The notes beneath the pieces were generated by a model that was not told the origin of the DNA, ran no database searches, and saw only the letters and a program-made list of their open reading frames with translations. Of a DNA stretch of 64,000 nucleotides, positions 1 through 64,000 are shown piece by piece. Positions within the stretch are counted from its first letter, which is position 1; each line of letters starts with the position of its first letter. The DNA lies in the NCBI GenBank assembly GCA_964538455.1, contig CAZIDZ010000003.1:46843-110842 (forward strand), read 5' to 3'. The translations under genes and the position numbers were made by a program. The stretch comes from an uncultured bacterium (GTDB taxonomy: Bacteria > Electryoneota > Electryoneia > Electryoneales > Electryoneaceae).

Positions 1-567
1 TCCTATGTCTTCCTGCCTTGGGCAATTTTCAACATGAAGTACTTCCCGTGGCACGCTCCGGAGGAAAAAAACTTCTTCCTCGGACCGATTGTCGGCTGGA
101 TGATGAAGAAAGCCCAATGCATCCCTCTGACCCGCGGGCACGGAGTTTTCCAGCCTGGAATGACGAGGTTGAAGGAGCTGCTGCAGGACGATGCCATTGT
201 CCACATCTTCCCCGAGGGCACGCGCAGCCGCAGCGGCGATCTCAACAGGGGGCAGGTGGGAGTGGGGCGTTTGGCGTATCAGGCGAAATGCAAGGTGGTG
301 CCGTTGTACCACGAGGGCACGCAAGAATTGCTGCCGATCGGGTCGCACCGCTTGCGCACCGGCAAGCGGATGGAGATGATCGTTGGCGATCCGATCGATA
401 TGTCCGACCTGTACGCTCGTGAGGACAGCCGTGAGGTGTACCAGGCAATCGCCGATCGAATGATCGAGAGCTTCCGGACGCTGCGCACGACCTTGCATGA
501 AATCGGGTACGGCATTATCGATCTTGCCCAGTACGAATCGGTTATGGAGAAAGATCGGATCGCGTGA
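1..567 (+). CDS. 1-acyl-sn-glycerol-3-phosphate acyltransferase family protein (PlsC-like), 5' end cut by window edge
   Basis: Frame 1 is open from base 1, so the listed Met at 34 is probably internal. Carries the acyltransferase motif 'IFPEGTRSRSG'. Stop TGA 565-567 overlaps the next gene's GTG (GTGA). Confidence 0.8.
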   Translation, partial: SYVFLPWAIFNMKYFPWHAPEEKNFFLGPIVGWMMKKAQCIPLTRGHGVFQPGMTRLKELLQDDAIVHIFPEGTRSRSGDLNRGQVGVGRLAYQAKCKVVPLYHEGTQELLPIGSHRLRTGKRMEMIVGDPIDMSDLYAREDSREVYQAIADRMIESFRTLRTTLHEIGYGIIDLAQYESVMEKDRIA

Positions 568-1772
568 GCACCTCTTCCGGCACGGATCACTCCGAATCGA
601 TTCCCGCTCCACCTGGCAGGGGCGCGCATGGCAGCGGAGCCTTCGTCATTTTCATTGTGGTTGCCTTTTCCTTCTACGCCGGGGTCAACGCGTTTCTGTT
701 CGTCCAGATCACCCTCGCTTCGCACCTCGCCGGTGCTTCGTTGCTGCTTCTCGAAGGTGTCCTGCTCGCGTGGGCGCTGGCGTTTCCGCTCGGCAGGATG
801 TTGCCCGGCGACCGATGGATTCCAAGGGTGTTGCGCGTAATCGGATCCTGGTATCTCGCCGTCATGGCTTACGCACTGCTGCTCGCTGTCGTTGTCGATC
901 TCGCGCTCGTCACCGATCACTTTATTCACTGGCTTCCCGTTGCGATTCGCAGCGACCCGGCGTGGGGGAAAGGGCTCCTCTTTTCGGGCGTCGCCCTTGT
1001 CCTGTCCGCAGTGATCAGCGGTAGCCTGAGCGCTGGCCGGCCACGTGTTCTCCGTTTCGATCTATCGCTGAAGGGATTTCCGGTCGACAAACCGCCGCTT
1101 GTGCTGGCGATGATATCCGATCTGCACGCCGGCGCCGCGGTTTCTCCAAAAAGAGTTGCGGCTTTCATCAGAAAACTCGAAAAGCTCGACTTCGACCTGG
1201 TCTGCATCGTCGGTGACCTGGTGGACGAAACACCCTCGCGGCTTCGGCGCCACATCGAACCGCTGCGGAGCCTGCACGCCGCGCAGGGTGTCTATGCGGT
1301 CACCGGCAATCACGAGTATTACAACGGGCGCGACGAGAGCGTAGCGATGATGCGCGAACATGGCATCCGCGTTCTCGAGGATGAAGCGGTTGAGATCGCG
1401 GGCAGCATCCTGCTGATTGGGGTCGAGGATCGGCCGGGTGCATTGCAACGGCGGCGGCAGGTGGAGCCGCTCGACGAGCTGCTTGCCCAATGGAAGGATC
1501 ATCCGCTGCCGAAGGTGCTGTTGCACCACACGCCAGTGCTGTTGTCGGCGGCGGATCGCAACGGTGTCGCCTTGCAGCTCTCCGGCCACACTCACGGCGG
1601 CCAGCTTTGGCCCTTTGGCGGAATGGCAAAACGGGCGTACGGAATTTCAAAGGGGTGGAAGCAGCTTGACCGCGGGATGAAGCTTTTTGTCAGCACGGGT
1701 CTCGGCACTTGGGGACCGCCCGTGCGGGTGGGCAATCCACCCGAGATCGTGCTGTTTACGCTCCACGGCTGA
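564..1772 (+). CDS. membrane-anchored metallophosphoesterase (calcineurin-like)
   Basis: 402-aa ORF. The N-terminal ~150 aa is hydrophobic helices, followed by the motifs 'SDLHAG', 'GDLVDE', 'GNHEYY' and 'GHTHGGQ'. Confidence 0.85.
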   Translation: MSTSSGTDHSESIPAPPGRGAHGSGAFVIFIVVAFSFYAGVNAFLFVQITLASHLAGASLLLLEGVLLAWALAFPLGRMLPGDRWIPRVLRVIGSWYLAVMAYALLLAVVVDLALVTDHFIHWLPVAIRSDPAWGKGLLFSGVALVLSAVISGSLSAGRPRVLRFDLSLKGFPVDKPPLVLAMISDLHAGAAVSPKRVAAFIRKLEKLDFDLVCIVGDLVDETPSRLRRHIEPLRSLHAAQGVYAVTGNHEYYNGRDESVAMMREHGIRVLEDEAVEIAGSILLIGVEDRPGALQRRRQVEPLDELLAQWKDHPLPKVLLHHTPVLLSAADRNGVALQLSGHTHGGQLWPFGGMAKRAYGISKGWKQLDRGMKLFVSTGLGTWGPPVRVGNPPEIVLFTLHG

Positions 1773-1876
1773 GACACGGAGTGCCGCGGAGGAATTCCAT
1801 ACAGAGGCTGATTTGGTATCACGTCGTGTTTCGCTGGCGCCGTCTTGCAGTTGTGGTGTTGCGGCGGCGAAGACGG

Positions 1877-2395
1877 TCACGGTATCGGAAAAGCGCCTTC
1901 GCGGCTGAACAGGCGGCGCAGTCGCTGTGCCTGGGCGTCGGCGATGTCGAGGAAGGCCTGGTATGCTTCAACATCTCCGCCGGTGGGATCGAGGATGTCT
2001 GTATCTCCGGACCATCCGGGATCGCGCCCGTACGCGAGCAGGGGAAAGACATGCCCCGCCAATTTAGGAAATTGGCGCAGGATCACATCGGTCTGGGTCT
2101 GTTCCACGGTCAGCACCAGGTCCGCATCCCGTGCGATTTCATCGTCGAATGGCTGCGCACGATGTCCTGCAAGCGACTCCCCCTGGAGCCGCAACACGGT
2201 CAGCAGAACGGGATGGGCGGGAACGCCCGGTGTGGCAATGATCCCGGCGGATGATATCTTCGGGAGCCGCCGGCCCGGCAACGCGAGAGACTCGAGCTCC
2301 GCTTGGAGGCGATGGGCCAGATACGGACTGCGGGTGACGTTTGCCGTGCAGACAATTACGACATTCTGGCGCTTGCTACCAGGTAATGGAATCAT
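1877..2395 (-). CDS. low-molecular-weight phosphatase family protein (LMW-PTP/ArsC fold)
   Basis: P-loop 'VIVCTANVTRSPY' (C-X5-R-S) near the N-terminus and 'DILDPTGG' (Asp-Pro general acid). Start placed at the internal Met at 2395; the longer ORF to 2476 is possible. Confidence 0.75.
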   Translation of the reverse strand: MIPLPGSKRQNVVIVCTANVTRSPYLAHRLQAELESLALPGRRLPKISSAGIIATPGVPAHPVLLTVLRLQGESLAGHRAQPFDDEIARDADLVLTVEQTQTDVILRQFPKLAGHVFPLLAYGRDPGWSGDTDILDPTGGDVEAYQAFLDIADAQAQRLRRLFSREGAFPIP

Positions 2396-2496
2396 CCGTT
2401 CGATCTCCTGAGCTCTTGAAGCCAAGGTTGCGGCGGAATCATGTTCTGCGCAAGTGTGCATCGGCTGCGGCCACAATTGGTGGGGAGAAGAAGAAC

Positions 2497-3195
2497 ATGG
2501 TTGGAACGGTTGTCAACGCAGGGGCGGTGCTCGCGGGGGGAAGCCTGGGGCTGATCGTCCACAGCCGTCTTCCCGAGCGGCACCGCAAGATTGCTTTTCA
2601 GGGTCTCGGCCTGGTGACATTGATGCTCGGTTTGTCGATGGCCCTTCGCACACGCAACCCGGTGATCCTGATTCTCAGCATTCTCATCGGCGCCCTGATC
2701 GGCGAGAGTTTCCGGCTCGAAACCCGCCTGGAGTCGAGCGTCGAATGGATTCGCAGCCGTTTCGCACGGGGATCGGACTCCAGGTTTACGGAAGGGGTGA
2801 TCACGGCGTTCATGATGTTCTGCATGGGGTCGATGACCATCATCGGTGCCCTCGAGGATGGAATGGGGAAGGGAGCGGATCTGCTCTTCGCCAAATCTGT
2901 GATGGACGGCTTCGCCTCAATGGCCTTCGCCGCCACCTTCGGCGTCGGAGTGCTCTTCAGTGTCGTCCCGCTGCTGATCTACCAGGGCGGGTGGACCCTG
3001 GCCGGGTATCTGCTCGGCAATCTGCTCCCCGAAGCGGTCACCGCTGAACTCAGTGCGGTTGGCGGTGTGATCCTGATCGGCTTGGGATTGAACATCCTCG
3101 AGTTGAAAAAAATACCGCTGTTGAACCTGTTGCCGGGACTGTTGATCGCAATCCTGGTTGGCCTTGTTTGGCCTTACCTGGGCTTGCACGGATAG
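2497..3195 (+). CDS. DUF554 family integral membrane protein
   Basis: Polytopic hydrophobic protein starting 'MVGTVVNAGAVLAGGSLG'. Purine-rich GGGGAGAAG lies just upstream of ATG 2497. The upstream part of the ORF (2341-2496) looks non-coding. Confidence 0.8.
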   Translation: MVGTVVNAGAVLAGGSLGLIVHSRLPERHRKIAFQGLGLVTLMLGLSMALRTRNPVILILSILIGALIGESFRLETRLESSVEWIRSRFARGSDSRFTEGVITAFMMFCMGSMTIIGALEDGMGKGADLLFAKSVMDGFASMAFAATFGVGVLFSVVPLLIYQGGWTLAGYLLGNLLPEAVTAELSAVGGVILIGLGLNILELKKIPLLNLLPGLLIAILVGLVWPYLGLHG

Positions 3196-3325
3196 CCGGA
3201 AAACATCAATGAATATGGGATAATGCGGCTATGCAGGAGACGTCTGATCGATTCGGTGATTTCGGGGCAACAGTTGGGTAAATAGGGCAGGCAAGGCGAT
3301 TCTCGCGGACGGGGTGTCTTGCCGC

Positions 3326-4183
3326 TCAGGGTACCATCGCGAGAGCGGCTACCACTTCGCCGGCTTTCCGCCATGGTGGCAGACTGACACGTTTTTGCAG
3401 CACCGCCCGTGGGTCGTTTTCGATCTCGTACAGAAGGGCTTTGTAGATTCTCCGCATGGCTTCGGATGTGATCAGTCTGGCGGCTGCGCTGCGCGGACGG
3501 TGGCGTTCCGCTTCTTCATAAGCGTTCTTCGCCATCGAAATCAGCGACCGCATCAGCTTCTCGAAACCTTTGCCGCCTCGGCCCGACGTGATGTCTTCCA
3601 CAGTGACACCGTGTTCTTTCATCAGCTCTCGGGGGATATAAATGCGCCCCATCCGAGCGTCCTCGCGCAAATCCCGGATCACGTTGGTCAGCTGCAGCGC
3701 CCGTCCCAACGCCAAACCGTAATCGATGGCCTTCTGGCCCGCGACGCCGAACACCTCGAGACACAGCAGGCCCACCGTTCCAGCCGCCCGGTAGCAGTAC
3801 TCGTCGAGTTCGGATTTCGTGTCGAGGGCGACCGGCCCGATGTCACCTTCCATGCCGAGCAGCAGGTCTTCGAAGTACTGCCGCGTCAACCGGTATCGCC
3901 CGACCGTGTCCGCAAGCGCCAGCTCCATCGGCGACTGAGGCTTGCCTCGATACACCCGCTCAAGCCCACCTTTCACCAGCTCGAGAGCGGCGCGCCGAAG
4001 CGAGGGTTCGGGGAGTTCATCCACGGCGTCGTCGGCGGCACGGCAGAACGCATACACGGCGTAAATCGCGTACCGTTTGGTCCGCGGCAGCAGCTGGAAG
4101 GCAAGAAAGAAGTTCCCCGCTGACTTCTTCACCACCGTCTTGCAGTAGTTGTAGGCGCTGCGCAAATGCTTCACAAGTGCCAT
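3326..4183 (-). CDS. hpnD: squalene/phytoene synthase family, HpnD-like (presqualene diphosphate synthase)
   Basis: 'YAVYAFCRAADDAVDE' (first Asp-rich motif) and 'NVIRDLREDARMGRIYIP' (second motif). Start Met at 4183 overlaps the hpnC stop by 13 nt. Confidence 0.75.
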   Translation of the reverse strand: MALVKHLRSAYNYCKTVVKKSAGNFFLAFQLLPRTKRYAIYAVYAFCRAADDAVDELPEPSLRRAALELVKGGLERVYRGKPQSPMELALADTVGRYRLTRQYFEDLLLGMEGDIGPVALDTKSELDEYCYRAAGTVGLLCLEVFGVAGQKAIDYGLALGRALQLTNVIRDLREDARMGRIYIPRELMKEHGVTVEDITSGRGGKGFEKLMRSLISMAKNAYEEAERHRPRSAAARLITSEAMRRIYKALLYEIENDPRAVLQKRVSLPPWRKAGEVVAALAMVP

Positions 4184-5100
4184 CCGAAAAATGCCCGAAA
4201 AACCAGAGCCCCCTTGGCCAATCCGCCGACCCGCCGGTGCCGTGAACCAGCATCCCACATTACCCGTTTCAAGGCGCCGAGCGCAAGCAGTCCGCCTCCG
4301 TGAAAAAGAACGAGCTGCCGCCGAAGCGGACCGTGTACGCCGGACATCAACTCCAAACCGGCCGATAGGAAATGTTCAGCTCTTTCAGCCTCGAATGCAA
4401 GCAGCTCCCGCACTGGACCCGGCGAGGGAGCTTGAGCGAGCATCTCGGCCGTGACCCCGAATCGTTGAAGATCTTCCAATGGCAGATAGACGCGGTTTCG
4501 CTCGGCGAGATCGGTGCGGATATCCTGCATGAAGTTGACGAGTTGCAATCCCGTACAAACGGAGTCCGAGAGCCGGTCCAGACGGCCGTCATCGTACCCG
4601 TGGACTCGAAGTACCCAGCGTCCCACGGGGTTGGCGGAGCCTTCCGTATAGTCAAGCACCTCGTTCCAGGTGGGAAACCGGATCTCACCCTGATCCCTCT
4701 CGAAGGTGCGGACCATCGCTTCGAACAGCGACTGCTCGATGGAGTGCCGCCGCACGACATGGCGCAGCGCAATAAAAGCCGGATGGCTGGGTTGTTTTTC
4801 TGAATAGGCTTCGTCTAGGTAGCGGCGCCACTCCTGCAGGGCTTCGAGGCGTGCTTTCTTTTTCAATTGACCCGGGAGCTGCGCGGCAATGTCGTCCGCG
4901 CGCCAGTCCGCGCCGCGAGCGAATGCGTACAGCGCAGCGTAATCGTCGCGGTGGGCGCGGGGGAGAAACAGGGAGAGCACCTGGAAGTTTTCATAGTGGG
5001 CGGAGGCGTAAGCGCGGCACCAATCAAACGCCTCCCGCTCCGTCCAGGTTGACTTCGACCGGGCAATCTGTTCGAGGGCTTCGACGGTGTTTCTATTCAT
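4171..5100 (-). CDS. hpnC: squalene synthase family, HpnC-like (hydroxysqualene synthase)
   Basis: 'SAHYENFQVLSLFLP', 'LYAFARGADWRADD' and 'NFMQDIRTDLAERNRVYLP'. Paired head-to-tail with the HpnD-like gene. Confidence 0.7.
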   Translation of the reverse strand: MNRNTVEALEQIARSKSTWTEREAFDWCRAYASAHYENFQVLSLFLPRAHRDDYAALYAFARGADWRADDIAAQLPGQLKKKARLEALQEWRRYLDEAYSEKQPSHPAFIALRHVVRRHSIEQSLFEAMVRTFERDQGEIRFPTWNEVLDYTEGSANPVGRWVLRVHGYDDGRLDRLSDSVCTGLQLVNFMQDIRTDLAERNRVYLPLEDLQRFGVTAEMLAQAPSPGPVRELLAFEAERAEHFLSAGLELMSGVHGPLRRQLVLFHGGGLLALGALKRVMWDAGSRHRRVGGLAKGALVFRAFFGWHL

Positions 5101-5188
5101 TCCATTCCCCCGAAACTACTCTGCTCCGGCTCCGGTGAGTCAATCGTGGAGCCTGCCGTCGTAGAAAGGCGAATCCCCGGAACGTACG

Positions 5189-6544
5189 TCACGTAAGATG
5201 TTTTTCGACCTCATGGAGGACACCTTCGACCTCCGCCCGGTACGCTTCCATCCGCTCCTCGGTGTCCGCTTCAAAGCGCATCACGAGCACCGGTTGTGTG
5301 TTGCTCGCGCGCAGCAGGCCCCAGCCGTGTTCGAAATTGACCCGTACGCCGTCGATATCTACGACGTCGTATTTTCCCTTGAAGTGCTCGGCGACTTCCG
5401 CCACGATTTTGAATTTCAGGTTGTCGTCGGAATCCACTCGCATTTCGGGCGTCGACGGGTAGAGGGGAAGGTCGGCGAGTAATCCGGAGAGCGGTTTGTC
5501 CTCGGCGGCGAGAATTTCAGCGAGTCGGAGCGAGGCGTAGATCGCGTCGTCATAGCCGAAGTAGCGGTCGTTGAAAAACATGTGCCCGCTCATCTCCCCG
5601 GCGAGCTTGGCGTTTTCTTCGCGCAGTTTCGCTTTCAGAAACGAGTGTCCCGTTTTCCACATCAGTGGTTTTCCACCGTGCTTCGCGATGTCGTCGTACA
5701 GCGCCTTCGAACATTTCACCTCGCCGATGATCGTTGCGCCGGGGTACTGCTTGAGCACTCCGCGGGCGTAGAGCGCGAGCAGCCGGTCCCCCCACAGAAC
5801 GCTGCCCTTGTCATCGATCACCCCGATGCGGTCGGCGTCCCCGTCGTATGCGATCCCGCATTCAAGCTTTTCCGCGAGCACGGCTTTTTTCACATCCTCA
5901 AGATTCTTCAAAACTGTCGGGTCGGGATGGTGATTCGGGAAGGTCCCGTCCACCTCGCTGAACAGCTCCAGGGGTTCGCAGCCCAGCAACCGAAAAAGTT
6001 GCGGCGCCGCAAGACCGGCGACCCCGTTTCCGCTGTCGAGTGCGACCCGGACAGGGCGTTTCAGCGTGATGTCCTTCGTGATCGTCTCGAGATAGGCAGG
6101 CAACACGTCCGCCGTTTCATAGCCGCCATCGCCGGATCGAAAGTCTTTTTTCTGGATGCGGCGGTACAGATCCTGGATCATCTCTCCGAACACGGTTGTT
6201 TTGCCCATCGTCATCTTGAAGCCGTTGAACTCGGGGGGATTGTGGCTCCCGGTGATCTGTACGGCGCCATCCGGGTTCAGGTGGTAGATGGCGAAATAGA
6301 GCACCGGCGTCGGAACCATCCCGATGTCGACAACGGTCACTCCTGCCGCCCGCACGCCTTTGGAAAAGGCATCCCGCAGCCCGGGGCCGCTGATCCGTCC
6401 GTCGCGGCCGAGCACGAGACGGCGGCCCCCTTCGTCTCGAACCCACGATCCGAACGCCCTTCCCAATATCTCCACAACGTCAGGGGTCAACTCTGTTTCG
6501 ACAATGCCGCGAATGTCGTACTGACGAAAGATGTTCGCGTTCAT
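5189..6544 (-). CDS. phosphomannomutase/phosphoglucomutase
   Basis: N-terminus 'MNANIFRQYDIRGIV', phosphoserine loop 'TGSHNPPEFNGFK' and Mg site 'DGDADR'. Start set at ATG 6544; the 106 upstream codons of the ORF are Arg-rich junk. Confidence 0.9.
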   Translation of the reverse strand: MNANIFRQYDIRGIVETELTPDVVEILGRAFGSWVRDEGGRRLVLGRDGRISGPGLRDAFSKGVRAAGVTVVDIGMVPTPVLYFAIYHLNPDGAVQITGSHNPPEFNGFKMTMGKTTVFGEMIQDLYRRIQKKDFRSGDGGYETADVLPAYLETITKDITLKRPVRVALDSGNGVAGLAAPQLFRLLGCEPLELFSEVDGTFPNHHPDPTVLKNLEDVKKAVLAEKLECGIAYDGDADRIGVIDDKGSVLWGDRLLALYARGVLKQYPGATIIGEVKCSKALYDDIAKHGGKPLMWKTGHSFLKAKLREENAKLAGEMSGHMFFNDRYFGYDDAIYASLRLAEILAAEDKPLSGLLADLPLYPSTPEMRVDSDDNLKFKIVAEVAEHFKGKYDVVDIDGVRVNFEHGWGLLRASNTQPVLVMRFEADTEERMEAYRAEVEGVLHEVEKHLT

Positions 6545-6593
6545 CCGGTCCTCCGTTGCCCCAGCTTGCATGATGGGGCGATTCCGTGTGCCA

Positions 6594-7787
6594 TCACAGC
6601 GAAGAAGGAAACTCGCCCAGGGTTGCGCGGCTGCCGAACGCCGCAACCCTCTCGAGTGTCGAAAAGTACAACTCTTCGTAAAGTTGAACGATGGGTTCGG
6701 GAGAAAAGCGTTCGACGGCCGTCTTGCGCGCCGCGCTCGACATCTGCTTGTGGAGCGCCGCGTCGCCGAGGATTTCCAGCGCCGCCGTTGCCATTCCCTC
6801 GACATCCCCAACCGGGAGCAGCCTGCCCTCGATGCCGTCGGTAACGACTTCCGGGAGACCACCGGCGCGGGCGCCGATCACAGGCACTCCGCAGGCCATC
6901 GCTTCGAGCGCAGCCAGACCGAAACTTTCACCGTCGGACGGAAACAACAGCAAGTCCGCACCCGGCAGAAGCTCCTCGATGGCGTCATTGGAGCCGAGGA
7001 AGTGCACGTCCGCGGAATAGGACGTAGCCTTCAACCGTTTCTCCGCGGCGAGGCGTTCGGGGCCGTCCCCGACCATGACCAGTTTCGCCGGTCCGTGCTC
7101 ACGGATCTTCAGGTAGATCTCAACGACGTCCTGGATGCGTTTCACAGGCCGGAAATTGGACACATGCATCAGTACCGGCGCTTCAGATCCCGCTCGGAGT
7201 CGTTGAGCCGGCTCTAGGCGCTGAGGGGTGTACCGTTCGCTGTCGACGAAGTTGTAGATCACCTGAGACTCGCATTCGCACCCGACAACTTCATTCACGC
7301 GCTGCGCCAGCCACGAACTGACAGCGGTCACTGCATCGCTGATTTCCACGGAAAACCGCGTGATGTTCAGGTAGGAGGGATCGTTCCCGACGATGGTGAT
7401 GTCGGTGCCGTGCAGGGTTGTGATCACCGGAATATCTTCGCGACCTGCGATCCTGCGCCCCATCCAGGCGGACATTGCGTGTGGGAGCGCGTAGTGAACA
7501 TGTAGCACGTCGAGCGAATGGTGATAGATCACTTCGGAGATCTCCGCCGCCAGCGCCAGGGAATAGGGGGGATACTCGAATAGCGGGTACTCCGGAACGC
7601 GGACGTGGTGAAACGAGACATTCTTGCGCAATGTATCCAGCCGTGCGGGTTGTGCGTAGGAGAGCACGTGCACCTCGTGCCCCCGTGCAGCCATCCGGTG
7701 GGCGACTTCCGCGGCAATGATCCCGCTGCCGCCCTGGGTTGGATAGCAGACGATTCCGACCTTGAGCTGTTTCCTCGCCGTACTCAT
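6594..7787 (-). CDS. bshA: N-acetyl-alpha-D-glucosaminyl L-malate synthase BshA (GT4)
   Basis: Motif-level match to B. subtilis BshA as I recall it: 'KVGIVCYPTQGGSGIIAAE', 'HVHYALPHA', 'TTLHGTDIT', 'HVSNFRPVKR', 'MVGDGPE', 'ESFGLAALEAMACGVP'. ATGA overlap with the bshB stop (7784-7787). Confidence 0.93.
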   Translation of the reverse strand: MSTARKQLKVGIVCYPTQGGSGIIAAEVAHRMAARGHEVHVLSYAQPARLDTLRKNVSFHHVRVPEYPLFEYPPYSLALAAEISEVIYHHSLDVLHVHYALPHAMSAWMGRRIAGREDIPVITTLHGTDITIVGNDPSYLNITRFSVEISDAVTAVSSWLAQRVNEVVGCECESQVIYNFVDSERYTPQRLEPAQRLRAGSEAPVLMHVSNFRPVKRIQDVVEIYLKIREHGPAKLVMVGDGPERLAAEKRLKATSYSADVHFLGSNDAIEELLPGADLLLFPSDGESFGLAALEAMACGVPVIGARAGGLPEVVTDGIEGRLLPVGDVEGMATAALEILGDAALHKQMSSAARKTAVERFSPEPIVQLYEELYFSTLERVAAFGSRATLGEFPSSL

Positions 7788-8515
7788 GGGTTGGCCGCTC
7801 CGTTGCTTTCGACAAGAATCTTGATCGGGTCGTCGACGGGGATAGGCGTGCGCGTAACATACGGCTCGCCGCGGCGGACGCCGATCTGGGCTCCATACAA
7901 GGCTCCGCGTCCATCCAGCCATTCCAAGAAAGTCGGATTCGAGAGGTAGGTGTCGGGCTGGCCCTTTTGCGGAGTGTGGAATTGAGTTTTGTACGCTGCG
8001 ACCGCCCGCGAACGCACGTCCCACGTTTCGCTGACGTCGACGATCAGGTTCGCCTCGGGATTCCACCACATCGGATAGAGCAGCATCGCGGACACTTTGT
8101 GCCGCTCGAGATCGGAGGGATATTTACCGGCGTTCGCAAGAAAAACGGCGTTCTCCACCAGCATCGATCCCTGCAAGTGGTCCGGGTGGCGATCCCGGGC
8201 TGTCGGCGCGATGACGAGGCGGGGCTGATGCTTGCGCAGGATTTCCACGACCTTGTGGCGCTGATCGAAATCCGTTCCGTTGAGGAAACCATCGGGGAGA
8301 TCGAGGCGTTCCCGTACGCTCACGCCGAGGATTCCGGCGGCTTCGTCCGCTTCGGCGTCGCGCTGTTCGCGGCTGCCGCGAGTTCCCATTTCGCCGCGGG
8401 TCAGATCCACAAGCCCGACGGAATACCTCAGCTTCACCAGCTTCGCGACCGTACCGCCGCAGAAAATCTCCACGTCGTCCGGGTGAGGTCCGAATGCGAG
8501 AACGTCAAGACTCAT
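7784..8515 (-). CDS. bshB: bacillithiol biosynthesis deacetylase BshB1 (LmbE/PIG-L family)
   Basis: 'VLAFGPHPDDVEIFCGGT', 'LTRGEMGTRG' and 'DRHPDH'. Sits between bshC and bshA with overlapping stop/start codons. Confidence 0.9.
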   Translation of the reverse strand: MSLDVLAFGPHPDDVEIFCGGTVAKLVKLRYSVGLVDLTRGEMGTRGSREQRDAEADEAAGILGVSVRERLDLPDGFLNGTDFDQRHKVVEILRKHQPRLVIAPTARDRHPDHLQGSMLVENAVFLANAGKYPSDLERHKVSAMLLYPMWWNPEANLIVDVSETWDVRSRAVAAYKTQFHTPQKGQPDTYLSNPTFLEWLDGRGALYGAQIGVRRGEPYVTRTPIPVDDPIKILVESNGAANP

Positions 8516-10139
8516 CGATCAGCTCCTCCACGTCGAAGAAAACATGGCGTCCAACCGCTTCGAGAATCCGCTCCTCGAGCGCGGGCAGCAGCTTCGTTCC
8601 GTAGCGGATGAAAAAGTAGATCGGAGTGATCACACGTTCCTGGGGCCGGGCCGCCGGGAAAATGTGCGTCGAGAGTTTCTCAATGTGCGCGAGCGTGTCG
8701 CCGTGCCTTTGGTGCAGGCGGTCCTTCACTTTCTCGCGCATCTTGTCGACGTGATAGCGGATTTTCCGGTACGCCGACGAGACCAGGTTGTCGAGGCCTC
8801 CGAACTCCGGCTGCTCGACCAGCGCCAGAAGAACCTGTTCAGCTTCCATCAGGTGGGTATCGACAGTGTCGAATGCCTGGTTCGCGTGTTCCTCGCTCTG
8901 GTCGGCCACAAGCCGCTCCTTCAGCTTTTCGATGTCGCCGAAAAATTCGAACGGCTCGAGCTCGAACTTGTCCAGGCTCCGCCGCACCTTGTTCTCGATC
9001 AGTGTCAGGCTGGCGCGGGGGACAACCGCCGGGGCGGGTATGACGGCCGATTCGAACGCGGTGTTCAACTGACTCCAATAGGCCATTTCGTGCGGACCGG
9101 CCACGTAGGCGGCGGTCGGCAGCAGCCAACCCTGCTGCAACGGGCGAAGGGTTACTCCCGCAGATAACGATTCAGGGCTCTCCCCGGCGATCTTTTTCAA
9201 CTCATCGTGCGTGAGGATGATGTCGCTGCGCGCTCGAATCTGCTTTCCTTCGAGCACGACTTTGCGCCGCATACCATCCTCGTGCACGAAGAGCGCCGGA
9301 CGGCCGGGTTCCACCATGGCCTGTAACGGATATCCGGCATGACGGATCTCTTCCGAACGATCCACCATCATTGCCAGCAGTCGGTCGATATCCCGGACGG
9401 TGTCTTCCCAGAACGGCCTCGATGCCCGTTTCACCTGCTCGTCCTCGGGATCAAATAAAACGACCCCCAGCTCCCCGAGCAGGGTGTACGCGAGGGAACG
9501 GAAGGCCTCCGTGAAGGTCGATTTCGGCGTGTAGCACTCTTCCAGAGCGTTCAGCATGTCCTGCTTGAATTCGCTCTCCGGCATATCCCGGCGCACCGCG
9601 GAGAGCATTTCAGTAGCGATTGGCCCCAGGGAGATGCCGCCGACGGGAATGTGGTTGTCCTGCTGCGCCGCCTTGTACCCCGCCAGCCGGTTGTGCAAAT
9701 CGATCCAGTGCACCTGGGCGGCTTCCGCGAGATTGTGATCGCTGGTCGCCATCCAGAAGATGGGAACGGTGCGGACGCCGGATTCTGACTCCATCTTTCG
9801 CGCAAGCGCGATGGTGGTCAGCGCCTTGTAGAGCGTCAGCAGCGGACCGCCCGCCAGTCCCACCTGCTGACCGGTGACCACCGCCAGGGTGGTGGGGGAG
9901 CGGAGAGCTTCCAGGTTCTGTCTCGAGGCATCTGTCAGGCGCTCGCCCGCTGCGGCGATCATCCGGTCCACGAGCAGGTCGCGGGGACGGTCGCGCTTGG
10001 CTTCCTGCTCACTTTTCTGTTCCCAGAACGCAGCGTCCGGCATCACCCGGTATCCGAACGGAACTCGGCCTGTCCGGTTTACCACCTCCGCGACGAGTTG
10101 CGGCACATCCGGGAATTCGTGAAGGCCGATCGAATTCAT
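8505..10139 (-). CDS. bshC: bacillithiol biosynthesis cysteine-adding enzyme BshC
   Basis: 544 aa. 'VVTGQQVGLAGGPL', 'VPIFWMATSDHNL', 'VAGPHEMAYWSQL' and 'PQERVITPIYFFIRYG' parallel the B. subtilis BshC (YllA) blocks. Confidence 0.93.
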   Translation of the reverse strand: MNSIGLHEFPDVPQLVAEVVNRTGRVPFGYRVMPDAAFWEQKSEQEAKRDRPRDLLVDRMIAAAGERLTDASRQNLEALRSPTTLAVVTGQQVGLAGGPLLTLYKALTTIALARKMESESGVRTVPIFWMATSDHNLAEAAQVHWIDLHNRLAGYKAAQQDNHIPVGGISLGPIATEMLSAVRRDMPESEFKQDMLNALEECYTPKSTFTEAFRSLAYTLLGELGVVLFDPEDEQVKRASRPFWEDTVRDIDRLLAMMVDRSEEIRHAGYPLQAMVEPGRPALFVHEDGMRRKVVLEGKQIRARSDIILTHDELKKIAGESPESLSAGVTLRPLQQGWLLPTAAYVAGPHEMAYWSQLNTAFESAVIPAPAVVPRASLTLIENKVRRSLDKFELEPFEFFGDIEKLKERLVADQSEEHANQAFDTVDTHLMEAEQVLLALVEQPEFGGLDNLVSSAYRKIRYHVDKMREKVKDRLHQRHGDTLAHIEKLSTHIFPAARPQERVITPIYFFIRYGTKLLPALEERILEAVGRHVFFDVEELIDES

Positions 10140-10924
10140 GGTCGCTTCCAGGCAAGCAGGATCATACGTTCGCTTTCGGACGCAATGTACTCTCCACCGT
10201 TATAATCGCCAGCCCAGGCAAACGTGTCGTAGCCCGCTTCACTCGCGAACGCGGCGATTTCCTCTTGTGTGAAAAGGCGAACACTTTCGAACACTTCTCG
10301 TGTCTCCCCGGACTGGTAGGAGATTCGCACGTGTTTCTCGATGCGCTGTGCCACGGGATTGTAGTGACGGGTTTGAATGGCCCTCAGGCCACTCTCTTCA
10401 ACGGTGTCGCAGGGAATAAGCCCGGAAATCGCAGTTTCCGGGTTCATCAGGTCAAGCACCAGAAGGCCTCCTGCGGCCATCACCCGCGACGCTTCAGCCA
10501 GCGCGCGGCGATGCTCATCGTCGTGCCGGAAATATCCGAAACTTGTGAATGCGCTGAGCCCGAGACCAAAAGTCTCATCCGCGAAGGGGAGGCTCCGTAA
10601 ATCTCCCCGCACGAAACCGACGGAGGCGTTGTCCGCTGTCGCGGTTTCGTGTTCGTCGGCTTCGCGGGCGTGGCGCAGCATCGTCAGGGAGAGATCGACG
10701 CCCGTTACCTCCCAACCGAGCAGGCTCATCGCCCACGCGTGCCTGCCCGCGCCGCAGCCGAGATCGAGCGCTTGTGAGTTCGGTAGACGGTCCCTGAACG
10801 AGTTCGCCAGCCACTGGACGAGGCGTCGCGCTTCGGCCGGACTGCGGTGGCGGTAGAGGATCAGGTAGGTGTCGTCGAACCAATCCTCGTACCACTCCTT
10901 GTCGTTCGCGGGTGCGCTCATCAT
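10136..10924 (-). CDS. class I SAM-dependent methyltransferase (candidate bacillithiol N-methyltransferase)
   Basis: Motif I 'ALDLGCGAGRHA'. 262 aa counted from ATG 10924. Its stop overlaps the bshC ATG (ATGA at 10136-10139). The ORF extension to 11623 is Arg/His-rich non-coding. Confidence 0.85.
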   Translation of the reverse strand: MMSAPANDKEWYEDWFDDTYLILYRHRSPAEARRLVQWLANSFRDRLPNSQALDLGCGAGRHAWAMSLLGWEVTGVDLSLTMLRHAREADEHETATADNASVGFVRGDLRSLPFADETFGLGLSAFTSFGYFRHDDEHRRALAEASRVMAAGGLLVLDLMNPETAISGLIPCDTVEESGLRAIQTRHYNPVAQRIEKHVRISYQSGETREVFESVRLFTQEEIAAFASEAGYDTFAWAGDYNGGEYIASESERMILLAWKRP

Positions 10925-11044
10925 CCCTTCGTAGATTCTTGTAAAGTGAAAATATAGACAGGTCTCCAGGATAGGACAAGGCGGCGCCGGCTCACCTCGA
11001 GCGGGCTTGTGTACCTTCTGTGGTGGACGTACCTTCGGACCGTT

Positions 11045-12757
11045 ATGAGAACGCTGATTCCTTCGCTTTTCCTTGTTGTCACGATACTTCTGGCGGGTTG
11101 CGCGAACACTGGACCTCCCCCCGGCGGACCGGTGGACAAGACGCCCCCGGAAATCGTTGAAACCAGCCCGGCGCCGGGAACCGTCAGCGTCCCCCGCGAC
11201 GTGGCGGTGTCCGTGACGTTCAGCGAACCTGTAAAAACCTCGAATGTCGCCCAGGCGTTTTCGCTCTCGCCCTCTCCGCCGGGCGCAGTCCACGCGCGAT
11301 GGAAGGGAAAAACCGTCACCTTCCGCTTCGATCCTAAGCTGCTTCCTGACAGAACCTATGTGCTCACCTTGGGCACTAATACGCAGGACCTGCACGGGAA
11401 TTCCCTCAAGGAGACATTCCACCTGCCGTTCTCCACCGGCGAAAAGCTGGATATGGGGTGGGCGAAAGGCAGGATCCTGGTGGAAGGCTCCGCGGCGGGA
11501 TGGAGCATCATCGGGTATTTTCTCGAACAGGCGGACAGCCTGAACGTAGAACCCGATCCTGCTCATGAGGTCCCCGATGCTGCAACCCAGGCTAATACGG
11601 ACGGAACCTGGGAGCTGCTTCACCTGCGCGCGGGATCATGGCGGATCTTCTCGTTTAAGGATGCCGACGGCGACCGGCTGTGGACTCCGTGGTCAGAGCA
11701 GCTGGCAGTGCCACCGTTCGATGTAAAGGTCTCGGAGGATACGACTTTTCAGTCTCGGTTCCTGACGCTGCTGCCCACCGTCCGACCGACCCTGCCGCTA
11801 CTTGTCCGCGTCACTTCAATGGTGCGCGACGTGATCGAACTCCGGTTCGATAAAAAACCTTTCGTACTAGACGGGCAGTATGAATTGCAGCCAGTGCCTG
11901 ACAGTCTTGCGAAAAAGCTGGATATGAAGGTTGTCCCGTCCGACGCTGAAATTCCGGTCGCGGAATCCCGGTTCAAAGCCGGGGATTCCACTACGGTGCA
12001 ATTGAAACTCGCAAGCATGCCCGAGGGGGATTTGCTGCAAATGCACTTCTCGGGGTCGTACGGAACCGACGCCACCCTGGATACGACACTGGCCGTGTCG
12101 TTGCTCCGCTCCGCCACGGTGGACACCTTTCTCCCCGGTATCGTGGCGATCTTGCCGCCCGCGAACTCGAGGCTGCACAAGGGCGAAAACGAGGTGGAAC
12201 TGACCTTCTCGAAGCCGATGGCCTCGCTCCGGCGGGGAGCCATTTCGCTGGTCTACGGCGCCACGTCCGACACCGTGCAACCGGTGATTGGAGAGCGCGA
12301 CCCCTGGCGGAGATGGGTGGAGGTCGACCCTTCGGTGGGCGGAAACCTTCAGGTTCTGCTATTGGGTGCGATGATACTCGATGGCAACGGCTACGCGTTT
12401 GAAGACAGCCTGCGAATCATCCGTTACACCCTGCTTCCCAGGGATTCGCTGGGGGTCGTCAGCGGCACCGTCAGCGCCGCTGGTCCCTCGGCCCAGGTGC
12501 ACCTCAGGCTTGTCTCGCTAAGTGGAAAGGACCTCACACTCTCCCAGAACCTCGATCGCGCGGGTCCCTTTCGATTTGCTTCCGTCCCGGCCGGGGAGTG
12601 GCAGCTTAGAGGCTGGTTGGACCTCGACCGAAATGGTAGCTGGACGGCGGGCAGCGCGCTGCCCTTTGTGGCGTCCGATCCCGTCTACGTCGCGGCGGAC
12701 ACCATCACCGTTCGCGCGCGTTGGGAAAGCGGTGCGACGGCCTTTATATTCCCCTGA
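11045..12757 (+). CDS. lipoprotein with SbsA-type Ig-like domain(s)
   Basis: Signal peptide plus lipobox 'LLAGC', then 'PPEIVETSPAPGTVSVPRDVAVSVTFSEPV', typical of Big_5/SbsA Ig domains. The C-terminal 'GTVSAAG...VPAGEWQLRGWLDLDRNG' resembles a carboxypeptidase-regulatory-like fold. Confidence 0.7.
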   Translation: MRTLIPSLFLVVTILLAGCANTGPPPGGPVDKTPPEIVETSPAPGTVSVPRDVAVSVTFSEPVKTSNVAQAFSLSPSPPGAVHARWKGKTVTFRFDPKLLPDRTYVLTLGTNTQDLHGNSLKETFHLPFSTGEKLDMGWAKGRILVEGSAAGWSIIGYFLEQADSLNVEPDPAHEVPDAATQANTDGTWELLHLRAGSWRIFSFKDADGDRLWTPWSEQLAVPPFDVKVSEDTTFQSRFLTLLPTVRPTLPLLVRVTSMVRDVIELRFDKKPFVLDGQYELQPVPDSLAKKLDMKVVPSDAEIPVAESRFKAGDSTTVQLKLASMPEGDLLQMHFSGSYGTDATLDTTLAVSLLRSATVDTFLPGIVAILPPANSRLHKGENEVELTFSKPMASLRRGAISLVYGATSDTVQPVIGERDPWRRWVEVDPSVGGNLQVLLLGAMILDGNGYAFEDSLRIIRYTLLPRDSLGVVSGTVSAAGPSAQVHLRLVSLSGKDLTLSQNLDRAGPFRFASVPAGEWQLRGWLDLDRNGSWTAGSALPFVASDPVYVAADTITVRARWESGATAFIFP

Positions 12758-12802
12758 CCTTGAGAAAACAGGGAAAACCGAAACGGTAAAATCGGGATTT
12801 GG

Positions 12803-13876
12803 ATGAACTACGCGGTGATCATGGCGGGAGGGAAGGGCACACGTTTCTGGCCCATCTCCACGCCCCAGCGTCCTAAACAACTGCTCTCCCTCTTCGACGG
12901 AGAGACAATGATTGAAGCGACGATGAAACGGGTGGAATCCTTGATTCCCTTGCAAAATCAGAGAATCGTAACCATTTCGGAACAGGTCGCGTTGATTCAG
13001 CAACACGTTGCTAAATTGGAAGATAGCAACTTCATCATCGAGCCCTTTGCGAAAAACACGGCCCCCTGTATCGGTCTTGCCGCCGTCACATTGATGAAGC
13101 AGGATCCCGATGCGCTGATGGTTGTGTTGCCCGCGGATCACCAGATCGACGATGTGAAGCAGTTCCAGGAGGTGCTCCAGCGAGCGATCTCGGTCGTGGA
13201 GCAACGTGATGCAATTGTGACAATCGGCATAAAACCGACGCGTCCCGAAACAGGATATGGTTACATTCAATTCGAGCGCGAGGAGGTGAACGGAGGGATT
13301 CACAGGGTTGTGACCTTCGCGGAAAAACCAAATCGCGACACGGCGATACGTTTCCTCGAATCCGGGGAATTCCTTTGGAACAGCGGCATTTTCGTCTGGT
13401 CGGCGAGACGCATCGTGTCGGAAATTGAGGACTATCTGCCCGAATTGTACGCGGCGTTGATGGAAATGATGGCCGCGAGCGGAACCGAGGAAGCCGAAGA
13501 GCGCATTCGCCGGGCGTACCAGAGCGTGAAACCGATCTCCATCGATTACGGGGTCATGGAGCACACCCCGAATGCATACGTCGTCCCCGGCCCTTTCGGC
13601 TGGAGCGACGTCGGGAGCTGGGACGAGATTTACCGCCTCAGTGAAAAAAATGAGGATCAGAACGTTTTGCGCGGGCGTGTCTTTACGATTGACACCCACG
13701 ATTCCTATGTTGTCAGCGAATTGGAGATGCCTGTGGCGGTGATCGGGATGAGCGGGGTCATCGTCGTCCAGACGGAGGAAGGGATTCTCGTGTGCCCTCG
13801 AAATCGCGACCAGGACGTGCGCGAAATGGCGGAAAAGGTGCAAAAATCCCGTCAGCAGAACGGGAAAAGGCAGTGA
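12803..13876 (+). CDS. mannose-1-phosphate guanylyltransferase
   Basis: 'AVIMAGGKGTRFWPIS', 'GYGYIQ', 'FAEKP' and 'WNSGIFVW'. Confidence 0.9.
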   Translation: MNYAVIMAGGKGTRFWPISTPQRPKQLLSLFDGETMIEATMKRVESLIPLQNQRIVTISEQVALIQQHVAKLEDSNFIIEPFAKNTAPCIGLAAVTLMKQDPDALMVVLPADHQIDDVKQFQEVLQRAISVVEQRDAIVTIGIKPTRPETGYGYIQFEREEVNGGIHRVVTFAEKPNRDTAIRFLESGEFLWNSGIFVWSARRIVSEIEDYLPELYAALMEMMAASGTEEAEERIRRAYQSVKPISIDYGVMEHTPNAYVVPGPFGWSDVGSWDEIYRLSEKNEDQNVLRGRVFTIDTHDSYVVSELEMPVAVIGMSGVIVVQTEEGILVCPRNRDQDVREMAEKVQKSRQQNGKRQ

Positions 13877-13891
13877 CCAGAGGTATTCTGT

Positions 13892-14146
13892 ATGCGGCGG
13901 ACGGAGATCTTCGAGCGGCTGTTGGAAACGGCAAAGACTGTTTTTGATAAAGTTGAGGTTGCACAGGGCGATTTTCGCGGAGGAACCTGTCAGGTCCGCG
14001 GCGAAAAACACCTGATCCTCAACAAAGGTGCGAATCTCGACACAAACTTGCGGCTTCTGTCGAACGCTCTCGCAGAGGCGAAGCTGGACGAGACCTACCT
14101 GCTGCCAGCGCTTCGAGAAGCCATCGAAAAGTTCTCCGACCGCTGA
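13892..14146 (+). CDS. small hypothetical protein (84 aa)
   Basis: GC3-rich codon usage like its neighbours. Fills the gap between manC-like and crp-like genes on the same strand. No family recognised. Confidence 0.5.
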   Translation: MRRTEIFERLLETAKTVFDKVEVAQGDFRGGTCQVRGEKHLILNKGANLDTNLRLLSNALAEAKLDETYLLPALREAIEKFSDR

Positions 14147-14162
14147 AGGGAAGGGGGGATGG

Positions 14163-14864
14163 ATGAAAGATCCGGATATCCCGAAGAGCACTGCGGAACT
14201 GTTGAAGGGGGTACCCCTTTTTAACGATCTGGAAGATGCAGACCGTCAGCGCATCGGGGACCTCATGGTTTCAAAGAAATTCAAGAAAAACAACCTCATT
14301 ATCTTCGAAGATGACCTCGGGCGGAACCTTTTCATCATCCAGTTGGGGCGTGTCAAAATCAGCGGTATTTCCAGTGAGGGCGGGGAAGCCATCTTCTCGA
14401 TTCTGGGTCCGGGTGAGTTCTTCGGCGAGCTTTCGATCATCGACGGACTTCCGCGCAGTGCCACGGTGACCAGCATCGACGATGTCGAATTGTGGGTTCT
14501 GAATCGAGGTGACTTCCTTGAGATGTTGCAGAAATACCCGCAGATTGCCATCTCACTGCTCAAGGAACTGGCCAGTCGAATTCGTCGCAGCGATATGCAA
14601 ATCAAGAGTTTAACGTTAAAGGACGCCCGCGGCAGGGTGGGTATGACACTTGTTCGCCTTGCCGAGGATATCGGGATCATGCGGGGCGGCAAGGTTGTCA
14701 TCAGCCAATTGCCGCTGCAGCGCGATCTCGCCAACATCGCCGGCACCAGCAGGGAGACGATCAGCCGCGTCTTCAAGAAATTCGAGGATGAGGGATTGCT
14801 GGTCAAAGTGGAGAACAGCCTGGTGTTCAACGATTACGAGACGTTCAAAAAAATGTTCACGTGA
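14163..14864 (+). CDS. Crp/Fnr family transcriptional regulator
   Basis: cNMP-binding 'FGELSIIDGLPRSATV' and C-terminal HTH 'SRETISRVFKKFEDEGLL'. No N-terminal Cys cluster, so it is not an FNR-type O2 sensor. Confidence 0.9.
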   Translation: MKDPDIPKSTAELLKGVPLFNDLEDADRQRIGDLMVSKKFKKNNLIIFEDDLGRNLFIIQLGRVKISGISSEGGEAIFSILGPGEFFGELSIIDGLPRSATVTSIDDVELWVLNRGDFLEMLQKYPQIAISLLKELASRIRRSDMQIKSLTLKDARGRVGMTLVRLAEDIGIMRGGKVVISQLPLQRDLANIAGTSRETISRVFKKFEDEGLLVKVENSLVFNDYETFKKMFT

Positions 14865-14912
14865 ATCGAAACACACGGCTGGATCGAGTGAGCCCTGTTG
14901 CAATCGCCGGTG

Positions 14913-15941
14913 ATGTCGCAGGCGACTCGCACAGGGTTTCTTTCGCACGGGAACTTGAATGGAGTAGTAACCTTCAGGATGACGGCCGACAGGAACAGGG
15001 AATTGCTGGCAGCATTCCGGGGCGGGGATCGTCGCGCCTTGGCACGCTTGCTCTCGATGGTCGCCAATCGCTCCCCGGACATCAACGGAATGCTTGACGA
15101 TTTGTTTGCGCTCACCGGGGAGGCCTGGCGCGTCGGGATCACGGGGCCGCCCGGCGCGGGGAAAAGCACCCTGGTCAACCGGCTGGTCGCCGCATACCGC
15201 AGCCGGGAGCTGACTGTCGGCGTAATCGCCTTCGATCCCACGAGCCCCTTTACCGGCGGAGCGTTGTTGGGCGATCGCGTCCGGATGGAGATGGTCAGCC
15301 AGGACCCGGCTGTTTTCATCCGCAGTCTTGCCACCCGGGGGCACATGGGGGGGCTCGCTGTCGGCGTCGATGAGTCTTGCGACCTGATGGACGCCTTTGG
15401 GAAGCAGCGCGTCCTGATCGAAACCGTGGGAGTCGGGCAGTCCGAGCTGGAGATCGCGGAGTCCGCCGATACCACTGTCGTCGTGCTGATGCCGCAGTCG
15501 GGGGATGCAATCCAGGCGATGAAGGCCGGGTTGATGGAGATCGCGGATATCTTCGTGCTTAACAAGTGTGACCGCGAAGACGCCGATCGAGCCTACCAGG
15601 AACTCGCAGGCATCCTGAGCTTGAAAGATCCACAGGGGGGATGGCGGCCTCCAATCATCCGGACCATCGCCGCTCAGGGGGATGGTGTGGATGAGCTGCT
15701 CGATGCGGTCAACCTCCACCACAGCCACCTCGTCGACACGGGCCGGCTTGTCGAACGGCGTTCCAAACGCCACGCCGCGAAAACCCGCCGCCTCGTCGAG
15801 GATGATTTGCGCCGCCGCCTGTGGCAGGCGGAGCGGAAGCGAGAGTCAGGCGAGGGGCTGGAGGGTGGACAGTCGCCGTACGAGCTTGCGAAACGACTGA
15901 TCGATGATTTTTACGAGGAGATCCGGGATGAAGAAGCCTGA
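14913..15941 (+). CDS. MeaB/ArgK-type G3E GTPase (mutase chaperone)
   Basis: P-loop '[14 protein letters not shown]', '[10 protein letters not shown]' and 'LNKCDRED'. Start is uncertain: TTG 14898, ATG 14913 and ATG 14979 are all possible. The 3' end overlaps the mutase start. Confidence 0.9.
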
Positions 15942-17640
15942 CACTGAAAAGAGCGGCAACGGAAACCGGCCCTATCAGACATACAGACAGGATCGCGAAC
16001 GGTGGGAGCGGGAAATCTATCGTCCCCAGGGACAGCTCCGCTCTGACGGGGTCGCCTTTACCACCGTCTCGTCCGAAGAGGTTCCGCACATCGTCGGTCC
16101 GGAGTATCTCGACCAGGAAAACTGGGATCCGCGGGAACGGCTCGGCTGGCCGGGAGAATACCCCTACACGCGCGGGATTCACCCGACGATGTACAGGGGA
16201 AGACTCTGGACGATGCGCCAGTTCGCCGGATTTGGAACGCCGCAGGAGACGAACGCCCGGTACAAATTCCTGCTTGAGCGCGGGCAGACCGGCCTTTCCG
16301 TTGCCTTCGATCTGCCTACGTTGATGGGCCGCGACGCGGACGATCCGCTGTCGCAGGGTGAGGTGGGAAAGTGCGGGGTTTCGGTGTCGAGCCGCGAAGA
16401 CATGGACGTTCTTTTCGACGGCATCGACATGGACAAGATCACCACCTCAATGACGATCAACGGCCCCGCTGCGATCATCTGGGCATTCTTCATCGCGTCG
16501 GCAGAGCGCAAGGGAATCTCACGCGACAAGCTGGCGGGGACGCTGCAAAACGATATTCTTAAAGAGTTTATCGCCCAGAAGGAATTCATCTTTCCGCCGG
16601 AACCGAGTGTCAAACTGGTCGTCGATACGATCGAATTCGCCACCACCGACCTGCCGCTCTGGAACAGCGTTTCCGTTTCGGGATATCACATCCGCGAGGC
16701 GGGTTCGACGGCGGCGCAGGAACTCGCCTTCACCCTGATGGACGGATTCACGTACGTCGAGGAAACATTGAAACGGGGCCTTGAAATCGATTCGTTCGCC
16801 CCGAGGATCAGCCATTTCTTCAACAGCCACGTCGATTTCTTCGAGGAGATCGGGAAATTCCGGGCCGCCCGCAGGATTTATTCCGACCGCCTCCGGAACC
16901 GCTACAAGGCAAAGCAGGAGCGGAGCTGGCTGCTGCGTTTCCACACGCAGACCGCTGGCTGCAGCCTGACGGCGCAGCAACCGGAAAACAACATTGTGCG
17001 GACGGCCACTGAAGCCATGGCGGCGATTCTCGGTGGAACCCAGTCGCTGCACACCAACAGCATGGATGAGACCCTCGCGCTTCCCAGCGAAAAAGCGGTC
17101 AAAATCGCCCTCAGAACGCAGCAGGTTCTCGCGTACGAGACCGGCGTCGCAAACGTCATGGACCCTCTCGGCGGCAGCTATTTTGTCGAATACATGACAG
17201 ATCGAATCGAGCAGCAGGCCCTGGACTACATCCGACGCATCGAGGAGATGGGCGGCGTCGTGCGGGGTATCGAGAACGGTTTCTTTCAGAAGGAGATCGC
17301 CCAGGCAGCCTACCGCCATCAGCAGGAGCTCGACCGTGGGGAGCGCGTCATCGTCGGCGTCAACCGCTTCGAGGAACCCGGAGAGAAACTGGAAATTCCA
17401 CTGTTGAAAATCAGCGCGGATGTGGAAAGCCAGCAGGTGCAGCAGCTGGCCGATCTCAGGGCGAAACGTGACTCCGCTAAAGCGGAACAATCGCTTAAAG
17501 CATTGCACGAGGCCGCTGAACAGGGGGCGAATGTGATGCCCTTCCTTGTCGATTGCGCCCACGCCGATGTTACTCTTGGGGAAATGGTTCATGTGCTCGA
17601 GGAAGTCTACGGCACCTATGTGGAGACGGCATATTTCTGA
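15928..17640 (+). CDS. B12-dependent acyl-CoA mutase large (catalytic) subunit, isobutyryl-CoA-mutase-like
   Basis: Collinear with the MutB TIM-barrel domain ('[10 protein letters not shown]', '[10 protein letters not shown]', '[15 protein letters not shown]', 'SLHTNSMDE'), but has 'RQFAGF' and 'EFIAQKEF' where MCM has Tyr89 and Arg207. Confidence 0.9.
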
Positions 17641-17700
17641 TACAGGGTTGTTTCGGGTCCGCGCGGCCGGACCGATCGGCTGAAAGAAAGGCTTTGGAGG

Positions 17701-20700
17701 ATGGGCAACACATCCGTCCGAAAAAAGACAACCAGGAAAATCCGGGCTGCAAACTACCTCGGCTCGCTTGAGGAACGTCTCTCAAAATCGGACTCGGCAC
17801 CGCCGAAGAAGGACGGGTCCGAGAAACTGAGCGCCGAACAGGCGTTCGAATCAATTTTCCGCGCCAATCCCGCCATGCAGCTGCTGATCGATCCTGTCTC
17901 CAGCAGGTATGTCGATGCCAACGACGCCGCCTGCGATTTCTACGGATACACCCACAAGAAATTCGTGACTCTGAAAATCAGCGATCTGAACACGCTGGAA
18001 GAGAGCAGCATCCAGCGCGAGCTCCGGATGGCGCTCAAGCGGGAGCAGCGTGTCTTCAACTTCAACCACCGGCTGGCCAACGGGGAAATCCGCGACATCG
18101 AAGTCTACACGCAGCCGATTACCCTGTTCGGACGGCAGCTGATCCTCTCGACAATCGTGGACATCAGCCAGAAGGCGAAGGCCTGGCGGGTGCAGGCACT
18201 GCTGCTCGAAATCTCCGAAGCCGCGAGCGTCACCGATGACCTCTACCACCTGATTTACATGATCCGCGACAGGCTCCACGGCTTTGTTGATACCACCAAT
18301 TTCTACGTTTCTCTCTATGATCCGAAGACCGACAGCTACTCGTTCCCGTTCATCGCCGATGAGCGATCCGGTGACAAAGCGCCGCCTGAGTTGAAGGGCG
18401 GGCTCACCGATTTCGTGCGAAAAACGGGGCGTTCGATACTGGTTACGAACGAACTTCTGGATCTCCTGATCGAGCGCGGAGACGTTGTGCAAAAAGGCGA
18501 GCGGTCACGCCTCTGGCTTGGCGTTCCCTTGCGAACGGGGCACGGGGTGATCGGCGTGGTCGCGATTCAGCATTACACTGATCCCAACGCATACAGCGAG
18601 GCGGATCTCGAGCTGCTCGAGTTTGTGTCGGGATCGATTGCGGTCACAATCGAGCGCAGGAAGGTGGAGGAGGCGCTGCGGGAGTCCGAAAAACGCTTCA
18701 GAACTTTCATTCAGCGCAGTCCGGACGGGTTGTACAGCATCGATCTTGACAAACCCGTGTCCGTTGATCTCCCCGCGGATAAGCAGGTCCGCCTGATTCG
18801 CAAGCACGCCTATTTCAGCGAGTGCAATGAGACTTTCTACCGCACGTACGGACTCTCTTCGGTCGCCGATATTGTCGGCAGGCGGCTCCACGAACTGCCG
18901 ACTGTGTACGACGATAAATCAACCGCCACCGTCGAGAGACTGGTGGAATCCGGCTACCGGGTCACGGGAGGAGAATCGTACGAGAGGCTGCCCGACGGAT
19001 CCGAGCGGATCTTTTTCAACCAATTCCTCGGGATCGTTCAGGACGGACAGTTGGTTCGCATCTGGGGCATTCAACGGGACGTCACCGAACGCAGAATCGC
19101 AGAGCAACAGCTTGAGATCCAGCGTGAACACCTCAGCCGATTCATTGAAAACTCCGCGGAAGGCATCATCTTTACCGGCGCCGACGATAAGATTATTTCG
19201 GTCAATCTCGAATTTGAGCGGATGTTCGGCTTTACCCAGAAAGAACTCGTCGGCAAGTCGACCGAGTGCATCGTCCCACACGGAAAGGACGAGGAATCGA
19301 GCCACCTGATCCAGGCGGCGCATCAGAACAAGCGGGTGAACATCGAGTCGGTGCGCCGGCGAAAAGACGGGCGGCTAATGCACGTTTCAGTCCTGGGCAC
19401 CCCGGTGCACATCGACGACGAGCTCTCGGGGATCTACTGGATCTACAGGGACATCTCGCAGCGGAAACGGGCGGAGATGGTCCAAAGCGCCCTGTTTCAT
19501 ATCGCCGAGGCGGCGAGCACTTCGAGCGACCTGCAGGAGCTGCTTCGCATCGTTCACGATCAACTCGGTCGTCTGATCGATACGAAAAACCTGTACATCG
19601 CACTTTATGATGAAGCGGAAGACGGTTACCGTTTCGAATACTTCGAAGACGAGCTTGACGCTTCCGTTGAGATCGGCAAGATCTATCATATGTCAGACAG
19701 TTTCACCGAATTCGTACGCATCCACGGTTCCAGCCTGTTCCGCACTGAGAAAGAGATTCTTACGCACCTCGAGAAGTACAACATCGAACCGGGAGGGCCG
19801 GTCAGCAAATCCTGGCTGGGTGTGCCGCTGCGGACGCCGACCGGGGTGATCGGCGTGTACGTCGTGCAAAGCTACACGAGCGAATACACGTACGACGAGA
19901 ACGATATGGACCTGCTCGAATTCGTTTCCGGGCATATCGCGAATGCTATCGAACACAAGCGCTCACAGGATCAATTGCTGCTCTCCGAAGCCCGTTACCG
20001 GACGCTGTTCAATCAGTCTCCCGTGGGCGTTCTGCTCTATGACACCAACATGATCGTCACCGATCTCAACCGCCGGCACGCGGAGATCATGGGAAGCACG
20101 CGGGAAGCGATGGTTGGGATCGATCTGACGACGCTTCGGCAGCGGAGCATTATTCCACTGATGCGCCGCGTACTCAAGGGAGAGACGACCTTCTACGAAG
20201 GCAACTATCAACCAACCGTTTCCGATCGCGAGTTGTGGCTCTCGATCAGTATGACACCACACATCGGCGTCGACGGAGAGATCATCGGCGGCATCGCGGT
20301 GATTATGGACCAGACCGAGCAGAAAAAGACCGAACGTATCGCTGAGATGAACCGCGCCTACCTCGAACAGCTGTTCGAAGGCACCCCCGAGGCGATCGTT
20401 CTTCTCGATCCGAGGTTTCGCGCGATCCGGACCAACGAGGAATTTGCAGCGCTGTTCGGCTACTCTTCCGACGAGGTTCTCGGCCGGTCCTTGAACGACC
20501 TGATCCTCACCGGCGACGACGAGGCGAAACGGCACCTGAACGCTCTCAAAGAGGTCGCCAAGGGGAAGACCGTGAACGTCGAGGAGACGGTCTGCCGGAG
20601 GCGGGACGGGACACGCGTGGACGTCTCGCTGCTCGGCACGCCGATCCAGATCGACGGCCAGGTGATCGCGCTCTACGGAATCTATCGCGATATCACGGCG

Positions 20701-22233
20701 CGGAGACAGGCCACCGAAGCGCTCGCGGCGGAGAAGGACCGCCTCGCCGTCACCCTGGCGTCCATCGGCGAGGGCGTGATTACCACGGATGTGGATGGCC
20801 GCGTAATGTTGATGAACGAAGCGGCGGAGCGGCTGACCGGTTGGAAAGCTTCGGAAGCCCGCGAACAGGACATGACCACCATCTTCCCCGTCTTCGAGCT
20901 GCAGTCGAACAGGAAACTTGGCTCCCCCGCAAAACGGGTTCTCGAGGGAAAGCAGGCGACCTGGTCACAGGAAACGCTGCTCGAGACGCGCGATCAGAAG
21001 CTGAAGAATATCATCGTCAGCGCCTCACAGATTCACGGACATGGGGGGCAGGTGATCGGTTCGGTGGTCGTTTTCCGCGACATCACCGAGCAGCGTGCCC
21101 TCGAAGAGGAATTGCAGAAGATCGAGCGGCTGGAGTCGGTTGGCGTGCTCGCGGGCGGGATCGCACATGATTTCAACAACATTCTTTCGGCCGTTCTCGG
21201 GAACATATCTCTGGCAAAAATGGCGGTGGACAATCCCGGCATTCAAACCGAGCGCATCCATGAGGCGGAGAAGGCCGCGCTCCGCGCCCGTGACCTGACC
21301 CAACAGCTTCTCACGTTCTCCCGCGGCGGCGACCCGATTCGGAAAAGTCAGTCGATCAGTGATCTGCTCCACGAAGCGGCGACATTCGCCCTCCGTGGAT
21401 CGAACGTCCGCGCCCGCATCGACATCCCGGACGATCTCTGGCCCGCGATTGTGGATGAAGGGCAGATCAGCCGTGTGATCAACAACCTGATCATCAACGC
21501 GGACCAGGCGATGCCCGAGGGCGGATCGGTAACCATCAAAGCCTCGAATTTCATGGTCGAAAAGGAAATGGCCCTGCCGATCAAACCGGGACGATACTTG
21601 CAGATCATCGTCAAGGACGAGGGGGTGGGCATCCCAGAGGAATTCGTCCAGCGCATCTTTGACCCCTTCTTCACCACCAAGCAGCGCGGCAGCGGGCTCG
21701 GGCTCGCCAGCTCGTTCTCGATCGTGCAGAAGCATGACGGACACATCACCGTCGAATCCAAGACCGGTGTGGGAACGACGTTTACCATCTACCTGCCGGC
21801 GGCGGAAGAGGTGGAGGTCCAGAAAACGGAACAGGAGGATCGCCCGTTTCAGGGGTCGGGCAGGATCCTCGTGATGGACGATGAGGAGCCGGTACGCAGG
21901 GTCGCCCGGGCGATGCTCGAGAAAATGGGCTTCGCGGTGGAGGAGGCGGAAAACGGGATCAAGGCGATCGAAGCCTATCAGAAAGCCAAAATGGTGGGCG
22001 AGACGTTTCGCGCGGTGATCATGGATTTGACGATTCCTGGCGGCATGGGAGGGAGCGAAGCCATTCAGCACTTGCGCAAGCTGGATCCGCAGGTCACGGC
22101 GATCGTCTCTTCCGGCTATTCGAACGACCCGGTGATGTCCAACTTTCAGCAGCACGGATTCAAGGGAGTGGTCGCAAAACCGTATAAGGTGGAGGAGTTG
22201 ACCAAGGTGATTCGTGATGTCCTGGGGGACTAG
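17701..22233 (+). CDS. soluble hybrid sensor histidine kinase (multi PAS/GAF - HisKA - HATPase - REC)
   Basis: 1510 aa with no evident TM helix. Two paralogous GAF blocks ('WLGVPLRT..GVIGV...LLEFVSG'), H-box 'GGIAHDFNNILSAV', N-box 'NNLIINADQAM', G-boxes 'DEGVGIP' and 'GSGLGLA', and receiver 'ILVMDDEE...VIMDLTIPGGMGG'. Confidence 0.92.
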   Translation: MGNTSVRKKTTRKIRAANYLGSLEERLSKSDSAPPKKDGSEKLSAEQAFESIFRANPAMQLLIDPVSSRYVDANDAACDFYGYTHKKFVTLKISDLNTLEESSIQRELRMALKREQRVFNFNHRLANGEIRDIEVYTQPITLFGRQLILSTIVDISQKAKAWRVQALLLEISEAASVTDDLYHLIYMIRDRLHGFVDTTNFYVSLYDPKTDSYSFPFIADERSGDKAPPELKGGLTDFVRKTGRSILVTNELLDLLIERGDVVQKGERSRLWLGVPLRTGHGVIGVVAIQHYTDPNAYSEADLELLEFVSGSIAVTIERRKVEEALRESEKRFRTFIQRSPDGLYSIDLDKPVSVDLPADKQVRLIRKHAYFSECNETFYRTYGLSSVADIVGRRLHELPTVYDDKSTATVERLVESGYRVTGGESYERLPDGSERIFFNQFLGIVQDGQLVRIWGIQRDVTERRIAEQQLEIQREHLSRFIENSAEGIIFTGADDKIISVNLEFERMFGFTQKELVGKSTECIVPHGKDEESSHLIQAAHQNKRVNIESVRRRKDGRLMHVSVLGTPVHIDDELSGIYWIYRDISQRKRAEMVQSALFHIAEAASTSSDLQELLRIVHDQLGRLIDTKNLYIALYDEAEDGYRFEYFEDELDASVEIGKIYHMSDSFTEFVRIHGSSLFRTEKEILTHLEKYNIEPGGPVSKSWLGVPLRTPTGVIGVYVVQSYTSEYTYDENDMDLLEFVSGHIANAIEHKRSQDQLLLSEARYRTLFNQSPVGVLLYDTNMIVTDLNRRHAEIMGSTREAMVGIDLTTLRQRSIIPLMRRVLKGETTFYEGNYQPTVSDRELWLSISMTPHIGVDGEIIGGIAVIMDQTEQKKTERIAEMNRAYLEQLFEGTPEAIVLLDPRFRAIRTNEEFAALFGYSSDEVLGRSLNDLILTGDDEAKRHLNALKEVAKGKTVNVEETVCRRRDGTRVDVSLLGTPIQIDGQVIALYGIYRDITARRQATEALAAEKDRLAVTLASIGEGVITTDVDGRVMLMNEAAERLTGWKASEAREQDMTTIFPVFELQSNRKLGSPAKRVLEGKQATWSQETLLETRDQKLKNIIVSASQIHGHGGQVIGSVVVFRDITEQRALEEELQKIERLESVGVLAGGIAHDFNNILSAVLGNISLAKMAVDNPGIQTERIHEAEKAALRARDLTQQLLTFSRGGDPIRKSQSISDLLHEAATFALRGSNVRARIDIPDDLWPAIVDEGQISRVINNLIINADQAMPEGGSVTIKASNFMVEKEMALPIKPGRYLQIIVKDEGVGIPEEFVQRIFDPFFTTKQRGSGLGLASSFSIVQKHDGHITVESKTGVGTTFTIYLPAAEEVEVQKTEQEDRPFQGSGRILVMDDEEPVRRVARAMLEKMGFAVEEAENGIKAIEAYQKAKMVGETFRAVIMDLTIPGGMGGSEAIQHLRKLDPQVTAIVSSGYSNDPVMSNFQQHGFKGVVAKPYKVEELTKVIRDVLGD

Positions 22234-22335
22234 ACTCGTGCGGAGCCGGGGCCGTTGGTCCGGCCAACACGGTCGTGCTTACCTTCTCTCGCGAAAATCA
22301 CGCGATCCCTGGGATGATTTGGGGGCAGAGGAGTC

Positions 22336-22755
22336 ATGACGGAAACGAGGGAGCAGAAGATTCGCATCCTGCTCGCGAAACCGGGACTCGACGGGCACGA
22401 CCGCGGGGCCAAGGTGATGGCGGCGGCGTTTCGCGATGCAGGATTTGAAGTGATTTATACCGGGTTGCGGCAGACCCCGGAGATGATCGTGGAGGCGGCG
22501 CTCCAGGAGGATGTGGATGTGATCGCGCTCTCGATTCTCTCCGGTGCCCACATGACGCAATTCCCGCGGGTGCTCGAATTAATGAAGGAAAACAAGCTGG
22601 ACGACGTGCTACTGACCGGCGGCGGCATCATCCCGGACGAAGATATCGAGTCGCTGAAAAAAATGGGCACCGGCAGGCTGTTCGGTCCCGGAACGTCCAC
22701 CCAGGACGCGATCGAGTATATCCGAAACTGGACAAAGGAGCATCGCCGCGGTTGA
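22336..22755 (+). CDS. acyl-CoA mutase small subunit (cobalamin-binding domain)
   Basis: '[17 protein letters not shown]' (the DxHxxG B12 motif), 'SILSGAH' and 'GGGIIP'. 139 aa. Confidence 0.9.
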
Positions 22756-22802
22756 ACGCGGAGGACGGCTCAGCCAACAACCTTGGGGAGTGAGGCGAAA
22801 CG

Positions 22803-23549
22803 ATGTCCGGCCATTCAAAATGGGCGACGATCAAGCGCAAGAAGGGCGCTGCGGATGCCGCACGGGGGCGAGTTTTTACCCGGTTGATCCGTGAAATCAC
22901 CATCGCCGCACGCGAAGGCGGCGGTGATTTGGAGGGAAATCCCCGCCTCAGGCTGGCGATTCAGAAGGCGAAAGCCCAGAACATGCCCCAGGAAAACATC
23001 ACCAGGGGCATCAAGCGGGGAACCGGCGAACTCGAAGGCCAATCCTTTGAGGAGGTGACCTACGAGGGGTATGGGCCGGGCGGCTGCGCGATCATGGTGG
23101 ACGTCATTACCGACAATCGAAACCGCACCGTCTCGGAAATCCGCCATGTGTTCGGCAAGTATGGCGGCAATCTCGCCGAAGCCAACGCCGTCGCGTATAT
23201 GTTCGAGCGAAAAGCTGTTGTTGAACTTAACCCCGGCGGGAAGAGCGAGGACGACATCATGCTCGCGGCGCTCGAGGCGGACGCCTCGGACGTCGTGCAG
23301 GAGGAGGACGGCAGTTACACCGTCACGGGCGAACCCAACGACCTTGAAACGATCACCGCCGCGCTCGAAAAACTCGGGGTTGAAATCACATCGGCCGAAT
23401 CGACCCTCGTTCCCAGCAGCCTGATCAACGTCGAGGAAAAACACGCCCGCAGCCTGATCAAGCTGATGGACGCCCTCGACGAGCATGATGATGTGCAGAG
23501 GGTGTATTCGAACTTCGATATCGATCCCAGCCTGCTCGAGGAAGAATGA
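22803..23549 (+). CDS. YebC/PmpR family DNA-binding regulator
   Basis: 'MSGHSKWATIKRKKGAADAARG', 'YEGYGPGG', 'DNRNRT'. Confidence 0.95.
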   Translation: MSGHSKWATIKRKKGAADAARGRVFTRLIREITIAAREGGGDLEGNPRLRLAIQKAKAQNMPQENITRGIKRGTGELEGQSFEEVTYEGYGPGGCAIMVDVITDNRNRTVSEIRHVFGKYGGNLAEANAVAYMFERKAVVELNPGGKSEDDIMLAALEADASDVVQEEDGSYTVTGEPNDLETITAALEKLGVEITSAESTLVPSSLINVEEKHARSLIKLMDALDEHDDVQRVYSNFDIDPSLLEEE

Positions 23550-23643
23550 CCCTCCAGGGCCGCCGTTGCAGTCCTGTCTCCGTTCCAGCGAGGCTTTCCG
23601 GAAAGACAATTTCCGCAGGGTGAAGCTACAGGTGAGAGTTGTC

Positions 23644-24441
23644 ATGGCCGCCAAAGGGATGCAACGGTTGCATGGGGACGCGGAAGCGTATTGGCGCTAC
23701 CAGTACAGGTATGGGAGCGAAGTGCTGCTTCCGCTGCTCGCCTCATGGGGCTGGAACGTCTCCGGAACCCGCGTCCTGGAAGTCGGATGCAGCGAAGCGG
23801 GGATCCTTGGGGCCTTCGCTGAGAAAGGTGCGACTGTCACCGGTGCCGAGATCTCCGAATCGAGAATCAAATCGGCCAGATCATTCCAGCGGACTCCTTT
23901 TCCCGTTCTCAGCGCGGATATCTGCGATCCGTCGGCCGTGCAGACACTCGGCGGGGGCTACGATCTGATTCTTTTGCGTGACGTCATCGAGCATCTGTTC
24001 GACCGGGAGACCGCCTTCGATCACTTGAAACAGTTGCTCGCGCCCGGTGGGCGGATCGTGGTGACCTTCCCGCCCTGGTACATGCCCTTCGGCGGGCATC
24101 AACAGGCGCTGCCCGGACCACTGAGGAAGGTTCCCTGGCTGCACCTGCTCCCGATGAGCCTTTACGTGCGCCTGCTCCACGGGCAGGTGAACGGGCAGGA
24201 CTGGTTGGTGCGGGAGATGGTGAACACACGCCGCACCGGCCTGACCATCGCCGCGTTTCACAGGCTCCTGAACCGGAAAAGGCTGCAGATCGAGCGGGAG
24301 ACACGGTGGTTGATCAATCCCGCGTATACCATCAAATACGGCCTGGCTGCGCGTCCCGCCGGGTGGTTGGGGAAGGTTCCGCTGCTGCGCGAGGTGGCCG
24401 TCACGAGTGTCTATGCGATGCTCAAGCCGGTGGGGAAGTGA
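23644..24441 (+). CDS. class I SAM-dependent methyltransferase
   Basis: Motif I 'VLEVGCSEAGILG' and 'DLILLRDVIEHL'. Start set at ATG 23644; the upstream part of the ORF overlaps the yebC end. Confidence 0.75.
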   Translation: MAAKGMQRLHGDAEAYWRYQYRYGSEVLLPLLASWGWNVSGTRVLEVGCSEAGILGAFAEKGATVTGAEISESRIKSARSFQRTPFPVLSADICDPSAVQTLGGGYDLILLRDVIEHLFDRETAFDHLKQLLAPGGRIVVTFPPWYMPFGGHQQALPGPLRKVPWLHLLPMSLYVRLLHGQVNGQDWLVREMVNTRRTGLTIAAFHRLLNRKRLQIERETRWLINPAYTIKYGLAARPAGWLGKVPLLREVAVTSVYAMLKPVGK

Positions 24442-24472
24442 TACACACGCAGTCAATCCATGCGAGGAAAAC

Positions 24473-24823
24473 ATGTCCGAGATGCTCGATCGATTCCACG
24501 CGGAGCGCGAACGGCTCAACAAAATCGTGATGGCCTACGCGGGCCGCGATCTGAAACGGCTCTACCACATCGACGACGCTGTGTACAAGGATGGGGCCCT
24601 GCCCGCGAAAACAAAAGAACTGCTCGGCTACGTCGCCTCGCTGGTGCTGCGATGCGATGACTGCATCACCTACCACCTCGCCCGGCTCCATCAACTCGGA
24701 ACGACGAGCGAGGAATTCGAGGAAGCTACCACTATCGGATACGTCGTCGGCGGCTCGATCACGGTTCCCCACCTGCGCCGCGCGTTTGACCACTGGGATC
24801 AGTTGCAGCACGATCGTTCATGA
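24473..24823 (+). CDS. carboxymuconolactone decarboxylase / AhpD-like family protein
   Basis: 'LVLRCDDCITYHL' (CxxC plus His, typical of the AhpD core). 116 aa. Confidence 0.85.
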   Translation: MSEMLDRFHAERERLNKIVMAYAGRDLKRLYHIDDAVYKDGALPAKTKELLGYVASLVLRCDDCITYHLARLHQLGTTSEEFEEATTIGYVVGGSITVPHLRRAFDHWDQLQHDRS

Positions 24824-24968
24824 CTCTCGAACGAGAATACGGGTCTTGACCTGCCGCTCCCGGACCGCTAGGTTGCTGATGCAGGTATTTGAAAACAAGT
24901 GAGATCAATATCGTTTGCGGGGCGAAACTGTCCGCAGGACAGAACGCTCTGATTTTTTTAACGTTATA

Positions 24969-24986
24969 CTCTACATTTTTGTAGAG
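24969..24986. promoter_or_regulatory. inverted repeat CTCTAC-N6-GTAGAG in the AT-rich stretch upstream of the Rrf2/suf operon (candidate operator)
   Basis: Lies 22 bp upstream of the Rrf2 ATG, within the only AT-rich stretch of that intergenic region (TTTTTTTAACGTTATACTCTACATTTTTGTAGAG). Confidence 0.4.
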
Positions 24987-25007
24987 ATTCAGTCCAGAGG
25001 TCCCTGG

Positions 25008-25526
25008 ATGAAGATCACAGCGCTTGAAGAGTACGGGCTCCGCTGCATGGTCCGGCTGGCGAAAGCCGGGTCCGGGCAGGCTCTCTCCCTCGCGGAAATC
25101 GGCGAGGTCGAGGGGCTTTCGATCCCGTACACGGGCAAGCTGCTGGCGATTCTCCGCGAGGCGGGCCTTGTCAGCGCGGAGCGGGGCCGTTACGGCGGCT
25201 ACTCGCTGGCGTTGCCGGCATCCCAGATCCGCCTCAAGAGAATTTTCGATGCACTCGGAGAACCCATTTTCGGCTCCGGCCATTGCGAGCGCTACCGCAC
25301 CTCCGAGCGAGAGGAAGGCGGGTGCCTTCACGAGCACGACTGTTCCGTGCGGGACGTCTGGTCGTCCTTTCACAAAATGATCGGGGATTTCCTGCAGGGC
25401 GTGACTCTGGAAGACCTGGCCCGGCGCAAACCGGGCGGAAGGCTTGACCTGTTTGAGTTGGCGGGCTCACGCAGCGGGGGGAATGAATCCCAGGCGGTGA
25501 ACGTTGCGAACGGCGCAACCGCGTGA
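25008..25526 (+). CDS. Rrf2 family transcriptional regulator (Fe-S type; likely suf regulator)
   Basis: Winged-HTH start 'MKITALEEYGLRCMVRLA' and 'IPYTGKLLAILREAGLV'. Three clustered Cys in 'GHCERY...GGCLHEHDCSV'. Lies directly upstream of sufC. Confidence 0.9.
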   Translation: MKITALEEYGLRCMVRLAKAGSGQALSLAEIGEVEGLSIPYTGKLLAILREAGLVSAERGRYGGYSLALPASQIRLKRIFDALGEPIFGSGHCERYRTSEREEGGCLHEHDCSVRDVWSSFHKMIGDFLQGVTLEDLARRKPGGRLDLFELAGSRSGGNESQAVNVANGATA

Positions 25527-25576
25527 CACGTGGGATGACACGAAACAACGAACACCTTACGCATACGAGGTTCAAA

Positions 25577-26338
25577 GTGGCAAAAAACGACGTTCTGCTG
25601 TCGATTCATGATCTTCACGTCACCGTCGAGGGCGTGGAGGTTGTCAACGGCGTCTCCCTGGAGTTGCGGGCAGGGGAAAAGCATGCGCTGATGGGGCCGA
25701 ACGGCTCCGGGAAAAGCAGCATGGCCAACGCCCTCGCCGGGCATCCCGCCTACCAGATCACAAAGGGAACGGTGGAAATCAAGGGCAGGAACCTGCTCGA
25801 CCTGGACGCCTCCGAGCGCAGTCGTGCGGGCCTGTTCCTCGCGTTTCAGTATCCGATGTCGGTGCCCGGAGTGACGGTTACCAACTTCCTTCGCAGCGCG
25901 ATCAAAGCGCACCGCGGGGACGGGGATGACGTGCTGCGCTCCTTCCGAAAGGACTTGAAGGGCGCCTTCGAACTGCTGGAAATGGACGAGAAATTCGCCC
26001 TCCGCTACGTGAACGACGGATTCTCAGGCGGCGAAAAGAAACGGTTCGAGATTCTTCAGATGGCGTTGCTGAATCCAAGGATCATGATTCTTGACGAAAC
26101 CGACAGCGGGCTCGACATCGACGCGCTCAAGGTGGTCAGCCAGGGGGTTAACAAGGTCGCCACCGAGGATAACACGATTCTGCTGGTCACCCACTATCAG
26201 CGGATCCTCAACTACGTGCATCCGGACCGCGTTCACGTGATGATGAACGGAAACATCGTCCGCAGCGGCGGAGCCGATCTCGCAAAAGAACTGGAAGCGA
26301 AGGGATACGACTGGTTGAAGACCGAGCAGGTCGCCTGA
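25577..26338 (+). CDS. sufC: Fe-S cluster assembly ATPase SufC
   Basis: Walker A 'GPNGSGKSS', signature 'FSGGEKKR' and Walker B '[11 protein letters not shown]'. Start is uncertain: I favour GTG 25577 (GAGG 6 nt upstream). GTG 25523 (GTGA overlap with the Rrf2 stop) or ATG 25535 are possible. Confidence 0.9.
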
Positions 26339-26378
26339 TGCCGGTTCCCTTTCAAGGATGCAACCAAGGAGGGTTGTG

Positions 26379-27809
26379 ATGAGCGACGCTCTTGTTAATA
26401 AACCTGATCTCGCCGGCATCGGCGATGACTACGCGCAGAAGTACGGCTTCCGCGATGCGGAGGAGTACTTCCACAAGGGTGCGAAGGGGCTGTCCCACGA
26501 AGTTGTGGAGATGATGTCCCGGATGAAGAAAGAGCCCGAGTGGATGCGCAGCTTCCGCCACAACGCGCTCGATGTCTTCTACGCAAAGGACATGCCGCGC
26601 TGGGGGGATACGGAGCTGCTCTCCAAGATCGACTTTGACGACATCTACTACTACATCAAGCCGATCGAAGAGCAGGGGAAGAGCTGGGACGAGATCCCGG
26701 AATACATCAAGAAAACCTTCGACCGGCTCGGCGTTCCCGAAGCGGAGCGGAAATTCCTCTCCGGCATCTCGGCGCAGTATGAATCCGAGGTCGTGTACCA
26801 CAGCATGAAGCAGGATCTCGCTGATCAGGGGGTTCTCTTCTCCGACCTGGACACCGGCGTCCGCGAGCACCCGGAGATCGTGCAGAAGTACATCAGCACG
26901 ATCATCCCGGTGATGGACAACAAGTTCGCTGCGCTCAACAGCGCCGTCTGGTCCGGCGGGTCCTTTATCTACGTGCCGCCCGGTGTGGAGGTGAAGGTGC
27001 CGCTCCAGGCCTATTTCCGGATCAATGCCGAGAACATGGGCCAGTTTGAGCGGACCCTGATTATCGCGGACAAAGGCAGCCGCGTGCATTACATCGAGGG
27101 CTGCACCGCGCCGGTGTATTCGACCAACAGCCTCCACTGCGCGGTGGTCGAATTGATTGCCCTCGAAGACGCCTACATCCGCTATTCGACGATCCAGAAC
27201 TGGTCGCACAACATCTACAACCTCGTCACCAAGCGCGGCATGGCGCACAAGAACGCCACCATCGAGTGGGTGGACGGCAACATCGGTAGCAGGCTGACGA
27301 TGAAATACCCGGCGGTGTACCTCGTTGGCGAGGGCGCGAAGGGCGAGATCCTCACTGTCGCTTTCGCGGGCAAGGATCAACACCAGGACAGCGGTGCGAA
27401 GGTGATTCACGCAGCGCCGCGCACCACCAGCCGGATCACCTCCAAGTCGATCAGCAAGGACGGCGGGCGCTCGAGCTATCGCGGAATGGTAAAGGTTTAT
27501 CCGAACGCCGACAATTGCCGCGTGAACGTCGAGTGCGATGCCCTGTTGCTCGACAGCACGTCCCGCACGGATACCTACCCAACCATGGAGATCGACAACG
27601 ACCACGTTGCCATCGAGCACGAGGCTTCGGTTTCCAAGGTGGCTGAGGAGCAGGTTTTCTACCTGATGAGCCGTGGCTTGAGTGAAGACGAAGCGCGCTT
27701 GTTGATCGTCAACGGCTTCATCAATCCCTTCGTCAAGGAACTCCCGATGGAGTACGCTATTGAGTTGAATCGCCTGATCGAGCTCGAGATGGAAGGCTCG
27801 GTGGGCTGA
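26379..27809 (+). CDS. sufB: Fe-S cluster assembly protein SufB
   Basis: AAGGAGGG Shine-Dalgarno 5 nt before the ATG. '[11 protein letters not shown]', 'GCTAPVY' and 'FYLMSRGL'. Confidence 0.95.
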
Positions 27810-27821
27810 GATACGGAACGG

Positions 27822-29114
27822 ATGATGACTCAAACAAACGTTGCAGCAGCGCCCGTAGGTTTCCGTCCGCGTCATGACAATGAACCGGACTGGCTGTACG
27901 ATCTCCGCGAAAAATCGTGGAACGCCTGGAGTTCGCTCCCGATGCCGGATCGCGTCCAACACCTGTGGCGCTACACCGATCCCGAACTGTTCGTGCCTGC
28001 TTCGCTGCCAAACCTGTTCAACGGGTTTCCCGTGATGACCAACGGGAATGCGGACCAGGCGAATGCCGTCCCGGATACCGAGAGCGGAATTGCGCACAAT
28101 GACGCGGAACTGCTGACCCTGGCGCGATTGACGCCGGAAGCCGTCAAGAAAGGTGTCGTGCTCACCGATTTGATGACTGCCGCTCACCAGCACCCGGATC
28201 TGGTGCGCAAGCATCTTGGCGCCGAGGTGGGGACCGAATTCGACAAATTCGAATCGCTGAACCTCGCGCTCTGGAACACGGGACTGCTGTTTTATGTGCC
28301 GGACGGCGTCACCCTTGACAGGCCGATCCACCTCCACCGGTCCGCCGGAAAAGAGGACACCCTGATGCGATTGCTCGTGGTCGTCGGTGAAAATTCGGAA
28401 GTCACCTTGATTGATGACTACGAAGCGTCTTCAGCGTCCGCGGCGCGAATCAACAGCGTTGTCGAGCTGATCGCCGAGGCGTCCGCGCGCATCGCCTTTT
28501 CCACGCTCATTCGCCTCGCCGATCGGGATCGCCTCTTCCTGACCCAGCGAAACCGCATCGGCCGGGATGTAGTCCTGCGCTCGTCGGCTGTCTCAACGGG
28601 TGCGGGCATCGCCAAGATTAACTGGGGCACACAGCTTGACGGCCGTGGCGCCGACAGCCGCTGGACGGGGATGCTGATGGGCGGAGACGAACAGCATTTC
28701 GACCACCACACGCTCCACCGCCACTCGGCGGGGGAGACGTATTCAAATCTGGAATACAAGGTTGCGCTCAAGGACAAGGCGGTCTCCTCCTACACGGGAA
28801 GGATCAACATCGAGGAGCACGCCGCCTTCTGCGAAGCGTACCAGGAAAACCGCAACCTGCTGCTCTCCGATCAAGCAAAGGTGGAGTCGATTCCCGAGCT
28901 GGAAATCATCAACGACGACGTCAAATGTTCTCACGGCGTCACCGTCGGCATGCTCGAACCGGAGCAGCTTTTCTACCTGACCAGCCGCGGGATTGATGAG
29001 CAGGAGGCGAGACGGATTATCCTGGCTGGTTTTTTCGAGGAGCCGCTTGCGCAGGTTCCCCAGGAATTGCGTACTCTCGGTCACACTCTACTGATGCAAC
29101 AACTGGAGGGCTGA
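27822..29114 (+). CDS. sufD: Fe-S cluster assembly protein SufD
   Basis: SufB/D beta-helix family ('KCSHGVTVGMLEPEQLFYLTSRGI'). Position after sufB. Confidence 0.9.
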   Translation: MMTQTNVAAAPVGFRPRHDNEPDWLYDLREKSWNAWSSLPMPDRVQHLWRYTDPELFVPASLPNLFNGFPVMTNGNADQANAVPDTESGIAHNDAELLTLARLTPEAVKKGVVLTDLMTAAHQHPDLVRKHLGAEVGTEFDKFESLNLALWNTGLLFYVPDGVTLDRPIHLHRSAGKEDTLMRLLVVVGENSEVTLIDDYEASSASAARINSVVELIAEASARIAFSTLIRLADRDRLFLTQRNRIGRDVVLRSSAVSTGAGIAKINWGTQLDGRGADSRWTGMLMGGDEQHFDHHTLHRHSAGETYSNLEYKVALKDKAVSSYTGRINIEEHAAFCEAYQENRNLLLSDQAKVESIPELEIINDDVKCSHGVTVGMLEPEQLFYLTSRGIDEQEARRIILAGFFEEPLAQVPQELRTLGHTLLMQQLEG

Positions 29115-29120
29115 TCAGCG

Positions 29121-29432
29121 ATGGCGTCTTTTCACGAGGCGTGCAGCACCAATGATGTGCCTGACGGAATGACACGGGTCGTCGACGTCGATGGCAAGCA
29201 GGTGCTGATTGCAAACGACAAGGGAACATTTTACGCCCTGAGCCCGTTTTGTACACATGACGGCCAGAATCTCGACGCTGACGAGATCGTGGACCACGCG
29301 TTGACCTGCCCCCGGCATGGTGCGGTCTTCGACGTCCGCGACGGTTCCGTGATCCGCATGCCCGCTGTCTTTGGGCTGGCGACCTTTGCGGTCAAAGTCG
29401 AAAACGGCACCGTTCTAGTCGAGCTCGGTTGA
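29121..29432 (+). CDS. Rieske [2Fe-2S] ferredoxin-like protein
   Basis: 'CTHDGQNL' and 'CPRHGAVF' (the CxH...CxxH ligands). 103 aa, embedded between sufD and sufS. Confidence 0.85.
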   Translation: MASFHEACSTNDVPDGMTRVVDVDGKQVLIANDKGTFYALSPFCTHDGQNLDADEIVDHALTCPRHGAVFDVRDGSVIRMPAVFGLATFAVKVENGTVLVELG

Positions 29433-29447
29433 TAATGGAGGCGCTCC

Positions 29448-30737
29448 ATGAGCGCGCCGAATACTGTTGTCGCAAAAGACAAAATGCGGGGTACCCCGGC
29501 GTCCGGATTTGACCCGGAGACCCTTCGAGCCGACTTTCCGATCCTGAGCAGGAAGGTCAACGGGCACCCTCTTGTCTACCTGGATAACGCTGCGACCACC
29601 CAGAAGCCTCAAGCGGTGATCGACGCCTTGTCCGGGTATTATTCCACGCACAACGCGAATGTCCATCGCGGCATCCACACGCTCGCCGAAGAGGCCACTG
29701 CGGCCTACGAAGCGACCCGCGACGAAGTAGCGCGGTGGGTGGGAGGCGTCAAGCGTGAGCAGATCGTCTTCACCCGCGGAGCGACCGAATCGATCAATCT
29801 CGTCGCATCCTCCTGGGGTGAAAAGAATCTCCACAAAGGCGATGGTATTCTGCTCACCCAGATGGAGCATCACGCCAACCTCGTTCCCTGGCTGCAGGTC
29901 GCCAGAAAGACCGGCGCCGAAATCGCCTACATCCCGATCACTCCGGAAGGCCTGCTGGACCTCGGTGTCTTGGACAGCCTGCTGGCGGACGGACGTGTTC
30001 GTCTCGTCGCCTTGACGCATGTGTCCAACGTGCTAGGCACGGTGAATCCTGTTGCAGAAATCGTAGGCAAGGCGCGGAAACACGGTGCTGTGACCCTCGT
30101 CGATGGAGCGCAGGCGGTTCCGCATCAGGATGTGGACATCCCTGAGATTGGAGCAGATTTCTACGTGTTCAGCGCGCACAAGATGCTCGGACCGACAGGT
30201 GTTGGTGTTCTCTACGGCCGTGAGCGCCTGCTCGATGAGATGGAACCCTATCAGACCGGCGGCGAGATGATTCGTCTCGTGACCTATGAAGAAGCCACTT
30301 GGGATGATCTTCCTCACAAGTTTGAGGCGGGCACTCCGAACATCGCGGGAGTTGCCGCCTTCGCCGCTGCGTTGCGGTATCTCCGTGCGCTCGGTATGGA
30401 CGCCGTCCGAGCCCACGAGCGGAAGTTGACCGCGAAGCTGTTGGCGGAGCTGGATACGCTTCCTTGGGTCACCGTCTTCGGGCCGAAGAATCCTGACGTC
30501 CACGCCGGTGTCGTCAGTTTCGAGGTGGAGGGGGTTCATCCTCACGACCTAGCGCAGTTTCTCGACAGCGTGGGCGTTGCGATTCGTGCGGGTCACCACT
30601 GTGCCCAACCGTTGACGCGGCTCCTCGGCCGGACGGCAACCGCACGCGCAAGTATTTATATATACAACACTACGGAAGATATCGAGCGCCTTGTTGAGGC
30701 GGTTCAACAGGCGAAACAGTACTTCAGCGGAAGCTGA
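29448..30737 (+). CDS. sufS: cysteine desulfurase SufS (group II)
   Basis: 'HANLVPW', PLP-Lys 'FSAHKMLGPTGVG' and catalytic Cys 'RAGHHCAQP'. Confidence 0.95.
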   Translation: MSAPNTVVAKDKMRGTPASGFDPETLRADFPILSRKVNGHPLVYLDNAATTQKPQAVIDALSGYYSTHNANVHRGIHTLAEEATAAYEATRDEVARWVGGVKREQIVFTRGATESINLVASSWGEKNLHKGDGILLTQMEHHANLVPWLQVARKTGAEIAYIPITPEGLLDLGVLDSLLADGRVRLVALTHVSNVLGTVNPVAEIVGKARKHGAVTLVDGAQAVPHQDVDIPEIGADFYVFSAHKMLGPTGVGVLYGRERLLDEMEPYQTGGEMIRLVTYEEATWDDLPHKFEAGTPNIAGVAAFAAALRYLRALGMDAVRAHERKLTAKLLAELDTLPWVTVFGPKNPDVHAGVVSFEVEGVHPHDLAQFLDSVGVAIRAGHHCAQPLTRLLGRTATARASIYIYNTTEDIERLVEAVQQAKQYFSGS

Positions 30738-30758
30738 TAGCAAGGTTCTGGAGCTGCC

Positions 30759-31268
30759 GTGCTGGAAAAGGAAAACGACCTCGGGGAACTCTACCGGGAA
30801 ATCATTCTCGACCACTACCGCTCGCCTCGCGGGCACAAGCATGTCGATCATCCCGACATCGTCAACAAGGGACAGAACCCTGTGTGCGGCGACGAGATCG
30901 AAATGCACGTCCGGATGCGTGAAGATGTGATCGAGGATCTCGGGGTCTATTGCACCGGCTGCGCGATCTCGGTGGCGTCGGGCTCGATGCTGGCGGAGGT
31001 CGCAAAAGGGAAATCCATTTCCGAGCTGAAGACCATCGCGGGAGCGATCAAGCAGATGCTGACGACCGGGGAGACGGACGGCAGCGTGAAGCTTTCGGAA
31101 CTGAGCGATCTCGAGGTGCTTGAGGGAGTGCGAGACTTCCCCGTGCGAATCAAGTGCGCTCTGCTCGCGTGGGTCACTCTCGTCGAAGGTCTCGAACAAT
31201 ACCAGAACGGGGAGCCCGAACCGCGAGTCTCATCGACCGAAGCGGGTGAATCTTCACCGGAAAAGTAG
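30759..31268 (+). CDS. sufU: SufU/IscU-like sulfur acceptor/scaffold
   Basis: GTG start. 'LYREIILDHYRSPRG', 'NPVCGDEIEM', 'GCAISVAS' and 'KCALLAW'. Has a ~30-aa acidic/Ser-rich C-terminal extension. Confidence 0.85.
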   Translation: MLEKENDLGELYREIILDHYRSPRGHKHVDHPDIVNKGQNPVCGDEIEMHVRMREDVIEDLGVYCTGCAISVASGSMLAEVAKGKSISELKTIAGAIKQMLTTGETDGSVKLSELSDLEVLEGVRDFPVRIKCALLAWVTLVEGLEQYQNGEPEPRVSSTEAGESSPEK

Positions 31269-31298
31269 CAACCTGCCGTGCCCGAAGAGATCGAGTAG

Positions 31299-31955
31299 TC
31301 AATCCACTCCCATTGCGATCAATTCATCGGCAGAGAGTACACTCCGCAGGCTGCGTTCGAATTCCGCAGCATCTTTTATACCCGCCGCTTCGTTCAATCC
31401 GATGACGAATGCCCGATGGGGCCGCTTGGAACGATAGTCCGGTTCTCGCGGGGGATGGGGCAGGTAGCGGTCGAGCAGCTCCAGGCGGGGGGTGACGAGC
31501 AGACTCGCGGAGAAGTAGAGCAGGCCCTTCGACCGGTGCAGCGCCGTGCCGGCAATTTTCCGATCTCCGATAGCAAGGTCGCTGATCCCGCTCACGTGGA
31601 CGCCGTTGACGCCGCAACGTTCCAATCCCGCCGCAAGCCAATCGCAACAGTACTTGAACCATCGCCGCGTTTCGCCCAATCCCGGGATCGGCAACACCAC
31701 GGACACGATGACGTTACCGGGATCGAGCACCACGGCGCAGCCTCCGCCCGCCCGCCGTTCCAGCGGTACGTTGTCCTCGCGGATGCGCGCGAGGTGGACT
31801 TCGGACTCGACGTTGCTGCCTCGACCCAGAATCACGCGCACTCGATCCGAACGATAGACTCTTACATGAGGCTTCCCGTCTCGTCTTAGCGCATCCACCA
31901 GATCGTCGTCGTCGCCAAAAGGGACGATCCCGAGCTTCTCATCCGTTTTCATCAT
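31299..31955 (-). CDS. lipoate/octanoate-protein ligase family protein (BPL/LPL catalytic domain only)
   Basis: 218 aa. 'RRAGGGCAVVLDPGN' and the Lys-containing 'IGDRKIAGTA'. Sits at the distal end of the 2-oxoacid dehydrogenase operon. Confidence 0.75.
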   Translation of the reverse strand: MMKTDEKLGIVPFGDDDDLVDALRRDGKPHVRVYRSDRVRVILGRGSNVESEVHLARIREDNVPLERRAGGGCAVVLDPGNVIVSVVLPIPGLGETRRWFKYCCDWLAAGLERCGVNGVHVSGISDLAIGDRKIAGTALHRSKGLLYFSASLLVTPRLELLDRYLPHPPREPDYRSKRPHRAFVIGLNEAAGIKDAAEFERSLRSVLSADELIAMGVD

Positions 31956-31963
31956 TCACCATG

Positions 31964-31993
31964 CAAAAAGGAACCCCGGAAAGGTGGGATTCC
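31964..31993 (-). terminator. probable intrinsic terminator after lpd
   Basis: Minus-strand RNA GGAAUCCC-ACCUUUCC-GGGGUUCC (8 bp including one G-U pair), followed by UUUUUGC. It lies 31 nt after the lpd stop and just before the RBS of the ligase-family gene. Confidence 0.6.
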
Positions 31994-32024
31994 TCTGTGG
32001 ATCGTGCAACCGCACAGCAGTGCG

Positions 32025-33464
32025 TCAGTCTTTTCGCTTCTTCGGGAGCACGTGGACCGGCTCGCCCCACGCCACTTCCGCAGCTTCCATGATCGATTCG
32101 GACATGGTGGGGTGGGGGTGGATTGTGCTTGCCAAGTCTTCCAAAGTAGCTCCCATTTCAATCGCCAACGTTCCCTCGGCGATCAGTTCGGATGCCGACG
32201 GCCCGACGATGCCCATGCCGAGGATCAGGTTGGTGTCCGGGTCCGAGAGAATCTTGACAAAACCTTCCGTGCGGCCCAGGCTACGGGCACGTCCGAGAGC
32301 GCTCAGTGGAAAGCGTCCTACGTTGACTGCGACTTCCTTTTCCTTCGCCTCGCGCTCGGTGATTCCTGTCCAGGCGATTTCCGGGTCGGTGAAAACCACG
32401 GCGGGTATCGCGCGGTTGTCAAAGGCGGCAGGATGCTTGGCGATCACCTCGGCGGCCACCTTCCCCTCCCGGTGCGCCTTGTGCGCGAGCGCCGGACCGG
32501 GAGTGACATCGCCGATGGCGAAGATGTGGTCTACGCTGGTGCGCTGCCCCTCGTCCACCTCGATCAATCCCCGTTCGTTCACCTTGACGCCGGTGTTTTC
32601 AAGGCCGATGTTGTCGGTGTTCGGACGGCGGCCGACGGCAACCAGAACACGGTGGTAGGTCTTCTTGATCGTCTTCCCCTCGTGCTCAATGTCAACTTCG
32701 AACAGGTCGCCCTTCGTCTTGCGGACATCCACCACCTTCGAACCCGTGAGGATCTCTTCGAATTTGGATTCGCAGTGCTTGACCACGACACGCACAAGGT
32801 CCTCGTCCGCACCAGCCAGCAGCCGGGGCAGAAACTCCACCATCGTCACCTTCGATCCGAGACCGGCGTACACCAGGCCGAGTTCCATGCCGATGTAGCC
32901 GCCTCCGACGACGAGCAGCGATTCCGGTATTTCGGGGAGATTCACGGCGTCCGCAGACGTCCAGAATTTTAGCTTCTCATCGTAATGTCCCGGCAGTTCG
33001 TTGATGCGAGACCCTGTGGCGATGATCGCGTGTTTGAACTCGATGTTGCCCGCGCCCTCTATGTGCAGGGTGTGTTCGTCGTGGAAAATCGCCCGGCCGT
33101 GTACAATGTCCACGCCGCGTTTCGTTAGCAAGGTGTCCACACCGCTGGTCAGCTTGTCCACGACACCCTGCGTCCATTGCCGCAATTTGTCGATGTCGAT
33201 TTTGATCTCGCCCGTGCGCGAGATGCCGATCTCATCTCCATACCGCACTGAGTCGGCAACCTCCACGGCGTGGATCAGAGTTTTCGACGGAATGCACCCT
33301 TCGATCAGGCAGACGCCGCCGAGCTTTTCTCGCTCCTCGACGACGGTCACGTCAAGTCCGAGATCCGCCGCGCGAATGGCCGCGACATAGCCTCCTGGAC
33401 CGGCGCCGATAATTACGACATCCGTTTCCTGGGTCAATTCCCCGACAACCATGATATCCTCCAA
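32025..33464 (-). CDS. lpdA: dihydrolipoyl dehydrogenase (E3)
   Basis: 'VVIIGAGPGGYVAA', redox disulfide 'GGVCLIEGCIPSK' and 'HPHPTMSE'. Confidence 0.95.
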   Translation of the reverse strand: MEDIMVVGELTQETDVVIIGAGPGGYVAAIRAADLGLDVTVVEEREKLGGVCLIEGCIPSKTLIHAVEVADSVRYGDEIGISRTGEIKIDIDKLRQWTQGVVDKLTSGVDTLLTKRGVDIVHGRAIFHDEHTLHIEGAGNIEFKHAIIATGSRINELPGHYDEKLKFWTSADAVNLPEIPESLLVVGGGYIGMELGLVYAGLGSKVTMVEFLPRLLAGADEDLVRVVVKHCESKFEEILTGSKVVDVRKTKGDLFEVDIEHEGKTIKKTYHRVLVAVGRRPNTDNIGLENTGVKVNERGLIEVDEGQRTSVDHIFAIGDVTPGPALAHKAHREGKVAAEVIAKHPAAFDNRAIPAVVFTDPEIAWTGITEREAKEKEVAVNVGRFPLSALGRARSLGRTEGFVKILSDPDTNLILGMGIVGPSASELIAEGTLAIEMGATLEDLASTIHPHPTMSESIMEAAEVAWGEPVHVLPKKRKD

Positions 33465-33505
33465 AGGCTCGCCGTTCCCCGAGGGAGGGCAACGGTTGCC
33501 CGGGT

Positions 33506-34882
33506 TTACGATTCAAGCAGCAACTGGTTCGGATCGCTCAGCAGGCGTGTCAGGTCGGTCACGAAATGCGCCGCCTGTGCGCCGTCTGCCACGCGATGGT
33601 CGAACGCCAGAGTCAAGGGGAGCATCTTTCGAATCACGATCTCGCCATCGCGCGCGACCGGCTTTTCCTGCGTTTTGCCCATGCCGAGAATCGCCACCTC
33701 GGGGTAGTTGATTGTGGGGATCAGCCCCGTGCCGCCGATCGGGCCGACATTCGTGATCGTAAACGTCCCGTGCTGCATGTCGCCCACTTCGATCGTTCCC
33801 TCGCGCCCCTTAGTCGCCAGCGTAACGATTTCCGCGGAAATGTCGAGGATGCTCTTTTTGTCCGTTCCCTTGACGACGGGCACGATCAAACCGCGAGGCG
33901 TGTCCGCCGCGAAGCCGAGGTTGTAGAATTTCTTGTAGACGATCTCCTCGCGGAACGGATCGAGGCTGGCGTTGAACATCGGGTACTTCCGCAGCAGGCC
34001 GGTCAGCGCCTTCATTACGAACGGCAGCAGCGTAAGCTTGCCTCCGGGCTGATCCTGGCGGCGTTCGCGTTCCTTGACGCGGAATGCCTCCAGCTCGGTA
34101 ACGTCGGCCTCGTCCATGTGAACAACGTGCGGGATCGTGACCATCGAGGTGGTCATCCGGAAGGCGACTTTTCTGCGGATCGAACGGACAGGTTCACGTT
34201 CAACCTCTCCGAGCTGCTCAAAATTGGGCATCGGTTCGAGCTGGTAATAGGGGATTCCGCTGCCGCTCCCGGAAATCGCCGGCTGGCTGCCCGCGGGCTC
34301 GGCTGTCTCATAAGCGGCCGTAGAAGCTGCCGAGGGACGGGCCGGTGCCACCCCCGACGCGACCGCCTCCACGTCTCCCTTGGTGACGCGACCCGAGGGT
34401 CCCGTGCCCACAACCTGCTGGATCTCCACGCCGAGTTCGCGGGCGAGGCGGCGTACTGCCGGTGCCGCAGCCACCTTTCCGAGCGGAGTGCCGTCCGACC
34501 GGACATGGGCGGGAGGGGCCTCTTTCACAGGAATCGCCTCGGCTTGGACCGGCCGAGGCTTGGGCGGTTCTTTCGCAGGCTCCGGCTTAGCCTTGGCTTC
34601 CTTGGCTGCGGACTCTGCCTTTGCAGGGGCCGGGACCTCCCCGCCTGAACCGTCATCGATGATTACGACGACATCGCCAACGTGCAGCGTATCGCCCACT
34701 TTGCCGTTGAGCTGGGCGACTTTCCCGCCCTTCGGGGAGGGGATCGTCACCGCTGCCTTGTCCGTTTCCACGTCCATCAGGTCGGCGTCTTCTTCGATTG
34801 TATCGCCCACGTTGACGTGCCACTCGAGAAGTTCGCCTTCGTGAATGCCTTCGCCGAGATCGGGCAATTTGAATTCAAACAC
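33506..34882 (-). CDS. dihydrolipoamide acyltransferase (E2)
   Basis: Lipoyl domain 'DVETDKAAVTIPSP', E3-binding 'PAVRRLARELGV' and catalytic 'LTLAFDHRVADGA'. Confidence 0.95.
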   Translation of the reverse strand: MFEFKLPDLGEGIHEGELLEWHVNVGDTIEEDADLMDVETDKAAVTIPSPKGGKVAQLNGKVGDTLHVGDVVVIIDDGSGGEVPAPAKAESAAKEAKAKPEPAKEPPKPRPVQAEAIPVKEAPPAHVRSDGTPLGKVAAAPAVRRLARELGVEIQQVVGTGPSGRVTKGDVEAVASGVAPARPSAASTAAYETAEPAGSQPAISGSGSGIPYYQLEPMPNFEQLGEVEREPVRSIRRKVAFRMTTSMVTIPHVVHMDEADVTELEAFRVKERERRQDQPGGKLTLLPFVMKALTGLLRKYPMFNASLDPFREEIVYKKFYNLGFAADTPRGLIVPVVKGTDKKSILDISAEIVTLATKGREGTIEVGDMQHGTFTITNVGPIGGTGLIPTINYPEVAILGMGKTQEKPVARDGEIVIRKMLPLTLAFDHRVADGAQAAHFVTDLTRLLSDPNQLLLES

Positions 34883-34895
34883 GTACGCCTCCTGT

Positions 34896-35885
34896 TCAGA
34901 ACTCGAGGGTTTCCTCGATCGCCCGGCGGATCCGCCCCGCGCTCGGCAGATAATGGTTTTCGCGCGAGAAGTACGGCATCACCACGTCGTACCCCGTGAC
35001 CCGCTTGACCGGAGCTTCAAGATACATCAGCGCTTCGTCGTTGATAATCGCGATGATTTCCGACGCCGGCCCGAGCGACTTCTGGGCTTCCTGAACGACC
35101 ACACAACGTCCTGTTTTGGTCACCGATTTCGTGATCGCGTCCGCGTCCATCGGGTAGATCGTCTGCAAGTCGATCAATTCGATGCTCGCACGCTTCTGCT
35201 CGCTCATCTCTTCAACGATTTTCTGCGTCTTGTGCAGCATCGCCCCCCAGGCGATCACCGTAATATCGCTGCCTTCCGTCACAATCCGCGCCTTGCCGAG
35301 TTCCATCGCCTCGCCGCTGTCGTTGATCTCCTCTTTGAAGGCGCGGTAGCTGTGCTTCGGCTCCATGAAGACCACCGGGTCGGGGTCGCGAATCGCCCCG
35401 AGCAGTAGGCCGTACGCGGTTGCGGGAGTCGAGGGGATTACCGTCTTCACCCCTGTGGTGTGGGCGTAAAAGGTTTCCTTGGATTCGCTGTGATGCTCCA
35501 GCGCGCGGACTCCGCCGCCGTAGGGCATGCGCAGCACCAGCGGAACCGTATGCTGGCCCCGGGTGCGAGTGCGCATCCGTCCGCCGTTTCCCTCGAGTTG
35601 GGGGATCATCAGGTAGCTGAATCCGGAAAACTGTGCCTCCGCCACCGGCTTAAGGCCGTTGATCGCCATCCCAATCGCGGTTCCGATGATCGCGGCTTCC
35701 GCCAGCGGAGTGTCGATCGCACGTTCAGGACCGTATTTATCCAGCAACCCGTCCGTCGCGCGAAAAACGCCGCCGTTCACTCCCACATCCTCACCGAGGA
35801 TCAGCACGGAGCTGTCGCGTTCCATCTCCTGATGCAGGGCGAGATTGATCGCCTGGACCATGGTCAGCTTAGGCATTGTTCTCAT
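34896..35885 (-). CDS. 2-oxoacid dehydrogenase E1 beta subunit
   Basis: 'VLILGEDVGVNGGVFRAT', 'IDTPLAEAAIIG'. Overlaps the E1 alpha stop. Confidence 0.95.
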   Translation of the reverse strand: MRTMPKLTMVQAINLALHQEMERDSSVLILGEDVGVNGGVFRATDGLLDKYGPERAIDTPLAEAAIIGTAIGMAINGLKPVAEAQFSGFSYLMIPQLEGNGGRMRTRTRGQHTVPLVLRMPYGGGVRALEHHSESKETFYAHTTGVKTVIPSTPATAYGLLLGAIRDPDPVVFMEPKHSYRAFKEEINDSGEAMELGKARIVTEGSDITVIAWGAMLHKTQKIVEEMSEQKRASIELIDLQTIYPMDADAITKSVTKTGRCVVVQEAQKSLGPASEIIAIINDEALMYLEAPVKRVTGYDVVMPYFSRENHYLPSAGRIRRAIEETLEF

Positions 35886-36963
35886 CCTTCTGTAGGTCTG
35901 CGAGGAACTCCTGGTGCTGCTTCACGAGAGGAGTGACTGACGAGCCAAAGGTTGTCTCGAACGGCTTGTCGAGCGCGAAATCCGTGTACGATTCGAACTG
36001 CTGCACGGCGTCTTCGATCTCCGCTTTCAGCTCCTCTTCCAACTTCCCGTTCTTCTTGTCGTTCCAGAGGCCTTTCTTCTCCAGGTAGAGTTTGAAACGG
36101 ATGATCGGGTCGCGCTTCACCCATTCTTCCACCTCTTCCTGCGAACGGTATTTCTTCGGGTCGTCCGCCGTCGTGTGCATCAGCATCCGGTAGGTGTTCG
36201 CTTCGATCAGCGAGGGCCCTTCGCCCTTGCGAGCGCGGTCGAGCGCCTCCCTGGTTACCTTGTACACCGCGAGCGCGTCGTTTCCGTCCACCTGGATTCC
36301 GGGGATCCCGTAGGAGATCGAGCGCTGGGCGAGGGTTTCGTTCGCCATCTGCTTTTTCAGCGGCGTCGAAATCGCCCAGTGGTTGTTCTGGTTGAGAAAG
36401 ACGACGGGTGCCTTCCAGACAGCGGCAAAATTCATCGCTTCGTGGATGTCGCCTTGGGAGGAAGCTCCGTCGCCGTAAAAGGTCAGCACCGCATTTTTCG
36501 TCCCCTTCAGCTTCTCCGCGTAGGCGATGCCCACGGCGTGGGGGACCTGCGAGCCGAGAATGATTGCGACGGGGAGTATACGCTTATTATCCTCTACTAC
36601 ATTCCCCTCTTCGAATCCCGCGTAAACCAGCATCGGGTTCAAAGGCTTTTCGCCGCGCATCAGCCGTCCGGCCAGCTCCCGGTAGGCGGTCACCATCCAA
36701 TCGTCGTCTTCCAGGGCCAGCGCGGAGGCCGCCGTGGTGGCTTCCTGGCCGACGCACACAGGGAGTGTGCCGAGACGACCCTGCCGCTGGAGCTTGAGCA
36801 TCCGCTCGTCCGTCCGGCGTGCCAGAAGCATGACACGGTACAATTTCAAGAGTTGCTCTTTTGAGAGCTTCGGCTCCAGCTTCTCATCGACCTTGCCGTC
36901 CTCATCGAGCACCTGTAGATAGGAGATGCCGAACTTCTGAATCACTTTTGTGGGCATGATCAC
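35869..36963 (-). CDS. 2-oxoacid dehydrogenase E1 alpha subunit (TPP-binding)
   Basis: 'TFYGDGASSQGDIHEAMNFAAVWKAPVVFLNQNNHWAIS' (the TPP motif GDG...NN). Substrate (pyruvate, branched-chain or acetoin) is not decidable here. Confidence 0.93.
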   Translation of the reverse strand: MIMPTKVIQKFGISYLQVLDEDGKVDEKLEPKLSKEQLLKLYRVMLLARRTDERMLKLQRQGRLGTLPVCVGQEATTAASALALEDDDWMVTAYRELAGRLMRGEKPLNPMLVYAGFEEGNVVEDNKRILPVAIILGSQVPHAVGIAYAEKLKGTKNAVLTFYGDGASSQGDIHEAMNFAAVWKAPVVFLNQNNHWAISTPLKKQMANETLAQRSISYGIPGIQVDGNDALAVYKVTREALDRARKGEGPSLIEANTYRMLMHTTADDPKKYRSQEEVEEWVKRDPIIRFKLYLEKKGLWNDKKNGKLEEELKAEIEDAVQQFESYTDFALDKPFETTFGSSVTPLVKQHQEFLADLQKDENNA

Positions 36964-37370
36964 TCCACTGAGTCGTTTCAGCTCATCGCTGCCATCTATA
37001 ATACCCCGGCAGGAGACTCGCGTTTACTCATGTTTCAAATTGCACGGAAAAGATAGCCGTCCCTAACGGAATACGTCAATGAAGCACTTTCTGGCATGGA
37101 GCAGATCACGCAAGGGCGGAATTTAAGGTTTCTCGGCGCTGGATTTGCAGCCGCGAGACGCCGAGAATGGTTGCAACGGAACCATCCACGCTATTGTATG
37201 TTATATAATATCAATAGGGTGCGATTGCTTCTGCGGGAATAGGGTTCGAACGAGACGCAGCGTCTGGAGTGTGTGCGGAGATCGTCGTGAGTGTAGTCAA
37301 AAGAGGTCTGAAACGACTCTGTTGTCGTCTTGCAACGGGGGCTCCCGGGTGCAGCACAGGCCGGGTGGAG

Positions 37371-37418
37371 GCACTTTGATCAAATAATAATACGATATCG
37401 TATTATATTTTGAAGTGC
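37371..37418. repeat. extended AT-rich dyad-symmetric element (perfect 20-bp palindrome ATAATACGAT|ATCGTATTAT at 37387-37406, flanked by GCACTT...AAGTGC)
   Basis: Read directly from the sequence. Begins 11 bp downstream of the rubredoxin stop, inside the 465-bp region upstream of the E1-alpha operon. Confidence 0.9.
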
Positions 37419-37428
37419 AGGGTTTTAT

Positions 37429-37623
37429 TTATCCTTCCTTGCGAAACATCGATTTGGCAACGCCGCAAATCGGGCAGGTCCAGGTGTCAGGAATGTCGTC
37501 AAAGAGCGTTCCCGGCTCGATATCGGCCTCAAGGTCGCCCAGGGACGGAACATAGACGTACCCGCAGACTACGCAGCGATACCGTGTTTCCCCCGAAAGC
37601 TCACTATTGGCTGGCATCTCCAA
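37429..37623 (-). CDS. rubredoxin
   Basis: Two CxxC knuckles, 'CVVCGYVY' and 'WTCPICGV'. 64 aa. Confidence 0.9.
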   Translation of the reverse strand: MEMPANSELSGETRYRCVVCGYVYVPSLGDLEADIEPGTLFDDIPDTWTCPICGVAKSMFRKEG

Positions 37624-37714
37624 ACCTCACGGAAGCTCTCTCTCGGCGCCATCCTTTTCCTGACGGTTGAAGATAATCACGCGCCTGTGTTGTCGCCCGT
37701 TACGGCTTCATTCG

Positions 37715-39760
37715 TCATTGCCCCGGCAGATGTGCGCTCAGGCTGATCGGCGCGGTCCGTTCGCCGTTTGCGCTCACTGTGAGTGGCAGCCGTACGGAGG
37801 CATTTCCCAGGTAGCAGAGACCCTCGTTGTCCTTGCGGCAGAAGAAGTATTCCGTTTGCAGGGTCAACGAACCGTCGCCGCTCACTTGAACTGGGATGTC
37901 CAGGGGTAGCGATTTCGATGTGTACAGCGTTTTTTCGGTTTTGACGCCGCCCGCAGTCCCGGCGACTGTCACCCGGACGCCGCCCTCCTTGTTCAGTTTG
38001 AAGCCCTCGGGAAAACTGACATCGAACGAGATGACAATCGTGCCTGCGGCTACCTGTGCCGTGTCCAACTCGTTCGCATGGATCGCTTCCGATTCCGCTG
38101 GAGTGGTCGGCATCACGGTCTCCAGCCCTTTCAGCGCTAGTGTCTGAACCGTACCACCGGCGGGATCGATCACTCGAATCAGATGGTTGTTCGTGTCCGC
38201 GATGTAGATCGTCCCATCGGAACCGACGTCCAATCCGCCGGGTTCGTCGAAAGTGGCTTTGGCCAGGGGCCCGTCGGTGTGGCCTTCCGCGCCGGTTCCC
38301 GCGAACGTTTCCGATCGGTACTGCTCAGGGATCACCTTCTTGATCTTATTGTTGTAGGTGTCGGCGACATACACGACTCCGTCATGCCATGCGACGCCCA
38401 GCGGGTGCTGCAGCCTCGCCTTGGTCCGTCCGCCATCCACGTCTCCAAAGTCGAAGAGGCCCTGCCCGACGATCGTCATCACGCCGCCATCCGGGTCAAG
38501 CTCCACGGAGCGAACCGCTGATACCTCACTGTCGGCGATGAACAGCCTTTTCCTGCTGTCTGTTGTCAGGCCGGAGGGTTGGGCGAGGGCCGCCAACAGA
38601 CGCGGGCCGTCGATAATGTCCTCACGCCCGGATCCTGCCCACAGCCCCACTTCCTTCTTCTCCGGATTGTAGTACCAGATCTGGTGCACTCCAGCCATCG
38701 CGATAAAAAGTCTTCCGTCCGCCCACACCAGGTCCCAGGGACTGCTCAGGTCCATCTCCAGCGCTGAGCCTTTGCCGTGTCCGTAGCTGCCCTGCTTTCC
38801 TGTTCCCGCAACGCGCGACACGGTTATTTTATTCAGATCCGCCGCCCGGATCGCGTGGTTCTTCGTGTCCGCGATGTAGAGCGTGTTCCCAACCAATTCC
38901 AGCCCCTGTGGATCGTTCAGCGTGGCGCTCGAAAAAGGACCATCCTCCATGCCCTGTTCGCCGCTGCCGATCACATCGAGCACCTTCGCGGTGGAGCGGC
39001 GTACGACGAGCACCCGGTTGTGTCCTGAATCGCTGATAAATAGCCGGTCGCCCGCTTCGTCCACTCGAATCTTCCCCGGAAATTCGAGCAGCGAGGGAGG
39101 GGCGGTATCCTTTTCGAGTTTCAGCGCCAGCGGCGTCGTGTCCAGTTTGCCGTGTTCTGCGAAACTTCGCGCGAGCTGCCCGATCAACGGATCGAAGTGG
39201 TCCGGCGCGGTTTCTCCCGACTGGGTGTCCACCACGTACCCCTCCGGGTCGATCAGCACCATCGTCGGCCACGCGTGCACGCCGTAGGCCCGCCAGACAG
39301 TGAAGTCCTTGTCGTTCACCACGGGGTGTTCGATCCCGTAACGGAGGATCGCCTCGCGGATGTTTTTCGTATCGCCCTCGTTCTCGAATTTCGCTGAATG
39401 GACACCTACCACCGCGAGGCTGTCCCCGTATTTCTGCTCCAGTCCGTGCAGCTTGGGAATCACGTGGATGCAGTTAATGCAGCAGTAGGTCCAGAAATCG
39501 AGTACAACGACCTTGCCTCGAAGTTGGGCGAGGGAGAGTGGATGATCCGTGTTCAACCAGTCCAGTCCACGCGGAAATTCGGGAGCGCGGACGTCCTGGG
39601 TGTAGGGAAGAGCCATTGAGGACTTTTCTCCCGCTGTGGACAGCCGTGCGTCCGTGGACACGAAAAAGATCCCTGCGAGCATCAGGATCCCAAGTCGGCG
39701 GGGCAGACGCAATTTCCTGCCGCTGTTGATGTCTTGTCGGTTCGAGATGTCCGCTTCCAT
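37715..39760 (-). CDS. secreted/anchored thioredoxin-like + NHL-repeat beta-propeller protein (NHLRC2-like architecture)
   Basis: N-terminal hydrophobic anchor 'LGILMLAGIFFV'. Trx fold with 'VLDFWTYCCINCIH'. Repeated 'GHNRVL', 'IADTKNHAIR', 'VADTYNNKIKKV' and 'IADTNNHLIRVI' NHL blades. C-terminal beta-rich domain. Start placed at ATG 39760. Confidence 0.85.
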   Translation of the reverse strand: MEADISNRQDINSGRKLRLPRRLGILMLAGIFFVSTDARLSTAGEKSSMALPYTQDVRAPEFPRGLDWLNTDHPLSLAQLRGKVVVLDFWTYCCINCIHVIPKLHGLEQKYGDSLAVVGVHSAKFENEGDTKNIREAILRYGIEHPVVNDKDFTVWRAYGVHAWPTMVLIDPEGYVVDTQSGETAPDHFDPLIGQLARSFAEHGKLDTTPLALKLEKDTAPPSLLEFPGKIRVDEAGDRLFISDSGHNRVLVVRRSTAKVLDVIGSGEQGMEDGPFSSATLNDPQGLELVGNTLYIADTKNHAIRAADLNKITVSRVAGTGKQGSYGHGKGSALEMDLSSPWDLVWADGRLFIAMAGVHQIWYYNPEKKEVGLWAGSGREDIIDGPRLLAALAQPSGLTTDSRKRLFIADSEVSAVRSVELDPDGGVMTIVGQGLFDFGDVDGGRTKARLQHPLGVAWHDGVVYVADTYNNKIKKVIPEQYRSETFAGTGAEGHTDGPLAKATFDEPGGLDVGSDGTIYIADTNNHLIRVIDPAGGTVQTLALKGLETVMPTTPAESEAIHANELDTAQVAAGTIVISFDVSFPEGFKLNKEGGVRVTVAGTAGGVKTEKTLYTSKSLPLDIPVQVSGDGSLTLQTEYFFCRKDNEGLCYLGNASVRLPLTVSANGERTAPISLSAHLPGQ

Positions 39761-40024
39761 GCAAACCCCCGATGAAGAAGATGTAGAATACACCGGCCTC
39801 ACAACAGGATGCTGCAGGCAGGATGCCGCGTCAACACGCTCCAGGAGTTCGGGGCTCCGAATATCCAGAAACACGCCGTGCGATTATGTTTGTAACAGCA
39901 TGAGAGACTCGAACCCGAATGAGTTGCAGGTCCGGAATCCCTCTCCGATCGAACGGTTTGTCCACACGTGCAGGGATTGTTTCGAATGTACAGACGTCCC
40001 GGCATCCAGCAGGCGAGGTGAGCG

Positions 40025-40639
40025 ATGAAAAGAAACAGGTGGAGTTTCATTCCCATCCAGGCGATGGTAGCCGTGGTAGCCTTGTTGCTGTCCACACAGA
40101 CGATGATTGCGCAGACAACGGAGGAGAGCGGCATGGCAGGCGAAAAAAGTTATCGTGATTTCCCGTTGCAGACAATCAACGGGGACACAACGTCCCTGAA
40201 GCAGTACGAGGGCAAAGTTGTCCTGATCGTCAACACCGCGAGCAAGTGCGGGTTCACCCCTCAGTACGAAGGGCTGGAGTCGCTGTACGAGAAGTACAAG
40301 GATCGCGGATTCACGATCATTGGCTTCCCCTGCAACGATTTCCACGGCCAGGAGCCGGGGGATAACGCTGAGATCGCCAAGTTCTGCAAGGCGCAGTACG
40401 GCGTCACCTTCCCGATGATGTCGAAGATCCATGTCAAGGGGGACGAACAGGCTCCGCTCTACAAGTACCTCACCGAAGATTCTCCGTTCCCGGGAAAGAT
40501 CACGTGGAATTTCAACAAGTTTCTGCTTGACCGCAGCGGCAACGTGATTGCGCGTTTCGGCACCCGGACCAAGCCGGAAGACCCGAAAGTCATCAGCGCC
40601 CTCGAAACGGCGCTCGGCAGCGAACAGCAGAAGATGTAG
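40025..40639 (+). CDS. glutathione peroxidase family protein with signal peptide
   Basis: '[17 protein letters not shown]', '[13 protein letters not shown]' and 'WNFNKFLL'. ~30-aa N-terminal signal-like segment. Has Cys, not a TGA-encoded Sec. Confidence 0.95.
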
Positions 40640-40706
40640 CTGCGAAAAAATCCAGGCGGTCGGCTTTCGTACAACAACGTAGTTCGAAGGTAGCTTGTTT
40701 GGGCGG

Positions 40707-40741
40707 CCCGATCCCGACAGTTCGGGATCGGGTTTCTGTTT
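40707..40741 (+). terminator. rho-independent terminator after the peroxidase gene
   Basis: Perfect 11-bp stem CCCGATCCCGA/TCGGGATCGGG, loop CAGT, then TTTCTGTTT. Confidence 0.75.
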
Positions 40742-40755
40742 AACGGAAACGTTAC

Positions 40756-41391
40756 CTACGCTTTCTTCGCCGGCTTTGGCATCGTCTTGAACACTTGATC
40801 CCAGAACTGGCTGCTGACCCCGAATCGCTTGTCCGGTTCTACGGCGTGATGACGCATGTGGTGCACGCGCATCGTCTTGAAATAGGCGCCCGGCAGGTTG
40901 GCGTGGTGAGAGGCGTAGTGGAGCAGGTCGTAAAAAACGTACCCGGTCATCATCCCGGCGAAGAACGGGCCAACCCATTCTTTTACGCCGAGGATGACAC
41001 CGATGATCAGGTAGAAAAGTCCGTACATCACCACGGCGGTGGGGATTGCCCCGAGCGGAGGCATCACCAGCCGGGTCTTCACCAGCGGCTGGTCGTGGTG
41101 CACGCCGTGCCCCATATATTGGAACTTCTTCAGCCACGCGTAGCGGAAGGAGCCGTGGAGCAGGAAACGGTGAAGCAGGTACTCGACGAACGTCCACGAA
41201 AGCAGTCCCAGGAGCAGAGCGATCAACCATTGGGTGTGGGTCAGCGGGGAGACGAAGCCCTTCCAGGCGAAGAAAACCACGACCGGCGTCCAGAGTATGA
41301 CCACCCCGGCCGGAGTAAAGTGCGTTAGAGCTTCAAGAACGGGAGATTTGAACAGCCGTACCGGCGGCGCATCGGGCGGCATCGGGCTCAT
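40756..41391 (-). CDS. fatty acid hydroxylase / sterol desaturase superfamily membrane protein
   Basis: His boxes 'HRFLLH', 'HGVHH', 'HYASHH' and 'HHMRHH' in a 4-TM-like protein. Confidence 0.8.
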   Translation of the reverse strand: MSPMPPDAPPVRLFKSPVLEALTHFTPAGVVILWTPVVVFFAWKGFVSPLTHTQWLIALLLGLLSWTFVEYLLHRFLLHGSFRYAWLKKFQYMGHGVHHDQPLVKTRLVMPPLGAIPTAVVMYGLFYLIIGVILGVKEWVGPFFAGMMTGYVFYDLLHYASHHANLPGAYFKTMRVHHMRHHAVEPDKRFGVSSQFWDQVFKTMPKPAKKA

Positions 41392-41478
41392 GATCGCCTC
41401 GCGATTGTTAGGGTGATCAAACGTAGAGCCTTGTGACCCGTTTCAGCAAGTATTCCCTGCGTGACGCTCCAATTGCCG

Positions 41479-41512
41479 AGAGAAAACCCGGACCCTGAGA
41501 AAAGATCCGGGT
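41479..41512 (-). terminator. rho-independent terminator after pntB
   Basis: On the minus strand: ACCCGGA-13 nt loop-TCCGGGT followed by TTTCTCTC, 27 nt after the pntB stop. Confidence 0.65.
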
Positions 41513-41539
41513 GATGGAGTCCTGAGCTGTAGATACCCT

Positions 41540-43111
41540 TCAGCTTTCCTTCACTGCCGCAATAATCTCGTTGAAGGCTTTCTTGCCGTCGTTGAAGAAC
41601 ATCATGGTGTTGTCCATGGCAAACAGCGGATTCGGAATACCGGCAAATCCCGGCGACAGCGAGCGCTTGATCACGATTGTAGTCCTCGCCTTGTCCACGT
41701 TGATGATCGGCATCCCGGCGATCGGGCTGTCCGGATCGGTGCGGGCGACAGGGTTAACCACGTCATTGGCACCGACAACGATTGCGACGTCGATGGTGTC
41801 GATGTTGCTGTTCGACTCCACCTCATCCCAAAGCTTGTCGTAAGGCACGTTCGCTTCGGCGAGCAGCACGTTCATGTGGCCCGGCATACGTCCCGCAACA
41901 GGGTGCACTCCGAAGAAAACCTCGGTAGTGTATTTCTGCTCCAGTAGGTTGGCGAGGTCTCGGACCGCGTGCTGCGCTTGCGAGACCGCCATCCCGTACC
42001 CGGGCACGATCAGCACCCGCTGCGCGGTTTCGAGCATTATCGCGATCTCTTCCGCTGAGGTCACCTTGACGGTCTTGTAAATCTCGTCGGCATCCATCGT
42101 GGACTCGGTCGCGCCCATCGCACCGAACAGTACGTTGGGCAGCGAGCGGTTCATCGCTTTGCACATGATGTTCGTCAGGATCACGCCCGATGCTCCCACC
42201 AGCGAACCGGCGATGATCAGCACGGTGTTGCTGATCACGAAACCGGTCATCGCGGCGGCAATGCCCGAATAGCTGTTCAACAGGGCGATCACGACCGGCA
42301 TGTCCGCGCCTCCGATCGAGAAGGTGAGCAGAATGCCGAGCACCGCCGAAACCCCGATCAGCACCCAGTAGAGCAGCAACGTGTGCTCCGCTGGGACGAC
42401 TTCTGTTCCAGAGAGCTGTACGACGAGCATCACGCCGATGATCAGGGCAATCGCTCCGGAGAGCATTTTCAGCACCTGCATCCCCGGGAATACCGCTCTC
42501 CGGTTCAACGTCAGCAGGCCGGTGAGCACGAACGTGGCAATCACGAGCCAGGAGAGGGGGGCGTAGTCGTAGCTCCGGGCGATGTAGACGCCGATCGCCG
42601 CAACGATCAACGCGAAACCGTACTTGATCACCTTCTGCCATGCGTGCAGCTTCCACTTGACCCCGAGGAACTCCGCCAGCTTGCCGAACGCCACGTAGCT
42701 GCCGAAGAAGGTGACACTGCCGACCAGGCCGGCAAGCACCGTCGCAATCGACATCTGCATGTCGGCGACTTCATGACCTTGGGTCACCTTGACCAGCTCC
42801 GCGGCAGCGACCACCAGCGAGGCTGCGCCGCCGAAACCGTTGAAAATCGCCACCATCTCCGGCATCGCGGTCATCACCACGCGGACCGCGGCCACATACC
42901 CGATCGCTCCACCGATGACAAGGCCGATGAGGATATACTGGTACTGCAGGCCGCTGGCGAGCAGGGTGATCACGACGGCGATGAACATGCCCAGTGCGCT
43001 GGTCAAATTGCCGCGGACGGCGGTGCGCGGATGGGCCATGCCCTTCAATCCGTAGATGAAAAGGACCGACGCGATCGTGTACACGATAGTTTGCAGGCTT
43101 TCAGAAACCAT
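41540..43111 (-). CDS. pntB: NAD(P) transhydrogenase subunit beta
   Basis: Polytopic N-terminal half plus the dIII domain 'IVPGYGMAVSQAQH', 'HPVAGRMPGHMNVLLAEA' and 'VGANDVVNP'. Confidence 0.95.
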   Translation of the reverse strand: MVSESLQTIVYTIASVLFIYGLKGMAHPRTAVRGNLTSALGMFIAVVITLLASGLQYQYILIGLVIGGAIGYVAAVRVVMTAMPEMVAIFNGFGGAASLVVAAAELVKVTQGHEVADMQMSIATVLAGLVGSVTFFGSYVAFGKLAEFLGVKWKLHAWQKVIKYGFALIVAAIGVYIARSYDYAPLSWLVIATFVLTGLLTLNRRAVFPGMQVLKMLSGAIALIIGVMLVVQLSGTEVVPAEHTLLLYWVLIGVSAVLGILLTFSIGGADMPVVIALLNSYSGIAAAMTGFVISNTVLIIAGSLVGASGVILTNIMCKAMNRSLPNVLFGAMGATESTMDADEIYKTVKVTSAEEIAIMLETAQRVLIVPGYGMAVSQAQHAVRDLANLLEQKYTTEVFFGVHPVAGRMPGHMNVLLAEANVPYDKLWDEVESNSNIDTIDVAIVVGANDVVNPVARTDPDSPIAGMPIINVDKARTTIVIKRSLSPGFAGIPNPLFAMDNTMMFFNDGKKAFNEIIAAVKES

Positions 43112-43123
43112 GATCGTCGGTCC

Positions 43124-43402
43124 TTACTTTTTCTTGAACATCTGGAGCATGCGATGGGTGACCAGATAGCCGCCGACCACGTTGATCGTGGCAAAGATCA
43201 TCGCCAGCATGCCGAACAGTTTCGAGAGTTCAGGCTCCTTGATGGTGCCCGCCGCGAAAATGGCGCCGATAATCGTAATCCCCGAGATCGCGTTCGATCC
43301 GGACATCAACGGCGTGTGAAGCGTTGGCGGCACCTTGGTGATCACTTCGAACCCCACGAAGATCGCGAGGACGAAGACCGTCAACAGCATGACGAGGTTC
43401 AT
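43124..43402 (-). CDS. pntA: NAD(P) transhydrogenase subunit alpha part 2 (membrane)
   Basis: 92 aa, three hydrophobic helices, 'HTPLMSGSNAISGI'. Confidence 0.88.
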   Translation of the reverse strand: MNLVMLLTVFVLAIFVGFEVITKVPPTLHTPLMSGSNAISGITIIGAIFAAGTIKEPELSKLFGMLAMIFATINVVGGYLVTHRMLQMFKKK

Positions 43403-43412
43403 CCCTTCTCCT

Positions 43413-44705
43413 TTATCTCTTTTTCGTCTTCTTCTTCGCCGCGGCCTTTTTCGCGGGAGCTTTTTTCACCTTGACCGGCTTTTTCGCGGCCGTCTTTTTT
43501 GCTGCCGCCTTCTTGCTGCCCTTCGACTTCTTTGATGTAAGCGCCTCGATCTGTTCCAGCACCTGGGAGTTGACGATTTCGCCGCCGCTGCTGACAATGC
43601 ACCCTGCGGTGATCTCGTCCTCCATGTTCAGCTCGAGCTTGCCCTCTTTGTCGACGAGGTGCTGGATCAATACCTGCACGTTCTTCGCGTACATCTGGCT
43701 GGCGTGAAAAGCGACGGTGGAGGTGATGTTGTCAGGCCCATAGATGATCACGCCGTTTTTTGTCGTGATCCACTTGCCGTGCTCGGTCAGTTCGCAGTTG
43801 CCGCCCCGTTCGCTGGCGAGATCAATGATCACCGAGCCCGGGTGCATCGCCGCCACCTGACTCTTCGTAACGAGCACGGGCGAGCGCTTCCCCGGGACCG
43901 CAGCGGTGGTGATCACCACATCCGCCTCGGCGACCGCCTTGCCCATCGCCTCGCGCTGCTTTTTCAGGAACTCCTCGCTCTGTTCTTTGGCGTAGCCGCC
44001 TTCTCCCTTGGCCTCGCTGGTGTCCAACTCAACTTCTACGAATTTTCCGCCAAGCGATTCGATCTGCTCCTTGACCTCGGGACGAACGTCGAAGGCGTGA
44101 ACGATCGCGCCGAGACGCTTCGCCGTCGCAATCGCCTGCAACCCGGCAACGCCGGCGCCGATTATGAATACTCTCGCCGGCGCGATCGTGCCCGCCGCGG
44201 TCATCATCATCGGGAACATTTTGGGAAGGATGCTCGCGGCGATCAGGACGGCTTTGTAGCCCGCCACATTTGCCTGCGAGGAGAGCGCGTCCATGGATTG
44301 CGCGCGCGTGATCCGGGGAATGAGCTCCATCGAAAAGCTGGAGGCACCCGTTTTAGCAAGATCCCTGGCTCTTTCCGGGTTTCCGAGCGGGTCCGTGTGG
44401 CCGATGACCACCTGGCCGCCTCTCATCCTCTTCAGGTCGCTCTTCCCGGCGCCGTTGTCACCACCATAGGCGCGAACCTGCGCAATGATGTCCGCCTTCT
44501 TGAAGACGTCCTCGCGTTTTCCGAGAGTCGCGCCCTTCGACGTGTAGGCCTCGTCCGTGAAACCGGCGCTGAGACCGGCCCCCCGCTCGACGAGTACCTT
44601 GAAACCTTTCCGGGTGAGCTGATGCGCGATGTCCGGCACCAGCGCCACACGCTTCTCGCCCGGAAACAGCTCTTTGGGCACTCCGACAATCATGGTGATG
44701 TCCAT
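43413..44705 (-). CDS. pntA: NAD(P) transhydrogenase subunit alpha part 1 (dI) with Lys/Ala-rich C-terminal tail
   Basis: 'VGVPKELFPGEKRVAL' and Rossmann 'IIGAGVAGLQAIATAKRLGA'. The last 39 aa are 'KKSKGSKKAAAKKTAAKKPVKVKKAPAKKAAAKKKTKKR'. Confidence 0.93.
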   Translation of the reverse strand: MDITMIVGVPKELFPGEKRVALVPDIAHQLTRKGFKVLVERGAGLSAGFTDEAYTSKGATLGKREDVFKKADIIAQVRAYGGDNGAGKSDLKRMRGGQVVIGHTDPLGNPERARDLAKTGASSFSMELIPRITRAQSMDALSSQANVAGYKAVLIAASILPKMFPMMMTAAGTIAPARVFIIGAGVAGLQAIATAKRLGAIVHAFDVRPEVKEQIESLGGKFVEVELDTSEAKGEGGYAKEQSEEFLKKQREAMGKAVAEADVVITTAAVPGKRSPVLVTKSQVAAMHPGSVIIDLASERGGNCELTEHGKWITTKNGVIIYGPDNITSTVAFHASQMYAKNVQVLIQHLVDKEGKLELNMEDEITAGCIVSSGGEIVNSQVLEQIEALTSKKSKGSKKAAAKKTAAKKPVKVKKAPAKKAAAKKKTKKR

Positions 44706-45164
44706 TCCCTGTTACGTGTGTTTTCCAGGCTCAGCGATCTCTTCGACTGCAGGCCCGGCCGTTTTTCCCACCAATAGACTGAGGCAACTCTGCTCGCCAA
44801 CGGTGCCGCCGGTCTGTCCGCATCTTTTCATCTTCCGGGGCAGCGCTTTACCGGCATGCACAAAGGACGAATCCATCGCGCCGGCCGGAAATGTGCTGGC
44901 GAAAATAGGTTCCGCCCTCCTCGCAGTCAAGGGTAGGGGAGATGCACCTCCCCGAAGCGAGTGGCGAACGGGAGGGAACGATCCCGTAAACCAAACAATC
45001 ATCGGGGCTCCGGGGGAATGCGAGGGCGGCGCTCGGCAGTTGATGCCGCCTCGTCCGTCTCTGAGAGCAACAGGAGCGGGCAATCCGTCTCAACCGCGCG
45101 TTCATCTAACAGTAAACGGCCAATCATCGATTGGCTGAGTACGTAATTGATAAAGGTGGGGCAC

Positions 45165-45764
45165 ATGGTGCAGGATATTGACACTTTGACTTCATCACAT
45201 TCCGTCGTCAGCGCGGACGCGGTCGTGGAGCTTCTGAGGAGACGCCGCGCCACCCGTGCCATTGATTCCGAACCTCTCCCCGAGGCGGTGATACAGGACC
45301 TCATCGAGGCGATCCGGCTCACACCGTCCTGCGCGAATCGCCAGCCGTGGAGGTTCATTTTCGCGGAAAGCGAAGTGGAAAGAGAACGGATTTCGCAGAC
45401 GTTCACCGGCGGCAATCTGGCCTGGGCGCCGCACGCTGCGCTGATCGTCTGTGGATTCAGCCGTGCCGAGGACGATTGCCGCGATCAGGACGGGAGGGAG
45501 TACCACCAATTCGACCTCGGCATGGCGACGATGAACCTGATGCTCGCCGCGACGAATCATGGGCTCGTGGCGCGTCCGATGGCGGGTTTCAAGCCCGAAC
45601 TGATCCGTGAACTGTACGGCCTCGATCCGGAGGACCAGCCATTTGTCATGGTGTCCATCGGTTGGCCGAGCGACAGCGAGGAGCATGTGCCCGAGAAATA
45701 CAAGGGAAGTGAAAGCAAACCGCGTGTGCGCAAGAGCGCTGACGAGATCGTCCGTAGAATCTGA
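45165..45764 (+). CDS. nitroreductase family protein
   Basis: 'RRATRAIDSEPLPE', 'RLTPSCANRQPWRF'. ATG 45165 is preceded by AAGGTGG; the TTG at 45147 listed in the track is less likely. Confidence 0.85.
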   Translation: MVQDIDTLTSSHSVVSADAVVELLRRRRATRAIDSEPLPEAVIQDLIEAIRLTPSCANRQPWRFIFAESEVERERISQTFTGGNLAWAPHAALIVCGFSRAEDDCRDQDGREYHQFDLGMATMNLMLAATNHGLVARPMAGFKPELIRELYGLDPEDQPFVMVSIGWPSDSEEHVPEKYKGSESKPRVRKSADEIVRRI

Positions 45765-45790
45765 TTCCGTTGCCAATCCGGCGTGTGCCC

Positions 45791-45824
45791 TGTTTGCTTA
45801 GCGAAGCGGGCAAATAGTTTTTTT
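45791..45824 (+). terminator. probable intrinsic terminator after the nitroreductase gene
   Basis: AU-rich stem TGTTTGC...GCAAATA (one G-U pair), inner GCTT/AAGC pairing, followed by TTTTTTT. Confidence 0.5.
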
Positions 45825-45995
45825 CAGTTCGTGCGCAAATAGGTACTGTCCCCAAGAAGATGAGTTTTAGAGGGACTGTCCCTATTTACGTACGTCAGTC
45901 CGATCGTTCGCTCGGTGATTCGGTGTGGCCCGGGACTTCAGTCCCGGATTTCATAGCGCGCAACAAACAATCTGCAAACCGTCCGATTGACTGTT

Positions 45996-46046
45996 GAGCC
46001 AACCGGGCCATCCCCGCTGTTCGAGAGGGAATGGCCCGGTTGGCTC
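45996..46046. repeat. perfect 16-bp inverted repeat (GAGCCAACCGGGCCAT / ATGGCCCGGTTGGCTC) with 19-nt spacer
   Basis: Read directly from the sequence. Lies 49 bp downstream of the minus-strand cytochrome c lipoprotein stop. No flanking U-tract on either strand. Confidence 0.9.
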
Positions 46047-46094
46047 ATGCGGAACGTGAGATGGGATCATGGCGCCCGGTGTTCTCTGCGCCGC

Positions 46095-46526
46095 TCAGTT
46101 GCCGCTGGAGAGGTTCTCCGGCGCCCCGTTGCTGATCCAGTCCTCGATCGCCTGGATGTTGTCGCTGCCGATATTTCCCCCCGGGGGCATTCGTGGAAAA
46201 CCCTGTCCCTTGACGCGACTCAACAGTTCGCTCGCCCCGGGATCGCCCGGCAGCACCACACGATTCCCGTTCGCTGTGACATGGCTGATCACCGAATTAT
46301 AGGACGTAGCGTTGAATCCGCTTTGGGGAGCAGGTCCGCTGTGGCAGGCGCTGCAATAAGCGTTCAGCATCGGCCCGATCGTATGCGTCCAATCGAGCGG
46401 GGAATTCGGATTCACCGAAAAACCGCCATTTGTGGGCCCATTGTTGGAACACCCGGCGATCAGGATGGTGAGCAGCACGATGGTCAGAATCGCGCGTGGA
46501 AGCAGATAACGCAGACTGGGTTCCAT
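46095..46526 (-). CDS. monoheme c-type cytochrome lipoprotein
   Basis: Signal peptide plus lipobox 'LIAGC'. Single 'CSACH' (46341-46355). Downstream 'GFPRMPPGG' could supply a Met axial ligand. Confidence 0.75.
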   Translation of the reverse strand: MEPSLRYLLPRAILTIVLLTILIAGCSNNGPTNGGFSVNPNSPLDWTHTIGPMLNAYCSACHSGPAPQSGFNATSYNSVISHVTANGNRVVLPGDPGASELLSRVKGQGFPRMPPGGNIGSDNIQAIEDWISNGAPENLSSGN

Positions 46527-46726
46527 GAATCGAATCTCCGCAAGTGGCGTTCGTTTTCAAGTTTTTTCTGGAATTTTCCCGGAGTGCCGGGTTCGACTCC
46601 ATGAGTGGCGTTTCAGGTTCGGTTGGAAGGGTTGACCGCTTCTATAGGAATGCCGCGCTGTCCTCGACGAAGACGAAACGTGCGAGACCGCCGTCTCCTG
46701 TTCACCCTTTCCGATAACTGTGTTTT

Positions 46727-47338
46727 TCACTGAGAGGCCATGTTTTTTCGCACCGATGCAGTAAACGCGACAGTTACCTGCTGGACTTCGCCAAGCCGCA
46801 TCGTCAGGAACTGGGGCCGGGGAATGGAATAGTCCGCGAGCCGAACCGGAAATTTCGCCGTGACTTGCAGTCGATCCCCGTCTCGATTCCACAGGGCATC
46901 CACCTGCACAACGATCCTCCGGGTCATCCCGTGTAACGTAAATATCCCCGTCAGAATAAGTTTTGCCGGTTCGCCCGAGGCGAGGGAATCGGGCCCCTGT
47001 TTCACCGCTGTCGGCACAAAAATACTCACCGGGTACAGATCTGTCTGCAGGTGATTCTTCTTCATGTGGTTATCGCGCACTCCCAGCCCCGTTGTCAGGT
47101 CTCTCATCTGCACCGTTAATGTGCCGGTGACACCCGCGCCGAGATTCCCGGGTTCCAGGGAAAATAGGCCACTCAGTTGGTTTGTGGTGCCGTCGAAGGT
47201 TTCAAGCGGCGCAACCGAAACGAAGGTTACCATGCTGCTGTCCGGCGTCACCACGAATGTCGTCGGTTCCGCTTGGAGGCGCAGCGCGGGGAGCAGGAGC
47301 AAGAGGCTTGAAGCTGCAATCAGGGTTTTCCGGTTCAT
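46727..47338 (-). CDS. YceI-like periplasmic protein
   Basis: Signal peptide 'LLLLLPALRLQA'. 'VRDNHMKKNHLQTDLYPVSIF' and 'LTGIFTLHGMTR' match YceI-family blocks. Confidence 0.85.
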   Translation of the reverse strand: MNRKTLIAASSLLLLLPALRLQAEPTTFVVTPDSSMVTFVSVAPLETFDGTTNQLSGLFSLEPGNLGAGVTGTLTVQMRDLTTGLGVRDNHMKKNHLQTDLYPVSIFVPTAVKQGPDSLASGEPAKLILTGIFTLHGMTRRIVVQVDALWNRDGDRLQVTAKFPVRLADYSIPRPQFLTMRLGEVQQVTVAFTASVRKNMASQ

Positions 47339-47356
47339 CAGGGGGGCTCCCGGTTG

Positions 47357-48457
47357 TCAGTACCACAGGTGAATCATCACCTCGGCGGTCAACGTGTTGT
47401 CAAGGGGATTACTGACGTATTCTACGCCGGGTTCCACCGCGAGATAGCCTGTGGGAATCCACGCGAGCGAAGTGCTCGATCTCCACCAGCTGTCGTTCGC
47501 AACGTTCCGGTCCGGGTCGTAGTAACCGATCCGCTCTTTCACGTACCAGCCGCGTTTGACTCTCCAGCTCAAAAGGTTGCTGACCGTGAAAGAGCCCTTT
47601 CCCTGGGCGATCCAGTCTGCTTCTCCGAGGACGCCGAGTCTGCCCGCCTGCACGCCGTAGAACAGTCCGCCGAGACGGGTCAACTGTCCCGAGGTTTGCC
47701 CGAGTTCCTGATAGCGCCAGCTCGCTCCCAGCGTCGAAGACAGACCGCTGAGCTGGAAACGGGATGCGCCCCGAAGAGTGACCGTCTTGCTGTTGTTGAT
47801 GTCTATCGGGGTGGTCGAAGGACCGTTCGTCAAGGCCCCGGTCATCTCCCAGTGTTCCCCGACGAGACCCCCTTCGATGCCGTCCTCGCGCTGGCTGACG
47901 CCCTGCTCTCCGCCAAACCCGGTGAAACGGCGGGTGAACGCCCGGTGGTCCGCGAAACGCCACCCGAAATCCGGCATGAATCGCCCCACCTTGAAGAACG
48001 GACCGCCCAATCCGGCGTTCAACTGTGCGTACGCTTCAAAGCCGGTGTACAGACCCTTGTCGAAAACGACCGAGACATGGTCGCTGGGGGTGAAGGTGAG
48101 GTAGAGGCTGCCTTGCATCGTCACAAAACTTTGGGAGTCGAGGCTTGGATTTTTTTCCGGGTGGGCGTAGTAGAACAGGTCGCGAAAGTCGAAGCCGAAA
48201 CTGATCTTGTTCCCCAGGGAGGATTGCAGAGAATCGAGCGAGGCGAACGTCAGAGGTTTCGCCGGCAATTCCATATAGCTGAAATATTGGCTGCCGTAAG
48301 GATTTCTTGCGCCGCTCCCTGTCACGCTGTAATGGCACAGCTGGCAGCTTTGTCCGTACGCGACACTGTATTCCGGTAGCGCTTTCAGATTGCCCGCCAG
48401 GGAAAACACCAGGGCGACGCAGTAAGCAGCCGCAAGAACACGCCAGAGCACTCTCAT
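47357..48457 (-). CDS. outer-membrane fused monoheme cytochrome-porin candidate (Cyc2-like architecture)
   Basis: Signal peptide and one 'CQLCH' (48332-48346) near the mature N-terminus. About 320 aa of amphipathic beta-strand pattern follows, ending in 'MIHLWY'. Start placed at ATG 48457. Confidence 0.7.
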   Translation of the reverse strand: MRVLWRVLAAAYCVALVFSLAGNLKALPEYSVAYGQSCQLCHYSVTGSGARNPYGSQYFSYMELPAKPLTFASLDSLQSSLGNKISFGFDFRDLFYYAHPEKNPSLDSQSFVTMQGSLYLTFTPSDHVSVVFDKGLYTGFEAYAQLNAGLGGPFFKVGRFMPDFGWRFADHRAFTRRFTGFGGEQGVSQREDGIEGGLVGEHWEMTGALTNGPSTTPIDINNSKTVTLRGASRFQLSGLSSTLGASWRYQELGQTSGQLTRLGGLFYGVQAGRLGVLGEADWIAQGKGSFTVSNLLSWRVKRGWYVKERIGYYDPDRNVANDSWWRSSTSLAWIPTGYLAVEPGVEYVSNPLDNTLTAEVMIHLWY

Positions 48458-49276
48458 CGCTGGGTTCCTTTCAACGTCCTTGTCACGGTGACAGGCACTC
48501 GAACCCACAAAGGTAAGGTGTTTCAACATCAAACGGTTTTTGCAAACCTGGAAAGTGAGTTGATCGGAGACGATGGCCCGACAGGGAGGCACGCCGTTGC
48601 CCTAGCCAGGTTGCTGCTGCGGAATAAGTCGGACGAACGAGGTAATCGAGGCGACGTAAAGCGGCACCGTGGTGGTAAAAGACATCCCCCGGCCCTGTTG
48701 GGGACCGAGGGACGTTTCAAACCCTGCGAAATCCGAACTTTCCTCACATACGCCGGAGCCGGTTCAACGTATGGCCTTGGAATCTGTCCGAATCCCTACG
48801 GGTTTGACCGAGAATTGGGATTGGTTGGTTGACACTCCATGCGTTAGGGGTACACGGAATGTCACAAATGACAAGGAACCAAACACAACAGATCCATCAG
48901 CATCTTTGCAAGGGATATGCCAGCGTCGTATTATAATCCTTACGCTCGAAATATCAGTTAGATAGTGTGGTTCCTCGTGCTGCATCGCTGGTGAAAACAT
49001 GTAGGAATATGCTACAGCGCGACAGTCCTGTGAGTTTCGATACGAAGCATCGGTTGGCGGGACAGACGTTTCTGTCACGGGCCACGAACTACCACCCTTT
49101 TCTTCGTACTGTTACACTCGACGCTTGAAACCGCCCTATACTAACGATCGGCATCGGTGGTCTGGCCCGTGCAGCTTTGTCCCGGTTCTCGTGGGCGAGG
49201 TGATCCGGCTTTCCGGGCGTTGCGCGGCATACGTGATCTGGGTATACTCCGGCTGTTTCAACCCATTGGGGGAGCG

Positions 49277-50155
49277 ATGATTTTCAGCCTCACCGGCTAT
49301 GGCCGGGCGGAAGTGGAAGACGGGGACCTGCGGCTCAGCGTGGAAATCCGCAGCGTCAACAACCGATTCCTCGAGATCGGCGCGAAATTGCCCCGCAGCC
49401 TGGCCAATCAGGAGATGGAACTGCGGGCGCAGGTGCGAAACCATGTGGACCGCGGAAAGATCAACCTCTTCATCCAGGAGGACCGCTCCACCGTCCGCCA
49501 GGCGAAGCTCAGGTTCGACCAGGACGCCGCCAGGGCCCTCGCGGAGGGATTGCGCGAGCTCGGCGGGAGTGTTGGGGTCAAGGACGACCTCACTCTGGCC
49601 GATCTCGTGCACCTGGTCGAGTGGTTTACCGGGGAAAACGGCGACGAGGATTCCGAACACCGGCTGAAACTGGCGATTCGCGGCATTGACGCGGCCTTCG
49701 ACGAATTCGACAAAATGCGCGCCGAGGAGGGGGAGAACCTGGAAGCCGATTTCCGTCAGCGGCTGGAATCGATCCTGGGTGTGCTCGCGAAGGTGGAAAC
49801 GAAGACCGAGGTCGTTCGCGAAGGGCAGCTCGAAAAACTCCGTGAACGCATCGAACGCTATGTGACGTCGGACCAGGTGGATGAAAGCCGCCTTGAGCAG
49901 GAGGTAGCGTACATCCTGGATCGGCTGGACATCACCGAGGAGATTGTGCGGCTGCGCAGCCATGTCCAGCTTTTCCAGACCGCGCTCGACGACGGCGGAA
50001 GCGTCGGCAAGCGCCTCAACTTCATCCTCCAGGAGATGAACCGTGAGATCAACACGATCGGATCGAAATGCCAGGACGCGGAAACAGCATCCTGGGTCGT
50101 GGAGATGAAGGAAGAGGCGGAAAAGATTCGCGAACAGGTTCAGAATGTCGCCTGA
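49277..50155 (+). CDS. yicC: YicC family stress-induced protein
   Basis: 'MIFSLTGYGRAE', 'IRSVNNRFLEI' and 'QEMNREINTIGSK'. GGGGGAG lies upstream of the ATG. Confidence 0.9.
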   Translation: MIFSLTGYGRAEVEDGDLRLSVEIRSVNNRFLEIGAKLPRSLANQEMELRAQVRNHVDRGKINLFIQEDRSTVRQAKLRFDQDAARALAEGLRELGGSVGVKDDLTLADLVHLVEWFTGENGDEDSEHRLKLAIRGIDAAFDEFDKMRAEEGENLEADFRQRLESILGVLAKVETKTEVVREGQLEKLRERIERYVTSDQVDESRLEQEVAYILDRLDITEEIVRLRSHVQLFQTALDDGGSVGKRLNFILQEMNREINTIGSKCQDAETASWVVEMKEEAEKIREQVQNVA

Positions 50156-50759
50156 GCAGCCACGCCGCAGGGGATGCCTGATTGTCTTCGCGGCCCCTTC
50201 CGGCGCCGGAAAGACGACGATCATTCACCAGGTGATGGAACGAGTCGACGGGCTGACCTTTTCCATTTCTTCGACTACAAGGGCTAGGCGCGACGGCGAG
50301 GTGGACGGCGTCGATTACGATTTCCTCACCGGCGAGGAGTTCGCGGCGGCGCTGAAAACAGACGATTTTCTCGAGCACGAGGAGGTTCACGGACAGCAGT
50401 ACGGCACACGCATCTCGCGGGTTCGGCCGCTGCTTGAACAGGGGAAGGATGTTGTCTTCGACCTGGACGTGCTCGGAGCACTTCAAATAAAACGCCTGTT
50501 TCCGGAAGCCCTGCTTATTTATATTGATGTTCTCTCTACGGACATACTTCGCGACCGGTTGAGAAAAAGGGGCCGCGAAACCGAAAGTGAAATCGATCTG
50601 CGCCTGAAGCGCTACGAGATGGAGCGCTCCAAGGCGCAGCAGTTTGATGTGATGCTGATCAACGATGACCTCGAACGTACCGTGCAGGAGGTGATCGGTT
50701 TGATCCAACGGTTGCGAAACGGCGAAAAAGTCGTTTCGTCACAAGGAGGTAAACCGTGA
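50145..50759 (+). CDS. gmk: guanylate kinase
   Basis: 'APSGAGKTT', 'STTRARRDGEVDGVDYDF'. Confidence 0.95.
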   Translation: MSPEQPRRRGCLIVFAAPSGAGKTTIIHQVMERVDGLTFSISSTTRARRDGEVDGVDYDFLTGEEFAAALKTDDFLEHEEVHGQQYGTRISRVRPLLEQGKDVVFDLDVLGALQIKRLFPEALLIYIDVLSTDILRDRLRKRGRETESEIDLRLKRYEMERSKAQQFDVMLINDDLERTVQEVIGLIQRLRNGEKVVSSQGGKP

Positions 50760-51145
50760 GCCACGAGATGTTTCTCGCCGAGGATTTCCACGGTAAGGCC
50801 GACAACGTTTACGAAGCGATTGTCGCCGTCGCCCGGCGCGCCCGCCAGATCGGCGAAGAGCAGCGCAGGGAGATGGACGCCTATCTGAGCCAGGTCGAAA
50901 TGCTCGAAAAGTTCACCGAGGAGGAAGAGAACTACGACGAGCCTGTCCGTGCCCATGAACCTGTGCTCCAGTTCGAGAAACCGACGATTCTCGCGCTGCG
51001 CGAGATGATTGCGGATAAACTTGACCTCAACCGTCCCGAACTCAGCGAAGAGGAAGCGGAGGCGATTGCCGGGTTCACAAGTGGACCGGAGGAGACGGAG
51101 GACGGCGGCGGCTTTGGAGGCAAACTGGACCTGTCCGAGGAGTAG
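50756..51145 (+). CDS. rpoZ: DNA-directed RNA polymerase subunit omega
   Basis: 'NVYEAIVAVARRARQI'. Conserved gmk-rpoZ-coaBC order. GTGA overlap with the gmk stop. Confidence 0.85.
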   Translation: MSHEMFLAEDFHGKADNVYEAIVAVARRARQIGEEQRREMDAYLSQVEMLEKFTEEEENYDEPVRAHEPVLQFEKPTILALREMIADKLDLNRPELSEEEAEAIAGFTSGPEETEDGGGFGGKLDLSEE

Positions 51146-51148
51146 GCG

Positions 51149-52375
51149 ATGAACGCCGCGGGCGGCCAAGAGGCGAGCGACCTTGCGGGACGCCGTGTAC
51201 TGGTGGCGGTGAGCGGCGGAATCGCCGCCTATAAAGTCGTTGAGGTCGTGAGGAGACTGATTAAGCGGGGTGCGGACGTGCGGGTGATGATGACCCGGTC
51301 CGCGACCCGCTTTGTGCATCCAACCACCTTTGCCGCGATCACTGGCCACCGTGTCGGGCTCGAATTGTGGTCCGAAACGGGCGAGCCCTCGGTTGACCAC
51401 CTCGAACTGCCCCACGGTGCGGACCTGGTTCTGGTGGCGCCCGCTACCGCGAACCTGATCGCGAAAATGGCTCTCGGACTCGCGGATGACCTGGTGTCCA
51501 CCGCACTCGTTGCCGCCGACTGCCCCCTAATCGTCGCTCCCGCGATGAACTCCCGTATGTTCGCCCACCCGACTGTCACGGCGAATCTCGCATCTCTTGC
51601 CGAGCGGGGAGTGCATCAAATCGGCCCGGCGGAGGGGGAGATGGCGTCCCCAGGCGAGCAGCCAGGACTGGGTCGGATGAGCGAGCCCGATGTGATCGTC
51701 GACGCTGTGATCAAGCTGCTGCTCAACTCTGCAAACGGTCCCCTCGCGGGGAAAACAGTGCTGATCACCGCGGGGCGTACGGAAGAACCCCTCGATGACG
51801 TCCGGATGATCACCAACCGCAGCAGCGGTCGGACGGGCGTCGCCCTCGCGGAAGCCGCTCGCAACGCCGGAGCGAAGGTCATCTTCGTGCACGGCGTGAT
51901 GGATGTTCCCGAGCCCGTCGGAGTGGAATGTGTTTCCGTCCAGAGTGCCCTGGAGATGAAGGACGCCGTCGCCGCCCGCGTGAAATCGTGCGGCGCGGTG
52001 ATCTACGCAGCAGCCGTTGCCGACTGGCGCCCCAAGAACGTTTTCGCCGGCAAGATGAAGAAGGAAGGCTCCAAGCCGCCCACCATCGAACTCGTCGAGA
52101 ACCCGGATATTGCGGCGGAAACGGCGGAGTTATGCCCCGGCTTCACGATTGGATTTGCGCTGGAGACTGCCGCTTCCGTCGACAACGCCGAGAAAAAGCT
52201 GAAACGCAAGGGATTGGGCGCTATCCTGTTGAACACCCAAGATGTTATCGGTTCCGAGTCTTCCCAGTTGACCTGGATTCAGCCCGGGCAGCAACCCGAA
52301 ACCTCCGGCGAAGTGAGCAAGCGCGATGCCGCTCGCTGGGTGATCTCTCGTCTCGCCGAACGCATCCACTCCTAG
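51149..52375 (+). CDS. coaBC: bifunctional phosphopantothenoylcysteine decarboxylase / synthetase
   Basis: 'VSGGIAAYKVVE', 'APAMNSRM', 'ITNRSSGRTG', 'AAVADWRP'. Confidence 0.95.
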   Translation: MNAAGGQEASDLAGRRVLVAVSGGIAAYKVVEVVRRLIKRGADVRVMMTRSATRFVHPTTFAAITGHRVGLELWSETGEPSVDHLELPHGADLVLVAPATANLIAKMALGLADDLVSTALVAADCPLIVAPAMNSRMFAHPTVTANLASLAERGVHQIGPAEGEMASPGEQPGLGRMSEPDVIVDAVIKLLLNSANGPLAGKTVLITAGRTEEPLDDVRMITNRSSGRTGVALAEAARNAGAKVIFVHGVMDVPEPVGVECVSVQSALEMKDAVAARVKSCGAVIYAAAVADWRPKNVFAGKMKKEGSKPPTIELVENPDIAAETAELCPGFTIGFALETAASVDNAEKKLKRKGLGAILLNTQDVIGSESSQLTWIQPGQQPETSGEVSKRDAARWVISRLAERIHS

Positions 52376-52456
52376 GCGAATTTGGTTGCCCCGGCGGCGG
52401 GCTGTCGTCGTACCTTCCTCTCGCGGGCCAGATCCGGCTCGAAACATTCTATTGCC

Positions 52457-53350
52457 ATGAAGAACAAGAACATAAAACGAGATACGGCCCGCTTTCTCGC
52501 CCAACGGGCGGAGCGGGGCCGACTGCTCTGGATGCGTCCGGCCGGGGTTCGGCCCTTCGCGGACCATGGTGCTCCGGGGGAGGTTGAAGCCTCAAGCGCG
52601 TCGTCTGCAGAGACTTCTCGGACGCCGATGAAGTCGATGAAGAAAGGCCGGGACCAGGCTGGGCGGGAATGGGCTCCGCCAAGTGTCACCGAACAGGGGA
52701 AGAAAGTGGAGTGGCCGCACGGCGCGCCAGAACCGGAACCGGTGATTCCGCTCCCGGGGCAAGTCGAAGATCCTTTTCCCGATTACGACGATCTGGATGC
52801 CTTCAACGAGGCGATTTCCGGCTGCCACAAATGCCCGCTCGGCGCAACGAGGAACAAATTCGTTTTCGGCGTTGGCGATCCGAATGCGGATCTTGTGCTT
52901 ATCGGGGAAGCGCCGGGGGCCGAAGAAGACAGGCTGGGCGAACCGTTCGTCGGCCGCGCGGGGAAACTGCTGGACCAGATCCTGGAAGCTGTTGACCTGA
53001 AACGGGGGGACGGGGTGTACATCGGCAACATTCTCAAGTGCCGCCCGCCGGGAAACCGCGACCCGATCCCTTCGGAGGTCGAACAGTGTGAACCGCACCT
53101 GGTCAAGCAGCTTCAGTTGTTGCAGCCGAAATTGATCGTATCACTGGGACGCATCGCAGCCCAGACCCTGCTAAGAACCAGTGCGCCCCTTTCCAAATTG
53201 AGGACGAGAGTCCACGATTATCACGGGATTCCGCTGATGGTCACCTTCCACCCGGCGGCGTTGTTGCGCAACCCGCAATGGAAACGGCCGACCTGGGAGG
53301 ACGTGCAAAAGATGAAAAAGCTCCTCGACGAGCTACGCGCAAAAAGCTGA
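52457..53350 (+). CDS. uracil-DNA glycosylase family 4 with long N-terminal extension
   Basis: 'CHKCPL', 'GEAPGAEEDRLGEPFVGRAGKLLD', 'CRPPGNRDP' and 'FHPAALLRNP'. Start is uncertain (52382 or 52457). The ~130 aa before the UDG core are low-complexity. Confidence 0.8.
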   Translation: MKNKNIKRDTARFLAQRAERGRLLWMRPAGVRPFADHGAPGEVEASSASSAETSRTPMKSMKKGRDQAGREWAPPSVTEQGKKVEWPHGAPEPEPVIPLPGQVEDPFPDYDDLDAFNEAISGCHKCPLGATRNKFVFGVGDPNADLVLIGEAPGAEEDRLGEPFVGRAGKLLDQILEAVDLKRGDGVYIGNILKCRPPGNRDPIPSEVEQCEPHLVKQLQLLQPKLIVSLGRIAAQTLLRTSAPLSKLRTRVHDYHGIPLMVTFHPAALLRNPQWKRPTWEDVQKMKKLLDELRAKS

Positions 53351-53395
53351 CAAACCGCCGCCTGCCTGAGTACGTTAGAACACTGGCTGGATGGG

Positions 53396-54847
53396 ATGGA
53401 GATGAACGAACGAGATCGAAATACGAGGTATGGCGACAACGGCGGGGAGCGCCCTGTCAAGGTCCCGCCGAGCGATTACCAGGCCGAACAGGCTGTGCTC
53501 GGCGCAATCCTGCTCGACTCCACCGCGTTTGCCAAGGCCAATGAATTCGTGCACGACGGGTCCTTCTATTGGGAAAAGCACGCGAGGATCTTCCGCGTGA
53601 TGCACCACCTGTTCGATGACAGCCGTCCCACCGACCTGGTCACCGTCTCCGCTGAACTGAAAGCTGCCGAGCAGCTTGAGAACGTGGGCGGCGACTACTA
53701 TCTGACCGAGCTTTCCGAGGCGGTGCCATTCCCGCGGAATGTCGACTATTACGCGAGAATCGTCAAGGAAAAGTATCTGCTCCGCGAAGTGTCTGCGGTT
53801 TCCGAAGAGATCGGGGAGCGGGTGTACGATCCGGCCGCCGAGCCCGAAGAGTTGCTCGACTGGACTCTCGGACGCTATTTCGACCTGCAGCGCCACAATG
53901 AGCGGTCGGGCTATCGCGGACTCGACCACATCTCCCAGGACGCGATGGAAGAGATCGAACGGATCGCCCAGCGCAAGGGATCGTTGACGGGCATCGGTTC
54001 AGGATTTCCGCGCCTGGACGAAATGACCGGCGGCTTTCAGACCAGCGACCTGATCGTTCTCGCGGCGCGGCCGTCGATGGGCAAAACCGCGCTGGCGCTC
54101 TGTTTCGCGTTCAACGCCTCGCGGATCCACAAGATTCCCGTCGGCGTCATCAGTCTCGAAATGAGCGCCAAGCAGATCGCGATGAGGTTGATGAGTCTTG
54201 AGTCGCATGTGCCTCTCTACAAAATCCGCACGGCGAAAGGCACCGACGAGGAGTGGATGCGGATCGGTCGCGCGACTTCGAACCTCGCACAATTGCCGAT
54301 TTTCATCGACGATACGCCCAGCCAGACGATCACCGATGTGCGCGCCAGGGCAAGACTGCTGCGCAGCCAGCACAAGTGCGGGATGATCATCCTCGACTAC
54401 TTGCAGCTGATGCAGCCTCCTTCGGGCGCCGAGAACCAGCAGCAGGCGATCGCGCAGATCAGCAGGCAGCTGAAGGGATTGTCGAAGGAGCTCGAGGTCC
54501 CCGTCGTCGCCCTCTCCCAGCTATCACGAGCGGTCGAGACACGGGGCGGTTCGAAGCGCCCGATCCTGTCCGACCTGCGCGATTCCGGCGCCATCGAGCA
54601 GGACGCGGACGTGGTCATGTTCGTCTACCGCCAGGCTTATTATGACCGCCTCGAAAGGAAGCCGGAGGAAATCGATGCCGGGCCCGTCGACAACACTTCT
54701 GAGGTTATCGTCGCAAAGCAGCGGAATGGCCCCACGGGAACCGTAAAACTCGTTTTCCGCCCCGAATTCACCGAATTCGCCAACCTCGAAGCGAGCGAAG
54801 CCGGCGACGAAGTGCCTGAAGATATTGGAAGTGAGGTGCCCTTCTAG
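53396..54847 (+). CDS. dnaB: replicative DNA helicase DnaB
   Basis: 'PSDYQAEQAVLGAILLD', Walker A 'ARPSMGKTALAL', 'IILDYLQLM' and 'SQLSRAVE'. Confidence 0.95.
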   Translation: MEMNERDRNTRYGDNGGERPVKVPPSDYQAEQAVLGAILLDSTAFAKANEFVHDGSFYWEKHARIFRVMHHLFDDSRPTDLVTVSAELKAAEQLENVGGDYYLTELSEAVPFPRNVDYYARIVKEKYLLREVSAVSEEIGERVYDPAAEPEELLDWTLGRYFDLQRHNERSGYRGLDHISQDAMEEIERIAQRKGSLTGIGSGFPRLDEMTGGFQTSDLIVLAARPSMGKTALALCFAFNASRIHKIPVGVISLEMSAKQIAMRLMSLESHVPLYKIRTAKGTDEEWMRIGRATSNLAQLPIFIDDTPSQTITDVRARARLLRSQHKCGMIILDYLQLMQPPSGAENQQQAIAQISRQLKGLSKELEVPVVALSQLSRAVETRGGSKRPILSDLRDSGAIEQDADVVMFVYRQAYYDRLERKPEEIDAGPVDNTSEVIVAKQRNGPTGTVKLVFRPEFTEFANLEASEAGDEVPEDIGSEVPF

Positions 54848-54848
54848 G

Positions 54849-57089
54849 ATGGCCACTGCGGAGGTCAAGACGACCGGCGAGGAACGCTTCGCCACCGATG
54901 ACCAGCTGCCGGACGGGATTCTCACCCGCTGGCAGGAGGTGGTCGCAACGCTGCACCTGCCGAAGAACGATCCCTTTCACGAGCACTTGGATCGCGCCCT
55001 CCGCTTCGCCGCACGAGCGCATGAAGGGCAGACCCGCCTCACCGGCGAACCCTACATCACGCACCCGGTGGAAGTTGCGGCGATCCTCGCCGAACTCCAC
55101 GTCGATCACGTCACCCTGATCGGTGCACTGCTGCACGACGTCATCGAGGACACCGGCGTCGAGGTGGACGATGTCGCAAAGACCTTCGGCCCCGTCGTCG
55201 GACTGCTCGTCGAGGGGATGACGAAACTCTCCTCGCTCCGCTACGAGAGCAAGACAAACGAAGACCGCCAGGCGGAATACTTCCGCAAGATGCTGCTCTC
55301 GATGGCGCAGGACATGCGCGTGATCCTGATCAAGCTCGCCGATCGGCTGCACAACATGCGCACCCTCGACGCGATGCCGCCGAAAAGCCGCAAACGGATT
55401 GCCGAGGAGACGCTCGAGGTCTACGCGCCGCTCGCTCACCGCTTTGGCGTTGGCCGCATCAAGTGGGAGCTCGAAGACCTGGCGCTGAAGGTCGTCGATG
55501 AATCCGCCTACCGCAAAATCGCTGAGCGCGTCAACATGCGCCGCGACGAGCGGGAGCGGGCGCTCAAGAAGTTTATCAGCCCCCTCCAGAAACGGCTCGA
55601 AGAGGAGAAAATCGAGGCGAACATCGCCGGCCGCGCGAAGCATTTCTTCAGCATCTACAACAAGATCAAACGGCGCGGAAAGAGCTTCGAGGAGATTCTC
55701 GACCTGCTTGCCGTGCGCATCATCGTCACCTCCATCAGCGACTGCTACCGCACCCTGGGCGTCGTGCACAGTGTCTACAAACCGATCCTCGAGCGGTTCA
55801 GCGATTACATCGCGATGCCCAAGGCGAACATGTACCAGTCGCTGCACACCAAGGTGATCGACAGCGAGGGACGCGTCGTCGAGGTGCAGATACGCACCCG
55901 CGATATGGACCTCGTTGCCGAAGTGGGCATCGCCGCGCACTGGCAGTACAAGGAGGGGGGAGACGGCACCGCCAACAAGGAAGCCCTCTCGGATTACTAC
56001 CTCTGGCTGCGTCAATTGATCGAGGGCTCTAAGGAGGAGTCGTCCAGCGAAGAGTTCATGCGCACGCTAAAGGTGAACCTGTTCACCGACGAGGTGTTCG
56101 TCTTCACTCCGCGCGGACGTTTGATCCAGCTTCCCATCGGAAGCACGCCGATCGATTTCGCCTTTGCCGTGCACACCGACGTCGGCCTCACCACGCTCGG
56201 CGCCAAGGTCAACGGGAAGATGGCGCCCCTCGAGTACCGTCTCAAGAACGGCGATACGGTCGAGATCCTGACGAGCAATGCGGCGAAACCGCGCGTCGAC
56301 TGGCTACGCATCGTGAACACTCACCGGGCACGTAGCAAGATCAAGCGGTATTTCCGCCAGGCGCACTTCGACGAATCCGTCCGGCTCGGCGAGGAGATGC
56401 TGAAACGCGAGCTGACACGCCTCCGGAAGAAGATGACTTCGCAGGAATTAAGCGAGCTCGCGGACCGTCTCGGACACGAATCTCTTGAGAGCCTCTTTGC
56501 GGCGGTCGGGGCCGGAGACCTCTCGACTCGCGCTGTGCTCTCTAAAATCGAGGGACTCGAGAAAAGGGAGCAGGAGCCCGAACAGAAAAAGACACGGTTC
56601 TTCGCCGGGGCGCGCAAAGAGATGGTCGGAGTCCGCGTCAAAGGCGCCGACAATCTGATGATCAGTTTTGGCAATTGCTGCAATCCGCTCCCGGGAGACC
56701 GCATTATCGGGTACATCAGCAAGGGGAGAGGCATCCTCGTTCACCGGACGGATTGTCCCAATATTGCGGACCTTACGAAGGACAAAGAACGCCTCGTCGA
56801 GGTGGAATGGGATGTCAGCCCGCAGGATCGGTTCAACGCGCGGCTGCGCATCGTAACCGAAGATCGGCCAAACTTACTCCGTGATATTGCTGAAGTTATC
56901 AGCAAATTGGACGTCACTGTTCTGGAACTTAACCTGCGCACGGAAGGCTCGATCGGGGTTGGTACGGTGGTGATCAACGTGCGCTCGCTCTCCCATCTGA
57001 CGCGTCTCCGCAACAAGATCGCCAAGCTTAAAGGAGTTGTGCAGGTGGAACGCGTGGGAGTTGCCGACGTCGCAGAGCGAGTGTTATAA
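54849..57089 (+). CDS. bifunctional (p)ppGpp synthetase/hydrolase RelA/SpoT (Rel)
   Basis: HD 'LLHDVIEDT', synthetase 'DLLAVRIIV' and 'YQSLHT', TGS 'VFTPRGRLIQLPIGSTPIDFA', and a C-terminal ACT-like domain. Confidence 0.95.
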   Translation: MATAEVKTTGEERFATDDQLPDGILTRWQEVVATLHLPKNDPFHEHLDRALRFAARAHEGQTRLTGEPYITHPVEVAAILAELHVDHVTLIGALLHDVIEDTGVEVDDVAKTFGPVVGLLVEGMTKLSSLRYESKTNEDRQAEYFRKMLLSMAQDMRVILIKLADRLHNMRTLDAMPPKSRKRIAEETLEVYAPLAHRFGVGRIKWELEDLALKVVDESAYRKIAERVNMRRDERERALKKFISPLQKRLEEEKIEANIAGRAKHFFSIYNKIKRRGKSFEEILDLLAVRIIVTSISDCYRTLGVVHSVYKPILERFSDYIAMPKANMYQSLHTKVIDSEGRVVEVQIRTRDMDLVAEVGIAAHWQYKEGGDGTANKEALSDYYLWLRQLIEGSKEESSSEEFMRTLKVNLFTDEVFVFTPRGRLIQLPIGSTPIDFAFAVHTDVGLTTLGAKVNGKMAPLEYRLKNGDTVEILTSNAAKPRVDWLRIVNTHRARSKIKRYFRQAHFDESVRLGEEMLKRELTRLRKKMTSQELSELADRLGHESLESLFAAVGAGDLSTRAVLSKIEGLEKREQEPEQKKTRFFAGARKEMVGVRVKGADNLMISFGNCCNPLPGDRIIGYISKGRGILVHRTDCPNIADLTKDKERLVEVEWDVSPQDRFNARLRIVTEDRPNLLRDIAEVISKLDVTVLELNLRTEGSIGVGTVVINVRSLSHLTRLRNKIAKLKGVVQVERVGVADVAERVL

Positions 57090-57167
57090 TTAAAACGTTG
57101 ACGATCTAAGATTTAGGTCGTCCGAAAGCGCACCGGACATCGCCCGACCGACCTGGGAGGAAACCCG

Positions 57168-57563
57168 ATGAAGACCTACATCAAAAAAGATGTGGTTGAG
57201 CGCGTTATCGAGAAGACCGGCGAAAAGCCGGAAATTGTCGCCCGCGTGACTAACGAAATCTTCAACAGTCTGCGTGAGATCATGACGGGCGACGACATCG
57301 AGCTTCGTATTGAAATCCGTGATTTTGGTGTCTTTGAAGTGAAGAAGACGAAGCCGAAACCGAAGGCGCGTAATCCGAAGACGAACGACATCATCTACGT
57401 GCCGGCACGCCGCAAGACGCACTTCAAACCGGGCAAGCTTCTGAAGCAGGCGCTGAAGGTTCCGATCTCCGAACTCGAACGGGCCGAGCAGCCGCAGGAG
57501 TCGATGCAGCAGTCCGAACCCGAACCGCCGCCCGCGCCGCCGCCGATGCAGGAAGGGTACTGA
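57168..57563 (+). CDS. HU/IHF family DNA-binding protein with Pro/Glu-rich C-terminal tail
   Basis: 'IRDFGVFEVKK...ARNPKTNDIIYVPARRKTHFKPGKLLK', then 'EPEPPPAPPPMQEGY'. Confidence 0.85.
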   Translation: MKTYIKKDVVERVIEKTGEKPEIVARVTNEIFNSLREIMTGDDIELRIEIRDFGVFEVKKTKPKPKARNPKTNDIIYVPARRKTHFKPGKLLKQALKVPISELERAEQPQESMQQSEPEPPPAPPPMQEGY

Positions 57564-57588
57564 CGACCTTCAGGAGTGACTACGCTCG

Positions 57589-58011
57589 ATGACGCGCATC
57601 CTTGCCCTCGACTGGGGAACGGTTCGAGTCGGCGCGGCACTCTCCGATCCACTCGGAAAGATCGCCTCTCCCTACGAAACGTTTCCGGCCAAACCCCAGG
57701 TTGAGTTGGTCCGGCGCATTCGGGAAACGGTCGAGAAGGAGCACGTTGAGCGCATCATCGTCGGGTTGCCTCTGAACATGGATGGCAGCGAAGGATCGAG
57801 TGCGGCGAGCGCGAGGGCGTTCGCAGAAGATGTTCGGCGAGATCTCGCGATCCCTGTTGAAATGGTTGATGAGCGGCTTTCGAGTTTTGAAGCGGAATAC
57901 AGACTGCGAGCAATTGGGCGAAAGCCCAGCCGGGACAAGGGGAGGGTGGACCGGGCTGCGGCGGCCATATTGTTGCAGGAGTATCTGGATCAACACGCCA
58001 GCGGATCCTGA
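57589..58011 (+). CDS. ruvX: Holliday junction resolvase-like RuvX (YqgF)
   Basis: 'ILALDWGTVRVGAALSD', 'IVGLPLNMDGSEG', 'DERLSS'. Confidence 0.9.
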   Translation: MTRILALDWGTVRVGAALSDPLGKIASPYETFPAKPQVELVRRIRETVEKEHVERIIVGLPLNMDGSEGSSAASARAFAEDVRRDLAIPVEMVDERLSSFEAEYRLRAIGRKPSRDKGRVDRAAAAILLQEYLDQHASGS

Positions 58012-58048
58012 GATTCGGATGGCGTTTTTCGTGCCCCGGGGTTGAACG

Positions 58049-59095
58049 ATGAGTGCTACACCGCAGGGAAAGATCGAACCACTTCCTTCCAACCGTCCGG
58101 TGCGGGTGGCAGTGATCGGCATGGGGCACGCCGCCCAGCTGATTCATCTACCGATCCTCACGGAAATGGAGTCCGTGGAGCTCGTCGCACTCGCGGATCT
58201 CGAGGGGTACAAGCTCGCCAAGGTCGCCGACCGCTACAAGGTCCCCGGTTACGTTGACAGCGAGGTCCTGCTCCAGAAGCAGCAGCCAGACGTCGTCTAC
58301 GTCTGCGCTCCCACGATCAACCATTTGCCGCTGGCGTTGACGGCGCTGCAGGCCGGCTCACACGTCATCGTGGAAAAACCGGTCGCGAGAACGCTCGAGG
58401 AATCGCGCCGCCTGCAGGAAGCCGCCCACTCGGCGGGGAAGCACGTTTTCGTCGCCATGAACCAGCGCTTCCGCCAGGATGTGGAAGTCCTGCGGAATTT
58501 CCTGCTCTCGGGAGAGCTCGGCGACATCTGGAGGGTGCGCACCGGCTGGCTCAAGCGGTTCGGCGCCTGGGACCGCAGCCCCTGGCTGGACAAGAAAAGC
58601 ATCAGCGGTGGGGGAGTGCTGCTCGACCTGGGGATCCAGCTGCTCGACGTGGTGCTCTACCTGCTCGATTACCCGGTGTTGACTCGGACCGTGGCGTACA
58701 TGCATCACCAGAACCTGAACAAAGAGGTGGAAGACACACTGACAACCTCGCTCACGTTCGAGAACGGCACCCTTGTCCACCTCGACTGTTCCTGGGGCAT
58801 CATGGCGGAGCGAAACACCGCCTACACCTGGTTCGAGGGGACAAAAGCGTCCGCCACGCTGAATCCGCTGGTGCTGCACAAGGTGCTGCAGGACGAACTC
58901 GTCACCGTCCGGCCCGTCAAGTCGGCCGACCCCCTCGACCTCTACCAGGCTTCGTTCGAATCCCAGACTCACCATTTCATGGCTGCCCTGCGCGGCGAGC
59001 GGCCGCCGGTTTCCACGGTCGACGAAGCGGTGAAGGTGATGGAGGTCGTGGACCGGATTTATGCAAGCGCTTCCGCCGGGAAAGAGATTTCCTGA
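58049..59095 (+). CDS. Gfo/Idh/MocA family oxidoreductase
   Basis: 'VRVAVIGMGHAAQ', 'VIVEKPVA'. Confidence 0.9.
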   Translation: MSATPQGKIEPLPSNRPVRVAVIGMGHAAQLIHLPILTEMESVELVALADLEGYKLAKVADRYKVPGYVDSEVLLQKQQPDVVYVCAPTINHLPLALTALQAGSHVIVEKPVARTLEESRRLQEAAHSAGKHVFVAMNQRFRQDVEVLRNFLLSGELGDIWRVRTGWLKRFGAWDRSPWLDKKSISGGGVLLDLGIQLLDVVLYLLDYPVLTRTVAYMHHQNLNKEVEDTLTTSLTFENGTLVHLDCSWGIMAERNTAYTWFEGTKASATLNPLVLHKVLQDELVTVRPVKSADPLDLYQASFESQTHHFMAALRGERPPVSTVDEAVKVMEVVDRIYASASAGKEIS

Positions 59096-59096
59096 G

Positions 59097-60629
59097 ATGG
59101 CTTCTCGCCGATCCCGCCTCCTCTGGGTGCTGTTCTCGGGCGTGTTGCTCGCGCTCTCGATGCCGCCCATACCCCTCGGTTTTCTCGCCTGGTTCGCGCT
59201 GATTCCGCTCCTGCTTGCATTGGAGAAAAGTGAGAGTTGGGGGGAGGGGTACCTGCTTGGATTTCTCTTCGGCGCTGTCTACCTGCTCGGCACGATTCAC
59301 TGGATCGCCTGGAACACCGGCACGAACATCTTCTTTCGCCTCGCGTCGATGCTCGGCGCGGTGCTCCTGATGTCGAGCACGCTGGGGCTGTTTATCCTGC
59401 TGCACCGCCGCCTCGTTTTTTCCTGGGGGCGGATCGCACACTTCCTCTTTCCGATTGTCTGGGTGGGTTGGGAAGCGCTCTGGCACCATACCGAATTCGC
59501 CTTTCCCTGGCCGCTGCTGGCACTCTCGCAAGCGCGCTACCTCTCCGTGATTCAGCTCGCCGCGGTGGGCGGAACGGCCACGGTCGGTCTTTGGGTCGCG
59601 GCGGTCAACGGCGTGATTGCCGCGGGGCGGTCGCGGAGGTTGACCGGAGTGGTGGTTATTCTGATGGTTGTTTCGGTCTTGATCGGCGGCTATTTCCGGC
59701 TCTTCCACCTCGACATGATCCTCGCCCGGAATCAACTGGGCAGGATTGCGCTCGTGCAGGGAAATGTCGAAGCTGCGCTGAAGTGGGATCTCGGCCCGGA
59801 GTACAGCCTCGACGCGTATCTTAACCAGACGCGCGATGTCGCCCGCCAGGATGTGGATCTGATTGTTTGGCCGGAAACCGCGATGCCGGTGTTCGTCCAG
59901 CAGTCCACCCGGTGGAGGCGCTTTTTCCAGGCGTTCGTCGACAGCCTCGGCATCCCCCTGATCACCGGAGGGCGTTACACCGATTTCAGCGACGGCGGGC
60001 GCATACCCTACAATCCCGCTTTCTTGATCCGGCCCGGCGGCATGGGCGTGATGGAACGGTACGAAAAGGTGTACCTGGTGCCGTTCGGGGAACGGGTGCC
60101 GCTGCAGAAGCTGATCCCTGCGCTTGGACGGCTGAACCTCGGACAGGCGGAGTTCGCCCCCGGCAAAGACGCCGTGGTCTGGTCGATTACCGGACGCAGC
60201 GGAACGTTTCGGGTTGCGCCCAACATCTGCTTCGAGTCCATCTTTCCGCGGCACCTGCAACGCTCGGTGCAGCTCGGCGCCGAGGTGCAGCTGAACCTGA
60301 CCAACGACGGCTGGTACATCGGCACCGCGGGAACACGCCAGCACCTGATGTTGAGCCGGATCAGCGCGGTTGAAACCGGCCGCGCCGTCGTGCGTGCTAC
60401 CAACACCGGGATTTCCGCGCTGATCTCCCCTTCCGGCAGGTTTCTCAAGCTGTTGCCCGAGGGGGTGCGGGGGACGATCGCGGACGATATCCCCGTTCCC
60501 GTGAACACTCCCTTCAACATCTGGGGGTGGAGGATTGGTGATTGGGTCTTGATCCTGTCGCTGATTTGTGGAGCGTTCGCTGTTGCCTGGAGCTGGAAGC
60601 GGCGGGATCGGAACGGGGCGGAGAAATGA
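59097..60629 (+). CDS. lnt: apolipoprotein N-acyltransferase
   Basis: Polytopic N-terminus plus CN-hydrolase domain: 'LIVWPETA', 'YEKVYLVPFGE', 'NICFES'. Confidence 0.9.
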   Translation: MASRRSRLLWVLFSGVLLALSMPPIPLGFLAWFALIPLLLALEKSESWGEGYLLGFLFGAVYLLGTIHWIAWNTGTNIFFRLASMLGAVLLMSSTLGLFILLHRRLVFSWGRIAHFLFPIVWVGWEALWHHTEFAFPWPLLALSQARYLSVIQLAAVGGTATVGLWVAAVNGVIAAGRSRRLTGVVVILMVVSVLIGGYFRLFHLDMILARNQLGRIALVQGNVEAALKWDLGPEYSLDAYLNQTRDVARQDVDLIVWPETAMPVFVQQSTRWRRFFQAFVDSLGIPLITGGRYTDFSDGGRIPYNPAFLIRPGGMGVMERYEKVYLVPFGERVPLQKLIPALGRLNLGQAEFAPGKDAVVWSITGRSGTFRVAPNICFESIFPRHLQRSVQLGAEVQLNLTNDGWYIGTAGTRQHLMLSRISAVETGRAVVRATNTGISALISPSGRFLKLLPEGVRGTIADDIPVPVNTPFNIWGWRIGDWVLILSLICGAFAVAWSWKRRDRNGAEK

Positions 60630-60907
60630 AACCGATTGGGCTCGCTGCGTTTCTGCTGGCGTTGCTGGTTTCCACGGGAACCCTGGCGCAGTCTGTCCGC
60701 CAGCAGCCGGATTCGCTCGCGGCGACCGCACAGGATACTGCGGGGATCGCGGTGGATTCGACCCTGTCTCAGCCCGTCGCCGGCGGTGGAGACCGCGTGG
60801 TAACTGCCCCACAGACGGGGCGGATCGAACGCTATCTTGTCCCGGCCCTGATTACGGTGGTGGCGGGTGTCGTCACCTGGCTTCTGTTTACAGTTCGGAG
60901 TTCCTGA
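60626..60907 (+). CDS. small secreted/tail-anchored hypothetical protein (93 aa)
   Basis: Signal peptide 'LAAFLLALLVSTGTLAQ' and a C-terminal TM 'LVPALITVVAGVVTWLLF'. ATGA overlap with the lnt stop and TGATG overlap with the bamD start. Confidence 0.5.
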   Translation: MKPIGLAAFLLALLVSTGTLAQSVRQQPDSLAATAQDTAGIAVDSTLSQPVAGGGDRVVTAPQTGRIERYLVPALITVVAGVVTWLLFTVRSS

Positions 60908-61710
60908 TGCAGCGCGGATTTCGTTACCTGGCCGGCGTTCTGGTTCTGATCACCACTGCAACCCTGTTTTTCTCGGGATGCGGCGGCGCGCGGCGCTATG
61001 AAGAATTGCCGATGGACGCATCCTGGGCCAGGATCAGAAATTATTACGATCGCGAAAAGTACCTCAACGCCATCGACCGGCTCGAAGTCTTTCTCATCAA
61101 CTATTCCGGCTCGGCGCTGGCTGACTCCGCACAATTCCTGCTCGCCGAGTGCCATTTCAACATCAAGGAATACATCATCTCCTCCAGCGAATACGAGAAG
61201 CTGACCCAGCAGTATCCGCAGAGTAACCTGGCGGCGGAAGCCGAGTACAAGCGGGGAGTAAGCTACTTTCGGCTCGCGCCCAAGTACGCCCTCGACCAGA
61301 CGTATACGAATAAGGCGATCGAAACGCTCCAGTTGTTCATCGAAGACTACCCGGATTCTCCGTTGGTCTCCAGCGCTGAGCAGTTGATCGCCCGGGCGCG
61401 CAACAAATTGGCGCGGAAGCAGTACGCGAGTGGCCGCCTGTACCACCGCATGGGCGAATACGCCTCCGCGCGGATCTACTACGACCTCGTGCTCGAAAAT
61501 TATTACGATACCAAGTACGCCCCCGACGCCCAGTTCTACAAGGCGGTGACCTTCGAAAAAAGCAAGGACTGGCAGAACGCGATACGCGAATACCAGCTAT
61601 TCCTGCAGAAATACCCGGGCAACGATATGGAAACGCGGGCGCTGGAAGGGTTGAATCGCGCCCGCAACCGCAAGATGGAAGAGGAAGAACTCGCACGGGA
61701 GAGTGGGTGA
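60907..61710 (+). CDS. bamD: outer membrane protein assembly factor BamD
   Basis: Lipobox 'LFFSGC' and TPR-like repeats ('AECHFNIKEY', 'YKRGVSYFRL', 'AIETLQLFIEDYPDS'). Confidence 0.85.
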   Translation: MQRGFRYLAGVLVLITTATLFFSGCGGARRYEELPMDASWARIRNYYDREKYLNAIDRLEVFLINYSGSALADSAQFLLAECHFNIKEYIISSSEYEKLTQQYPQSNLAAEAEYKRGVSYFRLAPKYALDQTYTNKAIETLQLFIEDYPDSPLVSSAEQLIARARNKLARKQYASGRLYHRMGEYASARIYYDLVLENYYDTKYAPDAQFYKAVTFEKSKDWQNAIREYQLFLQKYPGNDMETRALEGLNRARNRKMEEEELARESG

Positions 61711-62327
61711 ATCCCGGCACAGGGAACAAGGCGGGCTCCTCACCGCGGACGGTGGGGCTGTTGGGGGGCACCTTCGACCCTCCCACCGTTGCCCATCTGG
61801 TCGTCGCAGACTGGGTCCGCCAGGAACTCGGTCTTGAGCAGGTCTGGTTCATCCCTGCCCACCTCAATCCACTGAAAATGGACCGTGAGATCACCTCCGA
61901 TGAGCTGCGCCTTGAGATGGTCCGGGCCGCAATCGCCGGGTTCGACGCCTTTCGGGTGAAAACCCTTGAGCTGGAGCGGGGTGGTGCGAGTTTCACTATC
62001 GACACCCTGCGGACGCTGCAGCAGGACCATCCCGCCACAGCGTTCCACCTCGTTCTCGGGTCGGATGCCTTCCTGCAAATGCAGGCTTGGAAAGAAGTTG
62101 GCGAGATCTTCAAGCGCGCTGAGGTGGTTGTTGTCACCCGCCCGAAAGTCGATCTTTCCGCCGTCGCCGAAGACCTGCTCGATCGAGTGAAGTTCTTGGA
62201 TATACCGGAGATAGCGATCTCTTCGACGCTTGTTCGGGAACGTGTCCGCGAGGGGTGGGATGTGCGCGCGCTCGTTCCTGGAGGAGTCGCGGAAATCATC
62301 GCCCGCCACGGCCTCTACCGTCCCTGA
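61707..62327 (+). CDS. nadD: nicotinate-nucleotide adenylyltransferase
   Basis: 'GGTFDPPTVAHL', 'ISSTLVRE'. Start is uncertain: GTG 61707 overlaps the bamD stop, and the internal GTG 61752 is also plausible. Confidence 0.9.
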   Translation: MNPGTGNKAGSSPRTVGLLGGTFDPPTVAHLVVADWVRQELGLEQVWFIPAHLNPLKMDREITSDELRLEMVRAAIAGFDAFRVKTLELERGGASFTIDTLRTLQQDHPATAFHLVLGSDAFLQMQAWKEVGEIFKRAEVVVVTRPKVDLSAVAEDLLDRVKFLDIPEIAISSTLVRERVREGWDVRALVPGGVAEIIARHGLYRP

Positions 62328-62457
62328 TCCATCCTCTGTCCGCTCCGGGCAATTCCCTCCGCTCGGGCAGGGCAGTCTCTGCCGACAGCACCGTTCCCCG
62401 CACTGGAATAGCGCGTCTAACTGCCCTATTCACAAATTGATACCCCGTTCCACGCCT

Positions 62458-62472
62458 TGGCACGCTGGTTGC
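62458..62472 (+). promoter_or_regulatory. sigma54 (-24/-12) promoter upstream of flgB
   Basis: TGGCAC-GCTGG-TTGC matches the TGGCAC-N5-TTGC consensus exactly, including spacing. It ends 36 nt before the flgB ATG, which has a GAAGGAGA Shine-Dalgarno. Confidence 0.65.
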
Positions 62473-62507
62473 TTTTCATCCCGCGAATGCTCTCGAAGGA
62501 GACCGCC

Positions 62508-62918
62508 ATGCTACGGCAGATTCTCTACTCCAATACGAATATGCCGCTCTACAAAAACGCGCTGGACGCCTATACAGAACGCCAGCGCGCCGTGGCGTCG
62601 AACATCGCGAACGCCTCGACGCCGAAATATGAAGCGAGGCGGGTGAGCTTCGAGAAGCGGCTCAGCGAGGCCCTGGGAAGGCCGAACGAGCCGATGCAGG
62701 CTACGGACAAACACCACATGCCCCTGAAAACGGACCCGGCGAAGGTTCGGCCCCTCGTCGTCAAGGATGACCCTGCGTCACCGGCGACCGGGATCAACGG
62801 AGTCGATGTGGAACGTGAGATGGGCCGGCTGGCCACGACTCAGCTGCAATACGACATGACAGCAAAAAGCGCCAGGTGGATCTTTGAACAGATCCGCACC
62901 CTGGCCAAGCTGCCGTAA
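62508..62918 (+). CDS. flgB: flagellar basal-body rod protein FlgB
   Basis: 'ASNIANASTPKYEARRVSF', 'QLQYDM'. Confidence 0.9.
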   Translation: MLRQILYSNTNMPLYKNALDAYTERQRAVASNIANASTPKYEARRVSFEKRLSEALGRPNEPMQATDKHHMPLKTDPAKVRPLVVKDDPASPATGINGVDVEREMGRLATTQLQYDMTAKSARWIFEQIRTLAKLP

Positions 62919-62928
62919 GGAGGCCGCG

Positions 62929-63429
62929 ATGAAGATCCGCGGAATCTTCACATCCATCGACATCAGCGCCACGGGTCTTTCCGCGCAGCGCCAGCGGATG
63001 GATGCGATAGCTGAAAACATCGCAAACGTCAATACCACTCGCACCCCCGGAGGCGGACCCTACAAACGCCGTATTTCCGTTTTCACCGAACAACCTGCCG
63101 AAGCGACGACTCTTCACCTGCAGAAAGATCCACCGACGCGAATGACAATGGAGAGCACGTCGCGCGGACACCTCAAGCCCTTCGAGAGGTACATGAAAGA
63201 AAGCCAGTTTTCCGGCGTCAGACGCAAAGAAATACGGGACAACACGACGCCGGAATACTATTACGATCCCCAGCACCCGGACGCCAACGAGTTCGGGTAC
63301 GTGGCGAAACCGAAAATCAACATCATCACCGAAATGGTGGATATGATCGCGGCGACACGCAATTATGAGGCGAACGTTTCAGCCATCGAGTCGGCAAAGC
63401 AGATGGCGAAAAAGGCGATGGAGATTTAA
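62929..63429 (+). CDS. flgC: flagellar basal-body rod protein FlgC
   Basis: 'SATGLSAQRQRMDAIAENIANVNTTRT', 'MVDMIAATRNYEANV'. Confidence 0.95.
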   Translation: MKIRGIFTSIDISATGLSAQRQRMDAIAENIANVNTTRTPGGGPYKRRISVFTEQPAEATTLHLQKDPPTRMTMESTSRGHLKPFERYMKESQFSGVRRKEIRDNTTPEYYYDPQHPDANEFGYVAKPKINIITEMVDMIAATRNYEANVSAIESAKQMAKKAMEI

Positions 63430-63448
63430 ACTTTGATCGAGGCGATGC

Positions 63449-63838
63449 GTGCAAATTGATCCAAAACTGGAGCGCCTGACCGCATTAATCGCACAGAAAC
63501 GGGCTCAACAGCACCTCGGGCCTCAACCCGGGACTGTTGGGCGTCCGGGCAATCCACGTTTCGCCGACGCCGCAAACAGGGTTCAATTGGCCCGTGAGGG
63601 CCGTTGGACTCCAGGTCAGAGTCAAGATATACAACGAGATAAAAGAACTGATTTGGCGCGTCTCGCGTCTCTTCGCACTGCCACCCATGTACGGGCCATC
63701 TCCTCGTCTCAGGGGCCTCAACCGAGCGACCAGTTGACGCCGGTCCATGGATCGGGGCACCTTTATGCGGAAGAGACTCCCCGGCCACTTTCAGCCAGCG
63801 CGCCGCACCTCGGACGCAACTTCGATACCTACGCCTGA
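63449..63838 (+). CDS. hypothetical ORF between flgC and fliE (doubtful)
   Basis: GTG start with GAGG 6 nt upstream. However, GC3 is visibly lower than in neighbouring genes (many CAA, ATA and AGA codons), and the 129-aa product is Gln/Arg/Pro-rich with no family signal. Confidence 0.3.
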   Translation: MQIDPKLERLTALIAQKRAQQHLGPQPGTVGRPGNPRFADAANRVQLAREGRWTPGQSQDIQRDKRTDLARLASLRTATHVRAISSSQGPQPSDQLTPVHGSGHLYAEETPRPLSASAPHLGRNFDTYA

Positions 63839-63878
63839 CGAATGGGACCGGAAAGACCGGTCCCCGCAAGGAGGAGTG

Positions 63879-64000
63879 ATGGCGGATATATCGAGAATCG
63901 GACTCAGGCCCGGACAGCTCCCCAGCGAGCTGCCGAAACGCCCGGATTCCACGAAAAAGAGCGAAGGTCCGTCCTTCGGCGACACCCTGAAGGGACTCAT
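63879..64000 (+). CDS. fliE: flagellar hook-basal body protein FliE (3' end cut by window edge)
   Basis: AAGGAGG lies 4 nt before the ATG. 'MADISRIG...SEGPSFGDTLKGL' matches the FliE N-terminal 'SF.d.L' block. Expected position after flgC. Absent from the ORF track because it is truncated. Confidence 0.7.
   Translation, partial: MADISRIGLRPGQLPSELPKRPDSTKKSEGPSFGDTLKGL

What the first reader, a model, noticed from the sequence alone, without database searches (positions are those of the whole stretch)
46095..48457. Candidate outer-membrane electron conduit: Cyc2-like fused cytochrome-porin + YceI + monoheme cytochrome c lipoprotein
Seen in the sequence: three co-directional minus-strand genes.
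(i) 47357-48457 encodes 366 aa. It has a signal peptide (MRVLWRVLAAAYCVALVFSLAGNLKA) and a single heme-c motif CQLCH (48332-48346) about a dozen residues into the mature chain. About 320 aa of alternating-polarity, G/Y/W/F-rich strands follow, ending in ...AEVMIHLWY. An aromatic C-terminus is typical of OM beta-barrels.
(ii) 46727-47338 encodes a secreted YceI-like protein.
(iii) 46095-46526 encodes a lipoprotein (LIAGC) with one CSACH (46341-46355).
Established knowledge: a signal peptide, one N-terminal CXXCH and a porin barrel together define Cyc2. Cyc2 is the fused cytochrome-porin Fe(II) oxidase of Acidithiobacillus, Zetaproteobacteria, Gallionellaceae and Chlorobium ferrooxidans.
Inference: this is a compact Cyc2-like extracellular electron-transfer or iron-oxidation module with its own periplasmic monoheme partner. 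A YceI (polyisoprenoid/quinone-binding fold) gene wedged between the two cytochromes is not part of Cyc2 loci as I know them, so it could represent an undescribed variant.
Caveats: 366 aa is shorter than the Cyc2 proteins I remember (roughly 400-500 aa). Homology cannot be tested here.
Basis: partly seen in the sequence, partly recalled or inferred. Interest (0 to 1): 0.7.

Follow-up and report, generated by a model that had tools for sequence, protein, structure and literature searches.

The report
Cyc2-like cytochrome-porin, YceI, cytochrome operon
Three adjacent genes encode an outer-membrane pore with a built-in heme, a lipid-binding YceI protein and a small lipid-anchored cytochrome; together they look like an electron gateway through the outer membrane, from a large uncharacterised family distantly related to the bacterial iron-oxidising protein Cyc2.

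Summary
Gene 47357-48457(-) encodes a signal peptide, a heme domain with one invariant CxxCH, and a confidently predicted 16-strand porin barrel (pLDDT 93). This is the Cyc2 architecture.

It is not Cyc2 by the published definition. The PxFAR[QK][TY] and PxL motifs are absent. Only the roughly 45-residue heme domain is detectably homologous (hhalign 97.9%, E=3e-13). The barrels show no sequence relationship.

The protein belongs to a large family with no Pfam or NCBIfam model. A profile search found 2,881 50%-identity clusters, spread across FCB-group phyla, Proteobacteria, Myxococcota and others. The family signature is A-x-P-R-[FY]-A-x-R-Y-G-Q-x-CxLCH-V-N-P-T-G-G-G-M-R.

The recurrent partner across the family is a lipoprotein monoheme cytochrome of the PSCyt1 type, present in 34 of 67 loci. 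Its closest solved relative is the Fe(II) oxidase FoxE. The window's third gene is one of these.

YceI is specific to the window's clade, where it keeps its position in unrelated flanking contexts. One relative lacks all three genes at the same site, so the module behaves as a cassette.

The most likely function is an outer-membrane electron conduit for a soluble reductant such as Fe(II). The function is inferred, not shown. I rate it a new variant of a known kind.

The parts
47357..48457 (-). Fused monoheme cytochrome-porin, 366 aa, stop codon included. It belongs to a large family with no Pfam or NCBIfam model that is related to Cyc2 through its heme domain.
   Evidence: ORF. No Pfam, NCBIfam or PDB sequence hit. 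Profile search found 2,881 clusters at E<=1e-3 and 438 at E<=1e-30. AF2 pLDDT 93. hhalign against Cyc2 heme domains gave 97.9%, E=3e-13.
48380..48457 (-). Signal peptide, residues 1-26, with the likely cleavage site after LKA.
   Evidence: Read from the sequence. This stretch aligns with the signal peptides of homologues and of Cyc2. AF2 predicts a helix at residues 2-19. No signal-peptide predictor was available.
48206..48379 (-). N-terminal heme domain, residues 27-84. It contains ALPEYSVAYGQS-CQLCH, with the heme motif at 48332-48346.
   Evidence: CxxCH is invariant in 135 of 135 members. It sits in the same register as the Cyc2 AxPxFARQ[TY]GQxCxxCH motif. AF2 predicts short helices at 28-34, 53-63 and 72-76 with high confidence.
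47360..48205 (-). 16-strand beta-barrel, residues 85-366. It carries a conserved L3-like segment at residues 158-176 (GRFMPDFGWRFADHRAFTR) and the C-terminal beta-signal HLWY.
   Evidence: AF2 strand list. Foldseek matches OprP 2O4V at TMq 0.64 and OprO 4RJW at 0.62, plus VhChiP, Omp32 and PorB. Conserved barrel residues include M114 (90%), H171 (89%), H363 (95%), R92, G158 and G165.
46727..47338 (-). Secreted YceI-family lipocalin, 203 aa. It has a signal peptide ending LQA|EP and no lipobox.
   Evidence: Pfam PF04264, E=4.5e-16. PDB 1Y0G E. coli YceI, E=8.6e-5. YceI lies directly downstream of the porin gene in relatives with different flanks.
46095..46526 (-). Monoheme c-type cytochrome lipoprotein, 143 aa. 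Lipobox LIAGC with Cys26, CSACH at 46341-46355, PSCyt1/FoxE-like heme domain.
   Evidence: Pfam PF07635, 30.6 bits. The best solved relative is FoxE 5MAB, E=1e-6, heme domain 2. The same domain type lies next to 34 of 67 family members. Partners mostly have a lipoprotein-type Cys.

Best explanation
The three genes form one functional cassette encoding a redox module at the outer membrane.

Gene 1 is an outer-membrane 16-strand porin. Its own N-terminal segment carries one covalently bound c-type heme, attached at Cys38 and Cys41 with His42 as the proximal ligand. I infer that this small domain tucks into the barrel. There it would be held by the conserved L3-like loop and lumen residues, and M114, H171 or H363 are candidates for the distal ligand.

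Gene 3 is a monoheme, FoxE-like (PSCyt1) lipoprotein cytochrome. I infer that it is anchored at the periplasmic face of the outer membrane and exchanges electrons with the porin heme.

The most likely direction is inward. A small soluble reductant, with Fe(II) the leading candidate, would be oxidised at the porin heme. Electrons would then pass to the lipoprotein cytochrome and on to the respiratory chain. This is the model proposed for Cyc2.

Gene 2 is a periplasmic YceI lipocalin and an accessory specific to this clade. I infer that it carries an isoprenoid quinone. It could link the cytochromes to the quinone pool, or it could quench lipid radicals generated by Fe/O2 chemistry at the membrane.

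Shown here: the gene content, the domain identities, the fold, the conservation and the linkage. Inferred: heme position, protein-protein contacts, substrate, electron direction and the role of YceI.
For: Architecture:
- Signal peptide, invariant CxxCH 12 residues into the mature chain, and a 16-strand barrel.
- Foldseek finds the same OprP/OprO templates that Keffer et al. report for Cyc2.

Homology of the heme domain to Cyc2-motif proteins:
- The family HMM hits 6 of 6 Cyc2-motif proteins at 19-34 bits, against <=6.4 bits for 1,206 controls.
- hhalign gives 96.7% and 97.9%.
- The window protein scores 18.3 bits against a 126-sequence Cyc2 heme-domain profile. That exceeds all 675 controls in which CxxCH was kept fixed and the flanks shuffled (maximum 17.2).

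Barrel conservation: many charged residues, His and Met in the barrel and the L3-like loop are conserved, which is unusual for a diffusion porin.

Cytochrome partner:
- PSCyt1-type cytochromes lie co-directionally within 2.5 kb of 34 of 67 family members. They often overlap the porin gene by 4 nt.
- Most are lipoproteins.
- The window's copy resembles FoxE, a proposed Fe(II) oxidase.

Cassette behaviour:
- The porin-YceI(-cytochrome) order persists in unrelated flanks (L007, L009, L044, L063, L090, L107).
- Relative L137 has nitroreductase and yicC adjacent with all three genes missing.

YceI biology: YceI lipocalins bind ubiquinone-8 or octaprenyl lipids and work with a cytochrome partner (PMC9113575).
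Against: - There is no experimental datum for any member of this family.
- The Cyc2-defining motifs are not met, and the barrels show no sequence homology to Cyc2 barrels. Function cannot therefore be transferred from Cyc2 with confidence.
- Carriers include many ordinary heterotrophs, such as Roseateles, Aliiglaciecola, Cellvibrio, Steroidobacteraceae and Ignavibacteria. None is a classical iron oxidiser.
- The window holds no other cytochromes, oxidases or iron genes, and the flanks are housekeeping genes.
- The 200-nt gap before gene 3 leaves co-transcription unproven, and no promoter or terminator call was decisive.
- YceI is absent from most family loci, so it is not essential to the core mechanism.
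Confidence: 0.5

Rival explanations
1. The module protects the envelope against oxidative damage and does not conserve energy. In the BcnA(YceI)-LcoA(cytochrome b561) system, the YceI lipocalin holds a quinol or traps lipid peroxyl radicals from the outer membrane. Here the two c-type cytochromes would play the role of the redox partner that regenerates it. The heme-porin would do this at the outer membrane itself.
For: - YceI lipocalins are genetically linked to, and even fused with, a cytochrome. They protect against membrane lipid peroxidation and bind Ubi-8 (PMC9113575).
- In the window's clade, YceI sits tightly between the two cytochromes, with an 18-nt gap. Some loci have it duplicated (L004, L005).
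- Carriers are mostly heterotrophs, not lithotrophic iron oxidisers.
Against: - YceI accompanies only about 10 of 67 family members, whereas the cytochrome pair is the conserved core.
- The known system uses an inner-membrane b561 cytochrome, not c-type cytochromes. No b561 gene lies in this locus.
- Nothing known requires a porin barrel for that function.
Confidence: 0.2
2. The conduit runs outward. Electrons from the quinone pool or periplasm pass through the lipoprotein cytochrome and the porin heme to a soluble extracellular acceptor, such as chelated Fe(III), humics, flavins or oxygen species.
For: - It uses the same parts as the best explanation, and c-type hemes are reversible carriers.
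- A YceI-bound quinol could be the periplasmic donor.
- Relatives L004 and L005 carry a 406-aa partner with three CxxCH motifs, which suggests longer electron wires.
Against: - A single heme in a 16-strand barrel cannot reach insoluble acceptors.
- The characterised relatives with this architecture, Cyc2 and Cyt572, are oxidases of Fe(II).
- The partner's closest solved relative, FoxE, is also an Fe(II) oxidase.
Confidence: 0.12
3. The barrel is essentially a solute porin, or a heme or metal uptake channel. Its heme would be structural or sensory, and the neighbouring YceI and cytochrome genes would be functionally unrelated.
For: - Foldseek matches are all ordinary diffusion or specific porins.
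- A few family members weakly hit porin Pfam models.
- The flanks are housekeeping genes.
Against: - The invariant CxxCH and conserved heme-domain signature persist across thousands of clusters.
- A c-type cytochrome lies adjacent, often with a 4-nt overlap, in about half of the loci and across phyla.
- All three genes are present or absent together.
Confidence: 0.08

Closest known systems
Cyc2, the fused cytochrome-porin Fe(II) oxidase of Acidithiobacillus ferrooxidans, Mariprofundus ferrooxydans PV-1, Gallionellaceae and Chlorobium ferrooxidans (McAllister 2020, PMC7029218; Keffer 2021, PMC8406198)
   Same: - Both have a signal peptide and a single CxxCH about 12 residues into the mature chain.
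- The upstream register is identical: A-x-P-x-aromatic-x-x-x-[TY]-G-Q-x-C.
- Both have a 16-strand barrel whose best structural templates include OprP and OprO.
- Both have an adjacent c-type cytochrome gene.
- The heme domains are homologous at profile level.
   Different: - The window protein lacks the FAR[QK] core of the defining motif and the downstream F-P-x-L-T, which is replaced by N-P-T-G-G-G-M-R in the family and Y-S-V-T-G-S-G-A-R in the window.
- It is about 80-140 aa shorter than the six Cyc2-motif proteins compared.
- There is no detectable barrel sequence homology.
- The partner cytochrome is a PSCyt1/FoxE-like lipoprotein, not a class-I/c4 cytochrome.
- A YceI gene is inserted in this clade.
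- Carriers are mainly FCB-group and heterotrophic Proteobacteria.
Cyt572 of Leptospirillum, a very divergent Cyc2 homologue
   Same: It is a cytochrome-porin fusion accepted as a Cyc2 relative at only about 11-19% identity. This shows how loosely the kind is bounded.
   Different: It carries an unusual heme and comes from an acidophile.
FoxE, the diheme Fe(II) oxidoreductase of Rhodobacter ferrooxidans SW2 (PDB 5MAB)
   Same: The gene-3 cytochrome aligns to FoxE heme domain 2 (E=1e-6). The alignment includes CxxCH and the PGDPxxS...MP...I..W segment.
   Different: - The gene-3 cytochrome has one heme, not two.
- It is a lipoprotein.
- No foxY or foxZ genes are present.
- It is linked to a heme-porin, which FoxE is not.
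BcnA/YceI lipocalin with LcoA cytochrome b561 (PMC9113575)
   Same: A periplasmic YceI-family lipocalin is genetically coupled to a cytochrome. The lipocalin is known to bind ubiquinone-8 or octaprenyl ligands.
   Different: In the known system the partner is an inner-membrane b-type cytochrome. Here the partners are an outer-membrane c-type heme-porin and a c-type lipoprotein.
Porin-cytochrome complexes (MtrCAB, PioAB/MtoAB)
   Same: Both involve an outer-membrane barrel and a cytochrome, giving trans-outer-membrane electron transfer. A lipoprotein cytochrome partner is also present in Mtr (MtrC).
   Different: Those systems use a separate decaheme cytochrome threaded through a larger barrel. 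Here a single heme is fused to a 16-strand barrel. No homology was tested or expected.

Membership tests
Cyc2 (as defined by Keffer et al. 2021) | N-terminal signal peptide | tested here: met
   Read from the sequence (MRVLWRVLAAAYCVALVFSLAGNLKA). It aligns with the signal peptides of Cyc2-motif proteins in HMM and hhalign alignments. No dedicated predictor was run.
Cyc2 (as defined by Keffer et al. 2021) | Single CxxCH near the N-terminus | tested here: met
   One CQLCH at residues 38-42. The motif is invariant in 135 homologues, and 133 of 135 have exactly one CxxCH.
Cyc2 (as defined by Keffer et al. 2021) | AxPxFAR[Q/K][T/Y] motif upstream of CxxCH, described as 'unique to Cyc2' | tested here: not met
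   The window has ALPEYSVAY. This shares A, P, the aromatic residue, the final Y and the spacing, but not F-A-R-[QK]. None of 135 family members matches P.FAR[QK][TY]. Only 54 of 120 close Cyc2 relatives match the strict regex either.
Cyc2 (as defined by Keffer et al. 2021) | PxL motif 4 residues downstream of CxxCH | tested here: not met
   The window has CQLCH-YSVTGSGAR. The family consensus is CxLCH-VNPTGGGMR, with P at +3 followed by GGG and no L.
Cyc2 (as defined by Keffer et al. 2021) | 16-stranded porin barrel fused C-terminally | tested here: met
   AF2 gives pLDDT 93.0 and 16 strands. Foldseek matches 16-strand porins, including OprP 2O4V and OprO 4RJW, the templates reported for Cyc2.
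Cyc2 (as defined by Keffer et al. 2021) | Length of at least 365 aa (the FeGenie filter); most are at least 400 aa | tested here: met
   366 aa, which is just above the filter. The family median is 379 aa.
Cyc2 (as defined by Keffer et al. 2021) | Sequence homology to accepted Cyc2 proteins | tested here: inconclusive
   Homology in the heme domain is significant. hhalign gives 96.7-97.9%, and the window protein scores 18.3 bits, p about 8e-8. The barrel-only comparison gives probability 0.4%. Only Cyc2-motif proteins from plasmids and metagenome fragments were available. No Cluster 1 iron-oxidiser sequences were compared.
Cyc2 (as defined by Keffer et al. 2021) | Hit above cut-off to the FeGenie Cyc2 cluster 1-3 HMMs | not testable with these tools
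   The HMMs are not available here. One published survey reports 'Cyc2 homologs' in 17 bacterial phyla, among them Calditrichota, Eisenbacteria, KSB1 and Bacteroidota (PMC9769843). Such surveys may already capture this family.
Cyc2 (as defined by Keffer et al. 2021) | Fe(II) oxidase activity | not testable with these tools
   This needs biochemistry.
YceI-like lipocalin (Pfam PF04264) | Profile match above the gathering score | tested here: met
   60 bits against a cut-off of 23.7. PDB 1Y0G E. coli YceI, E=8.6e-5.
YceI-like lipocalin (Pfam PF04264) | Bound polyisoprenoid or quinone ligand | not testable with these tools
   Known for solved YceI proteins (PMC9113575). Not assessable from sequence.
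PSCyt1 cytochrome c domain (Pfam PF07635), the FoxE-type heme domain | Profile match above the gathering score, with CxxCH | tested here: met
   30.6 bits against a cut-off of 22. CSACH is present. FoxE 5MAB, E=1e-6.
FoxE (foxEYZ Fe(II) oxidase) | Diheme protein encoded with foxY and foxZ | tested here: not met
   There is one heme motif only and no foxY or foxZ-like neighbours. The similarity is at the domain level only.

The most novel reading that the evidence does not exclude
This would be the founding example of an unrecognised, very widespread sister family of Cyc2. It comprises thousands of sequence clusters in FCB-group phyla, Proteobacteria, Myxococcota and Bdellovibrionia. Its core would be a heme-porin plus a FoxE-like lipoprotein cytochrome. 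In one FCB clade it has recruited a YceI lipocalin, so that a protein-bound isoprenoid quinone shuttles electrons across the periplasm between outer-membrane hemes and the inner membrane. That would be a lipid-carrier route for trans-periplasmic electron transfer, which has not been described. It would also mean that many 'Cyc2' calls in heterotrophic phyla refer to a different machine.
Probability: 0.2. Interest if true: 0.8.

Novelty: new variant of a known kind. Interest (0 to 1): 0.55.

Why it matters
Cyc2 is the main genetic marker used to infer microbial iron oxidation from genomes and metagenomes. Surveys already report 'Cyc2 homologs' in many heterotrophic FCB-group phyla and read them as potential iron oxidisers (PMC9769843).

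This locus shows that at least some cytochrome-porins in such lineages belong to a separate family. That family has its own heme-domain signature, its own barrel, and a different conserved partner, a FoxE-like lipoprotein cytochrome. One clade adds a YceI lipocalin.

If the family oxidises Fe(II), the known range of iron oxidisers widens and gains a better-defined marker. If it does something else, such as envelope redox protection or quinone-linked electron exchange, marker-based inferences need revising.

Cultured carriers exist, including Roseateles agri, Aliiglaciecola sp. M165 and Melioribacter sp. Ez-97. An Ignavibacterium album genome assembled from a metagenome also carries it. The question is therefore directly testable.

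Tried and rejected
- **Curated models.** Pfam, NCBIfam and PDB sequence searches of the porin found nothing. Canonical Cyc2-motif proteins also hit nothing. The absence is therefore uninformative about membership.
- **Word-indexed homology search.** It suggested a tiny family of 10 proteins. The exhaustive profile search overturned that with 2,881 clusters.
- **Published Cyc2 sequences.** The supplements of the Cyc2 papers held none.
- **tblastn of the window protein against plasmids.** It gave only a chance hit. A consensus probe was needed to fish out Cyc2-motif genes.
- **The search for related loci on reference genomes.** I replaced it with a custom DNA pattern. By design, that pattern does not match the window's own divergent subclade.
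- **Last homology search with Cyc2 heme domains.** It returned mostly fragments. No full-length Cluster 1 Cyc2 could be compared.
- **Conserved upstream RNA as a leader of the operon.** Rejected, because it persists next to yicC in a relative that lacks the module.
- **Promoter and terminator scan.** It was not informative.
- **Barrel-level homology to Cyc2.** Tested and not found.
- **YceI as a family-wide partner.** Tested and rejected, because it is specific to one clade.
- **Heme position.** It could not be checked because model coordinates are not exposed.
Full report
**1. Observation**

- Gene 1, 47357-48457, encodes 366 aa. It has a typical signal peptide, CQLCH at residues 38-42 (48332-48346), and ends in HLWY. 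The frame is open up to a GTG at 48592, but homologues start at the ATG.
- Gene 2, 46727-47338, matches Pfam YceI (E=4.5e-16).
- Gene 3, 46095-46526, has the lipobox LIAGC, one CSACH (46341-46355), and matches Pfam PSCyt1 above its gathering score.
- The gaps are 18 and 200 nt.
- These are the only two CxxCH-containing ORFs in the 64-kb window. The flanks are housekeeping genes: yicC, gmk, rpoZ, coaBC, udg and dnaB on one side, and a nitroreductase and pntAB on the other.

**2. What gene 1 is**

It matches no Pfam, NCBIfam or PDB sequence. The same holds for 117 relatives scanned together.

A word-indexed search found only 10 relatives. An exhaustive profile search found far more: 2,881 50%-identity clusters at E<=1e-3, 1,596 at E<=1e-10 and 438 at E<=1e-30.

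In 135 full-length members the CxxCH is invariant, and 133 have exactly one.

With a 117-sequence alignment, AlphaFold2 gives pLDDT 93.0 and pTM 0.87. The model has a small helical N-terminal domain at residues 27-84, followed by 16 strands at residues 85-365. The 10-sequence model had given the same strand count at lower confidence.

Foldseek against the PDB returns only 16-strand porins. The highest query-normalised TM-scores go to OprP 2O4V (0.64) and OprO 4RJW/4RJX (0.62-0.64). These are the templates Keffer et al. report for Cyc2.

The barrel is unusually conserved for a porin. Conserved positions include R92, G158 and G165 (100%), D90, Y119, E141, R176, E195, M114 (90%), H171 (89%) and H363 (95%). 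The most conserved stretch is the segment between strands 5 and 6, GRFxPxFGWRxxDHxxFxR. This is where classical porins have the lumen-filling loop L3. From this I infer that the heme domain is held inside the barrel. I could not verify that, because model coordinates are not exposed.

**3. Relation to Cyc2**

Keffer et al. (PMC8406198) define Cyc2 by these features:
- a signal peptide;
- one CxxCH;
- an AxPxFAR[Q/K][T/Y] motif upstream, described as unique to Cyc2;
- PxL downstream;
- a 16-strand porin;
- length of at least 365 aa.

No Cyc2 sequences were available in the paper supplements. I therefore fished real ones out of annotated plasmids with a consensus probe. These came from Methylocystis, Caballeronia, Ideonella, Polymorphobacter, a Ralstonia megaplasmid and an A. 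ferrooxidans plasmid. They carry, for example, AVPSFARQTGQPCATCHTAFPELTSYGRRFK. In the five annotated loci a c-type cytochrome gene follows; the Ralstonia stretch has no annotated features. The three I scanned are class-I or c4-type.

Evidence for homology:
- An HMM of the window's family hits all six at 19-34 bits (p from 6e-13 to 2e-8). The 1,206 shuffled or reversed controls scored at most 6.4 bits.
- The match covers the signal peptide and heme motif.
- hhalign gives 96.7% probability over 113 columns.
- With 120 more Cyc2-type heme domains, hhalign rises to 97.9%, E=3e-13.
- The window protein alone scores 18.3 bits (p about 8e-8). That is above all 675 controls in which CxxCH was kept fixed and the flanks shuffled (maximum 17.2, 95th percentile 7.5).
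- The upstream register is identical. ALPEYSVAYGQSC in the window corresponds to AVPSFARQTGQPC in Cyc2.

Evidence against membership:
- None of 135 members meets the strict regex. The family has its own signature, A-x-P-R-[FY]-[AS]-x-R-[YT]-G-Q-x-C-x-L-C-H-V-N-P-[TS]-G-G-G-M-R-x-x-Y-G.
- There is no PxL motif.
- Barrel-only profiles show no relationship, with probability 0.4%.

The strict regex is also missed by 66 of 120 close Cyc2 relatives, so it is a leaky criterion.

My conclusion is that the architecture is the same and the heme domain is homologous, but this is a separate family. Whether the fusion arose once or twice cannot be decided here.

**4. Distribution and organism**

Of these, 118 contain a family ORF.

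Hosts span Eisenbacteria, Krumholzibacteriia, Latescibacterota, Poribacteria, Ignavibacteria and Melioribacter, Calditrichia, Marinimicrobia, Acidobacteriota, Myxococcota, Bdellovibrionia and many Proteobacteria. Cultured strains among them are Roseateles agri, Aliiglaciecola sp. M165 and Melioribacter sp. Ez-97.

The window's own lineage is an uncultured FCB-superphylum bacterium. Its DnaB is 86% identical to an unclassified 'bacterium', 67% to a Bacteroidota MAG, about 60% to Calditrichaeota and Candidatus Electryonea clarkiae, and about 48% to KSB1.

A published survey already lists 'Cyc2 homologs' in Calditrichota, Eisenbacteria, KSB1, Krumholzibacteriota and Bacteroidota (PMC9769843). Members of this family may already be lumped under Cyc2. 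I could not test that.

**5. The neighbours**

The closest relatives share the whole neighbourhood (L001-L006). In L004 and L005 there are two YceI genes and a 406-aa cytochrome with three PSCyt1 stretches.

More telling are loci whose flanks are unrelated but where YceI still follows the porin gene directly: L009 (with L008), L007, L044, L063, L090 and L107. In several of these a PSCyt1 cytochrome comes next.

Across 67 full-length members:
- 34 have a co-directional PSCyt1-type cytochrome within 2.5 kb. It usually abuts the porin gene or overlaps it by 4 nt.
- In Proteobacteria this partner lies upstream and is about 290 aa. Pfam found Ig-like/CopC-like domains (Big_5 in 8, CopC in 6) and PSCyt1 (7) in the set of upstream ORFs; I infer, without checking individual proteins, that these are domains of the same partner.
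- Many of the remaining loci are cut by locus ends, so 34 of 67 is a lower bound.
- Most partners have a lipoprotein-type cysteine.
- YceI accompanies 10 of 67 members, and all but one of these fall in the window's clade.

The gene-3 cytochrome's best solved relative is FoxE, the proposed Fe(II) oxidase of Rhodobacter ferrooxidans SW2 (5MAB, E=1e-6).

In relative L137, nitroreductase and yicC are adjacent, and porin, YceI and cytochrome are all missing. The three genes therefore come and go as one unit.

**6. Mechanism**

The best-supported reading, at confidence about 0.5, is an outer-membrane electron conduit.
- A soluble reductant would be oxidised at the porin-held heme. Fe(II) is the prime candidate, by analogy with Cyc2, Cyt572 and FoxE.
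- Electrons would pass to the lipoprotein cytochrome at the periplasmic face and onward.
- YceI lipocalins bind ubiquinone-8 or octaprenyl lipids and are known to work with a cytochrome, the b561 protein LcoA, against lipid peroxidation (PMC9113575).
- Here YceI may link the hemes to a quinone, or protect the membrane from Fe/O2 radical chemistry.

The rival readings are a purely protective redox system (0.2), outward electron export to soluble acceptors (0.12), and an ordinary porin with unrelated neighbours (0.08).

Everything about substrate, direction, contacts and the role of YceI is inference. The predominance of heterotrophic carriers is a real caution against equating this module with lithotrophic iron oxidation.

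**7. Novelty**

The kind, a fused cytochrome-porin, is known. Three things set this case apart:
- a distinct family signature and barrel;
- a family-wide FoxE-like lipoprotein partner in place of a c4 cytochrome;
- the YceI insertion, which no paper in the searched library mentions together with Cyc2.

I rate it a new variant of a known kind, with interest 0.55.

**8. Side finding**

A block of about 230 nt lies between yicC and the porin gene on the minus strand, at roughly 48675-48925. It is more conserved than the genes around it.

- It begins with an invariant TGGCAY-N5-TTGC, which resembles a sigma-54 -24/-12 promoter.
- Three helical domains follow, then a GC-rich hairpin with a U-run.
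- RNAalifold on four sequences predicts 52 pairs, 15 of them with compensatory changes.
- The single-sequence fold has z = -3.9 against shuffles.
- No Rfam family matches, even at E<=10.
- It stays next to yicC in L137, which lacks the module. It is therefore an independent RNA gene, not a leader of the operon.

Noticed in passing
window ~48675-48925, minus strand (between yicC at 49157 and the porin ATG at 48457): A conserved, structured non-coding element of about 230 nt. It has an invariant TGGCAY-N5-TTGC (a sigma-54-type -24/-12 promoter), three helical domains, and a terminal GC hairpin with a U-run. 15 of 52 predicted pairs covary among 4 sequences, and the single-sequence fold has z=-3.9. 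No Rfam match was found. It persists next to yicC in relative L137, which lacks the porin module, so it is an independent sRNA-like gene.
   Followed up: partly
L137 (Ga0272443_10006616) 6329-8484, compared with window 45147-50155: In this relative the order is nitroreductase, the RNA element, then yicC. Porin, YceI and cytochrome genes are absent from the 11.4-kb locus. The three-gene module is a presence/absence cassette at this site.
   Followed up: yes
L043, L047, L074, L105, L106, L112, L119, L101, L081 (Gammaproteobacteria, Steroidobacteraceae): In the proteobacterial members, an ORF of about 285-310 aa with one CxxCH lies upstream and overlaps the porin start by 4 nt; most start with a lipoprotein-type cysteine. 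Pfam on the whole set of upstream ORFs found Big_5 (8), CopC (6) and PSCyt1 (7); that these are domains of one protein is my inference. This is a different arrangement of the same porin-cytochrome pair.
   Followed up: partly
L036, L051, L064, L065 (Anaerolineales, Chloroflexota): Short proteins of about 195 aa carry the same heme-domain signature. They sit between a 4-10-heme cytochrome upstream and a protein of about 790-815 aa downstream (L051's is cut by the locus end). The heme domain also occurs outside the 16-strand-porin context. Weak hits also appear in two archaeal contigs, L100 and L135.
   Followed up: no
L007 4726-5811(-) and L090 3139-4410(+); one further downstream neighbour in alignment A4: Secreted CHRD-domain proteins lie next to porin-YceI modules of the window's clade, in otherwise unrelated flanks. 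They carry FlgD_ig domains, and the L007 copy also a weak Por_Secre_tail match.
   Followed up: no
L004 7130-9623 and L005 7109-9624: In the 46%-identity relatives the module is expanded. It has two tandem YceI genes and a 406-aa cytochrome with three CxxCH motifs, matched by PSCyt1 in three stretches, in place of the 143-aa monoheme one.
   Followed up: partly
L042 3065-5041 and L121 3-1495 (Melioribacter): A shorter ORF of about 235-257 aa with CxxCH, weakly hit by the family model, lies directly next to a family porin gene; in L121 the porin gene is cut by the locus end.
   Followed up: no
Cyc2-motif loci L010-L013 and L015 (plasmids): Only 54 of 120 close relatives of canonical Cyc2 heme domains satisfy the published strict motif P.FAR[QK][TY]. 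Examples of variants are FAAQT and FNRQT. Motif filtering as used in the literature therefore discards genuine relatives.
   Followed up: partly
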